Shown piece after piece: positions 1 through 64,000 of a stretch of 64,000 bases of DNA. Within the stretch, counting starts at the first letter, position 1. Every line of letters starts with the position of its first letter. The position numbers and the translations under genes are program-made. This DNA comes from a virus, in the IMG/VR virus record IMGVR_UViG_3300036770_008686, positions 71,790 through 135,789 of that record; one strand, written 5' to 3'. Under the pieces are notes generated by a model that worked only from the letters and a program-made list of their open reading frames with translations, was not told the origin of the DNA and searched no databases.

Positions 1-135
1 CCCATTTAAAAAAAGATCAAGGCTCAAAGCTGTTTCAAAATGAAGATTATTTTCAATACAATAAGTGGCAGAGCCTTCGCCCCAACGCCATCCATCTTCA
101 AATTTTCGAACAACAACAAAGTTATCTGCGCTCAT
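1..135 (-). CDS. hypothetical protein, partial (runs off window start)
   Basis: ATG at 135, open frame MSADNFVVVRKFEDGWRWGEGS... to position 1; starts 7 nt after the vWA stop. Confidence 0.6.
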   Translation of the reverse strand, partial: MSADNFVVVRKFEDGWRWGEGSATYCIENNLHFETALSLDLFLNG

Positions 136-141
136 TGTGAT

Positions 142-783
142 TTACTCATCATGGTCTTTTTCATTATAATTAAATAATTGTGACGCTACTGCTCCTCCAA
201 CTTTTGATCTTCTATAATTTGAAGTGCAAGCACAAAGAGAAGTCCAAGCCTGATTAGCCCCTGTTGAATCGGCTGTATAATTTAATATCTTTGAGCGATC
301 TACTCCAATGCCTCCTCCTGCCTTAAAGGCGTCTTGGTTTGCTCCTAAATAAGTAAAAGTCCAATTATATTTTTCTGTCTGGTGTTTGATTAGATCTTGA
401 ACTTGATTGCCGGAAAATTCCTTGCTAGCATTCTCATAACCATCAGTAATTATTACAAACAAAACCCTATCTGGTCTATCTTCTTCTTTCATTTGAGCTA
501 GATTAATACCAACGGTATTTATTGTTCTGGCCACAGCGTCAAACATGGCTGTTCCACCTCTAGGCGAAATCTTATATTTTTTAATATCACTAATGTCCAT
601 ATTTTCATAAACCGCATTATACTCGTCATCAAACTCATAAAGAGAAACATCGCACTGACCTAGTTTTTGATCTTTTTGATTTTTAATAAAGTTTTCTAAG
701 CCACCATCCATATCTTTGGCAATATTGCTCATGCTGCCACTTCGATCAATAACAAATACTATTTTTGTATAGTTTTCTTTCAT
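142..783 (-). CDS. von Willebrand factor A (vWA) domain protein
   Basis: MIDAS motif IVFVIDRSGSM, GGTAMFDA, VIITDGYEN. Confidence 0.9.
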   Translation of the reverse strand: MKENYTKIVFVIDRSGSMSNIAKDMDGGLENFIKNQKDQKLGQCDVSLYEFDDEYNAVYENMDISDIKKYKISPRGGTAMFDAVARTINTVGINLAQMKEEDRPDRVLFVIITDGYENASKEFSGNQVQDLIKHQTEKYNWTFTYLGANQDAFKAGGGIGVDRSKILNYTADSTGANQAWTSLCACTSNYRRSKVGGAVASQLFNYNEKDHDE

Positions 784-848
784 ATTTTTACTCCCAATTA
801 AGATAACAATAGTTTACCAAAAAATAAAAATCCTGCAAATAATCAAAC

Positions 849-1172
849 TCATTTATCATTTTTTTCAGGATTTTCATAATGAGGATAGTGGTCACCTAAG
901 TTAAACGAATCATATTCTTTTTTGTTTAAGTAAATCTTTTCTAACTTGTCTTGTCTCACAATTGTAATCAAAAATCTATCTGGAATCTGTACAGTTTTTT
1001 GAACTATATTCCAGGTTGTTTTTGGTTTGCCATCCCAGCCAATACCAAAACTAGGCACGATTGTTGATATTTTTTCATTATGTGCGGCTATAAATTCTTT
1101 ATTTATAACTTTGCCTTGTATAAATTCGGGTTTGCATCCAATTAAAAGAACAAATAGTAATAATTTTTTCAT
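849..1172 (-). CDS. hypothetical secreted protein or lipoprotein
   Basis: MKKLLLFVLLIGC signal/lipobox-like N-terminus; ATG overlaps the upstream TGA (ATGA). Confidence 0.6.
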   Translation of the reverse strand: MKKLLLFVLLIGCKPEFIQGKVINKEFIAAHNEKISTIVPSFGIGWDGKPKTTWNIVQKTVQIPDRFLITIVRQDKLEKIYLNKKEYDSFNLGDHYPHYENPEKNDK

Positions 1173-1408
1173 TCTTTCTTCGCAGGAGTTTGAGCATCTA
1201 ATTTTTGACCACAAAAAGGACAATAGTGAACCTCTAACTCAAATATACCAAAATCAGATTCAACAAAATGAACCCAATGAAGTTCGTTCCAATATACAAT
1301 GTTGTTAACAGTGCAACAACCCGGCTTATTGTATTTTTTCTTTTCTATGTATTGATCTTTAGATAACAATCTTTTGGGGCGAGTTTTTTCAAATTTAAAA
1401 TTTTTCAT
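1169..1408 (-). CDS. small hypothetical protein with CPFCG zinc-knuckle motif
   Basis: GCC...YCPFCGQKL; coupled to both neighbours. Confidence 0.65.
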   Translation of the reverse strand: MKNFKFEKTRPKRLLSKDQYIEKKKYNKPGCCTVNNIVYWNELHWVHFVESDFGIFELEVHYCPFCGQKLDAQTPAKKE

Positions 1409-1647
1409 TTGTCCTTATAAATAAATTTCCATTCTGATAAGTCGATATCAACACCCGTAGCATCTTTAACTTTATTTGCTATATCTAGTGCATTAGATGT
1501 AATCCTGTTTACTGCATCACGACCCGCCTGAGCACATAATCCCATTTCTAATATACTAGCGTCGTTCATAACGTGATGAATAATGTCTTCCCATTGACTT
1601 TTTGTGAGGGATAGTGTGGCGGTAATGATTTCATTTTTGTCAGTCAT
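1405..1647 (-). CDS. hypothetical protein
   Basis: ORF in co-directional run; start placed at MTDKNE after an AAGGA-like RBS. Confidence 0.6.
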   Translation of the reverse strand: MTDKNEIITATLSLTKSQWEDIIHHVMNDASILEMGLCAQAGRDAVNRITSNALDIANKVKDATGVDIDLSEWKFIYKDK

Positions 1648-1735
1648 TTCTTTTTTCCTTAGCACCAAAAAAAACCACGAAAAATTTCATGTCAATCTCG
1701 CAAGTATGTTGATCGGCGTATTGGGGTTTACACAC

Positions 1736-2182
1736 TCAGACATTGTTTAAATGATTGATCACAGCCGCAGCTATTTGAATATTTATTCCAATATTCTCAT
1801 CAGTTTGAAAAAAAGACCCTTCAATGTTAGCATCATCAAAATCGTCTATTATTGCAAACTTTTGCACACTAGGATTATTTGCAAGCCACGCCATTATCTC
1901 TTCGCTTCTCTTGACCCAACGGCCATCCCAGCTTGCAGATCTTTCTAAAACAGGAGTGCAGTCATGAATTTCAAGTCTATGTTGGGCAAGTGATTGAACA
2001 ACAAGATTTTTATCTTTTTCTTGTATTCTCCAGGTGCTAGAGAGAACAATCCTTGCATCGGTTTCTTCGACTATTTTTGCAACAAGAGAAACAAGAGATT
2101 GATCAATAAAATCGAACCCAAATTTTTTAATAAGCTTAGGAGTGTTAAGAACTCCATCGACATCAAGAAAAATAATTTTCAT
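1736..2182 (-). CDS. HAD-superfamily phosphatase, Swiss-Army-Knife RNA-repair-like
   Basis: KIIFLDVDGVLN, IVLSSTWR, FAIIDD. Confidence 0.85.
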   Translation of the reverse strand: MKIIFLDVDGVLNTPKLIKKFGFDFIDQSLVSLVAKIVEETDARIVLSSTWRIQEKDKNLVVQSLAQHRLEIHDCTPVLERSASWDGRWVKRSEEIMAWLANNPSVQKFAIIDDFDDANIEGSFFQTDENIGINIQIAAAVINHLNNV

Positions 2183-2216
2183 TTATGCTTCCTCGCTCTG
2201 ATCCTGTCGAGAGATA

Positions 2217-2223
2217 CGTACCG
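2217..2223 (-). promoter_or_regulatory. CGGTACG motif, copy 1
   Basis: + strand cgtaccg, 35 nt upstream of the HAD gene start. Confidence 0.6.
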
Positions 2224-2226
2224 ACC

Positions 2227-2508
2227 CTAAACCCCATCAGCATCTTCGCCATTAATATAATCTATAACAGGCTGCTCACAACAATCCAACATCTTTTTTA
2301 AAGAAGTTTTTAATCCTGCTATATTTTCTTCAAAGAAAATAGAACTTTCTTCTATGTGAACAACATCATTATTTTCGTCTAAAAAAACTTGATGAATTCC
2401 GTAAACTGTAATGGGATTATCTAGGTAGTCTGGTCTGTTTGTTTTTTTTATCACCCTAAATTCCCAGCCCATTTCAAAACATCCTTTCGATAGTTCCTTC
2501 GGGAACAC
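2227..2508 (-). CDS. hypothetical protein
   Basis: ORF track; WEFRVIKK...YGIHQVF. Confidence 0.65.
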   Translation of the reverse strand: MFPKELSKGCFEMGWEFRVIKKTNRPDYLDNPITVYGIHQVFLDENNDVVHIEESSIFFEENIAGLKTSLKKMLDCCEQPVIDYINGEDADGV

Positions 2509-2665
2509 TTAATATTTCCATAATAGCTCTGGAGCAGCCGTCTATTTCGTAGATGGTTTCAGCATTGTGTTGATTAACTTCCACCTTAACACAATAATCT
2601 TTAATTATTGTAGCAAGCTCATAAAGATCTTTTATATCCTCTTCTTCTAGTTTTTTTCTTAACAT
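2474..2665 (-). CDS. hypothetical protein
   Basis: ORF track; overlaps its neighbours in an operon. Confidence 0.55.
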   Translation of the reverse strand: MLRKKLEEEDIKDLYELATIIKDYCVKVEVNQHNAETIYEIDGCSRAIMEILSVPEGTIERMF

Positions 2666-3180
2666 TTTAAACCTTTCATTCCTTGTTTTTTCATTTTCAA
2701 AATAACCTCGGCATTACCAATAGCGTCGTTCACAGGATTGTGATCATGTATTGTGTCTCTTAAATTTTTCCAAGAAGCTCGTGCATCTCTTACAAAACCA
2801 CAATAAAGATCTCCAATTCTTCGACCACTATAACCAAAAGGATTTTCTCCAAGAAAATTGTGAAAATAATAATTTATCCACTGCCAATCATAGCATGGAT
2901 TGTCGCTGATGAAAACAGGCCTATCGTTTTTACTGTTTTCTACTATCCAATCTCTAAAAGAAATCATCACCTGCTTAGGTTCGTCAAAAATTAAATGCTT
3001 TTCTCTAGAGAAGCCACTTATCTTTAAAGCCTCATGCAGATAATTTTCAGAAATAGGCTTTGTTTTACCATAAAAAGTTTTGTTCAGATATTCGTCAACA
3101 ATCACAGCTCCAAAACAAACCATGCTATAAATCGGAGGAACCGGTCCATCGCTCTCTACATCTACAACTATTAGTGGCAT
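2659..3180 (-). CDS. DEDDh 3'-5' exonuclease/exoribonuclease (Rv2179c-like)
   Basis: IVVDVESDGP (ExoI), SDNPCYDWQW (ExoII), HNPVNDA (ExoIII). Confidence 0.85.
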   Translation of the reverse strand: MPLIVVDVESDGPVPPIYSMVCFGAVIVDEYLNKTFYGKTKPISENYLHEALKISGFSREKHLIFDEPKQVMISFRDWIVENSKNDRPVFISDNPCYDWQWINYYFHNFLGENPFGYSGRRIGDLYCGFVRDARASWKNLRDTIHDHNPVNDAIGNAEVILKMKKQGMKGLKC

Positions 3181-3719
3181 GAATATTTTTCCCAATATAA
3201 AGAAGAGTAAAATTTCCAAATAGAATCAATAAAAAATTTGGCAGTGATTAAACTGCTAGACTCAGCCGAAATAACACTTTCGGCATAATCTTCTGGTTCG
3301 TTTCTTGTTGCTGGTATGCTATGTCCAACGACTACCTCCCAAACAGGGATTTCTTTAAAACAAGATATTGTTTCAACTTCTTTTATAGAACATGCTATTG
3401 AAATTCCACAGTCTTCACATTCTATTATTTTTTCTTCATCATTAATTTTAACGTTAACAAAAGAGAAAAAATGCTTCATTGAATCTAGAATAATTTCCTT
3501 AAGTTCTTCCCAATTATTTTTGGCAAATTCCTCTAATTCGGGATATTTACCGTTATTGTGTTCCAACTCTAAAATTGGCTTTACAAATCTTTTTTCAATA
3601 GAAATTTTATTGCCATAGGTTTCAACTACAAAAATATTATCATGCTCTTCTAAAAGAACTCCTTTTATCCACTTTTCGCCTCTCATTATACCGACTTTTG
3701 TAAATACTTTTATTTTCAT
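3171..3719 (-). CDS. hypothetical protein
   Basis: ORF track, 182 aa. Confidence 0.7.
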   Translation of the reverse strand: MKIKVFTKVGIMRGEKWIKGVLLEEHDNIFVVETYGNKISIEKRFVKPILELEHNNGKYPELEEFAKNNWEELKEIILDSMKHFFSFVNVKINDEEKIIECEDCGISIACSIKEVETISCFKEIPVWEVVVGHSIPATRNEPEDYAESVISAESSSLITAKFFIDSIWKFYSSLYWEKYSCH

Positions 3720-3744
3720 TTTTCTACTCCAAAAAAATTATATT

Positions 3745-3963
3745 TCATAAAATGAAAGAACGAACAGAGTAATTAGGATCAACCACAATAAACAATTCAG
3801 AGTTATCAACAGAACAATAACATTTGATATTCTTATTGTTCTGACAAATAAACTCGAATTCTTTTTTTATTAATTCAAATTTTTTTGAATCTTTTTTTAT
3901 CCTAATAATAGGATTTTGTTCTAAAACACAAAGAATATTTTTCGAAAAATTAGAAAGTTTCAT
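3745..3963 (-). CDS. hypothetical protein
   Basis: ORF track, 72 aa. Confidence 0.55.
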   Translation of the reverse strand: MKLSNFSKNILCVLEQNPIIRIKKDSKKFELIKKEFEFICQNNKNIKCYCSVDNSELFIVVDPNYSVRSFIL

Positions 3964-3965
3964 AA

Positions 3966-4000
3966 TGAATACCCAACCCCTAAAGGGATTGGGTTTCCTG
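3966..4000 (+). mobile_element. isolated IS200/IS605-family end-like hairpin (no transposase)
   Basis: tgaatACCCAAcCCCtaaaGGGaTTGGGTttcctg: hairpin with TAAA loop typical of IS200/IS605 subterminal palindromes. Confidence 0.45.
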
Positions 4001-4055
4001 CTTCCGAGATCATTTAAAATTTTAAAAGGACGACCAACTGTGGATTCGTACCCAA

Positions 4056-4445
4056 TTACTTTTTTATATAATTTTTAAATAAATTAAAAAGAGTTAAAAA
4101 ATAATTTGCTTTAATAGACTCTTTTTGCACATCATACTCTTTGAATTCATTTATCAATATATAAATTAACTTTCCACTTTTAAATTCTGCAATATAACTG
4201 ACATAGATTTGTTTTTTTGGAGGATCATCAAAAAAATGAGTATAAAAAGTCAAAAAACCATCATATTGAATTTGTTTATATTCACCATTTATATTTTTGT
4301 ATAATTTTTTTTTGTATATTTTATATTGATCAAATTTTTTAGATAAACAATTAGTTTTAAAAGGCTCGAGGCTCCAATTAGTTTGTAGAAATCTTAATCC
4401 TTCTGGGATTGGGAAAGGATCAGAACAAACAATAATATCATGCAT
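4056..4445 (-). CDS. hypothetical protein
   Basis: ORF track, 129 aa. Confidence 0.65.
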   Translation of the reverse strand: MHDIIVCSDPFPIPEGLRFLQTNWSLEPFKTNCLSKKFDQYKIYKKKLYKNINGEYKQIQYDGFLTFYTHFFDDPPKKQIYVSYIAEFKSGKLIYILINEFKEYDVQKESIKANYFLTLFNLFKNYIKK

Positions 4446-4938
4446 AAACTTTTAAACTTTTTAAGTTTACTTGGCTAAAATCTTGAAGTTTATTGGTATA
4501 AAAAACTTTTTTAAACCCAAGTCTAAGTATCATGTCTAAGCAGCCATTACAAGGTCTGCTATAGTCTATTTCGTTTTTCCTGTTTATTCTTGTATTAACT
4601 AGTATTAAACTCTTGCAGTTCTTCCCATATTTTAAAACAGCATTAACTTCGGAGTGGGTTCCAACAATATCGCTTATTCTGCTTTTTTGTTTGTTTATAT
4701 AATTAAAGTTTAAATTATAAGGATGAGTTTTTGGATTGTTTATTCCTATAGACAAAATTCTGTTGCCGTCTAATATGAAGCTAAAATGCCTGCATCTGTG
4801 GTGGTGCTTCTTTTTACCCGCCAGAGCGTGGCTAATTTCTATTATCCTATCAAAATTCATAAACATGATGATATCAAAAATTATCTTCTGCTTCAAATAG
4901 TTCTTTTGGATAACAGTGCTCTTCTTGATTGTCATCAA
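4438..4938 (-). CDS. zinc-dependent CMP/dCMP-type deaminase
   Basis: THSEVNAV (HxE) and SRPCNGC (PCxxC). Confidence 0.85.
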   Translation of the reverse strand: MMTIKKSTVIQKNYLKQKIIFDIIMFMNFDRIIEISHALAGKKKHHHRCRHFSFILDGNRILSIGINNPKTHPYNLNFNYINKQKSRISDIVGTHSEVNAVLKYGKNCKSLILVNTRINRKNEIDYSRPCNGCLDMILRLGFKKVFYTNKLQDFSQVNLKSLKVYA

Positions 4939-5078
4939 CTATAAAATAGCAAAATTGATTTTCTTTAATAACAATATAAATAAAACCAATTTTCAAAGAC
5001 AAAGGATAGCCACAATTATCTTTACACAATACTTTCATAAAAAGTATATATGTAATTTTTTTAACTATTTTACTTTTA

Positions 5079-5339
5079 ATGACCTACTTTTTAATAATTT
5101 TATGTAGCTTTATTTTTATTTTTAATGTTTATTTATTAAACCTTTGTTTGCTAAAATACAAAAAAAATGATTATTGGAAAACAGTTAATCATTTGTTAAC
5201 TGATTTTGATTATTTTCAATTTATAGGAGGTCCATGCGATGGTGAATTTAGGTTTTTACCAAAAGAAAAAACATATTTTATATACAAAAAAATACATCAT
5301 TATCAAAAAAATGAAAAAAAATATGTTTATATAAAATGA
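5079..5339 (+). CDS. hypothetical protein, hydrophobic N-terminus
   Basis: FIGGPCDGE motif; ends at a bidirectional terminator. Confidence 0.5.
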   Translation: MTYFLIILCSFIFIFNVYLLNLCLLKYKKNDYWKTVNHLLTDFDYFQFIGGPCDGEFRFLPKEKTYFIYKKIHHYQKNEKKYVYIK

Positions 5340-5374
5340 CCCCGGCTCTAAAACAAACTTTAGAGCCGGGGTCA
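5337..5374. terminator. bidirectional intrinsic terminator
   Basis: perfect 16-bp inverted repeat tgaccccggctctaaa/tttagagccggggtca between convergent genes. Confidence 0.85.
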
Positions 5375-5381
5375 AAATTAA

Positions 5382-5717
5382 TCAACGATATCTTCTACAG
5401 CAGTACCAACGACCACTTGAATCTTGTGCATAACCAACATCTACGGTTGTCATGCCGCTTCGAGCAAAACAACAGTTGTTGTAGGCTTGCTCTCTAGTCA
5501 TGCCACTTCCACAACCCTCATATCCAGTGTTGCCTCCAAAGTGACCAACCCGGCCAGTTCTGGCCATAGTTTCGGCAACTCCTTGGGCAGTAGAGTTGTT
5601 TACATATGAATAAACTTTATTACTATTGTTAGTGTAACTATAGACCCTCCTAGGCTTTGCTTCTGCCGTTTGGATTAATCCAACAAACAAAAACAAACAA
5701 GCAACTAACTTCTTCAT
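5382..5717 (-). CDS. small secreted Cys-rich protein (minimal CAP/SCP-like, Planctomycete-type)
   Basis: signal peptide MKKLVACLFLFVGLIQTAEA; MARTGRVGHFGG..YEGCG..NCCF..WYCCRRY; RBS GGAGG. Confidence 0.75.
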   Translation of the reverse strand: MKKLVACLFLFVGLIQTAEAKPRRVYSYTNNSNKVYSYVNNSTAQGVAETMARTGRVGHFGGNTGYEGCGSGMTREQAYNNCCFARSGMTTVDVGYAQDSSGRWYCCRRYR

Positions 5718-5748
5718 AAATCCCTCCGTGAAAAAACCAACCAAACAA

Positions 5749-5777
5749 ATTTACACAATCAACGCAATTGTGTAAAT
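5749..5777 (-). terminator. hairpin after the vWA-like gene
   Basis: 11-bp inverted repeat atttacacaat/attgtgtaaat. Confidence 0.45.
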
Positions 5778-5789
5778 GTCTCTAAAGTA

Positions 5790-6641
5790 TTAGATTTCTA
5801 TTCCTTCAATCCCCTCTTCGGTGCTTCCGTCGTAGTAAATAAACTTTCCACCTACAATGTTTTTTAATTTTTCAAGAGTATATTGTAACAATTCTTTGTT
5901 GTTTTTAGTGTTCACAGATCTACCTAAACCATCATCAATGCCAGCATTATACAAATGGTTTACAATATTTTTAGCCCTAAAAATAGCAGACCTAAAGAAA
6001 CCGGGAAGAATAGCTGTCTGCATTCTATACAAGTCCATAGGTTTGTCAGATTCTTTGATCTTTAGAAGGGTGAACAAATTTTTAAATTGACCAACCCCAG
6101 TATCCGTAGAAGTGCTTGAAGCATAAACCTCTACAAGATAACCTTTTTTTATTAAACCTTCTACTTTTTTTATAGCTTTGCTAATATAGTCAAGAAGTTC
6201 TTTTGAAGATGTACTAGAAAGATATCCAACATTAACCAAAACTCTTACTGCCCTATCTTGACTTTTTACTCTAGAAACTTTTCTATAGGGAAAAGGATCG
6301 GAGGATAAGTATGAATCAATGCAAATTTCTCCATCATATTCATTTTTAAGCCTTCTTCTTTTAACGCTCGGAAGCTTTGAATTAAAAGAAATTTTACAAG
6401 AGTGCTGATTATAAGATTTTTGAAGGCTACTATTTAATCTTCCTTTTATAAGCATATCCCAGGTGTCTTTACCTGATATTCCCGAACCAAACGCCCATTC
6501 ACTATCCGTTATTTGATTCAGATTGCCACAATAACTTTCAGGGCTAACTAACTCAATGTTTTCATAACTTCTACTCATAACTTCGGTTGGGTTTTTAAAC
6601 AAGACCAAAGTAGAATCGTGGTTTATTTTTTTGACAAGCAT
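5790..6641 (-). CDS. degenerate vWA-like partner of the MoxR/CobS-type AAA ATPase
   Basis: starts 1 nt after the AAA stop; DGEICIDSYL, RVLVNVGYLSS, GFFRSAIF, GLGRS. Confidence 0.6.
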   Translation of the reverse strand: MLVKKINHDSTLVLFKNPTEVMSRSYENIELVSPESYCGNLNQITDSEWAFGSGISGKDTWDMLIKGRLNSSLQKSYNQHSCKISFNSKLPSVKRRRLKNEYDGEICIDSYLSSDPFPYRKVSRVKSQDRAVRVLVNVGYLSSTSSKELLDYISKAIKKVEGLIKKGYLVEVYASSTSTDTGVGQFKNLFTLLKIKESDKPMDLYRMQTAILPGFFRSAIFRAKNIVNHLYNAGIDDGLGRSVNTKNNKELLQYTLEKLKNIVGGKFIYYDGSTEEGIEGIEI

Positions 6642-6642
6642 A

Positions 6643-7605
6643 TTAAGCGGCTTCTTCAAAATCGTTTAAACACTCTTTAAACTTAAGCTTTTCTTCATCG
6701 GTCCAGTCCAAAGTTAATATATCAAATATTTCTTTTTCGTTAAAAGAACCAGACATTTTATAAGCACTTAAAATCGTTCTAGTACTTATACTTCTTTCAA
6801 CTTTGCAATTTTTCCGAATATATTGCAGTTTAGAAGTAAGAGAAATGCTATCAGTAATTTCAAGTTCTAAATTTTCATCATAATCAATAAAAGTTTTACT
6901 GAGAGCAAATCTATCCAAAAATGCTTTGTCTAGAATTTCTCTTCCACTGTACTCGAAACTTCCGTGTCCCCAAGTGTTTGAAGCAACTACAAGATGAAAA
7001 TTTTCATGTCTTTTTGCTACAGGGTTTTCTTTCCTATTAGGGATGGACATTTTACCATTAGCTATAGCAGAATTAATAACGAGCAAAACATTAGAATCTG
7101 CTGCGTCTATTTCATCTAAAAGAAAAACGCCACCATTTTCATATAAATCAACAAAGCTGGTAGGAATATAGGTGCCGTCTGCAACCATTCTACCTGTTAA
7201 GTGAGATTCACTCATTCCAGCAGTACAACTAATATGAGAAAAACTTAAATCTAGTGCCTTGGAAAGTTGTTCGCTAAGATAGGTTTTTCCAGATCCAGTT
7301 GGGCCAGACAACATTAGTTGTTTATGTATGCTCAAAAGGGTAAGAGCCTTATCAAAATCTCTATGTTGTCTACCTGTGAGGTTTACCTCTTTTTTATTCG
7401 GAAGAACAACAATATAAGGCTGTAGGACTTTGGCCGCTTCTCTTATTTGCTTTTGAAAGTCTTCTTTGAGTTCAGGGATAAACTCTGGTAGATGTTTTTT
7501 TGTAGCCTTTTTAATCATCCCAACTATGGGAAGTTTAATATTAAGACTTCCTTGAACCACATCTTTGGTAATCTTTTCTTTTTTTCTATCTAAAGTTGTT
7601 TGCAT
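6643..7605 (-). CDS. MoxR/CbbQ/CobS-like AAA+ ATPase
   Basis: Walker A SGPTGSGKT, Walker B FLLDEIDAA, LDKAFLDRF. Confidence 0.9.
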   Translation of the reverse strand: MQTTLDRKKEKITKDVVQGSLNIKLPIVGMIKKATKKHLPEFIPELKEDFQKQIREAAKVLQPYIVVLPNKKEVNLTGRQHRDFDKALTLLSIHKQLMLSGPTGSGKTYLSEQLSKALDLSFSHISCTAGMSESHLTGRMVADGTYIPTSFVDLYENGGVFLLDEIDAADSNVLLVINSAIANGKMSIPNRKENPVAKRHENFHLVVASNTWGHGSFEYSGREILDKAFLDRFALSKTFIDYDENLELEITDSISLTSKLQYIRKNCKVERSISTRTILSAYKMSGSFNEKEIFDILTLDWTDEEKLKFKECLNDFEEAA

Positions 7606-7649
7606 TTTTATATTGATGTTATTAGAAATTATTCGTCACAATAGACTGT

Positions 7650-7656
7650 CGTACCG
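7650..7656 (-). promoter_or_regulatory. CGGTACG motif, copy 2
   Basis: 45 nt upstream of the AAA gene start. Confidence 0.6.
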
Positions 7657-7694
7657 GTATTAATAATTTAATTACTTTTTTAATAAAATTAGAC

Positions 7695-8783
7695 TTAGTC
7701 ATCATCGTCATCGTCTTCGTCTTCGTCTTCATCTTCATCATCTTCATCATCTTCATCATCTTCATCATCTTCATCATCTTCGTCTTCATCTTCATCATCT
7801 TCATCATCTTCATAGTCTTCGTCTTCTTCGTCTTCTTCGTCGTCATCGTCATAATCATCTTCATAGTCTTCATCTTCTTCGTCTTCATCGTCATCGTCAT
7901 CGTCATAATCTTCATCGTCATAATCATCGTCATCGTCATCATCTTCTTCATCGTCATCATCTTCTTCATCATCGTAAAATACACTTAAATCTTCTTTTGT
8001 ATTTTTAGATAAAAAATTGTATAATTTTTCATCTAAATCAAAACTACTAAAAATAGGTCCATTGTCGCAATCTTTGAACTCTCCGTGTGTAAATTGAAAA
8101 ATTGGTTTTGATTGTGAGTCTTGAACTATGTAAATAGGAAGATCGTTATAAGATTCGTGGGCACCGCCTTTAGGGTCGGCTGTGCACCAAGAAGTTCCTT
8201 TGCCATATTTACATAAAAGTCTATGTCTTGAATTTAGTTTGTCTTTTTCAAAAGGAACAGCCTGAATCATGTACAGGGTATAGTCCTTGTTACTTGCCAC
8301 AATTTTTAAGAGGTCTTTATCAGACTCTAATATTTCTCCTTTCTTTTTTAAAGAAATATTTTTTCTATAACTTAGTTTTTCCTCTTTTTTCTTATTTAAG
8401 AAAGAATCTAAAGATTCATATCCAAAAGCAAACCAACCAATCTTGCCTATATGAGACTTGTCAATAGTGTTAGAGCTTAACTTTGATTTTGAATCGTCTA
8501 TACAATTAGATATAAAGTTTGTTTCAACACCAAAATCAGGATTAATCTTACTACAAATAATAACTCTTGATACAACTCCTAAACAAAAAACAAACCAATT
8601 ATAACTCTTTAAATTTTTGCTATCCAATGTAGCAAAAATTAAATTTTCAAAAGAAGATAATTCAGATGAAATTTTATTGCCAGAATATAAAATATCAGTT
8701 ATTTTTATATTTAAAATTGATTCGCTAGATTTTAGATCGTGCTTTTTAAAGCACTTCAAATTGTTTTTGAAAGTAAAGTCCAT
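7695..8783 (-). CDS. hypothetical protein with KYGKGTSWCT motif and a 92-aa Asp/Glu C-terminal tail
   Basis: ORF track; acidic tract at 7698-7973. Confidence 0.8.
   Translation of the reverse strand: MDFTFKNNLKCFKKHDLKSSESILNIKITDILYSGNKISSELSSFENLIFATLDSKNLKSYNWFVFCLGVVSRVIICSKINPDFGVETNFISNCIDDSKSKLSSNTIDKSHIGKIGWFAFGYESLDSFLNKKKEEKLSYRKNISLKKKGEILESDKDLLKIVASNKDYTLYMIQAVPFEKDKLNSRHRLLCKYGKGTSWCTADPKGGAHESYNDLPIYIVQDSQSKPIFQFTHGEFKDCDNGPIFSSFDLDEKLYNFLSKNTKEDLSVFYDDEEDDDDEEDDDDDDDYDDEDYDDDDDDEDEEDEDYEDDYDDDDEEDEEDEDYEDDEDDEDEDEDDEDDEDDEDDEDDEDEDEDEDDDDDD
7698..7973 (-). repeat. low-complexity GAT/GAC/GAA codon tract (poly-D/E)
   Basis: tcatcttca-type repeats on the + strand. Confidence 0.95.
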
Positions 8784-8825
8784 TTTAAATCAAAAATTAT
8801 TTAAGAAAAAAAGCTTAAATTGCCA

Positions 8826-9344
8826 TTATTGTCCTTGAAAAAACCAATAGCCATAAACACAACGGGTTCCTCCCCTAGATGGGTCATGATTATCGTATAT
8901 AACCCCGTCAACTACAGCAACAAGATGCTTGCTTACACTAACCACAAGCCTCCCTGTGGGTAGTTCTTCTTTCTTGAGATGAACTTTACAACCACTTCCC
9001 ACAGCCATAGTCGGAACCCAAGTCCAACCTATGCTTTGCATATATTTTTTTATAGTTTGCTTATAAACGCCAGTGTTTGAACTACTTCTTTTTTTACCTT
9101 TTCTAGGGCGTTCGCTTTTAGCTAAATAATTCAAGGAATCATAAACTTCTTGGTAGTCTTTTTGAGTGGCTATGCTTATAGCTCTACAAACACAATCACC
9201 AGAATCTTTTGCTTTATACCCAGCATCAACTCTTCCGCCGTCTGTTATAATGATTTTCATAATTAAAAGTCTAATTGCAGAAGTTTTCAACCCTGCCACA
9301 TTGGCATTAAACTTTTCCTTGTGCCAATATGGCAGAAAAATCAC
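8826..9344 (-). CDS. conserved phage hypothetical protein
   Basis: TDGGR..AGY..GDCVCRAISIAT, HLVAVVDGVIYDNHD; alternative start at 9260. Confidence 0.75.
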   Translation of the reverse strand: MIFLPYWHKEKFNANVAGLKTSAIRLLIMKIIITDGGRVDAGYKAKDSGDCVCRAISIATQKDYQEVYDSLNYLAKSERPRKGKKRSSSNTGVYKQTIKKYMQSIGWTWVPTMAVGSGCKVHLKKEELPTGRLVVSVSKHLVAVVDGVIYDNHDPSRGGTRCVYGYWFFQGQ

Positions 9345-10675
9345 TCTTTAAACAATATTTCTTTTTCTCTTAATATCTGAACAACAGAGTTGTAGTGTTG
9401 TTTGTTCTTTACTGGGTGATTTTGTTTTTCAACAAACTGGATGATTCTGCCCCTAGAGACTTCTACGTTATAAAGCATTTGATTTGTGGCACAATCCATA
9501 ACAGCAAACACAGCAGTCTCTCCTTTCTTGACTTTTTGAGCATAGGTTGCAATGCAATTGCTCATTATGCTAGACCATTCTTTGAGGTCGTGACTACTGG
9601 TAGGTATTAAGAACCTAAGGTTACCAACCTCTAAATCATGCAATGCAAAAAGCTTTTCAAAATTAGTTTCTATAGAAAGAGAAATAGCAGGATCTTGCAA
9701 TCTCATGTATTCTCTTCTAACATAGTCGTAAATTTCTCTGCACGAAGTTGCTATCTCTATATTTTGAATATTGAAATTAAGACCAATCTTAATTTGACTA
9801 TAATATTCAGCGATGTCGATTAAAACATGATCATTTTCTGCACTTCTTAATAGATTTATTATCTTCTTTTGACTATATTTGCCATTCTTTTCGATACTAA
9901 AATCTTTTAGAAATTGGTTGATCTTAACATAGGCGTCCAAGCCAACGTTGTTTGTTGGAACTTTAAATGTTCCTTCCTCAATAAGACCGTATATATTGTC
10001 GGGTTGAAGAATATCTCTTAGTGCTTCGCCAACCAACAAAAAATTGTAATCGAAAAAGTTATTTTCTGGATTAAAAATATTTTTAATAGCAAACTTTTTA
10101 AGCTTTTTGGCAGTAAAACCAAAAGATTCAACAAGTATATCGTCGAGAGATTTTCTACTTCTAAAAAGCTCCAAATACTTGTTTGGACAATTGGCCACAT
10201 TGTAAAAATGAATATTACTCTGGCCAATATTTTTCTTGTTTAATATACTAATGCTTTGATCTATAGAAGAGTCAAAATAAACAAGATAAAAGCCATCCTC
10301 AGTAATTGGATACGCATTTTTTTGAATAAGAGCATGAAGCATTTCACCAGCAGAATCATTATCCATTCTGGTCTTCATGTTGAACCAGAAATTAAAGAGA
10401 CTTTTGAATACCCAGTTATCCTCTTTAATAGCTAGGAACTGGTTTCCTAAGATAGAAGGAATAGGTTCGTCTTTGTAACAAACAAGGCCGTCTCTTACCA
10501 CAAAGCCATCTTTGTTAAGATTTTTTGAAGGATCTATTTCTGACTCTATAGAGTCATACTTTTTTTCGCTGATTAGCTTTTTAATTTTTTCGTATCTATA
10601 GTCATCTTTGCTTATAGTGTAAGTCTTACCAGAAAAATTTACTATAATAGAATTTTTTAATATATAGTACTTCAT
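9341..10675 (-). CDS. rIIB-like N-terminal half fused to a PcfJ-like C-terminal domain
   Basis: SLFNFW..EMLHALIQKNAYPITEDGFYLVY (rIIB-like); DLKEWSSIMSNCIATYA..YNVEV..IIQF (PcfJ-like). Confidence 0.7.
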   Translation of the reverse strand: MKYYILKNSIIVNFSGKTYTISKDDYRYEKIKKLISEKKYDSIESEIDPSKNLNKDGFVVRDGLVCYKDEPIPSILGNQFLAIKEDNWVFKSLFNFWFNMKTRMDNDSAGEMLHALIQKNAYPITEDGFYLVYFDSSIDQSISILNKKNIGQSNIHFYNVANCPNKYLELFRSRKSLDDILVESFGFTAKKLKKFAIKNIFNPENNFFDYNFLLVGEALRDILQPDNIYGLIEEGTFKVPTNNVGLDAYVKINQFLKDFSIEKNGKYSQKKIINLLRSAENDHVLIDIAEYYSQIKIGLNFNIQNIEIATSCREIYDYVRREYMRLQDPAISLSIETNFEKLFALHDLEVGNLRFLIPTSSHDLKEWSSIMSNCIATYAQKVKKGETAVFAVMDCATNQMLYNVEVSRGRIIQFVEKQNHPVKNKQHYNSVVQILREKEILFKE

Positions 10676-10965
10676 TTATCTAAGCCTTTGTACTTAATAT
10701 ACAATAGTATTTCGTTTTTGAAATCCTCTTCTTTAAAGAGTCTTGCAAAATCTCTCAATCCAAAAAGTAATTTATACTTTTCTTGTATTTTATTAAAATC
10801 TTTATTTATTTGTTCAACAAGCTTTTCGACTATATCTAATTGCTCAAAAATATCTTCAAAATCTTGATTGCCCGAAACCTCTTTTCTAAGACTAGATTTC
10901 AAGTACTGGACGAGTTCTGCTTTATAGGCGTTTGAGTAATCAGAGTTAGAATTTAAAGCATACAT
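10672..10965 (-). CDS. hypothetical helical protein between rIIA and rIIB-like genes
   Basis: ORF coupled on both sides. Confidence 0.65.
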   Translation of the reverse strand: MYALNSNSDYSNAYKAELVQYLKSSLRKEVSGNQDFEDIFEQLDIVEKLVEQINKDFNKIQEKYKLLFGLRDFARLFKEEDFKNEILLYIKYKGLDK

Positions 10966-13172
10966 TATCGGTTCGACCTACTCTTACTGTTTATGTAGAA
11001 AATAATTTCTTTGATCATGGTATCATCTCTTCTATTGCCATAATTAAATGAATAGCTATAGCTGTGAAATTGGGAAAGATGCTTAATTAAAGGATACTTT
11101 TCCAGTATGCTTTGCTTAAGTTGCTCTATTTTATCTTTCTGCAATTTAGCTTTGCTAAAAGCTTCATACAAGTCTAATATTCTTTCGGGAATATCAACAT
11201 GGTTATTTGCGTTATTTTGTTTCTGAGGAATTGCTGAGAAATATTTTTTAATATTTTCGCAAACAATTTCTCCAACATATTTTCTTAAAACCTCTAAGGA
11301 GCCATCTTCAGTATTGTTGAAGTGATTTCTGATTACATCGTCCGAAATCTGTATATGCTGAGGAAAGTTCTCGATTAGGGTGCAATATTCTATGGTGTTG
11401 TCCAGCAAACAAAGAACTTCATATTCTTTTTTACTACACTTCACAACCTCCATATTTTTGCCCTGACTGTATATGAACTTAAGATTTTGATAAAAATCAG
11501 AGTTATCAAGTTCATACATGGGATCGCTACTAAAGGGAACTATTACATAGGTCTTTTCTGATTCAACAAGTTCTTCTAAACTAATATCAACCTTAGAATC
11601 AACTTCTACTTTGTTAGAGTATCTTTGACCATTAGGAATAAGCTTCCTCAAAGTAACACTGCCGGCTTCTTTTTTGGGTTTAGCCGGAGTTTTTGCAACC
11701 TCTACTTCAGATATATACCTTGCTTTAACAAAGTTAACAAAAGGAACGGGATTTGCAATCCTATTAATATAGTAAACGGTTCCAGGATATGACCCATTTA
11801 CACTATCGGGTTGTCTTGCAAGAAGAATGCTTCTAATTTTTTCTTTAAAAGCAAGCTCTGAAATAAAATTGGCTGGCAAATCGTTAATTACAAAGAATAT
11901 GTCATTTATGTCTCTATTGCTAATGTTGATAATTGCATTGTCTGTTCTTTTCAGAACATGCCTAGACTTTTGCTTGTCAAGAAAAAATTGACTAACTTCA
12001 TTTATGGAGGGAGAAGTAAGTTGTCCGTTCTTAACACTATACTTTATACCATCTTTAGTGAAAGTACATTCTTCATTGTTTCTTGCAAAATTTTCATCTT
12101 TGAAACCGGGCACTTGATTAAGATGAAAAATTTGTTTGCACTTATTGATCTTTTCAACATATTCAGTTATAGAAGTAGGCTCTGCTTTGAAAAAGTTGTT
12201 TACGTGATCTGCCAAAAGAGAATTTACATCTTTACAAAGCTGATTTACTTTGGCTTTGCTACTATCCTTATCAGATATACTCTCTCTAGTAGCACTAACT
12301 TCCAGAACACCATTATCTACTTCAATAAAATTGATAGAATTAGGAGCAGAAGTAGAGTTTCTAAGTTTCTCAACTTCTGGGCATTCTCTTAAAAATTTGT
12401 TGATACTATAAGGAATTTTGTCAATTAAAACAAAAATTTCTGCATTGTGTGCATCGAACAGTCTCTTAACAAGATCTGTTTTGTTCAGCAAAAGCCAATT
12501 CTTTTCTTTTGCTATAATATTTGTTTCTAAGTTAGTGTAGTCCTTTGGAATCTCAATTTCGGTAATACCCTTGAGGTCGGGCTTTACATCCCAAAAGAAT
12601 GTACAACGATAAACTGCATTTACAAAGAATTCAATATCGGACTCTTTAACTGGTATTTGTATTTCTACGCCATTTTTCTCAGACGTATTTTCCTCGTTTA
12701 TAAGCTCAAGAGTGCCATTGCTATTCTTACCTGTATGGGCGGCATAGGTTCGAGCGACACCATCATGGTAGCTAACAACAACAAAGCTGTCTGTGTATGC
12801 CCAAGCACTTTTTGCACCAATACCAAACCCACCAGTTTGGATGTTATCTTTTCTTTTTGTGCTACTTCCATAGTTCACAAAAACATCTTTTACCCTATCA
12901 GGGCTTAATCCAACCCCATAGTCTCTAATCTTAAGTGTGCTTTCCAACTTAGTAGGCAATGTGACACAAAGAGGGGTGTTTTCTCTTCCAGCCTCTCTGT
13001 GACTATCTCTGCCGTTGCACAAGTATTCTTGTGTAAGGGTCCTAATTGGATTAGAGTAAAGCCTATTTCTTAGAATGTCAATAATGGTGCTAACATCACC
13101 AATTCCGAAATCCATGCTTTGCATGTCAGAGTTGTTTGTATCAACATTACTATGTTCGGTATTTATTTTCAC
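10965..13172 (-). CDS. rIIA: rIIA-like GHKL (HATPase_c) protein
   Basis: LRNRLYSNPIRTLTQEYLCNGRDSH, IRDYGVGLS, SSTKRKDNIQTGGFGIGAKS; followed by an rIIB-like gene. Confidence 0.85.
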   Translation of the reverse strand: MKINTEHSNVDTNNSDMQSMDFGIGDVSTIIDILRNRLYSNPIRTLTQEYLCNGRDSHREAGRENTPLCVTLPTKLESTLKIRDYGVGLSPDRVKDVFVNYGSSTKRKDNIQTGGFGIGAKSAWAYTDSFVVVSYHDGVARTYAAHTGKNSNGTLELINEENTSEKNGVEIQIPVKESDIEFFVNAVYRCTFFWDVKPDLKGITEIEIPKDYTNLETNIIAKEKNWLLLNKTDLVKRLFDAHNAEIFVLIDKIPYSINKFLRECPEVEKLRNSTSAPNSINFIEVDNGVLEVSATRESISDKDSSKAKVNQLCKDVNSLLADHVNNFFKAEPTSITEYVEKINKCKQIFHLNQVPGFKDENFARNNEECTFTKDGIKYSVKNGQLTSPSINEVSQFFLDKQKSRHVLKRTDNAIINISNRDINDIFFVINDLPANFISELAFKEKIRSILLARQPDSVNGSYPGTVYYINRIANPVPFVNFVKARYISEVEVAKTPAKPKKEAGSVTLRKLIPNGQRYSNKVEVDSKVDISLEELVESEKTYVIVPFSSDPMYELDNSDFYQNLKFIYSQGKNMEVVKCSKKEYEVLCLLDNTIEYCTLIENFPQHIQISDDVIRNHFNNTEDGSLEVLRKYVGEIVCENIKKYFSAIPQKQNNANNHVDIPERILDLYEAFSKAKLQKDKIEQLKQSILEKYPLIKHLSQFHSYSYSFNYGNRRDDTMIKEIIFYINSKSRSNR

Positions 13173-13214
13173 TTTTATATCCTTTGTTTTATTGTTTGCG
13201 AATCAAATCTTTCA

Positions 13215-13221
13215 CGTACCG
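13215..13221 (-). promoter_or_regulatory. CGGTACG motif, copy 3
   Basis: 43 nt upstream of the rIIA GTG. Confidence 0.6.
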
Positions 13222-13302
13222 AGTGAGAGGATTTTATTTTTTTTAAATTTCCTCAAACACCATTATAGCGAATCCTCGAGTTTTTTGTTTTCAAATAAAA
13301 AC

Positions 13303-13330
13303 TTGATTTTATTTTTTTGTAAATTATAAT
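13303..13330 (+). promoter_or_regulatory. sigma70-like promoter
   Basis: TTGATT-16 nt-TATAAT, 30 nt before the ATG at 13361. Confidence 0.5.
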
Positions 13331-13360
13331 AAGAAGGGGCTAAGAAATAAAAAAACAAAA

Positions 13361-13786
13361 ATGAAAAAACTAAACAACAAAGAACTAGAGAGCTTTGCAA
13401 AAGAAATAAGAAAAGTAATATTCAAAAACTTAAAAGAAGAAGAAGATGAAAAACAAATCAAAAATTTAGAATTAAAAAGAGTTCACAATATAATACTTGA
13501 AAAATTGAAAAAAGTAAAATTATTTAATAAAAACATGGAAGAAATATTAACAGTAAATGAGTCTGTGCTTATAATCAAAAATTATGCCGAACGTGCAGAT
13601 GAAAACACTTGGTTGATAAACGACTCAGAAAAAACTTGTGCCAAAATTGCACAAGATATTTTCTCAAGAATTATCAATAACACTTTATCTAAATTAAGCA
13701 GCGAAGGACTATTAGAATGTCACTATGATTCAGAAGAAAATGACTTTATATTTAATGTTAAAGAAACCAAAGAAACTACTGACTAA
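13361..13786 (+). CDS. hypothetical protein
   Basis: ORF track, 141 aa. Confidence 0.7.
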   Translation: MKKLNNKELESFAKEIRKVIFKNLKEEEDEKQIKNLELKRVHNIILEKLKKVKLFNKNMEEILTVNESVLIIKNYAERADENTWLINDSEKTCAKIAQDIFSRIINNTLSKLSSEGLLECHYDSEENDFIFNVKETKETTD

Positions 13787-14786
13787 TAATTTCCATACAT
13801 TCTTCTGTCTCGTTTTCAAATAACTTTTCAAAAAAGTTTTCAATAGAATCCGGGTCTAACAAACTAATTTTCATAACATACTCTGGTATGGTTTCTTTGG
13901 TTTCTTCTTTATAATGCTTGTAAAAAGAAAGAAGTCTTCTCCAAACTTCTGAACTAATTTGTATGTATCTTGGTTCATCCACTCTTTTATCACTAAACTG
14001 ATAAACTAATTCGAGAGTCTCGGCTGGAATGTTCTGCAGCCCATGCAAGCAAATGCACTCCATTCCACCTTTAACCATTTCTTGGCATAAAACAACAAAA
14101 GTTTTGGCGTTGCATACGACTTTTGGGTTTTCGCTTCCCTCTTCATATTCTACTTTGGAGCTACCAATGGCAATGTTTCCAGAAAAATCTTCATCAGAGA
14201 CAAATCTTGAATAATCTATCTTCCAGTAAGAACTAACAGTTCCCACGCTAAGAGAATCATAAAGAGGAATAATGTCGGGAATTATCTTTTGTAGTTCGTC
14301 CTTGACCAAATGATGCAAGGTATAAAAAGCATGTATGCTAGCACCCTGTATAATGCAGTTTAGCAATATTCTCTTGTTAATTAACTTTTGAGTCTCTTTG
14401 TCTAGATTGCTATAGGCAACCTTTTCCTTGTTTTCGGTTTTGTTAAGATCTACATCATCTCCATTTAGATCAACATCTAAAATGTCTTCTGGTATTCCAA
14501 AAGACTCATAGACTGCTTTTTTGGCCAGTTTCTCAAGTTCTTCTTTGTGGCCGAACTCTTTTTCAATTATATTGTGAAAAACTTGGCTTTGATAAGAAAT
14601 ATCAGTATTAATTCCAAGCTTTTCAGATCTTTCTTTTACGAAATCGTATGAATTTTTACTTAAATTGTTTCCAAAATAAACAAGATTACGATTTTTCTTA
14701 AACACATGAAAGGGAGAATCGCCTTTACGGAGATTCAACCAAAAGTTTCTAATACCAGGATTAACATGCAGACTATTTTCGTACAT
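13776..14786 (-). CDS. conserved large-phage hypothetical protein
   Basis: 336 aa; KRILLNCIIQGAS, LCQEMVKGGME. Confidence 0.75.
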   Translation of the reverse strand: MYENSLHVNPGIRNFWLNLRKGDSPFHVFKKNRNLVYFGNNLSKNSYDFVKERSEKLGINTDISYQSQVFHNIIEKEFGHKEELEKLAKKAVYESFGIPEDILDVDLNGDDVDLNKTENKEKVAYSNLDKETQKLINKRILLNCIIQGASIHAFYTLHHLVKDELQKIIPDIIPLYDSLSVGTVSSYWKIDYSRFVSDEDFSGNIAIGSSKVEYEEGSENPKVVCNAKTFVVLCQEMVKGGMECICLHGLQNIPAETLELVYQFSDKRVDEPRYIQISSEVWRRLLSFYKHYKEETKETIPEYVMKISLLDPDSIENFFEKLFENETEECMEIISQ

Positions 14787-14895
14787 TTTTAGGCTCAGGC
14801 ATCACAGAAGGTTTTGGACTCTTAAATGGATCTTGTTTAGGAGGACTCTTTTCAGGAGTTTTTACAGGCGTTTTTACTGGCATTGTTGTGGGCAT
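14773..14895 (-). CDS. 40-aa Pro/Lys/Thr-rich peptide
   Basis: MPTTMPVKTPVKTPEKSPPKQDPFKSPKP after a GGAG RBS. Confidence 0.5.
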   Translation of the reverse strand: MPTTMPVKTPVKTPEKSPPKQDPFKSPKPSVMPEPKNVRK

Positions 14896-14920
14896 TTTAT
14901 TTTCTCCGATGGACCAAAAA

Positions 14921-14927
14921 CGTACCG
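14921..14927 (-). promoter_or_regulatory. CGGTACG motif, copy 4
   Basis: 26 nt upstream of the ATG at 14895. Confidence 0.6.
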
Positions 14928-14956
14928 AGTTTATTTTTTTATTTTTAGTCAAATAA

Positions 14957-15002
14957 GCCACAACCCTCTTTAGGTGTTAACTTCTCTAAAGAGGGTTGTG
15001 GC
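14957..15002 (-). terminator. intrinsic terminator
   Basis: perfect 17-bp inverted repeat gccacaaccctctttag/ctaaagagggttgtggc just after the HTH gene stop. Confidence 0.8.
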
Positions 15003-15013
15003 AAAAGAACAAA

Positions 15014-15265
15014 CTATTTATTTTTCTTTAGGGTCTCTAATATTTTTTTTGCTTTTTCTACAATATTAGATTCTCTTCCCTTAGAAAAACTTCTTAGTTC
15101 AACTCCGCCTTTTTTAAGTTTATTAGCACGTATACTCACCGCACTGGGTTTAATTCCAAGAAAATTCGCAACGTCAGACACTTTCGCAAAGCTCTCATTT
15201 TGATATGCCTCGAGAAATTTTTCAAGAGAAACATTCTTCTTACCAGACTTTTTTGTAGTAGCCAT
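15014..15265 (-). CDS. small helix-turn-helix DNA-binding protein
   Basis: KVSDVANFLGIKPSAVSIRANKLKKGGVELRSF; RBS AAAGGAAAG; upstream TTGACA..TAGTAT. Confidence 0.75.
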   Translation of the reverse strand: MATTKKSGKKNVSLEKFLEAYQNESFAKVSDVANFLGIKPSAVSIRANKLKKGGVELRSFSKGRESNIVEKAKKILETLKKNK

Positions 15266-15383
15266 TTCAACGCTTTCCTTTTTCTAGGGAACTTGTTCAC
15301 AACGTGTGAACTCAAAAAATACTATGCTTGGGTCCCGTAATGTCAAGCGATAAAAATATTTTATTTTTTATATATAAAATTGT

Positions 15384-16121
15384 ATGTTTAAATCTTTTGT
15401 TCTTAAGAAAAAAATTAAAAAAATTAAAAATGCAATAAAAAACTTAAGCTTAGAAACAATAAGTGAAAAAGTAGACATCAATATAGTAAAAGATATATGG
15501 AAAGACAACAAAGTAATATATTGGTTAAAATCTAATGGAATAGAAATAGTTACGCCACCTCCATATTCACTTGGAGGAAGTGGAATTGCCTATTTTTTAC
15601 CAAATAACATGGTTGTAAAAATAACAGATGATATAGTAGAAGCAAATGTAGCAAAGATGCTTATAAAATCTAAAATAAAACATACAATGATAGATGTTGT
15701 TAAAATTAATAACTTATATTTAATACTTCAACAAAAGTTAGACTTAAAAAAAACTTCAGAAGATATGAAAACAGCAGCCGATCTAGTTACCGTTATGATA
15801 GACGACAACTCCTTAGAAGAGTTTCCTGATAACAAAGAACTACTAAAAAATATGTGTATAAAAACAATAAAAGAAAACAACTTTCCAATTTCTATTCTAG
15901 ATAAAATGCTTTTAATAATTGATACTCTAAAAGAGATAGAAAAAACAACAGGATATTTTCATGACGATGCAGGTCCTACAAACATAGGAACAAAAGATGG
16001 CAAAACATATGTTTTTGACTTAGGTCCAAATAAAACAAAAAGCTACAACCCTATGGAAAGGATTAAAAAAATAAAAACAAAAAGAGAAAAGTTAGGATTA
16101 AGCGATCACGAATTTGAGTAA
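15384..16121 (+). CDS. protein-kinase-fold enzyme
   Basis: LGGSGIAY (Gly loop), VVKIT, FHDDAGPTN (HxDxxxxN), VFDLG. Confidence 0.75.
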   Translation: MFKSFVLKKKIKKIKNAIKNLSLETISEKVDINIVKDIWKDNKVIYWLKSNGIEIVTPPPYSLGGSGIAYFLPNNMVVKITDDIVEANVAKMLIKSKIKHTMIDVVKINNLYLILQQKLDLKKTSEDMKTAADLVTVMIDDNSLEEFPDNKELLKNMCIKTIKENNFPISILDKMLLIIDTLKEIEKTTGYFHDDAGPTNIGTKDGKTYVFDLGPNKTKSYNPMERIKKIKTKREKLGLSDHEFE

Positions 16122-17084
16122 TTTTTCAAATAAATAATTCAAGTAGTTTTCTACTTTGGAATTCTCTTCTGCACGTATAATAAATTTTATAATCTGCTCT
16201 GAGCTAAAGTAGCTATTAGCAGTAGTATTAAAATCAAAAAAATAAAATAAATTCGATATTTTTTCAAAGTTATTGCTTGGTTTAATATTCAATTTTGTTT
16301 TAGGCAAAATACTAGATTTTAAAGAGTTTATCTTCTGCTCGGGGCATAAGAATTTTTCAAAATATTTTAAGCATGCACATCTTTCAAGATATCTTATATG
16401 AAAACTATTACCTAAACTTTTTTTTGACGAATTTTTTTCATGATAATAAACTCTATTTTTTATCATTCCTCCTTTTCCAAGTTCATTGTCACAAATTGTA
16501 ATACCAACAATATTATCTTCACAACCCCAACCTTCTTTATCGAATGGAGTAAACTCTGGAAAAGGGGATTCTAATAAGACATTCTTTTTGAAAATTCCAT
16601 ATTGGGTTAATGCTATTTTGTTTTGACTAATTTTATTTTTTTTTAAACAAAGGTTACGATTATCTTTTGAATATAAAAGGCAAACGTCTTTTAAAGATAT
16701 CTCTTTTTCAAGAGTAGTAGAAAAAGAATAATTTTTTGTATAATTTTTATAATCATATCCTAAATATGCGAAATCATTATTATTAGCCATAAATTTATAC
16801 ATACACTCAATAGAATTTATTATAGGAACTATATCGGCATCCAACAACAAAACGTAATCATGCAAAGAGTGTCTAACCATATAGTTTCTTGCAAAAGATA
16901 TACCTGTATTTGTTTTGCTTAGTGTTTTTTGAATGTCTAGTTTATCCAGATACTCAGTCGAACCATCGTTAGAATTTTGGTCGTAAACAATAATTTCATT
17001 TTCAATTTTTAGTTTTGATAATATCTCTATTGTTTTTTTTAATGTATTTAAACAATTCCAACTCAGTATACATATACTTACCAT
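16098..17084 (-). CDS. glycosyltransferase family 2
   Basis: VSICILSWN, VYDQNSNDGS, GISFARN, LLLDADIV, GWGCED. Confidence 0.9.
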   Translation of the reverse strand: MVSICILSWNCLNTLKKTIEILSKLKIENEIIVYDQNSNDGSTEYLDKLDIQKTLSKTNTGISFARNYMVRHSLHDYVLLLDADIVPIINSIECMYKFMANNNDFAYLGYDYKNYTKNYSFSTTLEKEISLKDVCLLYSKDNRNLCLKKNKISQNKIALTQYGIFKKNVLLESPFPEFTPFDKEGWGCEDNIVGITICDNELGKGGMIKNRVYYHEKNSSKKSLGNSFHIRYLERCACLKYFEKFLCPEQKINSLKSSILPKTKLNIKPSNNFEKISNLFYFFDFNTTANSYFSSEQIIKFIIRAEENSKVENYLNYLFEKLLKFVIA

Positions 17085-17102
17085 TTACGTTATAATATAG
17101 TC

Positions 17103-17702
17103 ATGATTATTCATAAAAACAAAATTATTTTTATTCACATACCAAAAACAGCAGGCTTCTCGATAGAAAAATTTCTATATGGAAGAGAACTAGATTCATC
17201 TTTTTTTTATGAAGATATAGTGTATGGCTTAAAAGATGGAAAATACACACAGCACCTAGAATATAGTAGTATCAAAAATTACTACAAAGGCAAAGAAAAT
17301 ATAGAAAAGTATTTTAAATTCACATTTGTTAGGAACACATGGGACAGGCTGTTAAGTGCTTATTCCTATTTAAATCCAAATCCAAATAAAGAAAGTTTTT
17401 GTAATTATTTAAAGAAAAAATGTAAAAATTTATATAGAATGAGCGAATGTGATCACTATAATAATCAAATAAGATATATTTTTAATAATAATCAAAAATT
17501 TTTAGATTTTATAGGATTATTTGAAAACATACAAGAAGATTTTAAAAATCTATGTAATAAAATTAATATTGAGTATAAACCATTACCAATAATTAACAGC
17601 TCTAAAAGAAAAGATTATAAAGAATATTATGACGAAGAAACGATAAATATTGTTAAGGAAACTTACAAAGAAGAAATAGAATACTTTGATTTTAAATTTT
17701 AA
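17103..17702 (+). CDS. carbohydrate sulfotransferase (Sulfotransfer_2 type)
   Basis: 5'PSB IFIHIPKTAGFSIE; 3'PB FTFVRNTWDRLLSAY. Confidence 0.9.
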   Translation: MIIHKNKIIFIHIPKTAGFSIEKFLYGRELDSSFFYEDIVYGLKDGKYTQHLEYSSIKNYYKGKENIEKYFKFTFVRNTWDRLLSAYSYLNPNPNKESFCNYLKKKCKNLYRMSECDHYNNQIRYIFNNNQKFLDFIGLFENIQEDFKNLCNKINIEYKPLPIINSSKRKDYKEYYDEETINIVKETYKEEIEYFDFKF

Positions 17703-17730
17703 AAAAGAAAAACAAGGAGGTTTTAAAAAA

Positions 17731-18471
17731 ATGAAAATACTAGCTTACTATACTCATGGGTTTTCAAATGAATTTTTACCCATACTAAGACTATCAATAA
17801 GAAGCTTGAGAAAGTACAACAAGATAGACACCTTAGTATTATGTGATGAGCAATTTGAAAAAGATTGTAAGGCAATGGGAGGAATAGAAACTTTAAGCTT
17901 AAAAAATTCAAAAAAACCCGAGGATGCTTCAATGCACAAACTATCTGTTTTTTCTTTTGAAGAAATAAAAAATTACGATAAAGTAATTTTTATAGATAGC
18001 GACATAATAATAGATGTTAAATTAAATAAAATAATAGAAAAATGTTTAGATGAACAAAAACTATACGCTTGCTCAGAATCAAATGATATCTCTTTACACA
18101 GAAATTTATATTGGTCGCTAGAAAACTACACAGAAAAAGAAATGGAATTTTTTAAAAAAAATAAAATTTATGTATTTAATGCAGGGTGTTTTGTATTTAC
18201 TCCAAATCAAGAATTTAAAACACACTTTCAAGAAATAAAAAATATTATAAAAGAACATAAAGGAAGCTACTTTTATGAACAATCATTTATGAATTTTTAT
18301 TTTAATAAAAAAAATCTAGTAGACTACTCTGTTTTAAATGAAAAAAACTATATATTGCATGCGAATGGAGATAAAAAATATAGAAATTCAATAGTGCACT
18401 TTTGTGGAAATCCTGGGGTTGCGGCAAACAAATTAGAAAGAATGAAAAAATATTTATCTACAATAAAATGA
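17731..18471 (+). CDS. glycosyltransferase family 8
   Basis: KVIFIDSDII, FNAGCF, EQSFMN, IVHFCG; RBS AAGGAGG. Confidence 0.85.
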   Translation: MKILAYYTHGFSNEFLPILRLSIRSLRKYNKIDTLVLCDEQFEKDCKAMGGIETLSLKNSKKPEDASMHKLSVFSFEEIKNYDKVIFIDSDIIIDVKLNKIIEKCLDEQKLYACSESNDISLHRNLYWSLENYTEKEMEFFKKNKIYVFNAGCFVFTPNQEFKTHFQEIKNIIKEHKGSYFYEQSFMNFYFNKKNLVDYSVLNEKNYILHANGDKKYRNSIVHFCGNPGVAANKLERMKKYLSTIK

Positions 18472-19100
18472 AAACAAAAATAATAAGTTTTTACGCAGAC
18501 ATAGAGAATAGAAATTACTATAGCCTTTGCGGGCAAAAGTTAAAAGAGTCTCTTGAAAAATTCAACATAGAACACGAGATAGAAGAAATAAACTCATCTA
18601 ACGACTATATGTTGAATTGCTTAAAAAAGCCTGGCTTTATACTCAAAAAAATACTTGATTGTAAAAAACCTTTAATATGGGTTGACGTGGATACAGATTT
18701 TAGATCTCCATTTGAAGATTTTGATAAAAATGATTGTGATATAGGGTTTTGTAGTGATACAGGGGATGTAGAGGGTGTAAAGGCCTCTCCAATATATTTT
18801 AATTATAACGAGAACGCTTTGCTTTTTTTAAATAAATGGAAAGAAGAATGCGAAAAAGCCGTAATAGAAAAAAAAACAGAATTAGATCACGATGTAATAA
18901 AATACATACTATTGCCAGAATTTAATAACAAAATAAAAATAAAAATATTATCAGAAAACTTTATAGATTTTTATAACGGAAAACACATAAAGAGTAGATT
19001 ATCAAAAAATTTTGTAACAAAAAACTTAGCACACAAAAAAATAAAAGAAATAAATAGATACAGAAAAGGCTTGAGTAAAAAAGAATATAAAAGCTTATAA
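18468..19100 (+). CDS. putative nucleotide-sugar transferase (GT-A, DxD)
   Basis: CLKKPGFI, LIWVDVDTDF, ASPIYFN, WKEEC, DHDVI. Confidence 0.65.
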   Translation: MKTKIISFYADIENRNYYSLCGQKLKESLEKFNIEHEIEEINSSNDYMLNCLKKPGFILKKILDCKKPLIWVDVDTDFRSPFEDFDKNDCDIGFCSDTGDVEGVKASPIYFNYNENALLFLNKWKEECEKAVIEKKTELDHDVIKYILLPEFNNKIKIKILSENFIDFYNGKHIKSRLSKNFVTKNLAHKKIKEINRYRKGLSKKEYKSL

Positions 19101-19110
19101 AGAGGAAAAA

Positions 19111-19806
19111 TTGTTTTACGAAAAAGAAAAACAAAAAGAAATATTAACCAAAAAACTACTCAATAAGGAGTTTTTTGCTTTAAATAGATTTGGAGAAGGG
19201 GAAGTAAGAGTAATAATGAGCGGAGGAACAGGAGTATACTTGAGATGTATAGCAAAGTCATCTATAAGGGAATGGGAATACAATCCAAAAGAAGACAAGT
19301 ACTTATACGAACAATTATGTGAAAGCTTTTATTATAAAGAAGAAAACTACATAAAAGCATCGGTTGGTGGTGGCAAAAAAAATCAAGAAGAGTTTGTAAA
19401 AAAAAGCCTGCCAAACGAAGAGTTATTTACCACGACATACTTTTATGGAGATGACTATTACAATGATTTTTTCGAAACATACCTTCCTTTAATGCAGAAA
19501 TATGAGTCCATAAACTTTGTGTGTTCTAAACTGGCAAATTATAAAAATGTTAATATAAATTTTAAAAATGTCTACAATAGTTTTGAAATATCGAACGCAT
19601 GGAAACAAAAAGAAGAAACTAAAAAAGTAATAGAAGAAATAAGCAAAACAAAAAATTCTGTATATATTTTTTCTGTAGGTTTTAATTCCAAAATAATGAT
19701 TAAAAAGCTTTTCCAAGAAAACAAAAACAATGTGTATTATGACTTTGGTGCAAATTTAGACATAAAGCTATATGGAAGAAAAACAAGAGGGAAACACATG
19801 CCATGA
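19111..19806 (+). CDS. GT-D-fold-like glycosyltransferase
   Basis: FALNRFGEGE, YIFSVG, YYDFGANLD. Confidence 0.6.
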   Translation: MFYEKEKQKEILTKKLLNKEFFALNRFGEGEVRVIMSGGTGVYLRCIAKSSIREWEYNPKEDKYLYEQLCESFYYKEENYIKASVGGGKKNQEEFVKKSLPNEELFTTTYFYGDDYYNDFFETYLPLMQKYESINFVCSKLANYKNVNINFKNVYNSFEISNAWKQKEETKKVIEEISKTKNSVYIFSVGFNSKIMIKKLFQENKNNVYYDFGANLDIKLYGRKTRGKHMP

Positions 19807-20426
19807 ATATTTTTGTAGAGTATTTTAACCATAAAAATGAAAGAAGAAAAAGTGAAATAGATAAAACTCTTATTACAAATATTAATTTTAATTATATAAA
19901 TAAATTTTATGTATTCTCTAATAAAGAAGATTCAGAAGAAGTTAAAAAATTAAATTTTAATAAAAAAATAACAAACGTCATAACAGAAGAAAGATGTACC
20001 TTTCAATATATTTTTGACTTTGCAAACTCGGTTTGTGGAGAAGAAGAAATTAACATAACAATGAATAACGATATAATATTAAGCAAATCATTTAGCAATG
20101 TTAAAATTCCCAAAGAATGCTTTTTTGCAATAAGTAGATGGGAAAGAAACAACAACAATCATCCTTTTTGCTACAGAACTTGTGATTCCCAAGATTTGTG
20201 GATTTGGAGAGGAAAAAACAAAATGAAAGAATGTAACTTTTATTTCGGAATACTTGGATGCGACAACAGAATAGTACACATAGCAGAAGAATGCGGATAT
20301 ATAACAAGAAACCCAGCATACACATATAGATGTCACCACAACCACGAATCCAAAGTAAGAATAGGTTCTAATGATGCAAGCCTAAGATTAAAAGGCCCAT
20401 ATAAAAAGGTTTGTCCATGTCATTAA
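19803..20426 (+). CDS. putative glycosyltransferase-related protein
   Basis: MNNDI, FAISRWE, DSQDLWIW, GILGCDNRI, HNH; lies inside the glycan island. Confidence 0.5.
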   Translation: MNIFVEYFNHKNERRKSEIDKTLITNINFNYINKFYVFSNKEDSEEVKKLNFNKKITNVITEERCTFQYIFDFANSVCGEEEINITMNNDIILSKSFSNVKIPKECFFAISRWERNNNNHPFCYRTCDSQDLWIWRGKNKMKECNFYFGILGCDNRIVHIAEECGYITRNPAYTYRCHHNHESKVRIGSNDASLRLKGPYKKVCPCH

Positions 20427-21088
20427 AAGTATACACATTTTACACAGACAGTCACAAAAAGCTACTAGAAGAATACTTTATACCCACCTTTAATGAAACA
20501 AATAGCGATTTAAGTTTAGAAGTAAAAAAATTTGAACAAAAATGCAGTTCTGGAAACTATATGTCAAGTGGTTGGTATCAAATAATGATGAACAAGGTGG
20601 ATTATATTCTATCTAGCATAGATGAATCATGGGGAAAAGTTTTTATACACGCAGATTGTGACATTGTTTTTTTTGGATCTATAAAAGAAGATATCTTACA
20701 ACAAATGGAAGAAAAAGACATAGCAGCTCAAAATGATGGAAATGAAATTTGTTGTGGATTTTTTGCCTGTAAGGCAAACGAAAAAACAAAAAGTTTATTC
20801 GAGCAAGTAAAAAAAGAGATGAATGAAAAATTCAATGATCAACAAGCAACAAATAAATTAGTCAAAAAATATGTATCGTATAAATATTTAAACGAAAGAT
20901 ACTATAGCATATACAGAAATACAAATAAAAAAGTCTGGGAAAAGGGTGTGAATATAAATGAAAAAGAAATTCCAAAAGAAATGCTTGTATATCATGCAAA
21001 CTGGACCGTTGGTGTTGAGAACAAAATAGAACTTATGAATAAGGTTAAAAAAATTATCTATGATAATAGAAAAAAACACAATTTATAG
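20411..21088 (+). CDS. nucleotide-diphospho-sugar transferase (GT77-like)
   Basis: FIHADCDIVF, CCGFF, DQQATN, YHANWTVG. Confidence 0.8.
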   Translation: MSMSLKVYTFYTDSHKKLLEEYFIPTFNETNSDLSLEVKKFEQKCSSGNYMSSGWYQIMMNKVDYILSSIDESWGKVFIHADCDIVFFGSIKEDILQQMEEKDIAAQNDGNEICCGFFACKANEKTKSLFEQVKKEMNEKFNDQQATNKLVKKYVSYKYLNERYYSIYRNTNKKVWEKGVNINEKEIPKEMLVYHANWTVGVENKIELMNKVKKIIYDNRKKHNL

Positions 21089-21995
21089 CAAGATAAGCGA
21101 TTTGAGATCCTACATATGTAGCGACATTTGTGAAAATCCAAAAAAAATATATGAAGAAATAAAAAAATTAGAAAATAATTTAATGGAAGGAGAGGTAAAA
21201 GTTCCCGAGGAGTTTAAACCCAAGATTAAAGTAACATATCCTCCGGAAAATTACTCTATATTTGAAGATTGGGTATCGGACAACTATACATCTAATTTTA
21301 GTAGAAAATACCTACCTATTCACTGGACGAGCTATCATGTTAATAATAAATATGGAACAATAAAATCAGTAGTAAAAAGACTGCAGGATTATGTCGATAG
21401 CTTGCCCAGAAATGAAAAATATTGGACAATTTGCCAATATGACGACGGAGTTTTAATAGACTTCAAAGACTTAGATATTTTAGTTTTTAGTATGAGTAAA
21501 AAGCTAGGGGTGGAGATTCCTTTGGTCTGTATGCCACATTCCTACAATCAAGAGAATAAAAAAAACATATTTGCTTCATTTATAGGAAAAGAAACACATC
21601 CAATAAGAAAGCATGTGCTAAATATTAAAAATTCAAATTATTATATATCAAGAGAAAATCACAATATACAAAAATATTGTGAAATAATGAGCAGATCAAT
21701 ATTTGGTTTGTGCCCCAGAGGTTATGGATTAAATAGTTTTAGAACATCAGAGTGTATGCAATATGAAACAATACCAGTTTACATAAGCGATGAATTTATA
21801 AGTGTTTTTGATGCTGATTTTGAAGATTATGGAATAAAAATAAATCAAAAAGAAGCAGACAAAATTGAGCAAATACTAAATAATGTTACAGAAGAAGAAA
21901 TAGAAAAAAAAAGAAAAAAAATAAAAGAATATTACAGTAAATATTATACTTATGAAGGCATGATTAAAAATATAGAAAAAAAATTATATGAATAA
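21060..21995 (+). CDS. exostosin-like glycosyltransferase (GT47)
   Basis: ASFIG, SIFGLCPRGYGLNSFRTSECMQYETIPVYISD. Confidence 0.85.
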   Translation: MIIEKNTIYSKISDLRSYICSDICENPKKIYEEIKKLENNLMEGEVKVPEEFKPKIKVTYPPENYSIFEDWVSDNYTSNFSRKYLPIHWTSYHVNNKYGTIKSVVKRLQDYVDSLPRNEKYWTICQYDDGVLIDFKDLDILVFSMSKKLGVEIPLVCMPHSYNQENKKNIFASFIGKETHPIRKHVLNIKNSNYYISRENHNIQKYCEIMSRSIFGLCPRGYGLNSFRTSECMQYETIPVYISDEFISVFDADFEDYGIKINQKEADKIEQILNNVTEEEIEKKRKKIKEYYSKYYTYEGMIKNIEKKLYE

Positions 21996-22080
21996 AATAG
22001 AATTAAACACAGAAAGAATGCTGGGGTATGGTTTATATGAATAAAATAGAATTAAACACAGAAAGAATGCTAGGGTATGG
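21984..22080 (+). repeat. 49-bp-period tandem duplication of a gene start
   Basis: ttatatgaataaaatagaattaaacacagaaagaatgct(g/a)gggtatgg at 21984 and 22033, one mismatch. Confidence 0.95.
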
Positions 22081-22543
22081 CTCCTATAACAATGTAAACT
22101 ACTTACATGGATTAGATGATTTATGTAAAAAATATATTAAAAAAACAGATACAATATTAGAATTGGGAACAAACGATGGCATTAGTTCTGCTCTTTTTTC
22201 TTTTTATGCTAAACAAGTTTATACAATAGATTTAAAAGAACCAAGCGAAAGACTAAAAAAAGTTTTAAATGAACATAAAAATATAAAATTTATAAATGGA
22301 TCTTTTTACGAAGAAATAAATAAATTAAAAATGAATTTTGAATTTATTTATATAGATGGAAATCATGACTACGACTCTGTCTTATCTGATATTAAATTTT
22401 GTATCCCGTTTTTAAAAAACAATATAATAGGTGGCCATGATTTTTTCGACAACAATTGCGACGTAGCAAAAGCCGTAAAATCATTTTTTTTTAACAAAAA
22501 AGTAAATTTATTTAAAGATAGTTCTTGGGTGATAGAAATTTAA
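22037..22543 (+). CDS. class I SAM-dependent methyltransferase (Methyltransf_24-like)
   Basis: ILELGTNDG, FIYIDGNHDYDSVLSDI, GGHDF. Confidence 0.85.
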   Translation: MNKIELNTERMLGYGSYNNVNYLHGLDDLCKKYIKKTDTILELGTNDGISSALFSFYAKQVYTIDLKEPSERLKKVLNEHKNIKFINGSFYEEINKLKMNFEFIYIDGNHDYDSVLSDIKFCIPFLKNNIIGGHDFFDNNCDVAKAVKSFFFNKKVNLFKDSSWVIEI

Positions 22544-22558
22544 AAATTGAGGATAAAA

Positions 22559-23167
22559 ATGAAAACAGAGCTATGCAACTTAATGGACAAATTCGGCAGC
22601 GACAAAGCTTCATACCATAATTATACATTATTTTATTATGATTTATTGAAAGAAAAAAAATATCAAGAAGTAAAAATATTTGAAGTAGGGTTGGGGACAA
22701 ACAACACTAGCATACCATCTAACATGGGGGCAAATGGAAGACCCGGGGCCTCGTTGAGAGCGTGGAAAGAATTTTTTCCAAATGCAAAAATTTACGGAGC
22801 AGACATAGACAAAAATATATTGTTTCACGAAGAAAGAATTAAAACTTTTTTTTGCGACCAAACAGATGAAGTAAGTATAAAAAAAATGTGGGAAAACGAT
22901 GAATTAAAAAATGAAAGTTTTGATCTAATAATAGATGATGGTTTGCATGAAATTAATGCAAACATAAATTTTTTAAAAAATTCATTTAAAAAATTAAAAA
23001 ATGACTCCGCTTTTATAATAGAAGATATAATAGCAGATAAAATAGATAGATATAAAGAAAAAATTCAAAATTTATCAAAAACAATGAACTTTGAGTTTGA
23101 AATTAAAAACTTTGATCATACAAACAAATATGATAATTGTATTTGTTTTATTAAAAAATTAAAATAA
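22559..23167 (+). CDS. class I SAM-dependent (sugar) O-methyltransferase
   Basis: GSDKASYHNY, IFEVGLG, GASLRAWKEFFPNAKIYGADID, DLIIDDGLH. Confidence 0.85.
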   Translation: MKTELCNLMDKFGSDKASYHNYTLFYYDLLKEKKYQEVKIFEVGLGTNNTSIPSNMGANGRPGASLRAWKEFFPNAKIYGADIDKNILFHEERIKTFFCDQTDEVSIKKMWENDELKNESFDLIIDDGLHEINANINFLKNSFKKLKNDSAFIIEDIIADKIDRYKEKIQNLSKTMNFEFEIKNFDHTNKYDNCICFIKKLK

Positions 23168-23168
23168 A

Positions 23169-23792
23169 ATGATAATACAAAAAATTGATAAAAATAAAAA
23201 AATAAGCCCAAGATATAAAACAATATTAGAAATATTAAAAAACATTCCAGACAAATCAAGTGGAATAGAGGTAGGAGTTTTACATGCAGATCTATCTATT
23301 TTTTTACTTGAAAATTGCTTAAAAATTAAAAAGCTATATTTAATAGATCCTTGGAAAAAATACAACAAAGAAGAATACGTTGACTCTGTTAATGAGAAAT
23401 CGCAAAAAGAATATGACGAAATATATTTGAGTGTAAAGCAAAGAATAAAAAGCCATGAAGAAAGAGTTGAATTGTTAAGAGGCGAGTCAAAGGAATTTGA
23501 AAATAAATTTTCAGAAAATAGTTTAGATTTTATATACTTGGATGCGAATCACATGTACGAAAACGTTTTTAATGATATTTCAACATGGTATCCAAAAATT
23601 AAAAAAGGTGGAATTTTATTTGGAAATGACTTTATGGAAGATGGCTACAAAATTTGGCAAAAAGATGTGTATGGAAAGCCAATTTGTTATGGAGAGTATG
23701 GAGTAAGAAGTGCAGTAAGAGTTTATTGCAAACAAAACCAAATCAATTACAGAAGCCCAGGCGAAAATCAATGGTATATCATAAAAAGATGA
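23169..23792 (+). CDS. class I SAM-dependent methyltransferase (Methyltransf_24-like)
   Basis: GIEVGV, LIDPW, DFIYLDANHMYE, GGILFGNDF. Confidence 0.85.
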   Translation: MIIQKIDKNKKISPRYKTILEILKNIPDKSSGIEVGVLHADLSIFLLENCLKIKKLYLIDPWKKYNKEEYVDSVNEKSQKEYDEIYLSVKQRIKSHEERVELLRGESKEFENKFSENSLDFIYLDANHMYENVFNDISTWYPKIKKGGILFGNDFMEDGYKIWQKDVYGKPICYGEYGVRSAVRVYCKQNQINYRSPGENQWYIIKR

Positions 23793-24053
23793 TTATAAAT
23801 CTTTTCTCCAGTCAGTTTTACTGCCTTTCTTTCCTTTGCTTCTTTTCAATTTTTCCTTAGCATGAACCATTTTGCTGGCCCTAGGTCCAGTGTAATGTCC
23901 TATTGAGGCTGGTTTGGAGTATATTGGCATTTCTCCCTTTCCATCAATATAAAGTCTCCATTTTTTACAAAAATCTTTATCCTCGGGATGAGGACATTTT
24001 GTTTCATCTTTTTGAGATTCAACCAATTTTATATAGTCCACAAATCTTATCAT
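23793..24053 (-). CDS. hypothetical protein
   Basis: ORF track; MIRFVDYIKLVE-type phage N-terminus. Confidence 0.65.
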   Translation of the reverse strand: MIRFVDYIKLVESQKDETKCPHPEDKDFCKKWRLYIDGKGEMPIYSKPASIGHYTGPRASKMVHAKEKLKRSKGKKGSKTDWRKDL

Positions 24054-24056
24054 AAT

Positions 24057-24290
24057 TTAATCATCCAAACTTTTAAAAGAATTCAAACTTTTATTGGGAT
24101 TAACAAGTAATTGCTCGAAAAGAACTTTTGCTTTTGCTGAATTGAGTTTTTTCCAAGCTTTTTTTCTTGTACTAAGAGTGTAGTCTTTGAATACATCTCT
24201 TATGCCTTCAACCAAGTCCATAAAACAGTTAATTTTATTAGTGTTGTCTTTTTTGGATTCGTTTAAACAATACTCTTTAAAAGTTTTCAT
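24057..24290 (-). CDS. hypothetical protein
   Basis: ORF track; MKTFKEYCLNE-type phage N-terminus. Confidence 0.65.
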   Translation of the reverse strand: MKTFKEYCLNESKKDNTNKINCFMDLVEGIRDVFKDYTLSTRKKAWKKLNSAKAKVLFEQLLVNPNKSLNSFKSLDD

Positions 24291-24333
24291 AAAATATATA
24301 TGGTTTATCTTTAAAAGTTTTCATAAAATATAT
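24274..24333 (-). repeat. 26-bp direct repeat (34-bp period) duplicating a gene start
   Basis: tctttaaaagttttcataaaatatat at 24274-24299 and 24308-24333. Confidence 0.95.
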
Positions 24334-24334
24334 T

Positions 24335-24385
24335 TGAACTACCCACCCGTTACCGCCATTCATCCCAGCCCTAAAGGGGACTAGA
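24335..24385 (+). mobile_element. collapsed IS200/IS605-like scar (left-end-like plus right-end-like sequences)
   Basis: tgaactacccacc followed by gccattcatcccagccctaaagggg; no transposase or TnpB ORF. Confidence 0.45.
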
Positions 24386-24496
24386 TTTTATGTCGGGAAT
24401 CTCTATGGTTTTGTTGCATCTCTTGTGTGCTTGAGCGATAAGAGTGCCATCAAGATTATCTCTTCCCGTTATTTGTTGAATCATGTTATTGCTCAT
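24371..24496 (-). pseudogene. 41-aa ORF ending inside the IS-like hairpin, possible truncated gene
   Basis: ATGA-coupled to the LamG gene; MSNNMIQQITGRDNLDGTLIAQAHKRCN...; TAG at 24371. Confidence 0.3.
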
Positions 24497-25530
24497 AGTC
24501 CGTATCTTCCTTTTGTTGCTAAATAATTTTGTAAAATTTGCTCATTGCTCAATACAATATTGTACATCAAGACTTGTCCAATATCGCCCTTATATTGATA
24601 ATAACCATATCCAATGCCAAAACTTAAAGGTAGACTTTGAATACTTTTAATGTTATCATTTAATGTGGTGGTTGCACTTAAGGTTCCATTACAATATGTT
24701 TTCACTATATTATTATCCACAGTAACTGTTAGATAGAGCCACTTATCATTTATGGCCCCGGAAGCAAATTGTGGCAAATATCTAGCATCAGTATTACTGA
24801 ATACATCCAAAAAAAGATTCGTTGCATTTGTTTTTATAGATAATGTACCTTGAGACAATCCAAAAACACCTTGAAGTGCTTGGTTGTATATAGACGATCT
24901 ATTAATATAACAACAAATTGAAAATGAAGTATCCGAAACATTCATTTGAGACATTGTTTTTATTGTTGTCATGGAATCGCCGCCATCAAAAATAAACATT
25001 CCTTTATTATTAGTACTAAATTTAGGACATTGAGTAGTACTTGCAAACACACAATTATTAGAGTTTCCTGTTAAATCGTTAATGGTTGTTGGTAATTCTT
25101 TAACACTAAGATAATCTAAATCGAAATCTACCCCGGCAGTATTATCTCCATAAATATTCATATCCCCATCAGAAAGATTATTTGTAAATGTTGACGTGTA
25201 AAAATTTGGGACTAATGCCAAATTTGGCGAGCCAGACATAAAATTTGAACCACGCCTAATTTGAACACCGGTATTAGATTCTCTTAAATTTAACACATTC
25301 CAGCTAACTTGATATGTTTTACCAAACACAACAGATCCTAAATTATTTGTAATTGATATGTTAGTAGTAGAATTCCTTGTTACTGTTTCGTAATTACCAT
25401 CATCTGCTACCAATAAATTACTATTGGTAACAAGCTCTGGTCCCAACCCAGCATAGCTCAAAGGATTCCCGGCATCTAAGCATGTTACCAATCCACCTGT
25501 TATTATTTTAGGGAAGTGATGAAGCGACAT
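24493..25530 (-). CDS. LamG/concanavalin-A-like domain virion or fibre protein
   Basis: PKIITGGLVTCLDAGNPLSY, DLTGNSNN, FIFDGG, KWLYLTVT, YKGDIGQVLMYN..LSNEQILQNY. Confidence 0.85.
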   Translation of the reverse strand: MSLHHFPKIITGGLVTCLDAGNPLSYAGLGPELVTNSNLLVADDGNYETVTRNSTTNISITNNLGSVVFGKTYQVSWNVLNLRESNTGVQIRRGSNFMSGSPNLALVPNFYTSTFTNNLSDGDMNIYGDNTAGVDFDLDYLSVKELPTTINDLTGNSNNCVFASTTQCPKFSTNNKGMFIFDGGDSMTTIKTMSQMNVSDTSFSICCYINRSSIYNQALQGVFGLSQGTLSIKTNATNLFLDVFSNTDARYLPQFASGAINDKWLYLTVTVDNNIVKTYCNGTLSATTTLNDNIKSIQSLPLSFGIGYGYYQYKGDIGQVLMYNIVLSNEQILQNYLATKGRYGL

Positions 25531-25787
25531 TATAGTCCGTACCTTTCTTTTAGAGCATTGTAATTATCCAATATTTGTTTTAGACTCAAAGTTGCTTGAA
25601 AATCATTAACACCATCAAAACCCAAATTATCTCCAGAATACCCAACACCATTTACAAGAGTTCCATTATTCCCATTGCCACTCAAATCCTTCCATATATT
25701 TTCACCCGGCGTATAGCTCACAGGATTGGCGGCGGCCAAACAAAGAACCAAGCCATCGGTAATAATTCTTGGGAAATGAACTAACAT
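25530..25787 (-). CDS. internally deleted LamG-family paralog
   Basis: keeps the N-terminal PRIITDGLVLCL..DLSGNGNNGTL and the C-terminal QILDNYNALKERYGL but lacks the lectin core. Confidence 0.6.
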   Translation of the reverse strand: MLVHFPRIITDGLVLCLAAANPVSYTPGENIWKDLSGNGNNGTLVNGVGYSGDNLGFDGVNDFQATLSLKQILDNYNALKERYGL

Positions 25788-25804
25788 AAAACTCCTTGTG
25801 TTTA

Positions 25805-26998
25805 CTAAATATATCTTCCTTTGAGATTGTTATAATTTTGTTTAATTTCTTGAGCAGTCAAAGCTTTGTTGTAAATACAATAATTAGACATAGATCCATT
25901 CAAAAAATTGTCATAAGTAGATCCATCAATTTGAGAAGCACCTATTGTGGCTATGGAGGAAGAGATATCAACTATAGAAGAGTTAAAAGAAGTTGTAGAA
26001 TAAAATTCTCCGTTTACAAACAAGGTTTTATTGGTATTGCTTACCAACAAAGTTATATTGACCCATGTATCAAGAGGAATATTATAGCCAGTAGACCACT
26101 GGTTTAATCCTGTGTCAAATCTTATCTGGTTTTGCTGAGTGCCTAAACCAAAAATACTAATTCCCCTTCCAATAACTGTCCTGGAACAATAAAAGCACTG
26201 GTTCTTAGTAGAGCTAATTTTGGCCCAAAAACTTATTGTAAAAGGTTTGTTTTGCAATAAGCTACTAGTAGACAGGTAATCATTGCTTCCATCAAAAACC
26301 ATAACACCTTTATTACTGCTGGTATAAAAGTTGCTCAAAGGACTGGCCGATCTTATGATCTGCGAGTGGTTACTATTGTTGCTTAAATCAAACAGTCCAC
26401 CTTCAGTCGCTACAGTGTTTCCTCTTGTGCCATCAACAAAAAAAGTAGAATAAGGCTTTTGTTCTACCTGCACTTCTCTAATCCAAACAAAATCGGTACT
26501 TGAATTAAATGTAGTATTGTTTATTGGGTTTGTCCACAAATACCCTGTCTGAACAGTGGTTGTTGTATATGCAAAGCCCTCTCTAACCAATGTTATGCTA
26601 CCGTCGTCGGGATTAGAGATAATTGTTGAAACGCCCTGAGAAGAGAGTGTTCCATTTACATAAGCTATGGCATTATTGGTTCCAAAATAATTAAACTTAT
26701 TTAATACATTAGTTTTAATTATGCACCTACTAGAATAGAGTATATTAGCTGTAAATGAGACAGCTGTTATTCTCATAATAAAAGGATAGGTGCCGCCTGT
26801 GAATGTTCCAGACATAGAGTACTTTTTCCAAGGTCCATCAAGACCTAAAAAAGTCAAAGTAATATTGCTAAGCCCTAAAAGACCACCTCCAGCAGCTAAA
26901 TTTACCGTAGGTTCTCCTTTAAAACAATTATTATTGGCAGAATCAAAGCAAAATATTAAACCGTCCGAAACAACATCTGGACTAACAAAAATACCCAT
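25805..26998 (-). CDS. LamG/concanavalin-A-like domain virion or fibre protein
   Basis: PDVVSDGLIFCFDSAN, QVEQKPYST, FDGSNDY, TISFWAK, WVNITL, IYNKALTAQEIKQNY. Confidence 0.85.
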   Translation of the reverse strand: MGIFVSPDVVSDGLIFCFDSANNNCFKGEPTVNLAAGGGLLGLSNITLTFLGLDGPWKKYSMSGTFTGGTYPFIMRITAVSFTANILYSSRCIIKTNVLNKFNYFGTNNAIAYVNGTLSSQGVSTIISNPDDGSITLVREGFAYTTTTVQTGYLWTNPINNTTFNSSTDFVWIREVQVEQKPYSTFFVDGTRGNTVATEGGLFDLSNNSNHSQIIRSASPLSNFYTSSNKGVMVFDGSNDYLSTSSLLQNKPFTISFWAKISSTKNQCFYCSRTVIGRGISIFGLGTQQNQIRFDTGLNQWSTGYNIPLDTWVNITLLVSNTNKTLFVNGEFYSTTSFNSSIVDISSSIATIGASQIDGSTYDNFLNGSMSNYCIYNKALTAQEIKQNYNNLKGRYI

Positions 26999-27043
26999 AA
27001 GAAAATCTCCAAGATATATATAATTTTCAAGGGCATTTAAATG

Positions 27044-27538
27044 CTAAAGATTACTTGCCACTAAAAAAGCATTATCTATCTGCTCGCTAGTCAAACCAAG
27101 AACTTCTCCCAAAGTGTTTAGCAAGGGATGGTTTCTTTCTATATATGGAGCATACTCCCATTCAACAAGAGTTTTTTCCCTTAGTTTTTCGTCAACTATT
27201 CCGTTAATTGCGACTTCCACACTTGATAGGCTAATGTTGTTGTCTATGAGCCACAACCTTATTTGTCTGGCGCTTATAGTTTCAGGGACGGTAGGGGTTA
27301 CAGGCTGCCAAGTTCTAACAATATCAACATAAGGACCATCTATGGTGACCACACGTGCGGAATAATTCTCTACAGAATTTTCTGGTTTAGTTGGTTCATC
27401 ACTTCTAACTGTGTAGTATCCCGCATCTGCTAAAACATTTATATCCCTGACAATCCCTGTAATTATAGTTCCATTACTAAGCTTAATTAAGCTAGGGGCA
27501 TTGTTAACAAAAGTTTTATCTTTTAAGTAATAAAGCAT
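27044..27538 (-). CDS. tail-fibre-associated hypothetical protein
   Basis: ISARQIRLWL..EWEYAPYIERNHPL..LGLTSEQIDNAF, typical of proteins next to fibre genes. Confidence 0.65.
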   Translation of the reverse strand: MLYYLKDKTFVNNAPSLIKLSNGTIITGIVRDINVLADAGYYTVRSDEPTKPENSVENYSARVVTIDGPYVDIVRTWQPVTPTVPETISARQIRLWLIDNNISLSSVEVAINGIVDEKLREKTLVEWEYAPYIERNHPLLNTLGEVLGLTSEQIDNAFLVASNL

Positions 27539-27546
27539 ATTTTCCC

Positions 27547-27804
27547 TTATTGGTTATTTTTAGTTATCCACCTTCTTGAAACATCAGCGTATGGTTTGTC
27601 CAAGGTTACTTTTCTATTTGTTACATCTTCAACAGAGTTGACACTTGGTGGTTGGTTGTTGTCACTTCTAACTGTGTAGTATCCGTAGTCGGCCAAAGTG
27701 TTGATGTCTGAATTATTAAAATTAATAAATATAGAATTATCTGGTTTCAATAAGGTTTTTGGGACTCTTGGAACCAATATTTCATCATTAACATTGTAAT
27801 ACAT
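27547..27804 (-). CDS. paralog of the N-terminal half of 27044-27538
   Basis: LADYGYYTVRSD vs LADAGYYTVRSD. Confidence 0.7.
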   Translation of the reverse strand: MYYNVNDEILVPRVPKTLLKPDNSIFINFNNSDINTLADYGYYTVRSDNNQPPSVNSVEDVTNRKVTLDKPYADVSRRWITKNNQ

Positions 27805-27816
27805 AATATTTTCTTT

Positions 27817-28476
27817 CTAATTAGTTTTCTGACCTATGTAGTGTCCTTGGATAACAGGTAAGATTACTATGGTAGGCATGACTCCAGGCTCAGATTGATA
27901 AGATAAAAATTGCGTACCAAAACTTCTTAATAAAACAAGGTGTTTTGTACCTTGGGTAAAAGTAGGAGGAGGTTGACTATACCATTCGTCAACAATATCC
28001 CATATTACTGTACAGTTAGTAGCTATTTCTAGTTCTAGCAAAACATCAACGCTAACGCCACTATAAAAAAAGCTAAATTGTGCCACAGGAGCATTCTCTG
28101 TGGGCCAGCCCCCGCCTAGAACAAAGTTTACATTACCTTCTTCTAACTGTCCGTCATTATTAAAAGAAAAAGCTCCTATTCTGAGCTTTTGAATTTGTTT
28201 GTGTATACTATAACTAATACTAATGTTACCACCTAAATAACCAGGACTGAGGGGGGGCATTGGTTTATATATGACAGTAGGGGCAGACAAACCGTTATAT
28301 ATATCCAAGCTTCCGACTAGTATATTTTGTCCAGGATCTTCTTGAATTATTCCAAATGCTTGACCATTTCCATCAAATATGTTTCCTATGCCGATTGAAG
28401 AATTAGTAAAAACGGCAGAGGAAGCTGTTAAATTTCCTGTTGTGCTTAAGTCGTTAGAGCTATAATTAGCTGGCAT
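27817..28476 (-). CDS. hypothetical, probably virion-associated protein
   Basis: RBS AAAGGA; Ser/Thr/Gly-rich, beta-rich. Confidence 0.7.
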   Translation of the reverse strand: MPANYSSNDLSTTGNLTASSAVFTNSSIGIGNIFDGNGQAFGIIQEDPGQNILVGSLDIYNGLSAPTVIYKPMPPLSPGYLGGNISISYSIHKQIQKLRIGAFSFNNDGQLEEGNVNFVLGGGWPTENAPVAQFSFFYSGVSVDVLLELEIATNCTVIWDIVDEWYSQPPPTFTQGTKHLVLLRSFGTQFLSYQSEPGVMPTIVILPVIQGHYIGQKTN

Positions 28477-28491
28477 TTGTGTCCTTTTGTA

Positions 28492-28550
28492 TTATTTAGT
28501 GTTTAAATTATATTTTTTGATGACCTTGACCCATGCTTGTTGACAGCAAT
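28492..28550 (-). CDS. exon 2 of the intron-split hypothetical gene
   Basis: after splicing reads (T)AT TGC TGT CAA CAA GCA TGG...AAA TAA = YCCQQAWVKVIKKYNLNTK*. Confidence 0.75.
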
Positions 28551-28773
28551 CATTTTATCCTAAAGTTTCCTATGGGAACGGACTATATCTTCCACGATTT
28601 GTGGTAGGGGCGCTCTTGCCTGTTATTAAGACAAACCATTTTGTCTCAGGTAGTCTCTACACCTTCACTAGAATGGTCTAGTGCTTGGCTCGGTATTGCC
28701 ATCACCATTACGTGTTAAGGTTTCACCGAATTCACCCCTAATGGGCCTTTTATTTAATTGAAAATCACATATT
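28551..28773 (-). ncRNA. group I self-splicing intron, 223 nt, no homing endonuclease
   Basis: minus strand: P4 UUCGGU/ACCGAG, P6a CACUAG/CUAGUG, R GUAGAGACUA, S AAGAUAUAGUCC (28580-28591), P3 UAGGG/CCCUA, P8 CCAC/GUGG, GAAA-capped P9, terminal G at 28551, P1 with U.G at the 5' splice site. Confidence 0.9.
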
Positions 28774-29362
28774 AACCTCCCATTGAAGTTTTTACGCTAC
28801 TACACTCTTTACAAACAACTATTAAACTATTTTTAATTATTCCATACCTATATATTTCACACCAACTTTTTTTTCCCAGACATAGCCTGCCTTCGCAATC
28901 ACCAGGATCTCCGCAACCATTATCCTCTACTGCTCCGCTATACCTTGGACGAGACAAAGAAACTTCAACGAAAAAATAATCGTTACTCGGAGAGTCAAAC
29001 AAACTATTTAATAAGCTCTGACTAATATATTCAGGTGCAGCTTCTTGAGTTTCTATGGCGTGTATCATGCTACGAGCATTTAAGTCATCTAAATCCACAA
29101 CACTAGATATTGTTCCGTTTGGAATTTTTTTTCTTACTCCTTTATAAGTCTTAAAAAATACAAAATTTTTATTTAAATATTGATAGACATGTCTTCTTAA
29201 AGCTAACCGTCTATACCTCGTGCTTGACAAAATAGAACATCCATACTCTATAGCGGTAATTGGCGGGCGGGAATCGGCATTATCTGATACAATGCTACCT
29301 ATTTTTGCAAAATCCGGTGTGGATATGTCGAAATATGGTGGTTGGCCGTATTTTATGCCCAT
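28774..29362 (-). CDS. exon 1 of the intron-split hypothetical gene (215 aa when spliced)
   Basis: the apparent TAA stop at 28774-28772 straddles the predicted 5' splice site. Confidence 0.75.
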
Positions 29363-29370
29363 TAATAAAT

Positions 29371-29414
29371 AAACCCTTTTTTACACTACAATTATATAGT
29401 GTAAAAAAGGGTTT
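29371..29414 (-). terminator. intrinsic terminator or hairpin
   Basis: perfect 18-bp inverted repeat aaacccttttttacacta/tagtgtaaaaaagggttt. Confidence 0.75.
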
Positions 29415-29441
29415 TCTAAAGCAAAAGATATAAATTAAATA

Positions 29442-29705
29442 CTAACCTTCAATAAAAGGAAGAGATTCATAAAGATCCAAATCACAATCAATTTGAACTA
29501 CCGTGTGGGGGCTTATAGATACAACACACCTCATGTGCGGATCCACCTTAACCCCAGCAGCATGTTCGTGAATCATATTAAAAATAATAGGAAAGTTCAA
29601 ATCATCAAGATCAGAAATTTTATCTATTAATTGACGGTTATATCCTCTTTTCTTAGCTATTTTATTTGCTAAAATCAGATCGGACTTGTTGAAGTACTTA
29701 ATCAT
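29442..29705 (-). CDS. hypothetical protein
   Basis: ORF track; HEHAAG..PHMRC. Confidence 0.7.
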   Translation of the reverse strand: MIKYFNKSDLILANKIAKKRGYNRQLIDKISDLDDLNFPIIFNMIHEHAAGVKVDPHMRCVVSISPHTVVQIDCDLDLYESLPFIEG

Positions 29706-29719
29706 TCAATCTCCATAAA

Positions 29720-30007
29720 TTACAAAAGAACGGCTTTTATACAATGAGGCTCCATTAATATCTTTTCACGCTCACTATTATCATAATTTGGAACAGGAAC
29801 TCCGCTACCAGACAAAAGAACTCTATCGCCAACTTTAAAGCCATGCTCTTCTTTTACACATGGCCCTATAGCAAGAACAATAGCATGAAACTCTTTTTTA
29901 TTCTTAACTTGTTCATTAACAATAATTTTAGTATTATACATTTCTTGATCTGTTAAAAGTTCTAACAGGATTTGGTGTCCACATGGATTGCATGCATTTA
30001 TTTTCAT
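29720..30007 (-). CDS. groES: GroES/Cpn10-like co-chaperonin
   Basis: PCGHQILLE, AIVLAIGP, FKVGDRVLL, ILMEPHCIKAVL; 95 aa. Confidence 0.75.
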   Translation of the reverse strand: MKINACNPCGHQILLELLTDQEMYNTKIIVNEQVKNKKEFHAIVLAIGPCVKEEHGFKVGDRVLLSGSGVPVPNYDNSEREKILMEPHCIKAVLL

Positions 30008-30044
30008 TTTTACTCCTTATTTTCAATTAATATAGCGTAAAATT

Positions 30045-30455
30045 TTAAATTAAGAAACCAGTTTCACTACTCAACATCCATTTTTTTTCACCATAATGGA
30101 AATTTCCATTATTCCTAAAAAGAAGAACAGTTACAGTATCTGGTATGTGTTTTAGAACTTCGGGCTGATCGTCTATGAAAACAGATATTCCATTTTCTAT
30201 TATCACTCTCGCCTTGTCTTCAAATTTTTTAACTAAAAATATTTTGTCATACTTGATATTATTTTCATTTAAGAAGTTTTTTAATTTATCTAAATCAGAC
30301 CTCATAGAAACTATGAATATGTTGCCAGACCAATTATTTGTTAAAATATTAAAAAAAGAAGGAGATTCGTCTATGCACCCATCTACATCTATTCCTAGAC
30401 TTGGACTATGAATTTCAAATAAATTTTTGATAGACTTAATATTTTCTTTCAACAT
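30045..30455 (-). CDS. HAD-like phosphatase (5'-nucleotidase-like)
   Basis: LGIDVDGCI, IVSMR, VFIDDQPE. Confidence 0.7.
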   Translation of the reverse strand: MLKENIKSIKNLFEIHSPSLGIDVDGCIDESPSFFNILTNNWSGNIFIVSMRSDLDKLKNFLNENNIKYDKIFLVKKFEDKARVIIENGISVFIDDQPEVLKHIPDTVTVLLFRNNGNFHYGEKKWMLSSETGFLI

Positions 30456-30637
30456 TGTTGTTTTTCTATTTTCTGTCTTGCTTTGTTCCAATAGTATTCG
30501 CTATCGCCCTCATTAGGATTTTTTTCCCAAAGAAGGTAGGCCTCTAATTTTATTGCTTCCTCGTCTAAGGAAGTAGGTAGAAGATCCTTGTTTTTCGGTT
30601 CATCAAATAACTTTTTAAATATATCAATAATTTTCAT
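30449..30637 (-). CDS. DUF2934-like small protein
   Basis: IKLEAYLLWEK..GDSEYYWNKARQKI. Confidence 0.65.
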   Translation of the reverse strand: MKIIDIFKKLFDEPKNKDLLPTSLDEEAIKLEAYLLWEKNPNEGDSEYYWNKARQKIEKQQC

Positions 30638-30660
30638 TTTTTAACTTTCATAAATAAAAA

Positions 30661-30698
30661 AGATGGAGGGGTCTTAATTAGTTAAGACCCCTCCATCT
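30661..30698 (-). terminator. intrinsic terminator
   Basis: perfect 17-bp inverted repeat agatggaggggtcttaa/ttaagacccctccatct with a T-run on the minus strand. Confidence 0.85.
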
Positions 30699-30708
30699 AA
30701 AAAATCAA

Positions 30709-30981
30709 TCAACGAACGGGACGGTAAACTTTTCTAACAGTGGTTCTCTTGACATAACCACCAAAGAGCCGTTGCCGGCAAGAACTGTCACAAGACTCTG
30801 TGACGTTGTAAACCTTGGGGCAAACAACACAGTTAGTGCAGTTAGAGCCAACACAATCATTGCAGCAAGCTGCTGCCGCTGGTTTAGTCTCAGGCTTATT
30901 AACAAGAACTGATTGATCGCCTGTATCACCTGCCATGCAGGCAGCAGACATCAAAAATAAAACACTAAGCATCCTAATCAT
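30709..30981 (-). CDS. small secreted Cys-rich protein
   Basis: RBS AAAGGAG; signal peptide MIRMLSVLFLMSAACMA; CCNDC..NCTNC..C..ESCDSSC; RLFGG. Confidence 0.75.
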   Translation of the reverse strand: MIRMLSVLFLMSAACMAGDTGDQSVLVNKPETKPAAAACCNDCVGSNCTNCVVCPKVYNVTESCDSSCRQRLFGGYVKRTTVRKVYRPVR

Positions 30982-31100
30982 ATCTAACACTCCTTTTTGC
31001 GGCGTAAAGGTAGGCGTTGGGGTGCCGCAAACCCAACACCCGAAGCTTAACAAAAATTCCTTTTTTTGTCAAGAAATTTTTCTTGTAACCAGAAATCAAA

Positions 31101-31107
31101 CGTACCG
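31101..31107 (-). promoter_or_regulatory. CGGTACG motif, copy 5
   Basis: intergenic; lies upstream of TTGACA-16-TAAGCT and the gene starting at 30981. Confidence 0.6.
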
Positions 31108-31140
31108 AACGAAATTTTTTATTTACTTTTGAATTTAGTT

Positions 31141-31722
31141 TTAAAACCATCTATGCACATTTGTGCCAAAACTTTCAATTTTGTTAATTAGAGATTCATT
31201 TGTCTCAGGTGATTCAGAAGGCATAAATCTATCATGAAATTCTATATATAAATCTTTAATTTTAGAAATAGTTTTCTCTTCAATCATGTGTCTTAAAACA
31301 GAATATTCACTTCCCTCTATATCCATTTTACAAATTAAATGCGAGGTAGGTAACTCAAAAACAAATTTAGAAAAATTTATAGAAGGAACCAACAATTTTG
31401 TTTCATAGCCGGGATGAATAAACCCTATTCCGTCTATTGAAGATCCCCATCCATCAAAATCAGATTTGCCATCTGTTGGAGAGCCTGTTCTACTTTTTTT
31501 ATGATTTTCTTGATTAAACTCAACTAAGCCATCCTCTATCCAAACAGCTTTAGCGTGTGGAATTATATTTAAATCTATTTTTTTAATCCTTTCTTCCACC
31601 CTACAGGCAGGATTTGCCTCAAAGGTATGAATTTCAAAAGTTTCGTCTATTATTTTGTTTTTATAAAAATGTATTATGCCTTCACACAAATGCGTTCCGC
31701 AATCTAAAAATATTTTTTTCAT
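31141..31722 (-). CDS. FkbM-family methyltransferase
   Basis: IFLDCGTH, HTFEANP, KAVWIEDG, CKMDIEGSEY, LYIEFH. Confidence 0.9.
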   Translation of the reverse strand: MKKIFLDCGTHLCEGIIHFYKNKIIDETFEIHTFEANPACRVEERIKKIDLNIIPHAKAVWIEDGLVEFNQENHKKSRTGSPTDGKSDFDGWGSSIDGIGFIHPGYETKLLVPSINFSKFVFELPTSHLICKMDIEGSEYSVLRHMIEEKTISKIKDLYIEFHDRFMPSESPETNESLINKIESFGTNVHRWF

Positions 31723-32015
31723 AAAATGAATATAGTGTCATTTTTTATTAAATACTCAGTTTCTTCATCTTTTTTCAAGGAAAAGACGAAGAACTTAATA
31801 TTAATATTTTCAAAAATATAACTTTCACAAAAATCTTTTGTTCCGCCTACTATTTCCTGTTTTCCATTAATTGGGTATATAGCATAATCCTTATTGCAAA
31901 CTAAATAGTAATAAAAAATAGCCTTTTTTGCATTATAAATAGTTTTTCTATACAAAGACATATCTTTTTTACAACAATTCTTATACCAATTTAAAAAGCT
32001 ATTAGTAGGCTTCAT
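31719..32015 (-). CDS. hypothetical protein
   Basis: ORF coupled to its neighbours. Confidence 0.55.
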   Translation of the reverse strand: MKPTNSFLNWYKNCCKKDMSLYRKTIYNAKKAIFYYYLVCNKDYAIYPINGKQEIVGGTKDFCESYIFENINIKFFVFSLKKDEETEYLIKNDTIFIL

Positions 32016-32640
32016 TGTTGTGTTTTCTTAAAGATTGCTCGTCAAAGTGTTTTGTTAAAAAATTAGACTCGGCTATTGTAAAAAAATTATAGCTACTTGA
32101 TAAGTCAGTTAAAACACTACTTACAACTTTATCCGATGCTATTTTTTTAAAAACATACTTAAATAGTTTATGTTCCTTAACAGCATTCAATAAAATACTT
32201 GCAAATTTAGGTGTTATTATGTAGTTACAATTCCAAACATTGCAACACTTAGCATAATTACATTTATTTTTTGATATTTTTAAAAAATTTTTTGAATATT
32301 TTTCTCCACAGGGCCTAAGAACATTCAAAAAAATAAAATCATAATCATGCTTAATTTCTTTTAAAAGCTCACTTCTTTTTAATGCATATTCTTCTGGTAT
32401 AAGTTCATCATCTTCTATAATATTACAAGGTTCGTCTTTTGATGAAACCCACTCCCAAGCAAAAAACTTAGAAAGCATGCAACCCACGTTACCAGCTTTT
32501 TTAACAATATTATCAAATATTACATCTTCATTTTTAACCAAAACTCCATTTAAAAAATGAAATTCCAAATTGGTTTTTTTAAGCTGTTCGTTTATTTTTA
32601 TTTTTCTTTCAAAATCTACACCCACAACAACATTAATCAT
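32002..32640 (-). CDS. glycosyltransferase family 25-like
   Basis: FLNGV, GNVGCMLSKFFAW, NIIEDD, DYDFIFL, YIITPKFA. Confidence 0.8.
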   Translation of the reverse strand: MINVVVGVDFERKIKINEQLKKTNLEFHFLNGVLVKNEDVIFDNIVKKAGNVGCMLSKFFAWEWVSSKDEPCNIIEDDELIPEEYALKRSELLKEIKHDYDFIFLNVLRPCGEKYSKNFLKISKNKCNYAKCCNVWNCNYIITPKFASILLNAVKEHKLFKYVFKKIASDKVVSSVLTDLSSSYNFFTIAESNFLTKHFDEQSLRKHNNEAY

Positions 32641-32713
32641 AACTAAAAATATTTATTAAAAATAAAATTTAATTTCAGAATAATAAATAATATGGTTCAT
32701 TAAACAAGGAGGA

Positions 32714-32962
32714 ATGGACATGGATAATCTAAGGATAACAGAAGAGTATAAAGAAGGCGAAAGAATGGAATTCTACGTTGAAAGAATAAATGAAAAGAAG
32801 CCTTGGCCAGCAAATTCAATGATTGTTTTCTTTGTTTGTGCAATAAAAAATATTGACACAAAAAAAGCTTTAAAATCTTACAAAATATTGAATTTAGGCA
32901 CAGATAAGATTAAAATAGTTTCTTTGTTAGATTATAATAATATAATCTATAAAAGCAAATAA
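32714..32962 (+). CDS. hypothetical protein
   Basis: RBS AAGGAGG. Confidence 0.7.
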   Translation: MDMDNLRITEEYKEGERMEFYVERINEKKPWPANSMIVFFVCAIKNIDTKKALKSYKILNLGTDKIKIVSLLDYNNIIYKSK

Positions 32963-32964
32963 TT

Positions 32965-33177
32965 TTAATCATTAGCTATATAATTCATTATAGTTAGAAC
33001 ATCAAATGTACTTTGTGCATTTGATGTTCTAAAGCCTCTTTCGTCAACGTAAATGTAATCCCCAGACGATACGTACAACGTTCTAAGTAAGTTTATTAAC
33101 GTTGCTGCGGCATCTTCTGGGGATTTTTTACTTGTTATTAACATCTTATTTCTATATTTAACATAATACTTTGCCAT
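32965..33177 (-). CDS. hypothetical protein
   Basis: MAKYYVK..IYVDERGFR. Confidence 0.65.
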   Translation of the reverse strand: MAKYYVKYRNKMLITSKKSPEDAAATLINLLRTLYVSSGDYIYVDERGFRTSNAQSTFDVLTIMNYIAND

Positions 33178-33214
33178 AATCTAAAATTATAGCAAAACAT
33201 TATATTAAATCAAG

Positions 33215-33772
33215 CTATTGAGGTGAACTTGAAATTAAATCTACATCATTTAAATCTTCAATTTTACAAACACCATCATTACAATTAAGTCTTGGTTGCT
33301 GTTTTCTTTTGGGGCCTTTTTTATTATCAACAATAGGTTTGTCGTTTATCCTCTTTGCAGTCCACTTACCAGGACAGACCCCGCAACTTTTCCAAATACC
33401 ATCTTCTAGCAAACTATTGTCTTTTTCATTCATAACAGAAGCATAAATAGTTGCTTTTATATTCGGGTCTGCCTCTTGTAATTCGGTACCTTTCATCTTT
33501 AAAACACTGGTATCATAATCAAATATTGCAACAATAAATTCTCTTCCTCCTGTATTGTTGCTACCACGCCAATCAAAATAACCCTCAAAATTTTTGGGAG
33601 GATATTCTTCTGGATCTTTGGGCATCAATACAAGTTTTGCTTTCCAGTAGGTTCTAGATTCATCCAACCCTTCTACATTCCAAGTGCCCGCTGGACTTCT
33701 AGCTCCATTATGAACTTGAGCTAATGCAATATTAGAAAAACAAAAAACAAAACTAAGTAATAAAATTTTCAT
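33215..33772 (-). CDS. secreted hypothetical protein
   Basis: signal peptide MKILLLSFVFCFSNIALA; beta-rich, G.W.A motifs. Confidence 0.7.
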   Translation of the reverse strand: MKILLLSFVFCFSNIALAQVHNGARSPAGTWNVEGLDESRTYWKAKLVLMPKDPEEYPPKNFEGYFDWRGSNNTGGREFIVAIFDYDTSVLKMKGTELQEADPNIKATIYASVMNEKDNSLLEDGIWKSCGVCPGKWTAKRINDKPIVDNKKGPKRKQQPRLNCNDGVCKIEDLNDVDLISSSPQ

Positions 33773-33781
33773 AAAAACCTT

Positions 33782-34972
33782 TCATAATCTAAAGTAATTT
33801 TTAATACTATCCGCAACACAAATTTCAGGTCTTTCAAAAACCAACTTTTCTTTTATGTCAAACAAATGAGATAGGTTACATCTTTTAAAGATTTGACGAA
33901 TCTCAGAACTTTCAAATATATCAGAATTTAAAAAATCTATTGTGTCTAGATTAAAATATTCAAGATCATCTCTGCATGCTTTAAAAGCATGCTTTAAAGC
34001 TTTGTGCTCAGGAGTGCCAGTCATAGTTAAAAATTTAAAACTTTTAATCAAAGCTATATCTTCAACAAAACCAACAATTAAATATCCAAGTTTTTTTCTA
34101 GTCCCATTAATATCTGCATAAAAAGAAATTAAATAAGAATCTCCGTCTTTGCCGACTACTTCTGGGGAAATCAAAGAAAGACCTAAGTTGTAAAACAAAT
34201 ATCCTTTTTGGTTTTTATCAAATTTCAGTCTTTCATAAAGTCTATTTATTGCATGATCTTGTATATAAACCTTTGCAGGCAGTATATTGTTTATAGTATT
34301 TTCTTTCAATACCACGGGAAAATCATTTATATTCCCCAGTCCAAAAAAGAAACAAAGATGTGCGTTTCTAGGTTTTTTATCAACATTAAAACATCTAGTA
34401 ACAGGAGTATATTGATTAATTCTTAATACTTGGTAAGCTTTTTTCCCAGGCGTTCTATCAACTGTTAATGTGAAACAAAGACCTTTTGTGCTAAAATCAT
34501 AATAATTAGAAACTTCATTCCAGGCACAAAAAATTAATTTTTTTGCACATTCTGTCCAGAAAAATTGTGCGGCGGTTGATGTTTTCTTTTCTATTTCTTT
34601 TAGATTAAACAATAAATCATCAGAACAACTGGATTGTCTACTTGATAAGAAAGATAAAACCGAATGTACAGCAGAATCTAAAGACAAAAAGTCTCCAATA
34701 TCAAAAACACTAAATTTAGTTGAATTAAAATCAATATTAGATAACTTAAGATCTGATTCTATATTGATACAAACTTTTTCGATATCAACCCAAGAATAAT
34801 CTTTTGATCGATCCACTATGATTGCGGGCTTAGGCCAAGTATATTCCAGTATTGATACTTTAAGTTTAGAGGGAAGCTTTTCAAAAAAATTACTTATATT
34901 TAATAGTGATATAGCTTGAAGTTTTTTTTCTCTTATTTTGCTGTTTCTTTTTTTGAGTTTATTGGCAGCCAT
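33782..34972 (-). CDS. conserved hypothetical protein
   Basis: IQDHAINRLYER, KLGYL, FKFLTMTGTPE; RBS AAAGGAG. Confidence 0.75.
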   Translation of the reverse strand: MAANKLKKRNSKIREKKLQAISLLNISNFFEKLPSKLKVSILEYTWPKPAIIVDRSKDYSWVDIEKVCINIESDLKLSNIDFNSTKFSVFDIGDFLSLDSAVHSVLSFLSSRQSSCSDDLLFNLKEIEKKTSTAAQFFWTECAKKLIFCAWNEVSNYYDFSTKGLCFTLTVDRTPGKKAYQVLRINQYTPVTRCFNVDKKPRNAHLCFFFGLGNINDFPVVLKENTINNILPAKVYIQDHAINRLYERLKFDKNQKGYLFYNLGLSLISPEVVGKDGDSYLISFYADINGTRKKLGYLIVGFVEDIALIKSFKFLTMTGTPEHKALKHAFKACRDDLEYFNLDTIDFLNSDIFESSEIRQIFKRCNLSHLFDIKEKLVFERPEICVADSIKNYFRL

Positions 34973-34984
34973 GCCGACACTCCT

Positions 34985-35899
34985 TTATAGTTTTAAAAAC
35001 TCTTCTATTGCTTTTTCTTTCATTTTAAATTCAAAATCTATGTCAATTTCGCAATCACCATAAATCTTATATTTGCTTTTAGGATAATCAGCGTGAGCCC
35101 TAGGGTTTTTGCCTTCTCTACTTTCACTATAGTGGAACAAAGGTTTGTATTTACCCCAAGTCTCTTTGCAAGTCAAGAAGGCCTCTTCTTCAACCATTCC
35201 ATCAGGATAGCAATTGAAGTGCAAATAATCAAAAGTTATAGGCTTCTTTGTTAAAGAATGAAAATGGTTGTATAACTTATTAACACTCCAACCGGCTGCC
35301 TTGTCATCATTTTCGATAACTATTCTTGACCAACAATTATCGTCCAATTTTTCTGCATTTTTTAAAAATCTATTTACAATAGAAGTTCTATCGCCAACAT
35401 TATTGTTGATATGAAAATTTATAGGAGAATCATAATTTGCAGGACAACCTATTTGATCCATAAACCTAGAATAGAAATTCAATTCTTTTATCGTTCTATT
35501 CACAGCATCTTGGTTTTCGCTTGCCAAGACGTTAAATTCGCTGGGGTGGCAACTTATTCGGACAGGATGAGATATTAAATAATCTTTAATTAAAGAAAAG
35601 ATTTTCTGTATCTCTTCGTAATCAGGAAGTTGCTCCAGCGATAAATCGGCTTTTTCATAAGTTATAAGAGGAAATAAATCACTTGATATTCTATAGCAAT
35701 AGTTATTTTCAAAACAATATTTTATTGAATGATAAGTAACATCTATATTGTTTAATATTCTTTTGCTTAGAATTTTTAATGCTTCATCTCTTGGTGTCTC
35801 GCTAAATTTTTTATATGTCATCCTCTGAAACTTTTTGGGAGGATTTTTTTCTCCCAAAGAAAGTATTATGCAACAAACACCATGTCTTATGTTATTCAT
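34985..35899 (-). CDS. uvsE: UV-damage endonuclease UvsE/UvdE
   Basis: YRISSDLFP, RISCHPSEFNVLAS, IVIENDD, TFDYLH, PLFHYSES, AHADY, DFEFKMKE. Confidence 0.93.
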   Translation of the reverse strand: MNNIRHGVCCIILSLGEKNPPKKFQRMTYKKFSETPRDEALKILSKRILNNIDVTYHSIKYCFENNYCYRISSDLFPLITYEKADLSLEQLPDYEEIQKIFSLIKDYLISHPVRISCHPSEFNVLASENQDAVNRTIKELNFYSRFMDQIGCPANYDSPINFHINNNVGDRTSIVNRFLKNAEKLDDNCWSRIVIENDDKAAGWSVNKLYNHFHSLTKKPITFDYLHFNCYPDGMVEEEAFLTCKETWGKYKPLFHYSESREGKNPRAHADYPKSKYKIYGDCEIDIDFEFKMKEKAIEEFLKL

Positions 35900-36020
35900 T
35901 AGAGTCTATACATTCATAGAAACACTCTAAGAGCTTTTTATTGATTTCATCAATATTGTTGAGATCACGAAAGTGCTCTTCCATCTCAAATAAGCTTAAA
36001 TCTTCATGATAATTATTCAT
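35892..36020 (-). CDS. 42-aa ORF missing from the ORF track
   Basis: MNNYHEDLSLFEMEEHF...; its start overlaps the upstream stop and its stop overlaps the uvsE start. Confidence 0.5.
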   Translation of the reverse strand: MNNYHEDLSLFEMEEHFRDLNNIDEINKKLLECFYECIDSNE

Positions 36021-37008
36021 TTTTTAAACTCTCTATTAATTTAAGAAACTTTATTGCATTTTGCATACCAACCATTTTATACAACGAATTCGCTATTTCA
36101 AGGGCCCTACCTGTATTATCAGTGTCAACTCTAGGGGAACTCATAGTTTTAGGCATTAGCGAATGTTCGCTATTCACCAAAACATACTTTCCGCTACCAT
36201 GAGATTGTATTAAATGATCATGAATAAGCTTCTCAGAGTAAGACCAGTTTTGTATGGCTTTTTTGATCTTCTTAGAATCAACATCCGGGTATTCTTTGGA
36301 AACATCATTTAAAGAAAACTTTAGCTTTTTAGAATTAATTCTTTTCAATATAAAGTTACTTGCACAAGCTGACACAACCTTTTTATTGCCATTGGTGTGT
36401 GCAGAGTATAATTTTTCTGTTTTTGAAACACTATTATTCTTCATCATCTTTTTAAGACAATCATTAAATTGGTTTATAGTAAATTCTGTACTATGCGTTG
36501 TGTTGTAGGATAGTGCTAATTGCTCTACACTAAAATCTTTATTAGAAAAATTCTTATTTATGTGTTCACCAAGATTCTTGAGTGACAACCTGGATTCTCT
36601 TTTCTTTTTAGTAAATTTAAGGCTGCTAATAGCTCTGGATACAACTGCGTTGTGACACCCAACTTGCTGAGCAATTTCTTTGTTCGTTAAGTTTTTGTTC
36701 TTTAAATAAAGATCTCTACACATCTCAGTCTTTGTCTTTGTTTTAGCTTTTGTTTTAATAGATTTCACGAGAGTCTCCTTCTTTGAAGTAAGTTTTTCTA
36801 GTTTAGAACTATCGACAATTTTAGCTTTGTTTTCAACTAAGTAATCATATACAAATTTGGGATCATTTTTCATTTGTTTGATAAGATCACCGGCATCTTT
36901 TATAGATAAAGATGGCTCGCAATCTCTTATATCCAAACCAAGATAATGGTATATGTATCTGTTTTGTTTAAAAGTAGAAGGTCTTTCTTCAACAACATTA
37001 TGTAACAT
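36013..37008 (-). CDS. Lys-rich putative DNA-binding protein with HTH
   Basis: TNKEIAQQVGCHNAVVSRAI; RBS AAGGAG before the ATG at 37008. Confidence 0.65.
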   Translation of the reverse strand: MLHNVVEERPSTFKQNRYIYHYLGLDIRDCEPSLSIKDAGDLIKQMKNDPKFVYDYLVENKAKIVDSSKLEKLTSKKETLVKSIKTKAKTKTKTEMCRDLYLKNKNLTNKEIAQQVGCHNAVVSRAISSLKFTKKKRESRLSLKNLGEHINKNFSNKDFSVEQLALSYNTTHSTEFTINQFNDCLKKMMKNNSVSKTEKLYSAHTNGNKKVVSACASNFILKRINSKKLKFSLNDVSKEYPDVDSKKIKKAIQNWSYSEKLIHDHLIQSHGSGKYVLVNSEHSLMPKTMSSPRVDTDNTGRALEIANSLYKMVGMQNAIKFLKLIESLKNE

Positions 37009-37027
37009 AAAGTATCTCCTTATAAGT

Positions 37028-37068
37028 AAGAACTGCCAATGGCTCAAAGCGAGCCATTGGCAGTTCTT
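37028..37068 (-). terminator. intrinsic terminator or hairpin
   Basis: perfect 18-bp inverted repeat aagaactgccaatggctc/gagccattggcagttctt. Confidence 0.8.
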
Positions 37069-37072
37069 GAAA

Positions 37073-37396
37073 TCAAGAAAGTTTTTCTAGAGTAGAAATG
37101 GCATCCAATATTTCATCTTTTCCATACTTGTCGCAAATCTTCTTTACTTCTAAAAGAATAGATATATCAAAGCCTTTAGAAGAAGAAGACTTTATCCTTT
37201 TTTTCTTAGCAGAAAAAGAAACCTCTGCTTTGGTTGATCTATTTTTTTTGTTAAAATTACTTTTAACAACACTTGCGAAGCCTTTAGTAACATCTATACC
37301 TTTTTCTTTGAGAATGGTAGAAATTTCTAAAGGCATCAAGTTAGGATTATCCTTAAGAAGATCTTTAATAGCCTGCGTCTTGTTCAATTCAGCCAT
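37073..37396 (-). CDS. small basic nucleoid-type protein (Planctomycete-like)
   Basis: NKTQAIKDLLKDNPN..EI..ILKEKGIDV....SVVKS..; C-terminal LLEVKKICDKYG..AISTLEKL. Confidence 0.7.
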   Translation of the reverse strand: MAELNKTQAIKDLLKDNPNLMPLEISTILKEKGIDVTKGFASVVKSNFNKKNRSTKAEVSFSAKKKRIKSSSSKGFDISILLEVKKICDKYGKDEILDAISTLEKLS

Positions 37397-37422
37397 TTTT
37401 CACCTTTCTAATAAAGTAAGAA

Positions 37423-38220
37423 CTAAACCAACTCAGTATGTTTTTCAAAAACATACTTATTTTCACCCAAAGCTTGAATAAAGTCAGAGCCAAGATTTAC
37501 ACATTCATTAGTGTGCTCTTCAACCACAAACTCATCAGAACAATGCTGATTGTAGTAGCCTGCGGGTAGTACAGCACAACAAAAATTAAAGTTTTTTCTT
37601 ATTTGAACCACATCTGTAAATGGGTCTAAAGAAATGTTGTCTATATCGTAGCTACGAAGAACATTCTTTATTTTTTGAAAAAACTCTTTACTCCAAAGCT
37701 CCACTCCAGAACACGAATAACTAAACCAGTTGTTAGTTGGAGCATCAAACTGAAGAACGTATCCTACATCTTCAAAAAAACTTTTTAGTAAATTCTTTGA
37801 ACCAACCATCCCGCATTCTTCTTCAACAAAAAAAGCAACCTTAATATTATCGAACTTCTCAAGCAGTTTTAAGCAAATATAAACACCACACTTATCGTCA
37901 CCGCCGATGCCTGTTTTTAATTTACTGACTGGGTCTATAGCAGTTAGGTGAGTTAAACCGTCGCCATCTAATCTTTCAACTATAGATAGGTTTAAATTTA
38001 AATCTACTAAATAATCCTGATCCTTGTGGACGGTATCCATGTGTGCAACAACACATGGATAATGCTCAGCTTTGCCTTTCGTTATATAAATATTATTTTT
38101 AAAGTCTTTTCTATAGGTATATGAATTTTCTACACAAAAATTTTGTATAAATTCAACCATCAAGTCTTCTCTAGAAGAGAAACTTGGTATCGAAAGAATT
38201 TTTCTTAATAAGTTATACAA
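37423..38220 (-). CDS. M20/M28-family zinc peptidase
   Basis: VAHMDTVH, GIGGDDKCG, FFVEEECG, QFD, GYYNQH. Confidence 0.9.
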   Translation of the reverse strand: MYNLLRKILSIPSFSSREDLMVEFIQNFCVENSYTYRKDFKNNIYITKGKAEHYPCVVAHMDTVHKDQDYLVDLNLNLSIVERLDGDGLTHLTAIDPVSKLKTGIGGDDKCGVYICLKLLEKFDNIKVAFFVEEECGMVGSKNLLKSFFEDVGYVLQFDAPTNNWFSYSCSGVELWSKEFFQKIKNVLRSYDIDNISLDPFTDVVQIRKNFNFCCAVLPAGYYNQHCSDEFVVEEHTNECVNLGSDFIQALGENKYVFEKHTELV

Positions 38221-38223
38221 CTT

Positions 38224-38394
38224 TTATTCCAGACATATATCTTTTATACTTATCTCTTGAACAAACAAATCACCTTCGTGAACAACTTTTCTGCTTTTCT
38301 TTTTACTTTCACTCCATGTAGACCTTATAAGGCTGCATTGGCTTTCAATTTCTTCTAATGAAGGCAAATAGGCATCTTCTTCTTTGTCATCCAT
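38224..38394 (-). CDS. 56-aa ORF missing from the ORF track
   Basis: RBS AAAGGAG; MDDKEEDAYLPSLEEIESQCSLIRSTWSESKKKSRKV...; TAA at 38224. Confidence 0.7.
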   Translation of the reverse strand: MDDKEEDAYLPSLEEIESQCSLIRSTWSESKKKSRKVVHEGDLFVQEISIKDICLE

Positions 38395-38412
38395 GACATG
38401 AACTCCTTTGTT

Positions 38413-39138
38413 TTAAAAATCGGAAACTTCATCATCATAATCTTCTTCATCATCTTCGTCTTCGTCTTCGTCTTCGTCTTCGTCTTCTTCGTAATCATCT
38501 TCCTCATCATCTAAAAACTCATCATTTTCGTCATCTTCATCTTCATCTTCATCTTCATCTTCATCGTCTTCTAAGTCCTCATCCTCATCCTCGTCCTCAT
38601 CCTCGTCCTCATCTTCATCTTCATCTTCATCGTCTAAGTCGTATTCTTCATCAATTGATTTTGCTGCTAATGGAGTAGCTTCCTCTTTTGTCTCGAGTTT
38701 ACTTTTGGTGCTCTTGCCCAAAACCTTTGAAAGTGTAGCAACGCTCAAAGTATTGTCGCCCTTAAAAGTAATTTTAGTAGTACCAAAACAAATTCCCTCT
38801 CTATTGAGATGCTCCACAGCAGCATCTATTCCTACAGAATCAACAAGGGATTCAATTGCAGACACAGCTTGAGGCATGCTAATCCAAATAGGTTTTGAAT
38901 CGGTTTTAGGTCTACCTTTGGATATTTGAAATCCTATATCCTTCAATATTGATGTCAAGGTTGGTATGCTAATTTTGTCAATTTTAGCCACTTTTTCACC
39001 AACTTTAAGACCCTCAGTCTGGAGTTTTTCGGAAATTAAACCAACCTTTTTAAGGTCGGCGGCCATTTCCAGCAGACTCTTTCTAGCATCGGAGTTCTCT
39101 TTGGCCAATAGCTTCAACATGTGAGTTTTACGACCCAT
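38413..39138 (-). CDS. hypothetical protein with a ~79-aa Asp/Glu C-terminal tail
   Basis: ORF track; basic N-terminus MGRKTH, KGRPK; acidic tail at 38416-38652. Confidence 0.8.
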   Translation of the reverse strand: MGRKTHMLKLLAKENSDARKSLLEMAADLKKVGLISEKLQTEGLKVGEKVAKIDKISIPTLTSILKDIGFQISKGRPKTDSKPIWISMPQAVSAIESLVDSVGIDAAVEHLNREGICFGTTKITFKGDNTLSVATLSKVLGKSTKSKLETKEEATPLAAKSIDEEYDLDDEDEDEDEDEDEDEDEDEDLEDDEDEDEDEDEDDENDEFLDDEEDDYEEDEDEDEDEDEDDEEDYDDEVSDF

Positions 39139-39179
39139 TTGTAAATTCCTTTCAAATTAAAAGTCAAAAGATCAGATTC

Positions 39180-39211
39180 CAAGAATATATCCAAAAAAAA
39201 AGTATTGTCAA
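39180..39211 (-). promoter_or_regulatory. sigma70-like promoter
   Basis: minus-strand TTGACA-16-TATATT upstream of the ATG at 39138. Confidence 0.45.
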
Positions 39212-39270
39212 GAAAAAATTTTTTCTCTTTAGTTCGTGCAAAAACAATAAAGAGACGAACGATCCAGAAA

Positions 39271-39277
39271 CGTACCG
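39271..39277 (-). promoter_or_regulatory. CGGTACG motif, copy 6
   Basis: intergenic, upstream of the TTGACA promoter. Confidence 0.6.
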
Positions 39278-39306
39278 CAGATTTTTTTGTATTTTTTATT
39301 AAATTT

Positions 39307-39564
39307 TTAGAAAATTATTTCAACTACTAATTCAGTGGTTCCCTTTATAACTCTGTGCCATTCGCCCGCCTTAATAAAAAATTTTTTATTTATTTTTTCA
39401 GGCAACTGGTTGTCTCTCTGGATCATCCAATCATTAGTTCCAATTGGTATTATCGTTCTATCTTCTAGGTCATAATGCCACTTAAGGTCATCATCTTCTA
39501 AACTTGGATTAAATTTTCTTACTAACTTACTTCCATAATTTATTTGTTTAAAAGGCAAATTCAT
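39307..39564 (-). CDS. small cupin-like conserved phage protein
   Basis: LKWHYDLEDR, WMIQRDNQLP, GEWHRVIKG. Confidence 0.7.
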   Translation of the reverse strand: MNLPFKQINYGSKLVRKFNPSLEDDDLKWHYDLEDRTIIPIGTNDWMIQRDNQLPEKINKKFFIKAGEWHRVIKGTTELVVEIIF

Positions 39565-39569
39565 TTGGA

Positions 39570-40127
39570 TTACCAAGGTCTAGAAGATGTTAAACCGAGT
39601 TTTTTGGCATATCTAGATACATTACAACTCCAGTATCCCGGAGTTGTTCTATCTTTTTTCTCCGAACATTTATGTCTAGCTCTAAAACTTTTTGCTCTTT
39701 TTTTATCATTATTTTTAATTTTTAAATTAGGATCACCAAATCTAACTTTTTTTATTCTACCACTCGGAGTCTTAACATAAACAGCAAACTTTTTATTTTC
39801 TCCAGGCGTTCTAAACGGAGAGTTTAGTCTTTTTGACTTCTTTGACTCAGTTAGATTGTCTTCCAAAATAGGAGAGTCTAAAGGAACAAGCTTGCCCTTG
39901 TAGATTGCCAGTTCACCGATATCAGTTTGTAAAAATTCTTCATCTTCTTTACAAAGAGTCAACTTGCCTTCTAAATATAGCTTTTTGGCTTCACGTATAA
40001 GATCATAGTAAGCCTTACTATGAACCCTAAAAACATTATCGTATATTGGTATTTTATTTTCTATGTGAAATTTTAAATTTTTGCTAATTTTTTTTTCTAT
40101 TTTAGTGTTTAAATCATAAAAATTCAT
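39570..40127 (-). CDS. conserved large-phage hypothetical protein
   Basis: KKFAVYVK..KKVRFGDP..SFRARHKC..GYWSC. Confidence 0.75.
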   Translation of the reverse strand: MNFYDLNTKIEKKISKNLKFHIENKIPIYDNVFRVHSKAYYDLIREAKKLYLEGKLTLCKEDEEFLQTDIGELAIYKGKLVPLDSPILEDNLTESKKSKRLNSPFRTPGENKKFAVYVKTPSGRIKKVRFGDPNLKIKNNDKKRAKSFRARHKCSEKKDRTTPGYWSCNVSRYAKKLGLTSSRPW

Positions 40128-40176
40128 AACAAAAGTATATATATTGTGTATTGTTTTTTTTAAAAAGGAAAAAATT

Positions 40177-40398
40177 ATGGCAGACTATTCATTAAAATTA
40201 ACACCATCGATTAGAAATATGGACTCAGAAGGAAGTCTTGATACAAGCATATTGAATGGAGAAAGCATTCAAAGAACTGTAAATCTACTAGAAGTTGTTG
40301 ACGATTCAGGAAATAAAAAAGTAATAGGAGTTGTTAAAGACGGACAACCATTCGATGATGTTGTAGAAGTAGTCGAAGATCAAGATAGCGATAATTAA
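40177..40398 (+). CDS. hypothetical protein, SIQRT paralog family
   Basis: RBS AAGGA; EGSLDTSILNGESIQRTV. Confidence 0.75.
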   Translation: MADYSLKLTPSIRNMDSEGSLDTSILNGESIQRTVNLLEVVDDSGNKKVIGVVKDGQPFDDVVEVVEDQDSDN

Positions 40399-40415
40399 TC
40401 TAATTATATAAAATT

Positions 40416-40451
40416 AAAAAAGGGACGGGGAGTAATCCCCGTCCCTTTTTA
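40416..40451. terminator. bidirectional intrinsic terminator
   Basis: aaaaaagggacgggga/tccccgtccctttttt between convergent genes. Confidence 0.85.
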
Positions 40452-40469
40452 TTTCAAAAAACAACAAAA

Positions 40470-40820
40470 TTACTTTGTGTACTCTTCTTCAAATTTAGAA
40501 TAATATTCTTCATCTTTGAAGCTTTTGTTTTTATACTCACTCTCCAGCTTATTAAAGTCTCTGGACTTGGAGTAATCTTTGTAGAACTTTGGTTTTTGCA
40601 AATCTTCCAATCTAGATAAAAGAGCAAAGAGTGGAGGAGGTATGTTTTTACCACTCCTTTCAAGGTAATCCTCAGAGTTTTGAAGAGCATAGGCTATAAT
40701 TTTAGCCATCTCTTGGTTAAAACTGAGGTTAAACTCACTTTGAAACTTATTCAGCTGAAAGGCTGGCGTCCTTTCTCTGTTATGGGTCGAATAAGCAGCG
40801 TCATCATTCTCTCTAATCAT
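40470..40820 (-). CDS. hypothetical protein
   Basis: ORF track, 116 aa. Confidence 0.7.
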   Translation of the reverse strand: MIRENDDAAYSTHNRERTPAFQLNKFQSEFNLSFNQEMAKIIAYALQNSEDYLERSGKNIPPPLFALLSRLEDLQKPKFYKDYSKSRDFNKLESEYKNKSFKDEEYYSKFEEEYTK

Positions 40821-40950
40821 ATAAAAAACCTTTCATTAAAACAATAATCCATAAAAATTTATTGCTAACCTCCCTAAAAGCAAAAACCAAAAAAATCAAC
40901 CAAAATCAAAAACAAACACCAACAAAGTATAGAGTGAAAAACAAAAATTG

Positions 40951-41202
40951 TCAAATTTTTGCCTCTTGCTCCATCCAAATTTCAACTATTTCCCCTACGT
41001 AACCAAGATTTTTTGCAAATCTTGTGAGATTAGAATAGGTTATTTTTCCATTGTCACCTGTCCACCTTTCGCAATAGTCAAATATCTCCTGGTCGTCATC
41101 GTGCCTCAGTCCATGAAAAAGAAGAGCCATAGTAGCCAAAGCAACCTTTGGTGATAAGTTGTCTCTTTTACAAGTGTTAATTGTTTCTAAAATTTTTGAC
41201 AT
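40951..41202 (-). CDS. hypothetical protein
   Basis: RBS AGGAGG before MSKIL. Confidence 0.7.
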   Translation of the reverse strand: MSKILETINTCKRDNLSPKVALATMALLFHGLRHDDDQEIFDYCERWTGDNGKITYSNLTRFAKNLGYVGEIVEIWMEQEAKI

Positions 41203-41242
41203 TCGCAATCCTCCTAGCCAAGAGGATAACGAATTACCAATC

Positions 41243-42316
41243 CTAGGTCAAAGATGACTCTAAAATTTTTCTTTTCAAAAGTTCTTCTTTTCCGTAATCT
41301 GTAATTTTTAACCCACCCCTAGTAACTGCTATAAGCGGAGGATGATGTTCGCTTCCGCAAATAAGAGGAGGCAAAACATACTTTTCTATTTCTTCCATTT
41401 TTTTACCCAGCAAATGTTCTAATCTTTTTGAAGCAACTTTGCCATTGTCAAATAAAAACTTCAAAACTTTAACGCTAATCTCTGTCATTCCATACTCATC
41501 TATACCTTCACTCTCTGCCACTTCTTGTGCAACTTGTTCCCACGATTTATCCTGATACATGTTCTTGTATAAAATCATATATCTTGAAAACTCTAATGCT
41601 TTTCTTGGAATCATAGGATTATATTTGGCAACCAAATCACAAACATGATCCGGCAGTTCGGGGTGGTTGATTTTGACCACTTTACTTATTTCTTTTTTTG
41701 TTAAATAGCCCAATTCTATATTGCTAAATCTACTTTTAAATGCATCAAAAACTTTTCCTATATCAGTTGTAGCAATTATCCAACAAACTTTTTTACAATT
41801 AACCTTGTAGCCAGATTCCGTGACGAGCATAGCGTCATTTTTTTCTGTGGCCTTGAGTAAGCCTTGAATTATGTTGTTTTTAAGAGCGTGAACCTCGTCT
41901 ATAAAAATAATTGATGCAGGTAGTTTATAAAGCATATTACCTACAGGCTTTAAAGGAATATCTTGTTCTCTGAGGGAAGTATAGACCTTATAAAAGAAGT
42001 CATCTATGTTTTTAATGCTTCTCGGACTTATTTCTACAAGAGGAAGGCTCAAAGTTTTAGCAAACAGTTTAACTAAAGTAGTTTTACCAGCACTAGGTGG
42101 GCCGACAAGAGAAAAATATATTTCATTGCAAATATGATTGTCTTTTTGAAGGGCGTTATACGCCACAACACAAAGTTTTTTTATGGCTTTTCTATTTCCA
42201 ACAAACTTGTTGAAAGGAGAAATTACATTATCAGGATCTACTAGATCTGAAAACCTTTTCAAATCTTGATCATTCAACTCTCGATTAAAAAATATTCTTT
42301 CTAATTGACTTTCCAA
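41243..42316 (-). CDS. ruvB: RuvB-like Holliday-junction branch-migration AAA+ ATPase
   Basis: GPPSAGKTT, IFIDEVHAL, IATTDIG..DAFKSRF, PRKA, GIDEYGM, EKYVLPPLI..LIAVTRGG. Confidence 0.8.
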   Translation of the reverse strand: MESQLERIFFNRELNDQDLKRFSDLVDPDNVISPFNKFVGNRKAIKKLCVVAYNALQKDNHICNEIYFSLVGPPSAGKTTLVKLFAKTLSLPLVEISPRSIKNIDDFFYKVYTSLREQDIPLKPVGNMLYKLPASIIFIDEVHALKNNIIQGLLKATEKNDAMLVTESGYKVNCKKVCWIIATTDIGKVFDAFKSRFSNIELGYLTKKEISKVVKINHPELPDHVCDLVAKYNPMIPRKALEFSRYMILYKNMYQDKSWEQVAQEVAESEGIDEYGMTEISVKVLKFLFDNGKVASKRLEHLLGKKMEEIEKYVLPPLICGSEHHPPLIAVTRGGLKITDYGKEELLKRKILESSLT

Positions 42317-42348
42317 TTTATTTCCCTTTATAAGAAAAAAGAAAAAAC

Positions 42349-43356
42349 TTATTCATCTTTATATGTAAAATAATCAGGCCTAACCAAATCCCATATAATA
42401 TCTTCATAAGGCTTATCATCATATAACTTGAAAAGAACGCTTGAAAATTTATATTTTTTAGCTTTTATTGCAAATTCTTTTCTGTCCTTGGACAGAATAT
42501 TTTTATAAACTTTTTTACAATCTTGATCTATTTCTGAGTAATTTTTAAGTATGGATAATTTTGTTTTTTTAATCCAAGAAAAAATTTCATCCGGAACTCC
42601 TTCCAATACTAGGTCAGAACCGGACTTGAGGCAAGCCCAAATATCTCTGGAGCTGAGGCCGAACAAGACCTTGTGGATTCTAACATACTCTTCAAGCTTT
42701 ATTTTAAACCTGTAGCCATCGTCAAACTTAACCACATATCCTTCAAAATTTTTAATATCTGTTTTTAATTCATCTATAGAGTTACAGTCTATTTTTTTAC
42801 AAGTTTCAAATCCAAAATAATTATCGTGTATGTCTATTTCTTTTCCAGTTGCAGTCTCTATGGCCGATAAAAGAATAAGATCCTCTTTTTTGCCGTAGTT
42901 AACAACTATTGTATTTTCTGGGTATATTATTTCAAATAAATAGGTCAAACTTTGATCTAAATTTAGATTTTTACTTTCTAATATTTTATTAGCTCTAATA
43001 GATTGTTCGCTTTCAAAACTACCCCGAGTTGCTATAAAAGGCTTATTTCTTATAAAATAAGATATACCTAAACTTCCATCTATTTTTTCATATACTGTGT
43101 ATTTTTGTTTAAGCAGCAAAGAGTCAACTTGACTTTTTACTTCTGAATAATTAAAAAATTTTTTAAAACACCGACCGACGATTTGATAATCTTTGTTGAC
43201 TATTAATCCTCTGCAATTGGTAGTAATTTCATTCCAAAAGCATTCATATTGAGTTTTTGGTGTATAGTTTAAAATGTAAAGATCTTCTTGTGGGTGTTTA
43301 TTTTTTTTAATAAACCCATTTTTTAACATTTCTTCTACTAAACAAGAATCAATCAT
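42349..43356 (-). CDS. T4 Rnl1-like RNA ligase
   Basis: EKIDGSLG (motif I), IATRGSF, YLFEII, EGYVV, RFKIK. Confidence 0.9.
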   Translation of the reverse strand: MIDSCLVEEMLKNGFIKKNKHPQEDLYILNYTPKTQYECFWNEITTNCRGLIVNKDYQIVGRCFKKFFNYSEVKSQVDSLLLKQKYTVYEKIDGSLGISYFIRNKPFIATRGSFESEQSIRANKILESKNLNLDQSLTYLFEIIYPENTIVVNYGKKEDLILLSAIETATGKEIDIHDNYFGFETCKKIDCNSIDELKTDIKNFEGYVVKFDDGYRFKIKLEEYVRIHKVLFGLSSRDIWACLKSGSDLVLEGVPDEIFSWIKKTKLSILKNYSEIDQDCKKVYKNILSKDRKEFAIKAKKYKFSSVLFKLYDDKPYEDIIWDLVRPDYFTYKDE

Positions 43357-43369
43357 GCTCTAATACTTA

Positions 43370-44062
43370 CTAAAAAGAATTTAGAGTTTCTTTATTGTGA
43401 TGATCAAAAGAGATAACCTCTCCCTTTGAATGCATAATCATTTTTAATTCTGTAAAATTGATAGGGCAAGGATTTTTCTCAACACTAACTTCATAGATCC
43501 TAGCGTTGCTTTCCAAGTATCTTCTACCCAAATCAGAAAAATCAAGGTTTCCGTGAACATGGCTAAAAACATGCCACGCACCCTTACCTTGTCCATTGAA
43601 ACTAAGAACCGGGTAATGGCTAAGAACAATACTTTGGTCATTTATCTTAGCTTCAAATAAGTTAGGACAAAAAATTATCTTTTTGTTCCAATCTAAATAG
43701 TAATTTCCATCACAATCGGTATAGTTTTCAAGAAAAAAATTAAAACCAGCAAAATGGTTGCCACTACAAACATACATTTCTTTAAATGTATGTCTTTTCA
43801 TTAAGGATAAAAACTCTTCTGCTCCGCCTCTTCCAAACATTATATCGCCAAGCAAAAAACCTATAGTGTTTTCATTTGCACGTTTATTCCAGTTTCCAAT
43901 AAGACCTTCTTTAGCATCCACCGCAGAAGAGTAACCTCTTTTCTTCCAAATGGGCTCATCCCAAGAAGGATCATGGTTGTAATGAGTGCAACCCCAAAAA
44001 AGAATATCCTCAGGTTTTGCTTTTATTTCAAATGGTCTAAAAAGTTTGCTTTTCAAGTTCAT
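43370..44062 (-). CDS. calcineurin-like metallophosphoesterase
   Basis: GCTHYNH, LLGDIM, GNH, LSHYP, SHVHG. Confidence 0.85.
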   Translation of the reverse strand: MNLKSKLFRPFEIKAKPEDILFWGCTHYNHDPSWDEPIWKKRGYSSAVDAKEGLIGNWNKRANENTIGFLLGDIMFGRGGAEEFLSLMKRHTFKEMYVCSGNHFAGFNFFLENYTDCDGNYYLDWNKKIIFCPNLFEAKINDQSIVLSHYPVLSFNGQGKGAWHVFSHVHGNLDFSDLGRRYLESNARIYEVSVEKNPCPINFTELKMIMHSKGEVISFDHHNKETLNSF

Positions 44063-44100
44063 AATATGTTATAGAAAAAAATAAAAAATAGTATAAAAAA

Positions 44101-44165
44101 GAATCGGCGGGCGGACCTCACTATAGTAGATCCAAGATTCCTTGAGAAGGGTGGATGGCCGATCC
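44101..44165 (-). ncRNA. candidate structured RNA or leader element
   Basis: GC-rich island; closing stem GGAUCGGC/GCCGAUUC with two inner hairpins, followed by a U-run. Confidence 0.45.
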
Positions 44166-44226
44166 TTTTAAAAATAGAGTTAATCTAGTAAAACTTTGTA
44201 TTTTTGGACACACAACTAGCGTCTCA

Positions 44227-44233
44227 CGTACCG
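44227..44233 (-). promoter_or_regulatory. CGGTACG motif, copy 7
   Basis: intergenic, upstream of the structured element and the phosphoesterase gene. Confidence 0.6.
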
Positions 44234-44244
44234 AAAAAATTTTT

Positions 44245-45153
44245 TTATTTAATTTTAAAATCGGGTAAGAGTATTAAATTATTTTTTTTTCCATCAATAA
44301 GCAATTCTCTTGAAATTGGATTTTCAAAAACAGGTTCATTGAAAATTGAATTATTAGGTAAGCACTTAAAATAAGGTTGTTGGCCTCGTTCAATTGCGTT
44401 TTTGGAAAAAGATTTAAGAAACTCCACAACAGTCAATTGTTCTCCGGACTGCTCAGCTTCTTTCTTTGTTTTGTTCCAAGTTGAAGCAAAAATCCCTCTA
44501 ACAGTTAGTTTTTCGGCACTGCTAGACGCCAATATAAGAGCATCTTCAAAAGCATTTTGACTTAAACAATAATCTATTTCATCATTTTTTAAATCAAAAA
44601 AATTTCTAAAAAAAGTATTTTTATTAATTTCAGGCATTCTTACTTCTAAATTATAAACTCTTAATGGCTCTCCTTTTTTATCAAACCCCTCCTCTATGCC
44701 CCCAGCAGCATGACAAGTATCTATTAAGAGTATTAACCTTTTAACTTTTCCAGCCTTAGAAATAGCTTCAACAGCTTTGCTGAATTTAAAATTACCATTC
44801 CTAGCGGTCATGCTAAAAGACTTTCCAGATCCTCCACCGTGACTATTTACATATATTAAAAGCGTGCCATTTTCACCAACCAAAGATGTGTAATCTCTAA
44901 TTTTGCTATAAATTTCACTAGAAGTTACATTGTGAAATTTATTACAAACAAATCCTAGCTTTTTATCAACAAAAGACTCTTCCATTAATTGAAGGTTTCT
45001 TGTTCTGCCCTGCTCGTCTGTCATTGTGAAAAGAAGAGCATGATTGCTCGACTTAATATCATAAGGAAAACCGGTAAGGTCAACATCATCAGAAAAAACA
45101 AGAGAAGAAATTAAAAAAAAAGTGATTGTAAATAAAAATTTGTGATTCTTCAT
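44245..45153 (-). CDS. secreted caspase/legumain-like (clan CD) cysteine protease
   Basis: signal peptide; LLIYVNSHGG (His) and ILLIDTCHAAG (Cys). Confidence 0.7.
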   Translation of the reverse strand: MKNHKFLFTITFFLISSLVFSDDVDLTGFPYDIKSSNHALLFTMTDEQGRTRNLQLMEESFVDKKLGFVCNKFHNVTSSEIYSKIRDYTSLVGENGTLLIYVNSHGGGSGKSFSMTARNGNFKFSKAVEAISKAGKVKRLILLIDTCHAAGGIEEGFDKKGEPLRVYNLEVRMPEINKNTFFRNFFDLKNDEIDYCLSQNAFEDALILASSSAEKLTVRGIFASTWNKTKKEAEQSGEQLTVVEFLKSFSKNAIERGQQPYFKCLPNNSIFNEPVFENPISRELLIDGKKNNLILLPDFKIK

Positions 45154-45704
45154 GTTTTGTAATTAACCTTTACAGAAGTAATAACTTGTACTTCGACAAT
45201 ATAATCATTTTCATTTTTAAATTCAATCTTATTTAAGTTTAATTCTCCTTGAGAAAATATTTGAGTTTCATTCGCTTTCAAAGTAAAAATAGCAGTATCC
45301 GAAGAATTAAGTCTAACTTTTATGTTGCCATTTCCATTGGAAATTTGAACAAAAGTAGCAAAACCATTTTCTTGTGATTCTATATCCAAAACATTATCTT
45401 CAAAAGAAGAGTCTTGATTTAAAGAAAAAAGATAAGCTTTGGGGGCATTGTTGCTATCAGTATAGTCGCTCCAAACGGAGCCATCATCTTCTATAATTTC
45501 TAAAAATGCAACATCTAGGCTGCATTGAGGAAAGGCATACCTTTTCCAGTAATTCGAATCTTCAAAAATCTCACCATCCTTCAATTGTCTATAAATACGG
45601 TTAGGCCCTGCGACATAGATACTTCTTTGAATACTATTCTCTGAAGGATTTATGTCCAGGAGCCCTTGAGTACCGTTATTTAATCTAACCCTAAATTTGC
45701 TCAT
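45150..45704 (-). CDS. hypothetical protein, SIQRT paralog family with extra C-terminal domain
   Basis: QGLLDI..ENSIQRSIY..LKDGEIFED. Confidence 0.75.
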   Translation of the reverse strand: MSKFRVRLNNGTQGLLDINPSENSIQRSIYVAGPNRIYRQLKDGEIFEDSNYWKRYAFPQCSLDVAFLEIIEDDGSVWSDYTDSNNAPKAYLFSLNQDSSFEDNVLDIESQENGFATFVQISNGNGNIKVRLNSSDTAIFTLKANETQIFSQGELNLNKIEFKNENDYIVEVQVITSVKVNYKT

Positions 45705-45934
45705 CAGTTTTCTATTATAAATTTGTGTCCGCTATTTTCTAAGTCAGCCAAAGTTTGCATAACATCATCAAAAGTAGCTCCGTCTCTAGCTTGAACTATT
45801 TTTCTATCTACTCCGTTGTAGACATCTAGATAAACAGTTCTTTGGATAGAAACTCCATTAACTACCGAAGTATCTAAAGATCCTTCTGTTCCCAAATTCC
45901 TCAAATCAGGTGTCAATTTTACTGTGTAACTCAT
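45704..45934 (-). CDS. hypothetical protein, SIQRT paralog family
   Basis: RBS AAGGAGG; EGSLDTSVVNGVSIQRTV..RDGATFDD. Confidence 0.75.
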   Translation of the reverse strand: MSYTVKLTPDLRNLGTEGSLDTSVVNGVSIQRTVYLDVYNGVDRKIVQARDGATFDDVMQTLADLENSGHKFIIEN

Positions 45935-46013
45935 CTTTACCTCCTTGTGGGTTTTCTTTACCCATAATTATCTATGCATTTAATTTTAAAAATTAATTAA
46001 CTAATATAGTGTG

Positions 46014-46169
46014 GTGGACGAAAAACAAAAAACAGATCAAGCAATAAGTGGAATAAATGAGTTCTTGAAAAACTTTAAAGAAAAAGATAGCTTTACAAAA
46101 ATATTTTTAGAAATAATATTAGAACAATTAAGCAAAAATAAAAAAAAAGAAAATGAAAAAAAATCTTAA
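46014..46169 (+). CDS. 51-aa ORF missing from the ORF track
   Basis: GTG GAC GAA...TAA; overlaps the start of 46153. Confidence 0.4.
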   Translation: MDEKQKTDQAISGINEFLKNFKEKDSFTKIFLEIILEQLSKNKKKENEKKS

Positions 46170-46515
46170 GACATTGTGGCTTTATTTAGCAAAAAGAGAT
46201 AAAAAAGGAATTCAAATATTAGCAAATTTTTTATGCAGGGATTTAAGTCCAATAAGACTTGATGATATAAAAAGATTGGCTTTGCCATTGAGCTGGGAAT
46301 CTAAAATATCAGAATACATACAGCAAAACAAAATAGATTGGGAGCCTTGGATTCAAACAGAAGAAGAATTTGATAATCTAAAAAGGAATTTAAAACTAAG
46401 AGGTTATAGTGACATTCCATCAAATGGACAACCAATGATATCAGTTTATCCTCAATTAGTAATTAATGTAAATAACTTCCCAAAAGAAAAAAGTATGATT
46501 AACAAAAACAAATAA
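46153..46515 (+). CDS. hypothetical protein
   Basis: ORF track, 120 aa. Confidence 0.7.
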   Translation: MKKNLKTLWLYLAKRDKKGIQILANFLCRDLSPIRLDDIKRLALPLSWESKISEYIQQNKIDWEPWIQTEEEFDNLKRNLKLRGYSDIPSNGQPMISVYPQLVINVNNFPKEKSMINKNK

Positions 46516-46516
46516 A

Positions 46517-46810
46517 CTAATAAATATATTTTTTGTTTATATAAAAAGTACCAGAGTTAACTTCAACTAATACCATATTTCCATCTTCTTTGAGAATCTT
46601 ACCTCCACGTTTTAAAAAATCACGGGAGACTTCTTCTAAGCTACCAAAATCCAAAGAAATTTTTTTACTAATTTTAGAGGTATTAGGAAAAACTTTTTGG
46701 TTAACTTTTTTATTAAAACCACCAAAGTCTTCTTTGGTTTTTATCCAACTACTAAACTCGTTTAAAAAATTATCAATTTCCATATTTAATATAATTAAGA
46801 ATGCTTTCAA
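46517..46810 (-). CDS. hypothetical protein
   Basis: ORF track, 97 aa. Confidence 0.6.
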   Translation of the reverse strand: MKAFLIILNMEIDNFLNEFSSWIKTKEDFGGFNKKVNQKVFPNTSKISKKISLDFGSLEEVSRDFLKRGGKILKEDGNMVLVEVNSGTFYINKKYIY

Positions 46811-47606
46811 AATCTATATATTCAGCATTTTTAATTTTTTTCCACCTACAATGATATTTGACGCTTATTTTATTGCGTAGCCAATATAGATATGCATCTA
46901 TTATGTCTATGGCTATGTTTTGTTGTTCGTAACAAAATAAACCGGGCTCAACAGGAACAGAACCAAGTTTATTTTCTTCAAAAACATCATCGCAACAAAG
47001 AAGTAAAACTCTGTTTGCTTTAAATCTGTATGCCAATCCTATACTAGCACAAATTGGATTTCTATAATCATCTATCTGATATAAGTTTTCACTACTCTTA
47101 GTAAAGACAAACTTCTCCTCGCAAACAGGAAAATATCTATAAACAATGCCTCTATAATTTTGTAAAAAAACATAATTAGTCCTATTTGAAGCAATACACC
47201 TAGGGAGGCTTGAGCCACTGGGTAAAAAAGAAATGCATTGATCATATGGGTTATTCACAACATAATAATTTAAAGACTTTTTGCACCTCCACTTTTTTAA
47301 AACACCATTAACCCCTAAAAAGCAAATGTTTTTAGAAGAAACATCTTCGATTAAAGGATAAATTTTTTCTAAATCATAACCGTCTGAAACTATTACAACA
47401 CAATCATATGTAGGGCTTTCAAAGTCTATCCATGGGTATCTTTTTTTATTATTCCAAAATTCATTTTGCATCAATAAAAAATAATCATTTTGTGAAAGCT
47501 TATTATTTATATCCAAATAATAAGAAGAGTTAGTATAATTTCTTATCCAATAATCGCTGCTTTCGGACTTGATGTATTGATTATTTTTTATTTTTTTAAT
47601 TCTCAT
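46773..47606 (-). CDS. degenerate MptE/MAF-flag10-like fold protein
   Basis: VVIVSDGYDL, LGVNGV, YVVNNP, ASIGLAYRFKANRVLLLCCD. Confidence 0.45.
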   Translation of the reverse strand: MRIKKIKNNQYIKSESSDYWIRNYTNSSYYLDINNKLSQNDYFLLMQNEFWNNKKRYPWIDFESPTYDCVVIVSDGYDLEKIYPLIEDVSSKNICFLGVNGVLKKWRCKKSLNYYVVNNPYDQCISFLPSGSSLPRCIASNRTNYVFLQNYRGIVYRYFPVCEEKFVFTKSSENLYQIDDYRNPICASIGLAYRFKANRVLLLCCDDVFEENKLGSVPVEPGLFCYEQQNIAIDIIDAYLYWLRNKISVKYHCRWKKIKNAEYIDFESILNYIKYGN

Positions 47607-47627
47607 AGATTTGACCAAAAGTTTTAT

Positions 47628-49844
47628 TTATTGACAAGGCACTATACTAACACAATTTGTTTTATTGCCGTCACCATTTAACTTAGTTAAATCTAATTCA
47701 ACTTTAACATCAATAGGAGAGCCTTTATAAACAAGCTCAATTTCCGGATTTTCGGGCATGAGTAATTGAATTACAGATGGAATATATCCTTGAAGTTGTA
47801 TAACAGATGGTACTCCAACAACTTGTATTTCTTTTGGAACGCCCGAAGCATTAAGTAGTATTTCTCTAGGAAAATCTTCTTGAACTTTGAGTGGAATAAA
47901 CTCAGGTATATCATAATTTTTGAGTTGAATAACCTCTGGTATTTTTGATTCAACAAATATTGAACTTGGAATAAAAGAATCATTAACAATTTTAATCTCT
48001 GATGGTAAGCTAAAATCTTTTGTAATCTTTATTTCTGATATACCTTCTATTTTATCTATTTTTATAGAAGAAGGTATATTATCAACATTGATTTTCAATT
48101 TAGGAAAAACGGGTGTATCCACTTTAATAACAGAAGGAATTCCCAAACTAGCTACATCGACTTCAACATAGTCCTGATTGTATAGACTTGCCTGAGAAGA
48201 ATTTGACCTAGCACCAGATGGAGAACTACCGCACTCAACCGTTACTATACAGGATAGCTGCGGTGGGCCGCCATTAGCTTGCCAATCTACGGTTATTACA
48301 GAAGTAATATCTCCCTCTATTCTTATGATTGAAGGAATTGCAGGTGTAAGCTGTATTACAGGGGGGATGGACCCAGTCAAATTAACATTAACATCAACAG
48401 GTCCTATAGTAGGAGTATTCCATTGTATTGGACTTATATTTATAAAACTAGGTATATTGCTATTAATAAAACTTGGTATAACAATACTAGGTATGTCTAT
48501 CCTAGATGGTATATTGATGAGCGGAGAGTCAACTTTTATGTAAGTAGGAAGATTAAATGGTTGATCTATTTTAACATAAGTTGGTATGTTGACCGGGTCA
48601 ATACTAATTCTAGTAGGAACATTAATAAATGTAGGAATTCCAGTTAAATCAGGAGCTAAAATTTCTATCCTACTGGGTATATTAATTGGTGATATGCTAA
48701 TAAAAGTCGGAATAGGAGGATTAGGTTGTAATATTTGAATAACAGAAGGCAGTTCTATTCTACTAGGTATATTAATAGGAGTAATTGTTATAAACGTAGG
48801 TATGCTAACAGCACTTGGTGATATTGTTATTCTAGTAGGTATGGTGATCGGACTAATAGATATTAAAGTTGGTATATTTAAAGGAGGAACTATTTCTATT
48901 ATTGAAGGTATAGAAACATTTCCTATTGGGCTTGCATCTAAGCAAGGAAATACTATAGGAGGTATATTATACCTATTTTCCAATTGAACAAATGGAGTTA
49001 TCACAATAGGAGGTATAACAGGAGGAGGAGGAAGAGGTATTTCTATTACACCATCTCCTGTATCTTGTCTCGTTGGTTGTAAAGAATTGTCTCTAGCAGT
49101 AGGCGTGACAACAATTGAGCAAAAAGAATTCGATACGGTCAGGACTGGATCTATATTTGCATTTACAGAATAAGTATGAGTTCCTTCTAAGAGAAAATTG
49201 TTTGTAACACCATCTCCGAAATCCAAAACAAAATTAGTATCTAAAGATGAATTTTCAATACTTATACTGTATTCTGCGACTATGCCGGTTGCATTATTTT
49301 GAGAAACAATATTGAAAATAAAACTAACATCAGGACAGGAATGATCGTCAAATATAATAGGAGTTTCGGCTAAGTTTCTTATTTTCCAATCTAATGTTTT
49401 TTGATCTTCGGTAAAATTACTGCCTATAAATTTTTCAGTTTTTATAATAGCATCCACAAGTTGATTGTGGTGCTCGGCAACAACAAAGCCTCTTACTTTA
49501 GTGCCACGTGTATTGAACTTGGTTTTAGATCCACCCAAATTTCTAATACAGCCTTTAAACTTAGTTACAAGATACACACCATCAGATAGTTCAGCATCTG
49601 GGGTTAAATCTAGGGTGAAGTAAGACCTTTCCACAGAATTATAATAAAAAAGTTCTCCATCTATACTAGCGTAGCCGCTATCCGACCAGACTTCATGATT
49701 AAATAAAGGTTTTACACTTATCTCTTCAGACCAAGCAGGACAATCTTCAGAAAGTATTGATTCTGAAGTGTTGTAGACCAAAAACAAAGTTTCATCATTA
49801 TCATATCTTTTAGGATATAGAGGTGTCGGTGGTGGCTTGCTCAT
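47628..49844 (-). CDS. virion protein: shared N-terminal domain, PKD-like segment, long IP(S/T)xI repeat region
   Basis: YP..YD..ETL; AEHHNQLVDAII; LDFGDG..GTHTY; more than 20 IP-x-x-I repeats. Confidence 0.75.
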   Translation of the reverse strand: MSKPPPTPLYPKRYDNDETLFLVYNTSESILSEDCPAWSEEISVKPLFNHEVWSDSGYASIDGELFYYNSVERSYFTLDLTPDAELSDGVYLVTKFKGCIRNLGGSKTKFNTRGTKVRGFVVAEHHNQLVDAIIKTEKFIGSNFTEDQKTLDWKIRNLAETPIIFDDHSCPDVSFIFNIVSQNNATGIVAEYSISIENSSLDTNFVLDFGDGVTNNFLLEGTHTYSVNANIDPVLTVSNSFCSIVVTPTARDNSLQPTRQDTGDGVIEIPLPPPPVIPPIVITPFVQLENRYNIPPIVFPCLDASPIGNVSIPSIIEIVPPLNIPTLISISPITIPTRITISPSAVSIPTFITITPINIPSRIELPSVIQILQPNPPIPTFISISPINIPSRIEILAPDLTGIPTFINVPTRISIDPVNIPTYVKIDQPFNLPTYIKVDSPLINIPSRIDIPSIVIPSFINSNIPSFINISPIQWNTPTIGPVDVNVNLTGSIPPVIQLTPAIPSIIRIEGDITSVITVDWQANGGPPQLSCIVTVECGSSPSGARSNSSQASLYNQDYVEVDVASLGIPSVIKVDTPVFPKLKINVDNIPSSIKIDKIEGISEIKITKDFSLPSEIKIVNDSFIPSSIFVESKIPEVIQLKNYDIPEFIPLKVQEDFPREILLNASGVPKEIQVVGVPSVIQLQGYIPSVIQLLMPENPEIELVYKGSPIDVKVELDLTKLNGDGNKTNCVSIVPCQ

Positions 49845-49853
49845 TTTTTTCCT

Positions 49854-52169
49854 TTAATAAAATCTTAATTGCCATTGGTTGCCCTGCGGCCTGTTTCCTA
49901 TGTATTTAAACGTTAGATCAACATTACTAAATTTTATAAAACTTTTATCGCTATAATCATAACTCAAGTAAACAATTTGATCATTATCACTTGAAGCCAA
50001 TAAAGATTGATTATAATTATCAAAATAATCTTTGTTCACATCTTGAAGAAATCTAAACTCACTAGAGTTTGTTCCTGGGCCGCCTGAGGCCCACGTATTG
50101 GACGAGGTGTTATAAACAGATATAGAACCTGTATTATTGAACATAAATATTCCATCTGAGAGACTAACTAACTCGCCTTCAGATTTTATTGGTCCGCTCA
50201 AATCAGAAAGTTTTCTAAGGGATAGTAGTTCATTAGCATTTGTCCCTGCTGTTTTATAAAAGGGTCTGAACCTAAAGTAGAGGCCCTGGCCTTCATTTCT
50301 AACTAAATAGCCAGTTCCGTCCTTCCAAACACTTCTTTGGCTAGAATAGTAGTCTCTATTGTTAATCAAATCACCAAAAATATCTGTAGCGTTCCAGTCA
50401 ACCGATTGATCATCGCAACTCAATGATATTAGATCTTCAGTTTTCCAACCTTCGCATATCGTATTTACTTTTAGCTCCTCAGCACCGCCAAAATATTGAC
50501 TATCAGCCAATTGGTAATCATTTCTAGTAAGACTTCTAAGAGATAATCTATTAATTGCCAAATTTGTTGAAAATCCATAATTAATATCTTTGCCAAAGCA
50601 AAAATACAAATTGTAGTCAGTTCCAAAATCTATCCAATTCCAAGGTCTATTTATATAAGAATTGCCGTTAATAGAAGTGCTAGAATATACCTGGGTAAAT
50701 CCTACAAAATTTTTGATATGAATCTTTTCATTCAATATATCGCTAGAGTGACTTCCAGATCTGCCGCTAGCCCAATAGATCAAAGATTCTCCCAAATCCC
50801 CAGAAGAAACATTATTTCTTTTTGCTAAACCATTATTTCTATTAAACTCTCTAAGCTGTCTACAGTTTTCTTCAAAAAAGTATTGATTTAAATTACAATT
50901 ATTTCTAATAAAGACATCATTAATTTTTTCTATGCTTTGAGAAGAAAGAGTTTTAAATGTTTCGCTAATAAGACCAAATTCATAATTTGTTATAGAATTT
51001 TTATCATTATTAATTGTCCAAAACCATAAATTAGTTTTTTCAACTATATCCAATAAATTTTCAAAAACAGTTATCCTAAAGCTATCAAACTTCGTATCAA
51101 TTCGCAAACCGACATCATAAATTCCACCAACACTAAAGCTACATTTTGTAGAATTATTATTAAAATGATTCAAGTCATCAACTATACTCCATGTATAATT
51201 TGTAACAAAATCATTTTCTTCGAAAACACCGTCATTAAAAACTTCAACTTCTATTACGTTTCCTACTGGACGTCTAACAGAACCATTTAAGGTAAATTGA
51301 TATATGGGATCTTCTACAACAATTATTTCCGCCTCTCCAGGTGCTTTACCCTTAATACTAATCATATTTTCAAAAACAAGAAAATCACTTCCAAACTCGT
51401 TTTCTAAACTTAGACCAACAGTGTAATTTCCAGGTTGTTGGTATGTGTATTTGATCTCTCTTGTCTCCGAATCAAGTTTTTCATAAGACAATACACTATC
51501 CGAGCTTTTCGGAGTATAATCGCTACCATTTTTCTGCAGATCAAAATACCAAATATATTTTGTTTTTTTGTCTAAATTATCGGTTCCAAAACTAAAACTT
51601 AAATCATTGAAAATTATTTCAGAAGGATAGTGTGCCAGTGTTTTGTTTGCTGAAAACCAGGCTCTTGGGCCCAAAACAACTTTTCTTAAATAATTTATTC
51701 TCTCTTCAACTGTTCCTTTATAAGGAACAGTTCCTACTTGGCCCTCTATTCCTGCAAATTTTTGAATATTAATAACTGCATCTTTTATGCTATTGTGGTG
51801 TTGAGCTATTACATTTTGACAAACACTAGTTACGTTTTTATACTTTTTAACGTCATTGAAATTATCTAAAATCTCCACATCATCAAAATACCAAGGGTTT
51901 GTAATATCTAGTAAATCATTGGTTGTTCTAGATGAGTATCTAAAACTTATAGATCTATTAAAAATATCATCGCATTGGTCTGTGAGAGTTATGACGCCGC
52001 CGCCTTCAGCGGCACTAGGAAAAGAACTCATAACACTCTTGTTGCCCGTAACATATATTCTGGTGTCGCCGGGACTATAGTCCTCGGCTAGTTTTAGTCG
52101 CAAGTAATCATGGACTAAATACAAATTTTGATTGTCATCGAATTTATTTGGATAATTGCTTAAACTCAT
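49854..52169 (-). CDS. virion protein with PKD domains
   Basis: YPNKFDD..AQHHNSIKDAV; YIWYF..YTYQQPGNYTVGLSLEN. Confidence 0.8.
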   Translation of the reverse strand: MSLSNYPNKFDDNQNLYLVHDYLRLKLAEDYSPGDTRIYVTGNKSVMSSFPSAAEGGGVITLTDQCDDIFNRSISFRYSSRTTNDLLDITNPWYFDDVEILDNFNDVKKYKNVTSVCQNVIAQHHNSIKDAVINIQKFAGIEGQVGTVPYKGTVEERINYLRKVVLGPRAWFSANKTLAHYPSEIIFNDLSFSFGTDNLDKKTKYIWYFDLQKNGSDYTPKSSDSVLSYEKLDSETREIKYTYQQPGNYTVGLSLENEFGSDFLVFENMISIKGKAPGEAEIIVVEDPIYQFTLNGSVRRPVGNVIEVEVFNDGVFEENDFVTNYTWSIVDDLNHFNNNSTKCSFSVGGIYDVGLRIDTKFDSFRITVFENLLDIVEKTNLWFWTINNDKNSITNYEFGLISETFKTLSSQSIEKINDVFIRNNCNLNQYFFEENCRQLREFNRNNGLAKRNNVSSGDLGESLIYWASGRSGSHSSDILNEKIHIKNFVGFTQVYSSTSINGNSYINRPWNWIDFGTDYNLYFCFGKDINYGFSTNLAINRLSLRSLTRNDYQLADSQYFGGAEELKVNTICEGWKTEDLISLSCDDQSVDWNATDIFGDLINNRDYYSSQRSVWKDGTGYLVRNEGQGLYFRFRPFYKTAGTNANELLSLRKLSDLSGPIKSEGELVSLSDGIFMFNNTGSISVYNTSSNTWASGGPGTNSSEFRFLQDVNKDYFDNYNQSLLASSDNDQIVYLSYDYSDKSFIKFSNVDLTFKYIGNRPQGNQWQLRFY

Positions 52170-53416
52170 TTAATATTAATAGATTCTCTTAAAAAGTACT
52201 TTTTTAATAACTGGCTTTTAAACAAAATAAATATACTAGGAGAAAAAGATTGCTCTCTGGTATATATGAAGTGCAATACATGATTATTAGGGTTTAATTC
52301 AGTATATTGTGTTATCTCATCTTCAACAAAAAAACCAACTTTAGGAGAAACAAAAAGATCATTGACTTTTTCTATTTTAATTTCTAAATTATTATCGACC
52401 CGTCTAATCTCTTTAATTTCCTTAACTATGTTCTTTTGGCTTCCTGTAAGGATGCATTTATGTTCACTGGTAATTTCCTCTAAAACTTTTCTGCTTATAA
52501 CCAAAACAGAGTACTCAGAGTTTTCATTATTTATTGAAAAATCATAAAGTTTTTTAACCAAAAAACCTTCTGAACCGAAATTCCAAATCCTTTCTTTAAC
52601 ATCTCCATCAGTTTGATCTACAAACTCAAAGAGAGTAGTATCCGGGCCGTACTTGTTGCCAGCCATCGGATTGACATAAAAAAAAGAAGGTTTTTCATCA
52701 TCGGAAACTGTTATGTAGTTGCTCTTAGTGGCTATTCCTTGGCCTCCCAAAGAGCCTACAACATTAAGTTCGACTGTGTACGAGCCTTCTTGATAATAAG
52801 TATGTATTGGATTCTTTTCGGAAGAAGTGTTTCCGTCTCCAAAGTCCCAAAAATACTTAACTATAGGACCAGTACTAAAGCTTTGAAATTTAACAGTCAG
52901 AGGAGTGCTGCCCTTTAAGGGATATGCTCTAAATATTGGTCTAGTTATTAAGAATCTATTTTCCTGACTTTTAAGAATTCCGTTTAAAGAATTATCGTCG
53001 GGGTTATCCTTCAATCCTAAGTTGACTTCAAGCTTTATAACAGCATCTTTAATGCTATTGTGATGTTCTGCACTTACCGCATTGCTAACTGTGCTGTTTA
53101 TGTTCCAAGGAGATCTCAAAGAACCAGCAAAGCCTCTTATCAAACCTTTAAAAGTATTAGAAGTTTTACTTGTATAATAAATTAGTTCTCCGTTTTTTGA
53201 ATCAAATTTATTGGAAACCTTAATAACGCCCTTTTCTGGAAAACCTTCGGTAGATTCAACTACCATGTTCAAGGCAATATAAGACAAGCTCTGTTTTAAG
53301 CTTGTAACAGAATTATTAGAAGCTTCATACAAAGTTTCTTTGTTATCTATAGCTTCGGGATAAATTGATAGATCACCTGTTTGATATCCATCTTGTAGGG
53401 TGTGAATTTTAGCCAT
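52166..53416 (-). CDS. virion protein with PKD domain
   Basis: AEHHNSIKDAV; PLTVKF..YFWDFGDG..SEKNPIHTY..GSYTVEL. Confidence 0.85.
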   Translation of the reverse strand: MAKIHTLQDGYQTGDLSIYPEAIDNKETLYEASNNSVTSLKQSLSYIALNMVVESTEGFPEKGVIKVSNKFDSKNGELIYYTSKTSNTFKGLIRGFAGSLRSPWNINSTVSNAVSAEHHNSIKDAVIKLEVNLGLKDNPDDNSLNGILKSQENRFLITRPIFRAYPLKGSTPLTVKFQSFSTGPIVKYFWDFGDGNTSSEKNPIHTYYQEGSYTVELNVVGSLGGQGIATKSNYITVSDDEKPSFFYVNPMAGNKYGPDTTLFEFVDQTDGDVKERIWNFGSEGFLVKKLYDFSINNENSEYSVLVISRKVLEEITSEHKCILTGSQKNIVKEIKEIRRVDNNLEIKIEKVNDLFVSPKVGFFVEDEITQYTELNPNNHVLHFIYTREQSFSPSIFILFKSQLLKKYFLRESINIK

Positions 53417-54056
53417 TTTGTTTTATTTTTTTCATATTTTCAGTCATTGAATTTATTTTTTTAAGCATAAAGTTTTTAATAGGCACATCATCCGGTAGTG
53501 CCAAGATAGTTTCGACCAACTCTGCGTCGATGTTATTATTTAGTATCAATTTTAAGTTTATTTTTTCTAAAAGTTTAGTACCCCAATAATTCTTTTGAGC
53601 ATCTATATCATCAAAGTGTTTTAATGGCTCTAAAGAGCTTATGTTTGTAAAAGTTCTTATAAAAAATTCACACTCTTCTTCTATATCCTTCTTTTTTCTT
53701 GTTAAATCTTTCAAAGATTTTTCTATAGAAAAAATTTTTCTTTTAACTTTATTTTTAGCAATTGAAAGTCTTTTGCTTTCAATTTCGCACAAAGACCCAT
53801 CATTTTCTTTGTTCTCTATTTCTAGTATTCTTAATTTTTCTAGCTCTATATCATCATTAAATTCTTGCATTTGAATATCTATATTTTCTAAATTATCTTT
53901 TCTAGATTGAAGCTCTCTTAAACATTGCCACATTTTGGCTTGGTTTGTGGGCTCCTTTCCTATTAAAAAATATTGTAATTGAAAATAACTATGCCTATTA
54001 ACAACTTCCAAATTTAATGGCAATGTTTCATCTATTTTTTTTATTAGTTCTGACAT
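53409..54056 (-). CDS. coiled-coil hypothetical protein in the structural module
   Basis: RHSYFQLQYF..KMWQCLREL; heptad-like middle. Confidence 0.7.
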   Translation of the reverse strand: MSELIKKIDETLPLNLEVVNRHSYFQLQYFLIGKEPTNQAKMWQCLRELQSRKDNLENIDIQMQEFNDDIELEKLRILEIENKENDGSLCEIESKRLSIAKNKVKRKIFSIEKSLKDLTRKKKDIEEECEFFIRTFTNISSLEPLKHFDDIDAQKNYWGTKLLEKINLKLILNNNIDAELVETILALPDDVPIKNFMLKKINSMTENMKKIKQNG

Positions 54057-54068
54057 TTTTTTCCTTTT

Positions 54069-54929
54069 TTAATAGAGAACAACATCGTAATCAACTAAAA
54101 CCTGGTCGGTGGGGTTTAAAAAATCAGAAAAAGAGAAAGATGCATTTTGGCTGTCTTCTACAAAGTAGATAGTACGCCATAAAACATTGCCGCCTTGAAA
54201 TGTGGGATAAGATGTAAAAGTTCTGTTCTGGCAATCCCCGTCACAAAGTTGAACCCGGGTTCCGTTTATGAATACTCTAAGAGAATTTTCTTTAAATTTT
54301 GGTATTCCATTTACTTTATAGTCTTTGCTATTGTCAGAATGTGGCTCAATACCATAATAATGTTGGTGTGCCACATCTACCGGGAACTTGCTATGAAACT
54401 TTATAGAGTTATCACAGGTAACTTCACAATCAATTGTGTTAGAGTTCTGTATTTTTACTATTCCGTTTTCAAAAACATAATAATCTCCATCTTCTTGTTC
54501 AACAGAAATTTTTATATTGTTTGCTTGAGACTCTACTTGAGACAACTTACTTCTTTCATCTTCTAGCATCCTAACAAACTTAGGGTTGTTAGGAACAGCA
54601 TATCCCAGACTTTCATAATACAAAACTTCATCTTCGCTTATTTCTTTACGACCGTCAGTATGATTTGCAATATTGTGCAATACACTATCGACAGAATCGG
54701 GTTTTAAATTACCAAGAGAATCTATTGATTGATTGAGCCTTATAGGCAATTCACCTAAATCTCCGGCTGAATCCCTCAATAATTTTGTATTTTTATTTAT
54801 TAATCCTAGAAGTATATTGTCTCTCTCAACAAGCGACTTTATTGGCTTATTATCAAAATCATAATGATAAGGATCACTAGGCTTGTATAAGGGCACTCCG
54901 TCTATTTCATTTAAATTAGAATCTACCAT
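54069..54929 (-). CDS. hypothetical structural protein
   Basis: DPYHYDFDNKP..ERD; SLRVFINGTR. Confidence 0.65.
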   Translation of the reverse strand: MVDSNLNEIDGVPLYKPSDPYHYDFDNKPIKSLVERDNILLGLINKNTKLLRDSAGDLGELPIRLNQSIDSLGNLKPDSVDSVLHNIANHTDGRKEISEDEVLYYESLGYAVPNNPKFVRMLEDERSKLSQVESQANNIKISVEQEDGDYYVFENGIVKIQNSNTIDCEVTCDNSIKFHSKFPVDVAHQHYYGIEPHSDNSKDYKVNGIPKFKENSLRVFINGTRVQLCDGDCQNRTFTSYPTFQGGNVLWRTIYFVEDSQNASFSFSDFLNPTDQVLVDYDVVLY

Positions 54930-54938
54930 AATTGTTCC

Positions 54939-55445
54939 TTAAATAAAGTTTATTCTCCAGTTCCAAGTAATTTGTATATTTTCTGTTTTTGTTAAATTGG
55001 GAAAAGTAACCATGCTGTACAGTTCGCCATTAGCCATTTGAAGAGCCATTTCATTCAGCACACTGCCATTACCTTCAGAATAAGAAACAACACTAGTAAA
55101 TATCACTTCTGTTCTTATTTTAGGATCAATAGAAGCTATGACTGGCTTAGTTAATACCCTGGTTCCATAAAGTGAGTATCTAGACTCGGCCACAGATTTG
55201 GTTTTGTCATTATCATCAACACCGCCGTCTCCAAAAACCATTCTAGATATATAGAAGGAATTTCGCTCACTTGGTCCACCTTCCGTTTGGGTGAGAGATA
55301 TGGTGGAGTTTGATAAAGTAGCGGCAAGAGCCTCTTTGCCTTTTCTTAATATTGTATTTCTAATGCTGTACCTATCGATGGTATTTTTAGACTTATCTTC
55401 TACTATAAATTCAACAATACCATTGACATTTTGGAATTCTTTCAT
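54939..55445 (-). CDS. tail-collar/baseplate-associated protein
   Basis: ISRMVFGDGG, LNEMAL, YSMVTFPNLTKT..ITWNWRINF. Confidence 0.65.
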   Translation of the reverse strand: MKEFQNVNGIVEFIVEDKSKNTIDRYSIRNTILRKGKEALAATLSNSTISLTQTEGGPSERNSFYISRMVFGDGGVDDNDKTKSVAESRYSLYGTRVLTKPVIASIDPKIRTEVIFTSVVSYSEGNGSVLNEMALQMANGELYSMVTFPNLTKTENIQITWNWRINFI

Positions 55446-58400
55446 AAATTAACCTCTTTTTCTTCTCCATTAATATCTTTTATTATAACAAAAATATTTT
55501 CTTTTTGAATAGAAGTTTCAACAGGTCCCACATTATTTGAGGAACTACTTAAAACTTGGTTTTCATTATCGCTATTTGTTTTTCCTTCACATTTTATTTC
55601 AATGTTTTTTTGAATGACCATAGAATTATTTCTATTTATTTCCATGTCTATTTGGTCTAATTCTCTGTTCTGTTCTTGAATAGTCATATTATTATTCCTA
55701 TATTTATAAAATTCACAAAAAGACTGAATTTTGCTCTCGAATAATCCAAAATTTTCAAAATCACCATATAAATCAAAAGTATACCCAGAGCTGCCTTCTT
55801 GAATGTCTGATATAAAATAGTAATTATTTGAAAAGTTTCCAGAAGTTACTTTGATCGAATAGTCACTATAGTTATTTAAAAAATCTTCATCTAAATTACC
55901 CTGGAAAAATCCTTTAACGCCGCTATAGGAAAAATTACCAACCTGACCTCTAGCTAGGTAATTTAACAACTTAACCTCTAGACCGCCGGTATCTTCTCCG
56001 AAATAACCCTTTATATAAAAGTATTCACCATTGTAGTCTACAACGTCACAAGAATAAAAAACATCATTTTTATTAAAACTTAATTTTAAATCATAATATT
56101 TTTTATTTTCTATATTTAGTCTTTTAGTTACCTTGGTTAAATTTGAATATTCTATTTTGCAAGTAGAACTATTTTGATTAGTCTTTAATTGAAGTTCTTG
56201 TTGATTCTTATCAAAAATTTTATATTTATCACTAAAACTTTTGTTTATTTTATTGCCGTTGTTTTTTAATATAATTTCGCTTTTATAAACTTGTTTAATA
56301 TCGTAAAATTCACCATCTATTAAAACTTGACAAGAATCATCTACTCCTATAGAAGTAAAACTTATAGAAGAATCATCTTCTGTGAGTTTTATATAATCAT
56401 CTCGAACAAGATCTGTAGTAAAAAAGTCTAATTCAGAATATAAATTAAAAACAAATGTAGAATTATTTAAAAATGCAATATTTTCTATGTCTATAAAATT
56501 ACCATTAGGATTGTAAACAGAAAAAACCCCGGAATATATAGAGGGAGACAAAACCTCTATAAAGGCATTGCCATTAATGTTATTTAGCACATTAAAATTC
56601 AAGTCTGCACAAAACAAAGATATTTTCTCATTATAAAAAGAAACATCGCCACTAAAAGATAAAAATTTAGAAGAAAGTTCATCTCTGTTATAGAGATCGT
56701 CTTTTAACCTGCTTCTATGGAACCATCTTTGAAGACCTCCTGATATATTGTTTTCTAAATATTTATAGCTTATGAGTATTTCATAGTGTTCTAATGGGGT
56801 TATAAAATATTCATTGTTGCCGCCAAAATAATTTATTGTTCTAAGAACAGAATGAAAGGGAGTGTTCTCGGAAACTATCTGTCTAGCTTCCGCTATTCGG
56901 TCATCGCAAAGATCTTCTATTTCTAGATCTACATCAAAATTACTACTTCTACAACTAAAACAAGGATCTAAAAAGTCTTTATCTATATCACATGGATTTT
57001 TAGAGTCTCTTATGCTACCATTATACTCTTCCATGTTATAAATATTTTCGCTATAAGGAAACTCGGTTTTGATCTTTCCAAAAACAACCTGTTCTGTAAA
57101 TGGGTGTCTTGTCTTTATTATATGATCTACAAACGGATCGTTTTCTTCTATTAACTTGGTATTCCAGTTCTTTAAGGGTATTATGGGCTTGCCTTTAATA
57201 AAAGGATCCCTATTGTCCATAAGAGGTAAATTTTGAATATATTCGAAAATATCATTTTCAAAATCATTTTTAGGCAAATTATAAAAGTATTCCACTTTTA
57301 TAAAAGAATTATCTTCATAATTATTGTCAAGCAAAATTAACTTGGTAACAAAATCTTCTTGAACTAAAGAAAATTTATCCTCAGATAAGTCAAAAGAAGA
57401 ACTTTGAGTATGTTTGGTAACTTTTATTTCATTACCGACCATTTTTTTTGAAAGATCGAAAGAGCTAGTGTTGGGCTTTAGTTCAAAAGAATCTATAAAA
57501 TAGTATGGCGAAATAACTTGCCAATAATTTAAAACTCTAACCAGTTTCATTCCGGCCTGTTCGAAAGCTTGTTTTAATGATGTTAAAGTGCCTTTTTTCT
57601 TGAATAAAGGCACAGCTTCTTTTATTTGTCTTCTCCAAAGTATGGGATCTCTGCTCTTTAAATTTAAATTTAAAGTATTGGAAAGATAATAAATTATATA
57701 CTCATTGACAGAATTAGAATCAAGTAAGTCAACCAATTGATTGGTCAAATCTTCTAAAACATTAAATCCTTTTGCCACCGATCTGTTTAGTTTTTCTATA
57801 ACAGAAGGAGTTAAATCCACATCTGCGATGTGGGTTTTGAACATCTCGGGAGTGTATCTTTCTAATAAATCTAAATATTTATTAGGATTTGTTCTATGTA
57901 TAAGATTGCTAGTATTTATTGCAGTACTACTACTAAGATAAAATTTTTGATGATTGGATATGCTGGCGGAGCCTTTATAAGGCGTATAAGTCCAACAAAT
58001 AAAGTAATCTCCCTCTCTGACTCCTTCTGGGGTCCAAGTGAACTCAAAACAACCTATTTTTCCATCTATCTTTTTTAGAATCAAATTTTCTTGATCTTGC
58101 TCATCTCTACTATTTCTTTTATATGAAATTTGATCCTTTGGATCAGGACAACTTAATTTATCGCAAAACTCATAATTAGATGGACTGCCTTTAACGTTAG
58201 AAGGAGGACAATCTAGCACATTATTTGTCCATAAAGGAGTGCCTATCTTATAAACAACAACGGCATCACTATAGTGAAAAATCGAATCTTCACTGGCGTA
58301 TGTGTTTTTGTTTGAAAAATTTCTTTCTATATAGTAGATTGTTATACTATCAAAAGTGAATGGATCTAAACAATCATCTTCACAATAATCATCTTCTGAA

Positions 58401-58564
58401 TCTGAGCAGCAATAGTCGCAATTAGAACCAGATTTTGTTGTTTTAAATTTAAATAATATTTTATCTATAATAGTCGGATTATCACTTATAGTAAGTGGCT
58501 TATATGAGCAACTTTCTTCTCTAAAGTGGTCTTTTAAACATTCTGTGTAATTAATATTGTTCAT
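55442..58564 (-). CDS. large baseplate wedge/tail protein (gp7/P2-I-like segment)
   Basis: YLSNTLNL..WRRQIKEAVPLFKKKGTLTSLKQAF; follows the gp6-like gene. Confidence 0.65.
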   Translation of the reverse strand: MNNINYTECLKDHFREESCSYKPLTISDNPTIIDKILFKFKTTKSGSNCDYCCSDSEDDYCEDDCLDPFTFDSITIYYIERNFSNKNTYASEDSIFHYSDAVVVYKIGTPLWTNNVLDCPPSNVKGSPSNYEFCDKLSCPDPKDQISYKRNSRDEQDQENLILKKIDGKIGCFEFTWTPEGVREGDYFICWTYTPYKGSASISNHQKFYLSSSTAINTSNLIHRTNPNKYLDLLERYTPEMFKTHIADVDLTPSVIEKLNRSVAKGFNVLEDLTNQLVDLLDSNSVNEYIIYYLSNTLNLNLKSRDPILWRRQIKEAVPLFKKKGTLTSLKQAFEQAGMKLVRVLNYWQVISPYYFIDSFELKPNTSSFDLSKKMVGNEIKVTKHTQSSSFDLSEDKFSLVQEDFVTKLILLDNNYEDNSFIKVEYFYNLPKNDFENDIFEYIQNLPLMDNRDPFIKGKPIIPLKNWNTKLIEENDPFVDHIIKTRHPFTEQVVFGKIKTEFPYSENIYNMEEYNGSIRDSKNPCDIDKDFLDPCFSCRSSNFDVDLEIEDLCDDRIAEARQIVSENTPFHSVLRTINYFGGNNEYFITPLEHYEILISYKYLENNISGGLQRWFHRSRLKDDLYNRDELSSKFLSFSGDVSFYNEKISLFCADLNFNVLNNINGNAFIEVLSPSIYSGVFSVYNPNGNFIDIENIAFLNNSTFVFNLYSELDFFTTDLVRDDYIKLTEDDSSISFTSIGVDDSCQVLIDGEFYDIKQVYKSEIILKNNGNKINKSFSDKYKIFDKNQQELQLKTNQNSSTCKIEYSNLTKVTKRLNIENKKYYDLKLSFNKNDVFYSCDVVDYNGEYFYIKGYFGEDTGGLEVKLLNYLARGQVGNFSYSGVKGFFQGNLDEDFLNNYSDYSIKVTSGNFSNNYYFISDIQEGSSGYTFDLYGDFENFGLFESKIQSFCEFYKYRNNNMTIQEQNRELDQIDMEINRNNSMVIQKNIEIKCEGKTNSDNENQVLSSSSNNVGPVETSIQKENIFVIIKDINGEEKEVNL

Positions 58565-60117
58565 AAATTATTTTCATATTGAAAATTAACATATATTGAG
58601 CTAGGTCTGATTATTTCATTAAACTTGGGTGCGACAACATTTGTAGAACCGTCATTTGTAGTAAAAGAAACCTCGTATCTTTTTGGATCAGAAATGTCAG
58701 ATAAAGCTTTCATTAAATCCATTTCTCTTAAAACCTTGCCATAATCCCAATTAACCAATAAAAAGAAATTATTTATTCTTCTTGATATTTTTTCCTTAAT
58801 TTCTTCTTCAAATTTTTTATAAAATCTATCTATAAAGACATCTATATTAACGTCTATAGATAAAATGGTGCCATCTTTTATACAAACATGATCGGTTAAC
58901 ATTTTAATCTCATCCATGTAAGAGTTCAATTCAGACTTAAGCTGATCGGATGCATTTTCTAAAGAAAAATCGCCAGACCTAGCCAAGACATAAAGATCTA
59001 TTATATTGGCTGCGCAACCATAATTTCTTAATACAGCTGTGGCTTTTCCTATTTGGCCTTGATAAGGAGAAGCAAACTGTTCTGCTAGAACCTTATAGTC
59101 TAACCCTGTAACTGCCCTGCTCTGAGTTCTTAGATATTGAGGCAACTTTCTTCTTATATCTTCTATTGTATCTCCATTGTATCCAAATTCACCCTTAGTA
59201 TAGTTGTTAAAAGAAACAGGAACAGTTAAATCATAATTATTTGGATCTATAACACCCTGTGTTGATATGCTTCCAGCAACAATATTACCAACAACACCCC
59301 CACCAGTTCTATAGCTAATAGCTATTCTTGATCCTTGAGTTGGAATGAAACCTCCTCTATTATTTCCAAAAATAATAGTAGCATTATAAGAACTATCGAA
59401 TTCTACTCTATATTCTCTTCTTCTTTGAGAATCTGTGAAATATTCTACTTGGTCCCACCTAACACCATCGACATCTACCCTAATAGAGTCGTATATAACA
59501 GGAGAATAAGCTAAAGAAATGGCCTGGCTTACTTCGCCGCTACTATCTATAAGTTCATTTCTAGATCTGCCTTCTAGGCCTATAACGTTAGCATTCACAA
59601 AACTACCAGCCGGTATTACTATATTTTGTTCTAATATAGGATTTCCATCAGAATCAGCCGGAAATAATTCAAACCTTATGGAAGAATCTCCACTTGTGGT
59701 GTCTATGCCGTAGCCAAAGGGAATCTCTAAATCAAAATTTAAAGTATTGTTAATAGTTGCCGTAAAGTAGCATCTGCTAGCAATTGGTGGTTGGGGTTTA
59801 AATCCCACTAATTTACTTATCCTAAATGCATTTTCAATCTCGGTAACGGTATCTATAAATATTTCATTTGCAATTTGATCCATCTTAAAACTAAGAGTAT
59901 CCGCTAAAAATGCCCAATTTTCTACCAACATAATAGCCAAAGAACTCTCAATAAAATCATTAAATTGATCCCCGTATTCTTGTCTTATAAAGTCAACAAG
60001 TCTTGTTTTCATGGACCAAAAATCTTGATTTGTATAATTAAGATTAAATATATTTGGTTTATTTATTTGTTGGGATTGTGCATAAGGGGTTATATCAAAA
60101 GGACAATTGTTACTCAT
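58561..60117 (-). CDS. baseplate wedge subunit (T4 gp6/baseplate J-like)
   Basis: DFWSMKTRL, DFIESS..MLVE..AFLAD, IIFGNN..G.IP, RAVTGLDY. Confidence 0.9.
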   Translation of the reverse strand: MSNNCPFDITPYAQSQQINKPNIFNLNYTNQDFWSMKTRLVDFIRQEYGDQFNDFIESSLAIMLVENWAFLADTLSFKMDQIANEIFIDTVTEIENAFRISKLVGFKPQPPIASRCYFTATINNTLNFDLEIPFGYGIDTTSGDSSIRFELFPADSDGNPILEQNIVIPAGSFVNANVIGLEGRSRNELIDSSGEVSQAISLAYSPVIYDSIRVDVDGVRWDQVEYFTDSQRRREYRVEFDSSYNATIIFGNNRGGFIPTQGSRIAISYRTGGGVVGNIVAGSISTQGVIDPNNYDLTVPVSFNNYTKGEFGYNGDTIEDIRRKLPQYLRTQSRAVTGLDYKVLAEQFASPYQGQIGKATAVLRNYGCAANIIDLYVLARSGDFSLENASDQLKSELNSYMDEIKMLTDHVCIKDGTILSIDVNIDVFIDRFYKKFEEEIKEKISRRINNFFLLVNWDYGKVLREMDLMKALSDISDPKRYEVSFTTNDGSTNVVAPKFNEIIRPSSIYVNFQYENNL

Positions 60118-60142
60118 AATGTTTACTCAATATTATTATAGT

Positions 60143-60553
60143 TCAACTTAGAGGAATTTCTAGCTTTAATTCCTGGATATTTGTTATTTGTTCTGGGTCA
60201 AAGAATCTTATATTTATATATAAAATATTATCTAAATCTTGTAAAGCATCGTCTCTATTTAAATTCTGTCTTGTTGGGCGAGTCACTTCTATACTACTGA
60301 CTGTTATTCTTGGCTCCCATCTATTAATAGACTCTATAATCAACTCTCTGGCTCTAATCTCTAGTGCTGCGTCGTTTTGCTCAAAAATTAAACTTTTTAA
60401 GGGGGTGCCAAAATTAGGAAGAAAAACTCTTTCTCCTGGATTTGTTAACAATAATATTAATAGATCCGCCTTTATTTGTGCTAAATCTTTTTGTGTTTTA
60501 AAAAACCCTAAAGGATTTTTAACTATTGGATAAGGACATCCTAAAAATCTCAT
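60143..60553 (-). CDS. baseplate wedge subunit gp25/GPW-like
   Basis: LLLTNPGERVFLPNFGT.L..LIFEQ, INRWEPRI. Confidence 0.92.
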   Translation of the reverse strand: MRFLGCPYPIVKNPLGFFKTQKDLAQIKADLLILLLTNPGERVFLPNFGTPLKSLIFEQNDAALEIRARELIIESINRWEPRITVSSIEVTRPTRQNLNRDDALQDLDNILYINIRFFDPEQITNIQELKLEIPLS

Positions 60554-62745
60554 ATTACCCCCGGAGCGTTGTTATTAGCGTCATCAAGATTTTGGTTAGC
60601 GTCATTTATAACTTGATTTTCTTGGTCTCCTAAACCCCCACCAGCTCCATCTAATGGACATCTTATTAATGGTTCTAACATAAATATATTTGCAGCTGGA
60701 TCTGATTTTTTAGCACTAGCAAAAACTCTAGTACTTAATCTTATACATCCATTTACATAAACAAGAACAGGTCCTACGCAAGGTCCTAGTTCTCCTGTTT
60801 CTGGGTTGGGGCAATCTTTGCCAGCCAATAAAAATATATTCTCATCAGCTAAGAAAAAATGACTTTTTTTAGTTAAATTAACATAATATTCTTCTGTGGA
60901 TACTATCTTTTGCCTACTTATTATTTCTATGTAATCTGAAGGGTTTCTATCTTTGTCTCCTATTATGTCCACTTTATCCTTACATGTAGTTATTATATAT
61001 TTGCCTCCGGCTCTAACCCATATAAAAGAAGATTCTTTGGATTTGCTTTCTTGCATTCTAATTATGTGAGGCCCACAGTCGTTGTCAGATTGTGGGGCTT
61101 TAAGTTGTATTGATTGCGTTTGTGTTTCTTTTTGAGAATTACTATCCGTCATCTTCATTTCAAGACCATATCCGCTTCTTATTCTAATAAAAGCTTTTTT
61201 AGCATTCTCTTTTGGCACACCACCTTCTCTTCTTAAAGGCGAACATTGTTCATTTGTTTCGTCAACTAAATCTATTGTGTGATTTGAAGTGCTTTGAATA
61301 TGCACACCCCTTTCAGAACCAGCAATACAATCAGGTGTTGTGTGATCATTAAGCTCCAACTTATTTCCTGTGGCAGTTTTAAGTCTAATATAATTGTTCT
61401 TGCCTCTTACAGGCTTATCTGGGTTTTCCTCTACATCGCTGATTTCTATTAGATGACCAGTTGCACTTTTCCAATAACTTCTTCCAACAAAAAGATTATT
61501 ACAACCAAAATCAAAACCTTTGGTGCTTCTTTCCCAACCAAGTTCTCCGGCAGGCTCTTCTACGCTGTCATCCATAACAAAAGTGTGGCCGCTTATACTC
61601 ATTAGTTGAATGCCTGTTTGGGGTAGATCACAAACATTATTCTGTGGGGTGCCCGGACCTTTGTAGGGCCTACATTCATTTTCGTGTTTAAAATATGGAT
61701 TATCACCTACTTGTTTTTTATAATATTTTGATTCAGGATGAGGAGTGTCCGGATGGCCTCCTATTATTTTACTATTACTAGTTTTTCCTTCGCAACTTGT
61801 TTTTTCCTTGGGATCATAACCAAGTACATTGTAGCCTTGATTAGTCTCCGTGAAATCAGGATTTAAACCCATTCTAATTCTTGTTACGTCAGCACTCGGA
61901 TCTCCTTCATCTTGGTTTTCAACACAACTAACATCCCCTTCTCTAACTCCACAACTAGGGTGAGCCCATTGTCCTGCGTAGTGAATATGATCATCTTTCA
62001 TCATTATCCAATTACCACAACTACTCATAATTTCTAATCTTTTCCAACGGCGATTACACTTGGCGTCTCCATCAACCATTTTTACCATGTGTTTTTCAGG
62101 AGTTTTAAAACCATATATATTTGGATAGGTAATTCTTTTTTGTGCCTCTGGATCTTCAGAAAAATCTACTATGCTGTTTAAGTCATAGCCGTTATAGCTT
62201 TCGGTGTTCCAAGGAGGAAGAACCTGTGATTCGTCATTAGCTCCAACAAGATAACCTTTTCTATGGCCTTCATAAATTTTATTATATTCTTCTATTTGAG
62301 GAAATATCCATCTATGTGGTTGACCTGCTGGTCCTCTGTTTCTATGCCAAACAGTTCCATGATAAAAAGGGCTAGCTCTATTGCCTCCTTCAAAACTTAT
62401 CATCACCGTGGAGCCGGCTGGTGGGACCCAATTAAGGCCGCTATCGTCTATGCCGCCCATTGCTGATATTGGCATTGCCCATGGCATTTCTCCTATTGGT
62501 CTACTTGGATTCATCAACAATGGCGAAAATATTCTTATTCTATTCATTTTCCAAACATCAATAGTATCAATACAAAGAGCGGCATACACTCCAAATAGTG
62601 TTTCATCTTGAAGAGGAACCTTAAATCCCGAGCTTAACTCTGTGGTTACTATTGCTTTAGTTTCATAGGCCATATCGCCTATTCTTTGCTCTAAAGATCT
62701 TATTCTGTTTTCTAATTCTTTTACTGTTTCGTTTTTAGCTAACAT
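60550..62745 (-). CDS. baseplate spike, gp5/VgrG-like OB-fold protein
   Basis: RIRIFSP..PWAMP..G..WVPPAGSTVMISFEGGN..PFYHG; repeated SGH/TGH-x-x-(E/V) beta-helix units. Confidence 0.8.
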   Translation of the reverse strand: MLAKNETVKELENRIRSLEQRIGDMAYETKAIVTTELSSGFKVPLQDETLFGVYAALCIDTIDVWKMNRIRIFSPLLMNPSRPIGEMPWAMPISAMGGIDDSGLNWVPPAGSTVMISFEGGNRASPFYHGTVWHRNRGPAGQPHRWIFPQIEEYNKIYEGHRKGYLVGANDESQVLPPWNTESYNGYDLNSIVDFSEDPEAQKRITYPNIYGFKTPEKHMVKMVDGDAKCNRRWKRLEIMSSCGNWIMMKDDHIHYAGQWAHPSCGVREGDVSCVENQDEGDPSADVTRIRMGLNPDFTETNQGYNVLGYDPKEKTSCEGKTSNSKIIGGHPDTPHPESKYYKKQVGDNPYFKHENECRPYKGPGTPQNNVCDLPQTGIQLMSISGHTFVMDDSVEEPAGELGWERSTKGFDFGCNNLFVGRSYWKSATGHLIEISDVEENPDKPVRGKNNYIRLKTATGNKLELNDHTTPDCIAGSERGVHIQSTSNHTIDLVDETNEQCSPLRREGGVPKENAKKAFIRIRSGYGLEMKMTDSNSQKETQTQSIQLKAPQSDNDCGPHIIRMQESKSKESSFIWVRAGGKYIITTCKDKVDIIGDKDRNPSDYIEIISRQKIVSTEEYYVNLTKKSHFFLADENIFLLAGKDCPNPETGELGPCVGPVLVYVNGCIRLSTRVFASAKKSDPAANIFMLEPLIRCPLDGAGGGLGDQENQVINDANQNLDDANNNAPGVI

Positions 62746-64000
62746 TAATTATTTTCCACCTCACATCTTTGGTTCTCTGGATTTGTGCTAACAGTATTAA
62801 ACACAGGAATTCCTCCTCCGCCTTTGCCCCCAATAATATCCTCTGGCTGAAGTTCTACTCCGGGGACTGCTAGTTTTATTTTTAATATAGTAACATATGA
62901 ACCAGAACTAATCTGGTGATTGACTCCTAGTATCTGCCAATTTTTATTGCTAAAAACAGAGTTACAGGTTGGTTCGGCCAACCAATCTCCACAACTATCT
63001 GCAGAACTGTTTTTTATGTGAAAAGGATTTATAACTATTAAACTTAAAGTCTTTCCTACCAAATCTATTGGAAAAACTAGGCTTGGATCTCCAAAAATCT
63101 TTAGTTCACCCTCAATTGGACTTAAAGCTTCTCTTATCATGTTTGCTCTTTGATGTGCTGCTCCAGCGTCTTGTGTATCTTGTGCACTGTCTGGGGGTTT
63201 GCCGTTTTGGTAATTACCATTACCACCACCACTAGAAACACCGGCATCCGATGTTTTATCTCCTCCAGGGCAATCTTTGCCTTTGGCTTTAGCTCCACCG
63301 CCATCAGTTACACTTTGTTGACCGCCGCTTTTACCTAAAGAACTTAAGTGCCAATTGACTGATGGACTAAAACTAATTACACTACTATCTGGGCCTCCGT
63401 TAACAACATAAGTGCCAGGTTGGCCTGTCAAGGAAGATATGTTAGTTTTACATGGGTCTGGGGTTTCGCACATAGTTGGTCCGGGATCTTCTATAAAAAC
63501 CACTGTTGGGTCGCTTCTTCCCTTCCATTGTAATATTATGCCTTTTCCATTAGATGTAACATAAGGAGCTATCCACCTTCTTGCTGTGGCTAATTTATTT
63601 TGTTGATTGGTATTCCAAACACCTCTAGGTCCCCCAACTCCATTACCATTATCTGGTCCGTATCTCTTATCAAATTTAAATTCTTCATCACCGTCCGAAC
63701 TTTTAAACTCGACATTACAAACTGGGCCTCCTTTTAACTCCCTAAACAATCTTCTTAAAGCTGTTTTTAAATCTACCTTTTTATCATCTGTACCTATATT
63801 ACACTCTACTCTAGCTTCGCCAACACGTGCCATCATATCTTGAGCCTCTATCTGATATTTTATCTTACCTCCCTCATAACTAACGTTTGCTCTTAAAGGC
63901 AACAAAGATAACTTACCTGGCTGACCTCCTGAATTACTGACCGCTATTTTTCTAATACTAGTCTCTGTTCCACATCGTTCTTCTATCAGCCAACCAAAAT
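62745..64000 (-). CDS. baseplate hub (gp27/late-control-D-like), 5'-partial
   Basis: frame is open to the window end (FGWLIEERCG...); ELKIFGDP, WQILGVNHQISSGSYVTILKI. Confidence 0.65.
   Translation of the reverse strand, partial: FGWLIEERCGTETSIRKIAVSNSGGQPGKLSLLPLRANVSYEGGKIKYQIEAQDMMARVGEARVECNIGTDDKKVDLKTALRRLFRELKGGPVCNVEFKSSDGDEEFKFDKRYGPDNGNGVGGPRGVWNTNQQNKLATARRWIAPYVTSNGKGIILQWKGRSDPTVVFIEDPGPTMCETPDPCKTNISSLTGQPGTYVVNGGPDSSVISFSPSVNWHLSSLGKSGGQQSVTDGGGAKAKGKDCPGGDKTSDAGVSSGGGNGNYQNGKPPDSAQDTQDAGAAHQRANMIREALSPIEGELKIFGDPSLVFPIDLVGKTLSLIVINPFHIKNSSADSCGDWLAEPTCNSVFSNKNWQILGVNHQISSGSYVTILKIKLAVPGVELQPEDIIGGKGGGGIPVFNTVSTNPENQRCEVENN

What the first reader, a model, noticed from the sequence alone, without database searches (positions are those of the whole stretch)
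28492..29362. Compact group I intron hidden in an uncharacterised phage gene; splicing restores the frame
Seen: the minus strand 28773-28551 carries the full group I core in order (P1 with a U.G pair, P3, P4, P6, R/S forming P7 GACUA/UAGUC, P7.1, P8, GAAA-capped P9, omega-G). The 5' site falls inside the apparent stop codon (GGA GGT T|AA). Joining it to the base after omega-G gives ...SMGG-YCCQQAWVKVIKKYNLNTK*, which ends 15 nt before the next gene's start codon. Known: phage group I introns mostly sit in DNA-metabolism or packaging genes (td, nrdB, nrdD, polA, terminase) and often carry a homing endonuclease. Inference: this 223-nt, endonuclease-free intron lies in a gene of no recognisable family, which would be an unusual host gene. 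ORF callers truncate the protein.
Basis: partly seen in the sequence, partly recalled or inferred. Interest (0 to 1): 0.85.

Follow-up and report, generated by a model that had tools for sequence, protein, structure and literature searches.

The report
Phage group I ribozyme, target downstream
A real self-splicing-type (group I) RNA enzyme sits just after a phage gene, not inside it, and its guide pairs with a target behind the enzyme rather than in front, so it probably cuts the message between two late genes instead of joining two halves of one gene.

Summary
The minus strand 28747-28551 is a real group I ribozyme: Rfam RF00028 scores 56 bits, and its core helices covary in 28 relatives. It does not split the 196-aa ORF. 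In the related loci that ORF ends at its own stop codon, -1 to 24 nt before the ribozyme. The protein tails differ, and no upstream strand pairs consistently with the guide.

The guide word GGCCC (28747-28743) pairs instead with an invariant word after the terminal G, GGGUC (28532-28528). The G.U pair never varies, and neighbouring pairs show compensatory changes (UGCCC/GGGUA, CGCCC/GGGUG, GGUCC/GGAUC, UUGCC/GGUAA) across about 30 distinct phage copies.

This is the layout of a group I ribozyme permuted at the P1 loop. I predict guanosine attack at 28529|28528, which would cut the message between two late genes. A second step could release a 22-nt ring. None of this has been tested at the bench.

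The scan reached the same reading on two other genomes (e1-5763576, e1-5763583). I found no paper describing natural examples; engineered 'self-targeting' circularisation ribozymes share the layout.

The parts
28775..29362 (-). Upstream ORF of 196 aa (stop codon 28774-28772). Conserved phage protein of unknown function. It is complete as called and is not split by the ribozyme.
   Evidence: 7 homologues ending at the same place; no family; AF2 pLDDT 70.8, no PDB match.
28748..28771 (-). AU-rich spacer between the stop codon and the guide word. Its length and sequence vary among relatives (-1 to 24 nt).
28743..28747 (-). Guide word GGCCC (internal guide sequence), 2 nt before P3. G28746 forms the invariant G.U.
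28605..28740 (-). P3 (28740-28733 with 28612-28605), enclosing P4 (28729-28724/28695-28690), P5 (28720-28699), P6/P6a (28688-28662), the P7 5' strand (28655-28651) and P7.1/7.1a (28650-28619).
   Evidence: double-sided changes in P3, P4, P5, P6a and P7.1.
28558..28604 (-). P8 (28604-28592), J8/7, the P7 3' strand UAGUC (28585-28581) and P9 with its GAAA loop (28577-28558).
28551..28551 (-). Terminal G (omega-G homologue), at the end of the A/U-rich linker after P9.
   Evidence: Aligns with the annotated 3' end of the psbA intron of phage S-SRM01. A G occupies this place in every copy read.
28533..28550 (-). Variable insert hairpin (UGCU/AGCA core). Relatives replace it with unrelated hairpins of about 14 to 100 nt.
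28528..28532 (-). 3' target word GGGUC, which pairs with the guide word. The predicted cleavage site is between U28529 and C28528. It is followed by the conserved AA.
   Evidence: 98.6% of cells paired, G.U 28/28, two pairs with compensatory changes; predicted independently by the MFE fold and by RNAalifold.
27817..28476 (-). Downstream ORF of 219 aa, whose ATG lies 52 nt after the predicted cleavage site. It would receive a new 5' end.

Best explanation
The element is a functional group I ribozyme in the spacer between two co-transcribed late genes. It is not an intron inside the 196-aa gene. Its topology is that of a group I intron opened at the P1 loop: guide word, then catalytic core, then terminal G, then a variable hairpin, then the target strand.

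Shown:
- The fold, and its conservation by compensatory change.
- The upstream ORF ends before the element.
- The guide GGCCC pairs with GGGUC downstream, with an invariant G.U wobble, which is the hallmark of a group I 5' splice site.

Inferred:
- Free guanosine or GTP bound in P7 attacks the bond after U28529. This would cut the polycistronic RNA into an upstream mRNA that ends in the folded ribozyme and a downstream mRNA that starts with the added G followed by CAAGG...
- Because the terminal G is conserved, a second step may follow. U28529 would attack after G28551, releasing a 22-nt RNA ring (28550-28529) and leaving the upstream RNA ending at G28551.
- The likely role is message processing or insulation ahead of virion and tail-fibre genes.
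For: Identity: RF00028 at 56 bits.

The core is under structural selection. In 28 relatives, 87.9% of cells are paired against 73.5% in shuffles, the covariation score is 0.388 against 0.137, and 0 of 500 shuffles reach the observed values. The core is 80-91% identical in DNA where the adjacent ORF is only 53-75% identical.

Downstream P1:
- Columns 4-8 pair with 380-384 in 98.6% of cells. G.U is 28/28. The flanking pair is GC 21, UA 4, CG 1; another pair is CG 26, UA 2.
- A fifth type, UUGCC/GGUAA, occurs in L018, L034, L040 and L087.
- The same helix is predicted independently by the single-sequence MFE fold (z = -3.08) and by RNAalifold.
- In other stems of the same RNA, G.U alternates with G-C or A-U (P3 UG 24/UA 4; P4 GU 25/GC 3). 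The invariance of the P1 wobble is therefore specific to that pair.

Upstream: a complementary word occurs upstream in only a few copies and at no consistent position (L001, L016, L058, L080, L103).

Context: a long ORF stops -1 to 24 nt before the guide, and a long ORF starts 2-125 nt after the target. In 7 lineages the ATG of a virion structural gene (phrog_5838) lies 2-3 nt after the cleavage site.

Feasibility: engineered Tetrahymena ribozymes with this order (guide, ribozyme, insert, target site) self-circularise their insert (PMC11394858, PMC10415121).
Against: No cleavage product, GTP addition or RNA ring has been observed; everything after 'the helix exists' is inference.
- The guide and target are invariant within the window's own clade, so covariation comes from a limited number of variant lineages.
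- No P10-like pairing between the bases after G28551 and the bases 5' of the guide is conserved (read).
- In some copies the hairpin abuts both the terminal G and the target word with linkers of 0-1 nt. That may hinder docking of the terminal G for a second step.
- The context is not uniform. In the immuto-like phages an intrinsic terminator follows the target word within about 15 nt. 'Making a 5' end for the next gene' therefore cannot be the only role.
- In the window and in L001 a weak upstream partner (GGUU, GGGUU) exists, so some conventional splicing is not excluded.
Confidence: 0.6

Rival explanations
1. A conventional cis-splicing intron (28773-28551) sits inside the stop codon of the 196-aa gene, and splicing adds 19 residues (YCCQQAWVKVIKKYNLNTK).
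For: The join is open in frame in the window, and the equivalent join is open in L001. GGUU (window) and GGGUU (L001) can pair with the guide. G28551 is the homologue of a true terminal G.
Against: Window and L001 are close relatives (81% aa identity), so they are not independent, and their tails shift frame before the stop. The other related loci have no upstream partner for the guide, have different natural C-termini, or re-create a stop. The 'exon' begins with a covarying hairpin whose length varies by non-multiples of 3. The guide's conserved, covarying partner lies downstream.
Confidence: 0.07
2. A group I-shaped RNA kept for its compact fold only, for example as a 3' end protector of the upstream mRNA or as a relic. 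The outer helix would be a plain closing stem and no chemistry would occur.
For: The helix closes the whole structure like the terminal stem of many structured RNAs. No product has been observed. In the immuto-like phages the element lies at the end of a transcription unit, just before a terminator.
Against: The catalytic parts are the most conserved: P7 is invariant, as are J6/7, J8/7 and a G at the terminal-G position. The G.U in the outer helix never becomes G-C or A-U in 32 copies of five guide types, although its neighbours change and G.U pairs in other stems do alternate. A closing stem has no need of a fixed wobble.
Confidence: 0.17
3. A conventional intron whose 5' splice site lies far upstream, at GGGU|U (29376-29372) 14 nt before the ATG of the 196-aa ORF. 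That ORF would then be intron-encoded, in the P1 loop, and would be removed by splicing.
For: The window and L001 both carry GGGUU just upstream of the ORF start.
Against: That word is one arm of a 20-bp terminator-like hairpin. No such word stands before the upstream ORF at a matching position in the other family members; the few matches (L007, L075, L110, L153) lie 28-95 nt before the ATG. In L004 the ORF start overlaps the stop of the preceding gene. The ORF has no endonuclease motif.
Confidence: 0.04

Closest known systems
Small ORF-less group I introns of phages, e.g. the psbA intron of Synechococcus phage S-SRM01 (NC_070963) and the terminase intron of Vibrio phage 11895-B1
   Same: The same sequence family of catalytic core (blastn 72-75% identity over P3-P9): P7.1 extension, GAAA-capped P9 and an A/U-rich linker ending in the terminal G.
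   Different: In those introns the guide pairs with the end of the upstream exon (GUGGCU| with GGUCAC in psbA) and P10 pairs with the downstream exon (GCUC/GAGC). The exons are two halves of one gene. Here there is no upstream partner, no split gene, and the partner lies after the terminal G.
Engineered self-targeting-and-splicing (STS) circularisation ribozymes and permuted intron-exon (PIE) constructs (PMC11394858; PMC10415121)
   Same: The same order of parts as the STS design: guide, ribozyme, insert, target site ending in U. That design circularises the insert by the two normal transesterifications.
   Different: Those are laboratory constructs built on the Tetrahymena ribozyme, with designed P10 and antisense arms and long inserts. 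This one is natural, is phage-borne and has an 18-100 nt hairpin insert. Its products are unknown.
[quoted passage not shown]
   Same: A natural self-splicing ribozyme whose parts are re-ordered, so that it back-splices and makes RNA circles.
   Different: A different ribozyme class and chemistry (branching), and a different point of permutation.
Lariat-capping (GIR1) ribozymes of twin-ribozyme introns (PMC2219692, PMC4167309)
   Same: Derived from group I; they cleave 3' of their own core and give the downstream mRNA a special 5' end; a 5' strand pairs with sequence after the terminal G.
   Different: GIR1 has a rearranged core without P1, makes a 3-nt lariat, and is known only in eukaryotic rDNA introns. 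This RNA keeps a canonical core that scores over the RF00028 cut-off, and it has a P1-type helix with a G.U. No other ribozyme family matched it.
c-di-GMP-II riboswitch/group I ribozyme of Clostridioides difficile (Lee et al. 2010, Chen et al. 2011; cited in PMC9481103 and PMC3649979)
   Same: A bacterial group I ribozyme in untranslated RNA that controls the expression of the next gene. From my own knowledge of those papers, which I could not open here, it also has an alternative GTP attack site close to the start codon.
   Different: That ribozyme has a normal upstream 5' splice site, is riboswitch-gated, and occurs in one species only.

Membership tests
Group I ribozyme fold (Rfam RF00028) | The covariance model score reaches the curated gathering score. 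| tested here: met
   56.0 bits against 50, E 1.3e-13; 56 bits in the genome search.
Group I ribozyme fold (Rfam RF00028) | Core helices P3-P9, including the P3/P7 pseudoknot, are kept by compensatory change. | tested here: met
   37 of 61 pairs show double-sided changes; 0 of 500 shuffles reach the observed values; P7 is invariant.
Group I ribozyme fold (Rfam RF00028) | A terminal G (omega-G) follows P9. | tested here: met
   G28551 aligns with the 3' end of the S-SRM01 psbA intron. A G holds this place in all copies read.
Canonical self-splicing group I intron | P1 is formed by the guide and the end of the UPSTREAM exon, with U.G at the 5' splice site. | tested here: not met
   A complementary upstream word appears in only a few copies and at no consistent position (L001, L016, L058, L080, L103), plus a weak GGUU in the window. 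The stop codon overlaps the guide in L007. The U.G helix is formed with a downstream strand.
Canonical self-splicing group I intron | It interrupts a gene whose halves are joined in frame; intronless homologues are continuous across the site. | tested here: not met
Homologues end at the unspliced stop. Tails and spacers vary.
Canonical self-splicing group I intron | P10 forms between the guide's 5' part and the first bases after the terminal G. | tested here: not met
   The first bases after the G (A, A, U, A, A, C, A, U, U in nine copies) do not pair consistently with the guide's first base or the A-rich bases before it.
Permuted / self-targeting group I layout (as in engineered STS constructs) | The order is guide, core, terminal G, insert, then a target strand ending in U that pairs with the guide. 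| tested here: met
   about 30 distinct copies.
Permuted / self-targeting group I layout (as in engineered STS constructs) | Guanosine-dependent cleavage at the target U and circularisation of the insert. | not testable with these tools
   This needs in vitro transcription with GTP, or RNA reads from an infection.
Lariat-capping (GIR1) ribozyme | A rearranged core without P1, and a 3-nt lariat directly after the terminal G. | tested here: not met
   The core is canonical, a P1-type G.U helix is present, an 18-nt hairpin separates the terminal G from the paired word, and only RF00028 matched at E up to 10 among ribozyme families. The branching chemistry itself cannot be tested here.

The most novel reading that the evidence does not exclude
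A natural, phage-borne group I ribozyme permuted at the P1 loop carries out both splicing steps 'backwards'. It would excise a tiny RNA ring (22 nt here, up to about 100 nt in relatives), leave the upstream mRNA ending in a folded ribozyme, and hand the downstream virion-gene mRNA a GTP-derived 5' end. In several lineages that would make the downstream mRNA a nearly leaderless message, with the ATG 2-3 nt after the cut.
Probability: 0.3. Interest if true: 0.9.

Novelty: new variant of a known kind. Interest (0 to 1): 0.8.

Why it matters
Group I ribozymes are known in nature almost only as introns that restore a split gene, with the eukaryotic lariat-capping ribozymes and one riboswitch-gated case as exceptions. 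A conserved phage family whose guide targets a site behind the catalytic core would be a natural counterpart of the circular-RNA tools built in the laboratory. It would also be an RNA-only way for phages to cut and re-end polycistronic late messages.

There is a practical point as well. Covariance-model hits in phage genomes are routinely annotated as introns and the neighbouring ORFs as 'split genes'. In Jug phages only 37 of 76 predicted group I introns had spliced reads (PMC12880540). Elements of this kind would be mis-annotated, and proteins would be wrongly extended, as in this finding.

Tried and rejected
- The whole-window Rfam gathering scan found nothing. This was a filter artefact, because the local and genome searches score 56 bits.
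- Rfam's P1 (AACUUC/GGAGGUU, splice after 28787) was rejected. Its U.G becomes G.G in L001, and P1/P2 are deleted in the L006 alignment.
- The terminal G cannot lie inside or just before the GGGUC word. No G is conserved there except those paired to the guide.
- A coding 'exon 2' in the frame GUC AAx was rejected. The frame is short, has no start, has unrelated tails, and shifts between the window and L001.
- The upstream ORF as an intron-encoded protein in the P1 loop was rejected. Apart from the window and L001, the few matches to the word before that ORF lie 28-95 nt from the start, at no consistent position.
- The function of the 196-aa protein stays unknown: no Pfam, PHROG or Foldseek-PDB match.
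- The Klebsiella and E. coli jumbo-phage hits lie in tRNA gene clusters and were not followed up.
- Four library searches found no natural P1-permuted group I ribozyme. The two C. difficile papers could not be opened.

Full report

Yes, for the ribozyme. Reading the minus strand and scanning 28400-28900 against Rfam gave one strong match: RF00028 (group I intron), 56.0 bits against a gathering score of 50, E 1.3e-13, at 28795..28559. The search of the whole 135.8-kb virus record gave the same score. The first whole-window scan at gathering thresholds returned nothing; that was a speed-filter loss and is not evidence of absence.

In window coordinates:
- P3: 28740-28733 with 28612-28605
- P4: 28729-28724 with 28695-28690
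- P5: 28720-28699
- P6/P6a: 28688-28662
- P7: GACUA 28655-28651 with UAGUC 28585-28581
- P7.1: 28650-28619
- P8: 28604-28592
- P9 with a GAAA loop: 28577-28558
- a G at 28551

blastn against named phages matches the core to known small phage introns. These include the psbA intron of Synechococcus phage S-SRM01, and its annotated 3' end (AUAAUUG|) aligns with AUAAAAUG| at 28551.

**2. Does it interrupt the 196-aa gene?**

The evidence says no.

- *Homologues end where the unspliced ORF ends.* The ORF (28775-29362) has seven homologues, all of which end within a few residues of the unspliced stop.
- *The same ribozyme follows each ORF's own stop.* I fetched their contigs and scanned public collections for the core, which gave ten distinct copies of the same ribozyme behind homologues of this ORF: window, L001, L002, L004/L005, L006, L007, L008, L009 and L010/L011. 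In every one the ORF has its own stop codon, -1 to 24 nt before an invariant GGCCC that lies 2 nt before P3. The spacer is AU-rich and unrelated between lineages.
- *The natural C-termini differ.* L008 ends ...FMQIFDA*, like the homologues P0003 and P0005, and L004 ends ...FMQ*. Both are followed by the same RNA. In L007 the stop UAG overlaps GGCCC, which leaves no room for a P1 hairpin.
- *There is no conserved upstream partner.* A strand able to pair with GGCCC and ending in U is found upstream in only a few copies, at varying positions (L001, L016, L058, L080, L103). The window has only a weak version, GGUU: two G-C pairs plus tandem wobbles.
- *Rfam's own P1 does not hold up.* That helix (AACUUC/GGAGGUU) lies inside the ORF, loses its U.G in L001, and is simply deleted from the alignment of L006.
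- *'Exon 2' starts with an RNA hairpin.* In the window its core is UGCU/AGCA. L004 has AGUC-GCAA-GACU, L010 has UUGGC-GAUA-GCCAA, and L006, L009 and others have long multi-hairpin inserts. The distance from the G to the next conserved word is 26, 26, 22 and 40 nt in four copies. A coding exon does not behave like this.
In L004, L006 and L008 the bases after the G are AA, so U+AA merely re-creates the stop.

**3. What the guide really pairs with**

Every copy has an invariant GGGUCAA after the variable hairpin; in the window, GGGUC is 28532-28528. GGGUC is complementary to GGCCC, with U opposite the second G. That is the geometry of a group I 5' splice site (GGGU|C).

To find variation I collected relatives with two conserved motifs from IMG/VR and parsed them. 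About 30 distinct copies share the layout: AU-rich lead, guide word, core, P9, linker ending in G, hairpin insert of roughly 14-100 nt, then the complementary word followed by AA. The guide and target change together:

| Guide word | Target word | Copies |
|---|---|---|
| GGCCC | GGGUC | most copies |
| UGCCC | GGGUA | L098, L103, L162, L164, L181 |
| CGCCC | GGGUG | L016 |
| GGUCC | GGAUC | Flavobacterium phage vB_FspM_immuto (L013) and L095 |
| UUGCC | GGUAA | L018, L034, L040, L087 |

On an alignment of 28 copies (A3) with my structure, the outer helix is paired in 98.6% of cells. G.U is 28/28, the pair next to the cut is GC 21, UA 4, CG 1 with 2 mismatches, and another pair is CG 26, UA 2.

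For the whole structure, 87.9% of cells are paired against 73.5% in shuffles, and the covariation score is 0.388 against 0.137 (0 of 500 shuffles; slid controls give 33-44% paired). The usual caveat applies: related sequences inflate shuffle tests.

RNAalifold predicts the same outer helix without being told. So does the single-sequence MFE fold of 28750-28520, where it extends to 7 bp (z = -3.08).

G.U pairs in P3 and P4 of the same alignment alternate with A-U or G-C, whereas the P1 wobble never does. A plain closing stem would not need that.

**4. Context**

- A long ORF stops just before the guide, and a long ORF begins 2-125 nt after the predicted cut.
- In seven lineages (L016, L075, L076, L082, L100, L110, L153) the ATG is 2-3 nt after GGGU| (GGGUCAAUGG...). 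Where the downstream protein was scanned (L075, L076) it is a large virion structural protein (phrog_5838). In L009 it carries an Mtd_N tail-fibre-type domain.
- In the window the next ATG (28476) is 52 nt after the cut, with its own AAAGGA.
- In the immuto-like phages the target word is followed within about 15 nt by an intrinsic terminator. In the L052/L062/L108 group it is followed by a promoter-like TTGACA...CATACT. The element therefore marks boundaries of late transcription or processing units, and it is not always followed by a gene start.
- Between the window and its relatives, the ribozyme is 80-91% identical in DNA where the neighbouring ORF is 53-75% identical (28-81% in protein).

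**5. Most likely mechanism**

Shown:
- a canonical, selected group I core;
- a conserved terminal G;
- a P1-type helix whose substrate strand comes from the 3' side;
- no split gene.

Inferred:
- Guanosine or GTP attacks after U28529 and cuts the message. The 3' RNA then starts with the added G followed by CAAGG...
- Because the terminal G is kept, U28529 may then attack after G28551. That would free a 22-nt ring (28550-28529) and an upstream mRNA that ends in the ribozyme.

This order of parts is the one used in engineered 'self-targeting and splicing' Tetrahymena constructs, which circularise their insert (PMC11394858, PMC10415121).

Points against the second step:
- No conserved P10 is found.
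- The linkers around the hairpin are very short in some copies.

I put about 0.6 on cleavage at the downstream site, and about half of that on ring formation.

**6. Rivals**

- *A fold-only RNA or relic with a closing stem (0.17).* This is hard to reconcile with the invariant wobble, P7, the joining regions and the terminal G.
- *A far-upstream 5' splice site (0.04).* This would be the GGGUU 14 nt before the ORF's ATG (29376-29372), making the ORF intron-encoded. That word is one arm of a 20-bp terminator-like hairpin. In the rest of the family there is no such word at a matching position; the few matches lie 28-95 nt before the ATG.

**7. Known or new?**

Four full-text searches for natural permuted or intergenic group I ribozymes found only engineered constructs, permuted group II introns and the eukaryotic lariat-capping ribozymes. 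The library lacks most subscription journals.

The scan's own notes show that two other follow-up agents reached the same reading on related elements in other phage genomes (e1-5763576, e1-5763583). I saw those notes only after my own analysis, so they agree with it but are not independent biological evidence.

I rate this a new variant of a known kind: the group I fold and chemistry with a permuted substrate topology and a role other than that of an intron.

**8. Verdict**

The sequence feature is real. The proposed splice and the protein extension are not supported. All of the chemistry remains to be shown at the bench.

Noticed in passing
outside the window: G000:C1:31063-31249 (-), = L220:1501-1687: A second RF00028 hit in the same phage genome (50.7 bits). 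It is a conventional group I intron in the anticodon loop of a tRNA gene inside a tRNA cluster. A Cys-rich HNH-like ORF (161 aa) lies on the other strand nearby (L220:854-1339).
   Followed up: partly
L002:1560-2700 (JGI Ga0502774_0010288): A rearranged locus. A 3' fragment of a window-like ORF plus a full ribozyme copy precedes the P0006 gene. After that gene's stop lies a copy of the window-type promoter hairpin and the first 13 codons (MGIKYGQPPYFDI), fused directly to the post-G hairpin and the GGGUCAAGG word, with no ribozyme core. It looks like the product of deletions or recombination between tandem paralogues.
   Followed up: partly
window 29414-29371 (-): A 20-bp terminator-like hairpin with TATATAAT in its loop lies directly upstream of the 196-aa ORF and is shared with L001. 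Its 3' arm contains GGGUU, which could also pair with the ribozyme's guide.
   Followed up: partly
L016, L075, L076, L082, L100, L110, L153: In these relatives the ATG of the downstream ORF (a large, about 900-1090 aa virion structural protein in most of them) lies only 2-3 nt after the predicted cleavage site, with no Shine-Dalgarno between them. Cleavage would leave a nearly leaderless mRNA.
   Followed up: partly
L013:1533-1667 (NC_055915 gp045, KNV73_gp045): The annotated 44-aa 'hypothetical protein' of Flavobacterium phage vB_FspM_immuto_2-6A lies wholly inside the ribozyme and is probably a spurious call. The element there is followed by an intrinsic terminator.
   Followed up: no
window 1-64000: The Rfam scan of the whole window at gathering thresholds missed a hit that scores 6 bits above the gathering score when a 500-nt stretch is scanned. 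Negative whole-window scans should not be read as absence.
   Followed up: yes
window 28775-29362 (-) and homologues P0001-P0007: The 196-aa protein family (invariant LRR..Y, KTYKGVR, FFVE, YRYG motifs) has no Pfam or PHROG match. A moderately confident AF2 model (pLDDT 70.8, mostly beta) has no Foldseek match in the PDB. It always lies in tail-fibre or virion modules, next to Laminin_G_3 proteins in L002 and L004.
   Followed up: partly
L076, L098, L110 inserts (between the terminal G and the target word): The long inserts of this clade share a UUUAUUGAAAG motif and several GC-rich hairpins. In the L018 group the short insert hairpin keeps a CUGU loop while its stem covaries. The insert may therefore have a function of its own.
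   Followed up: no
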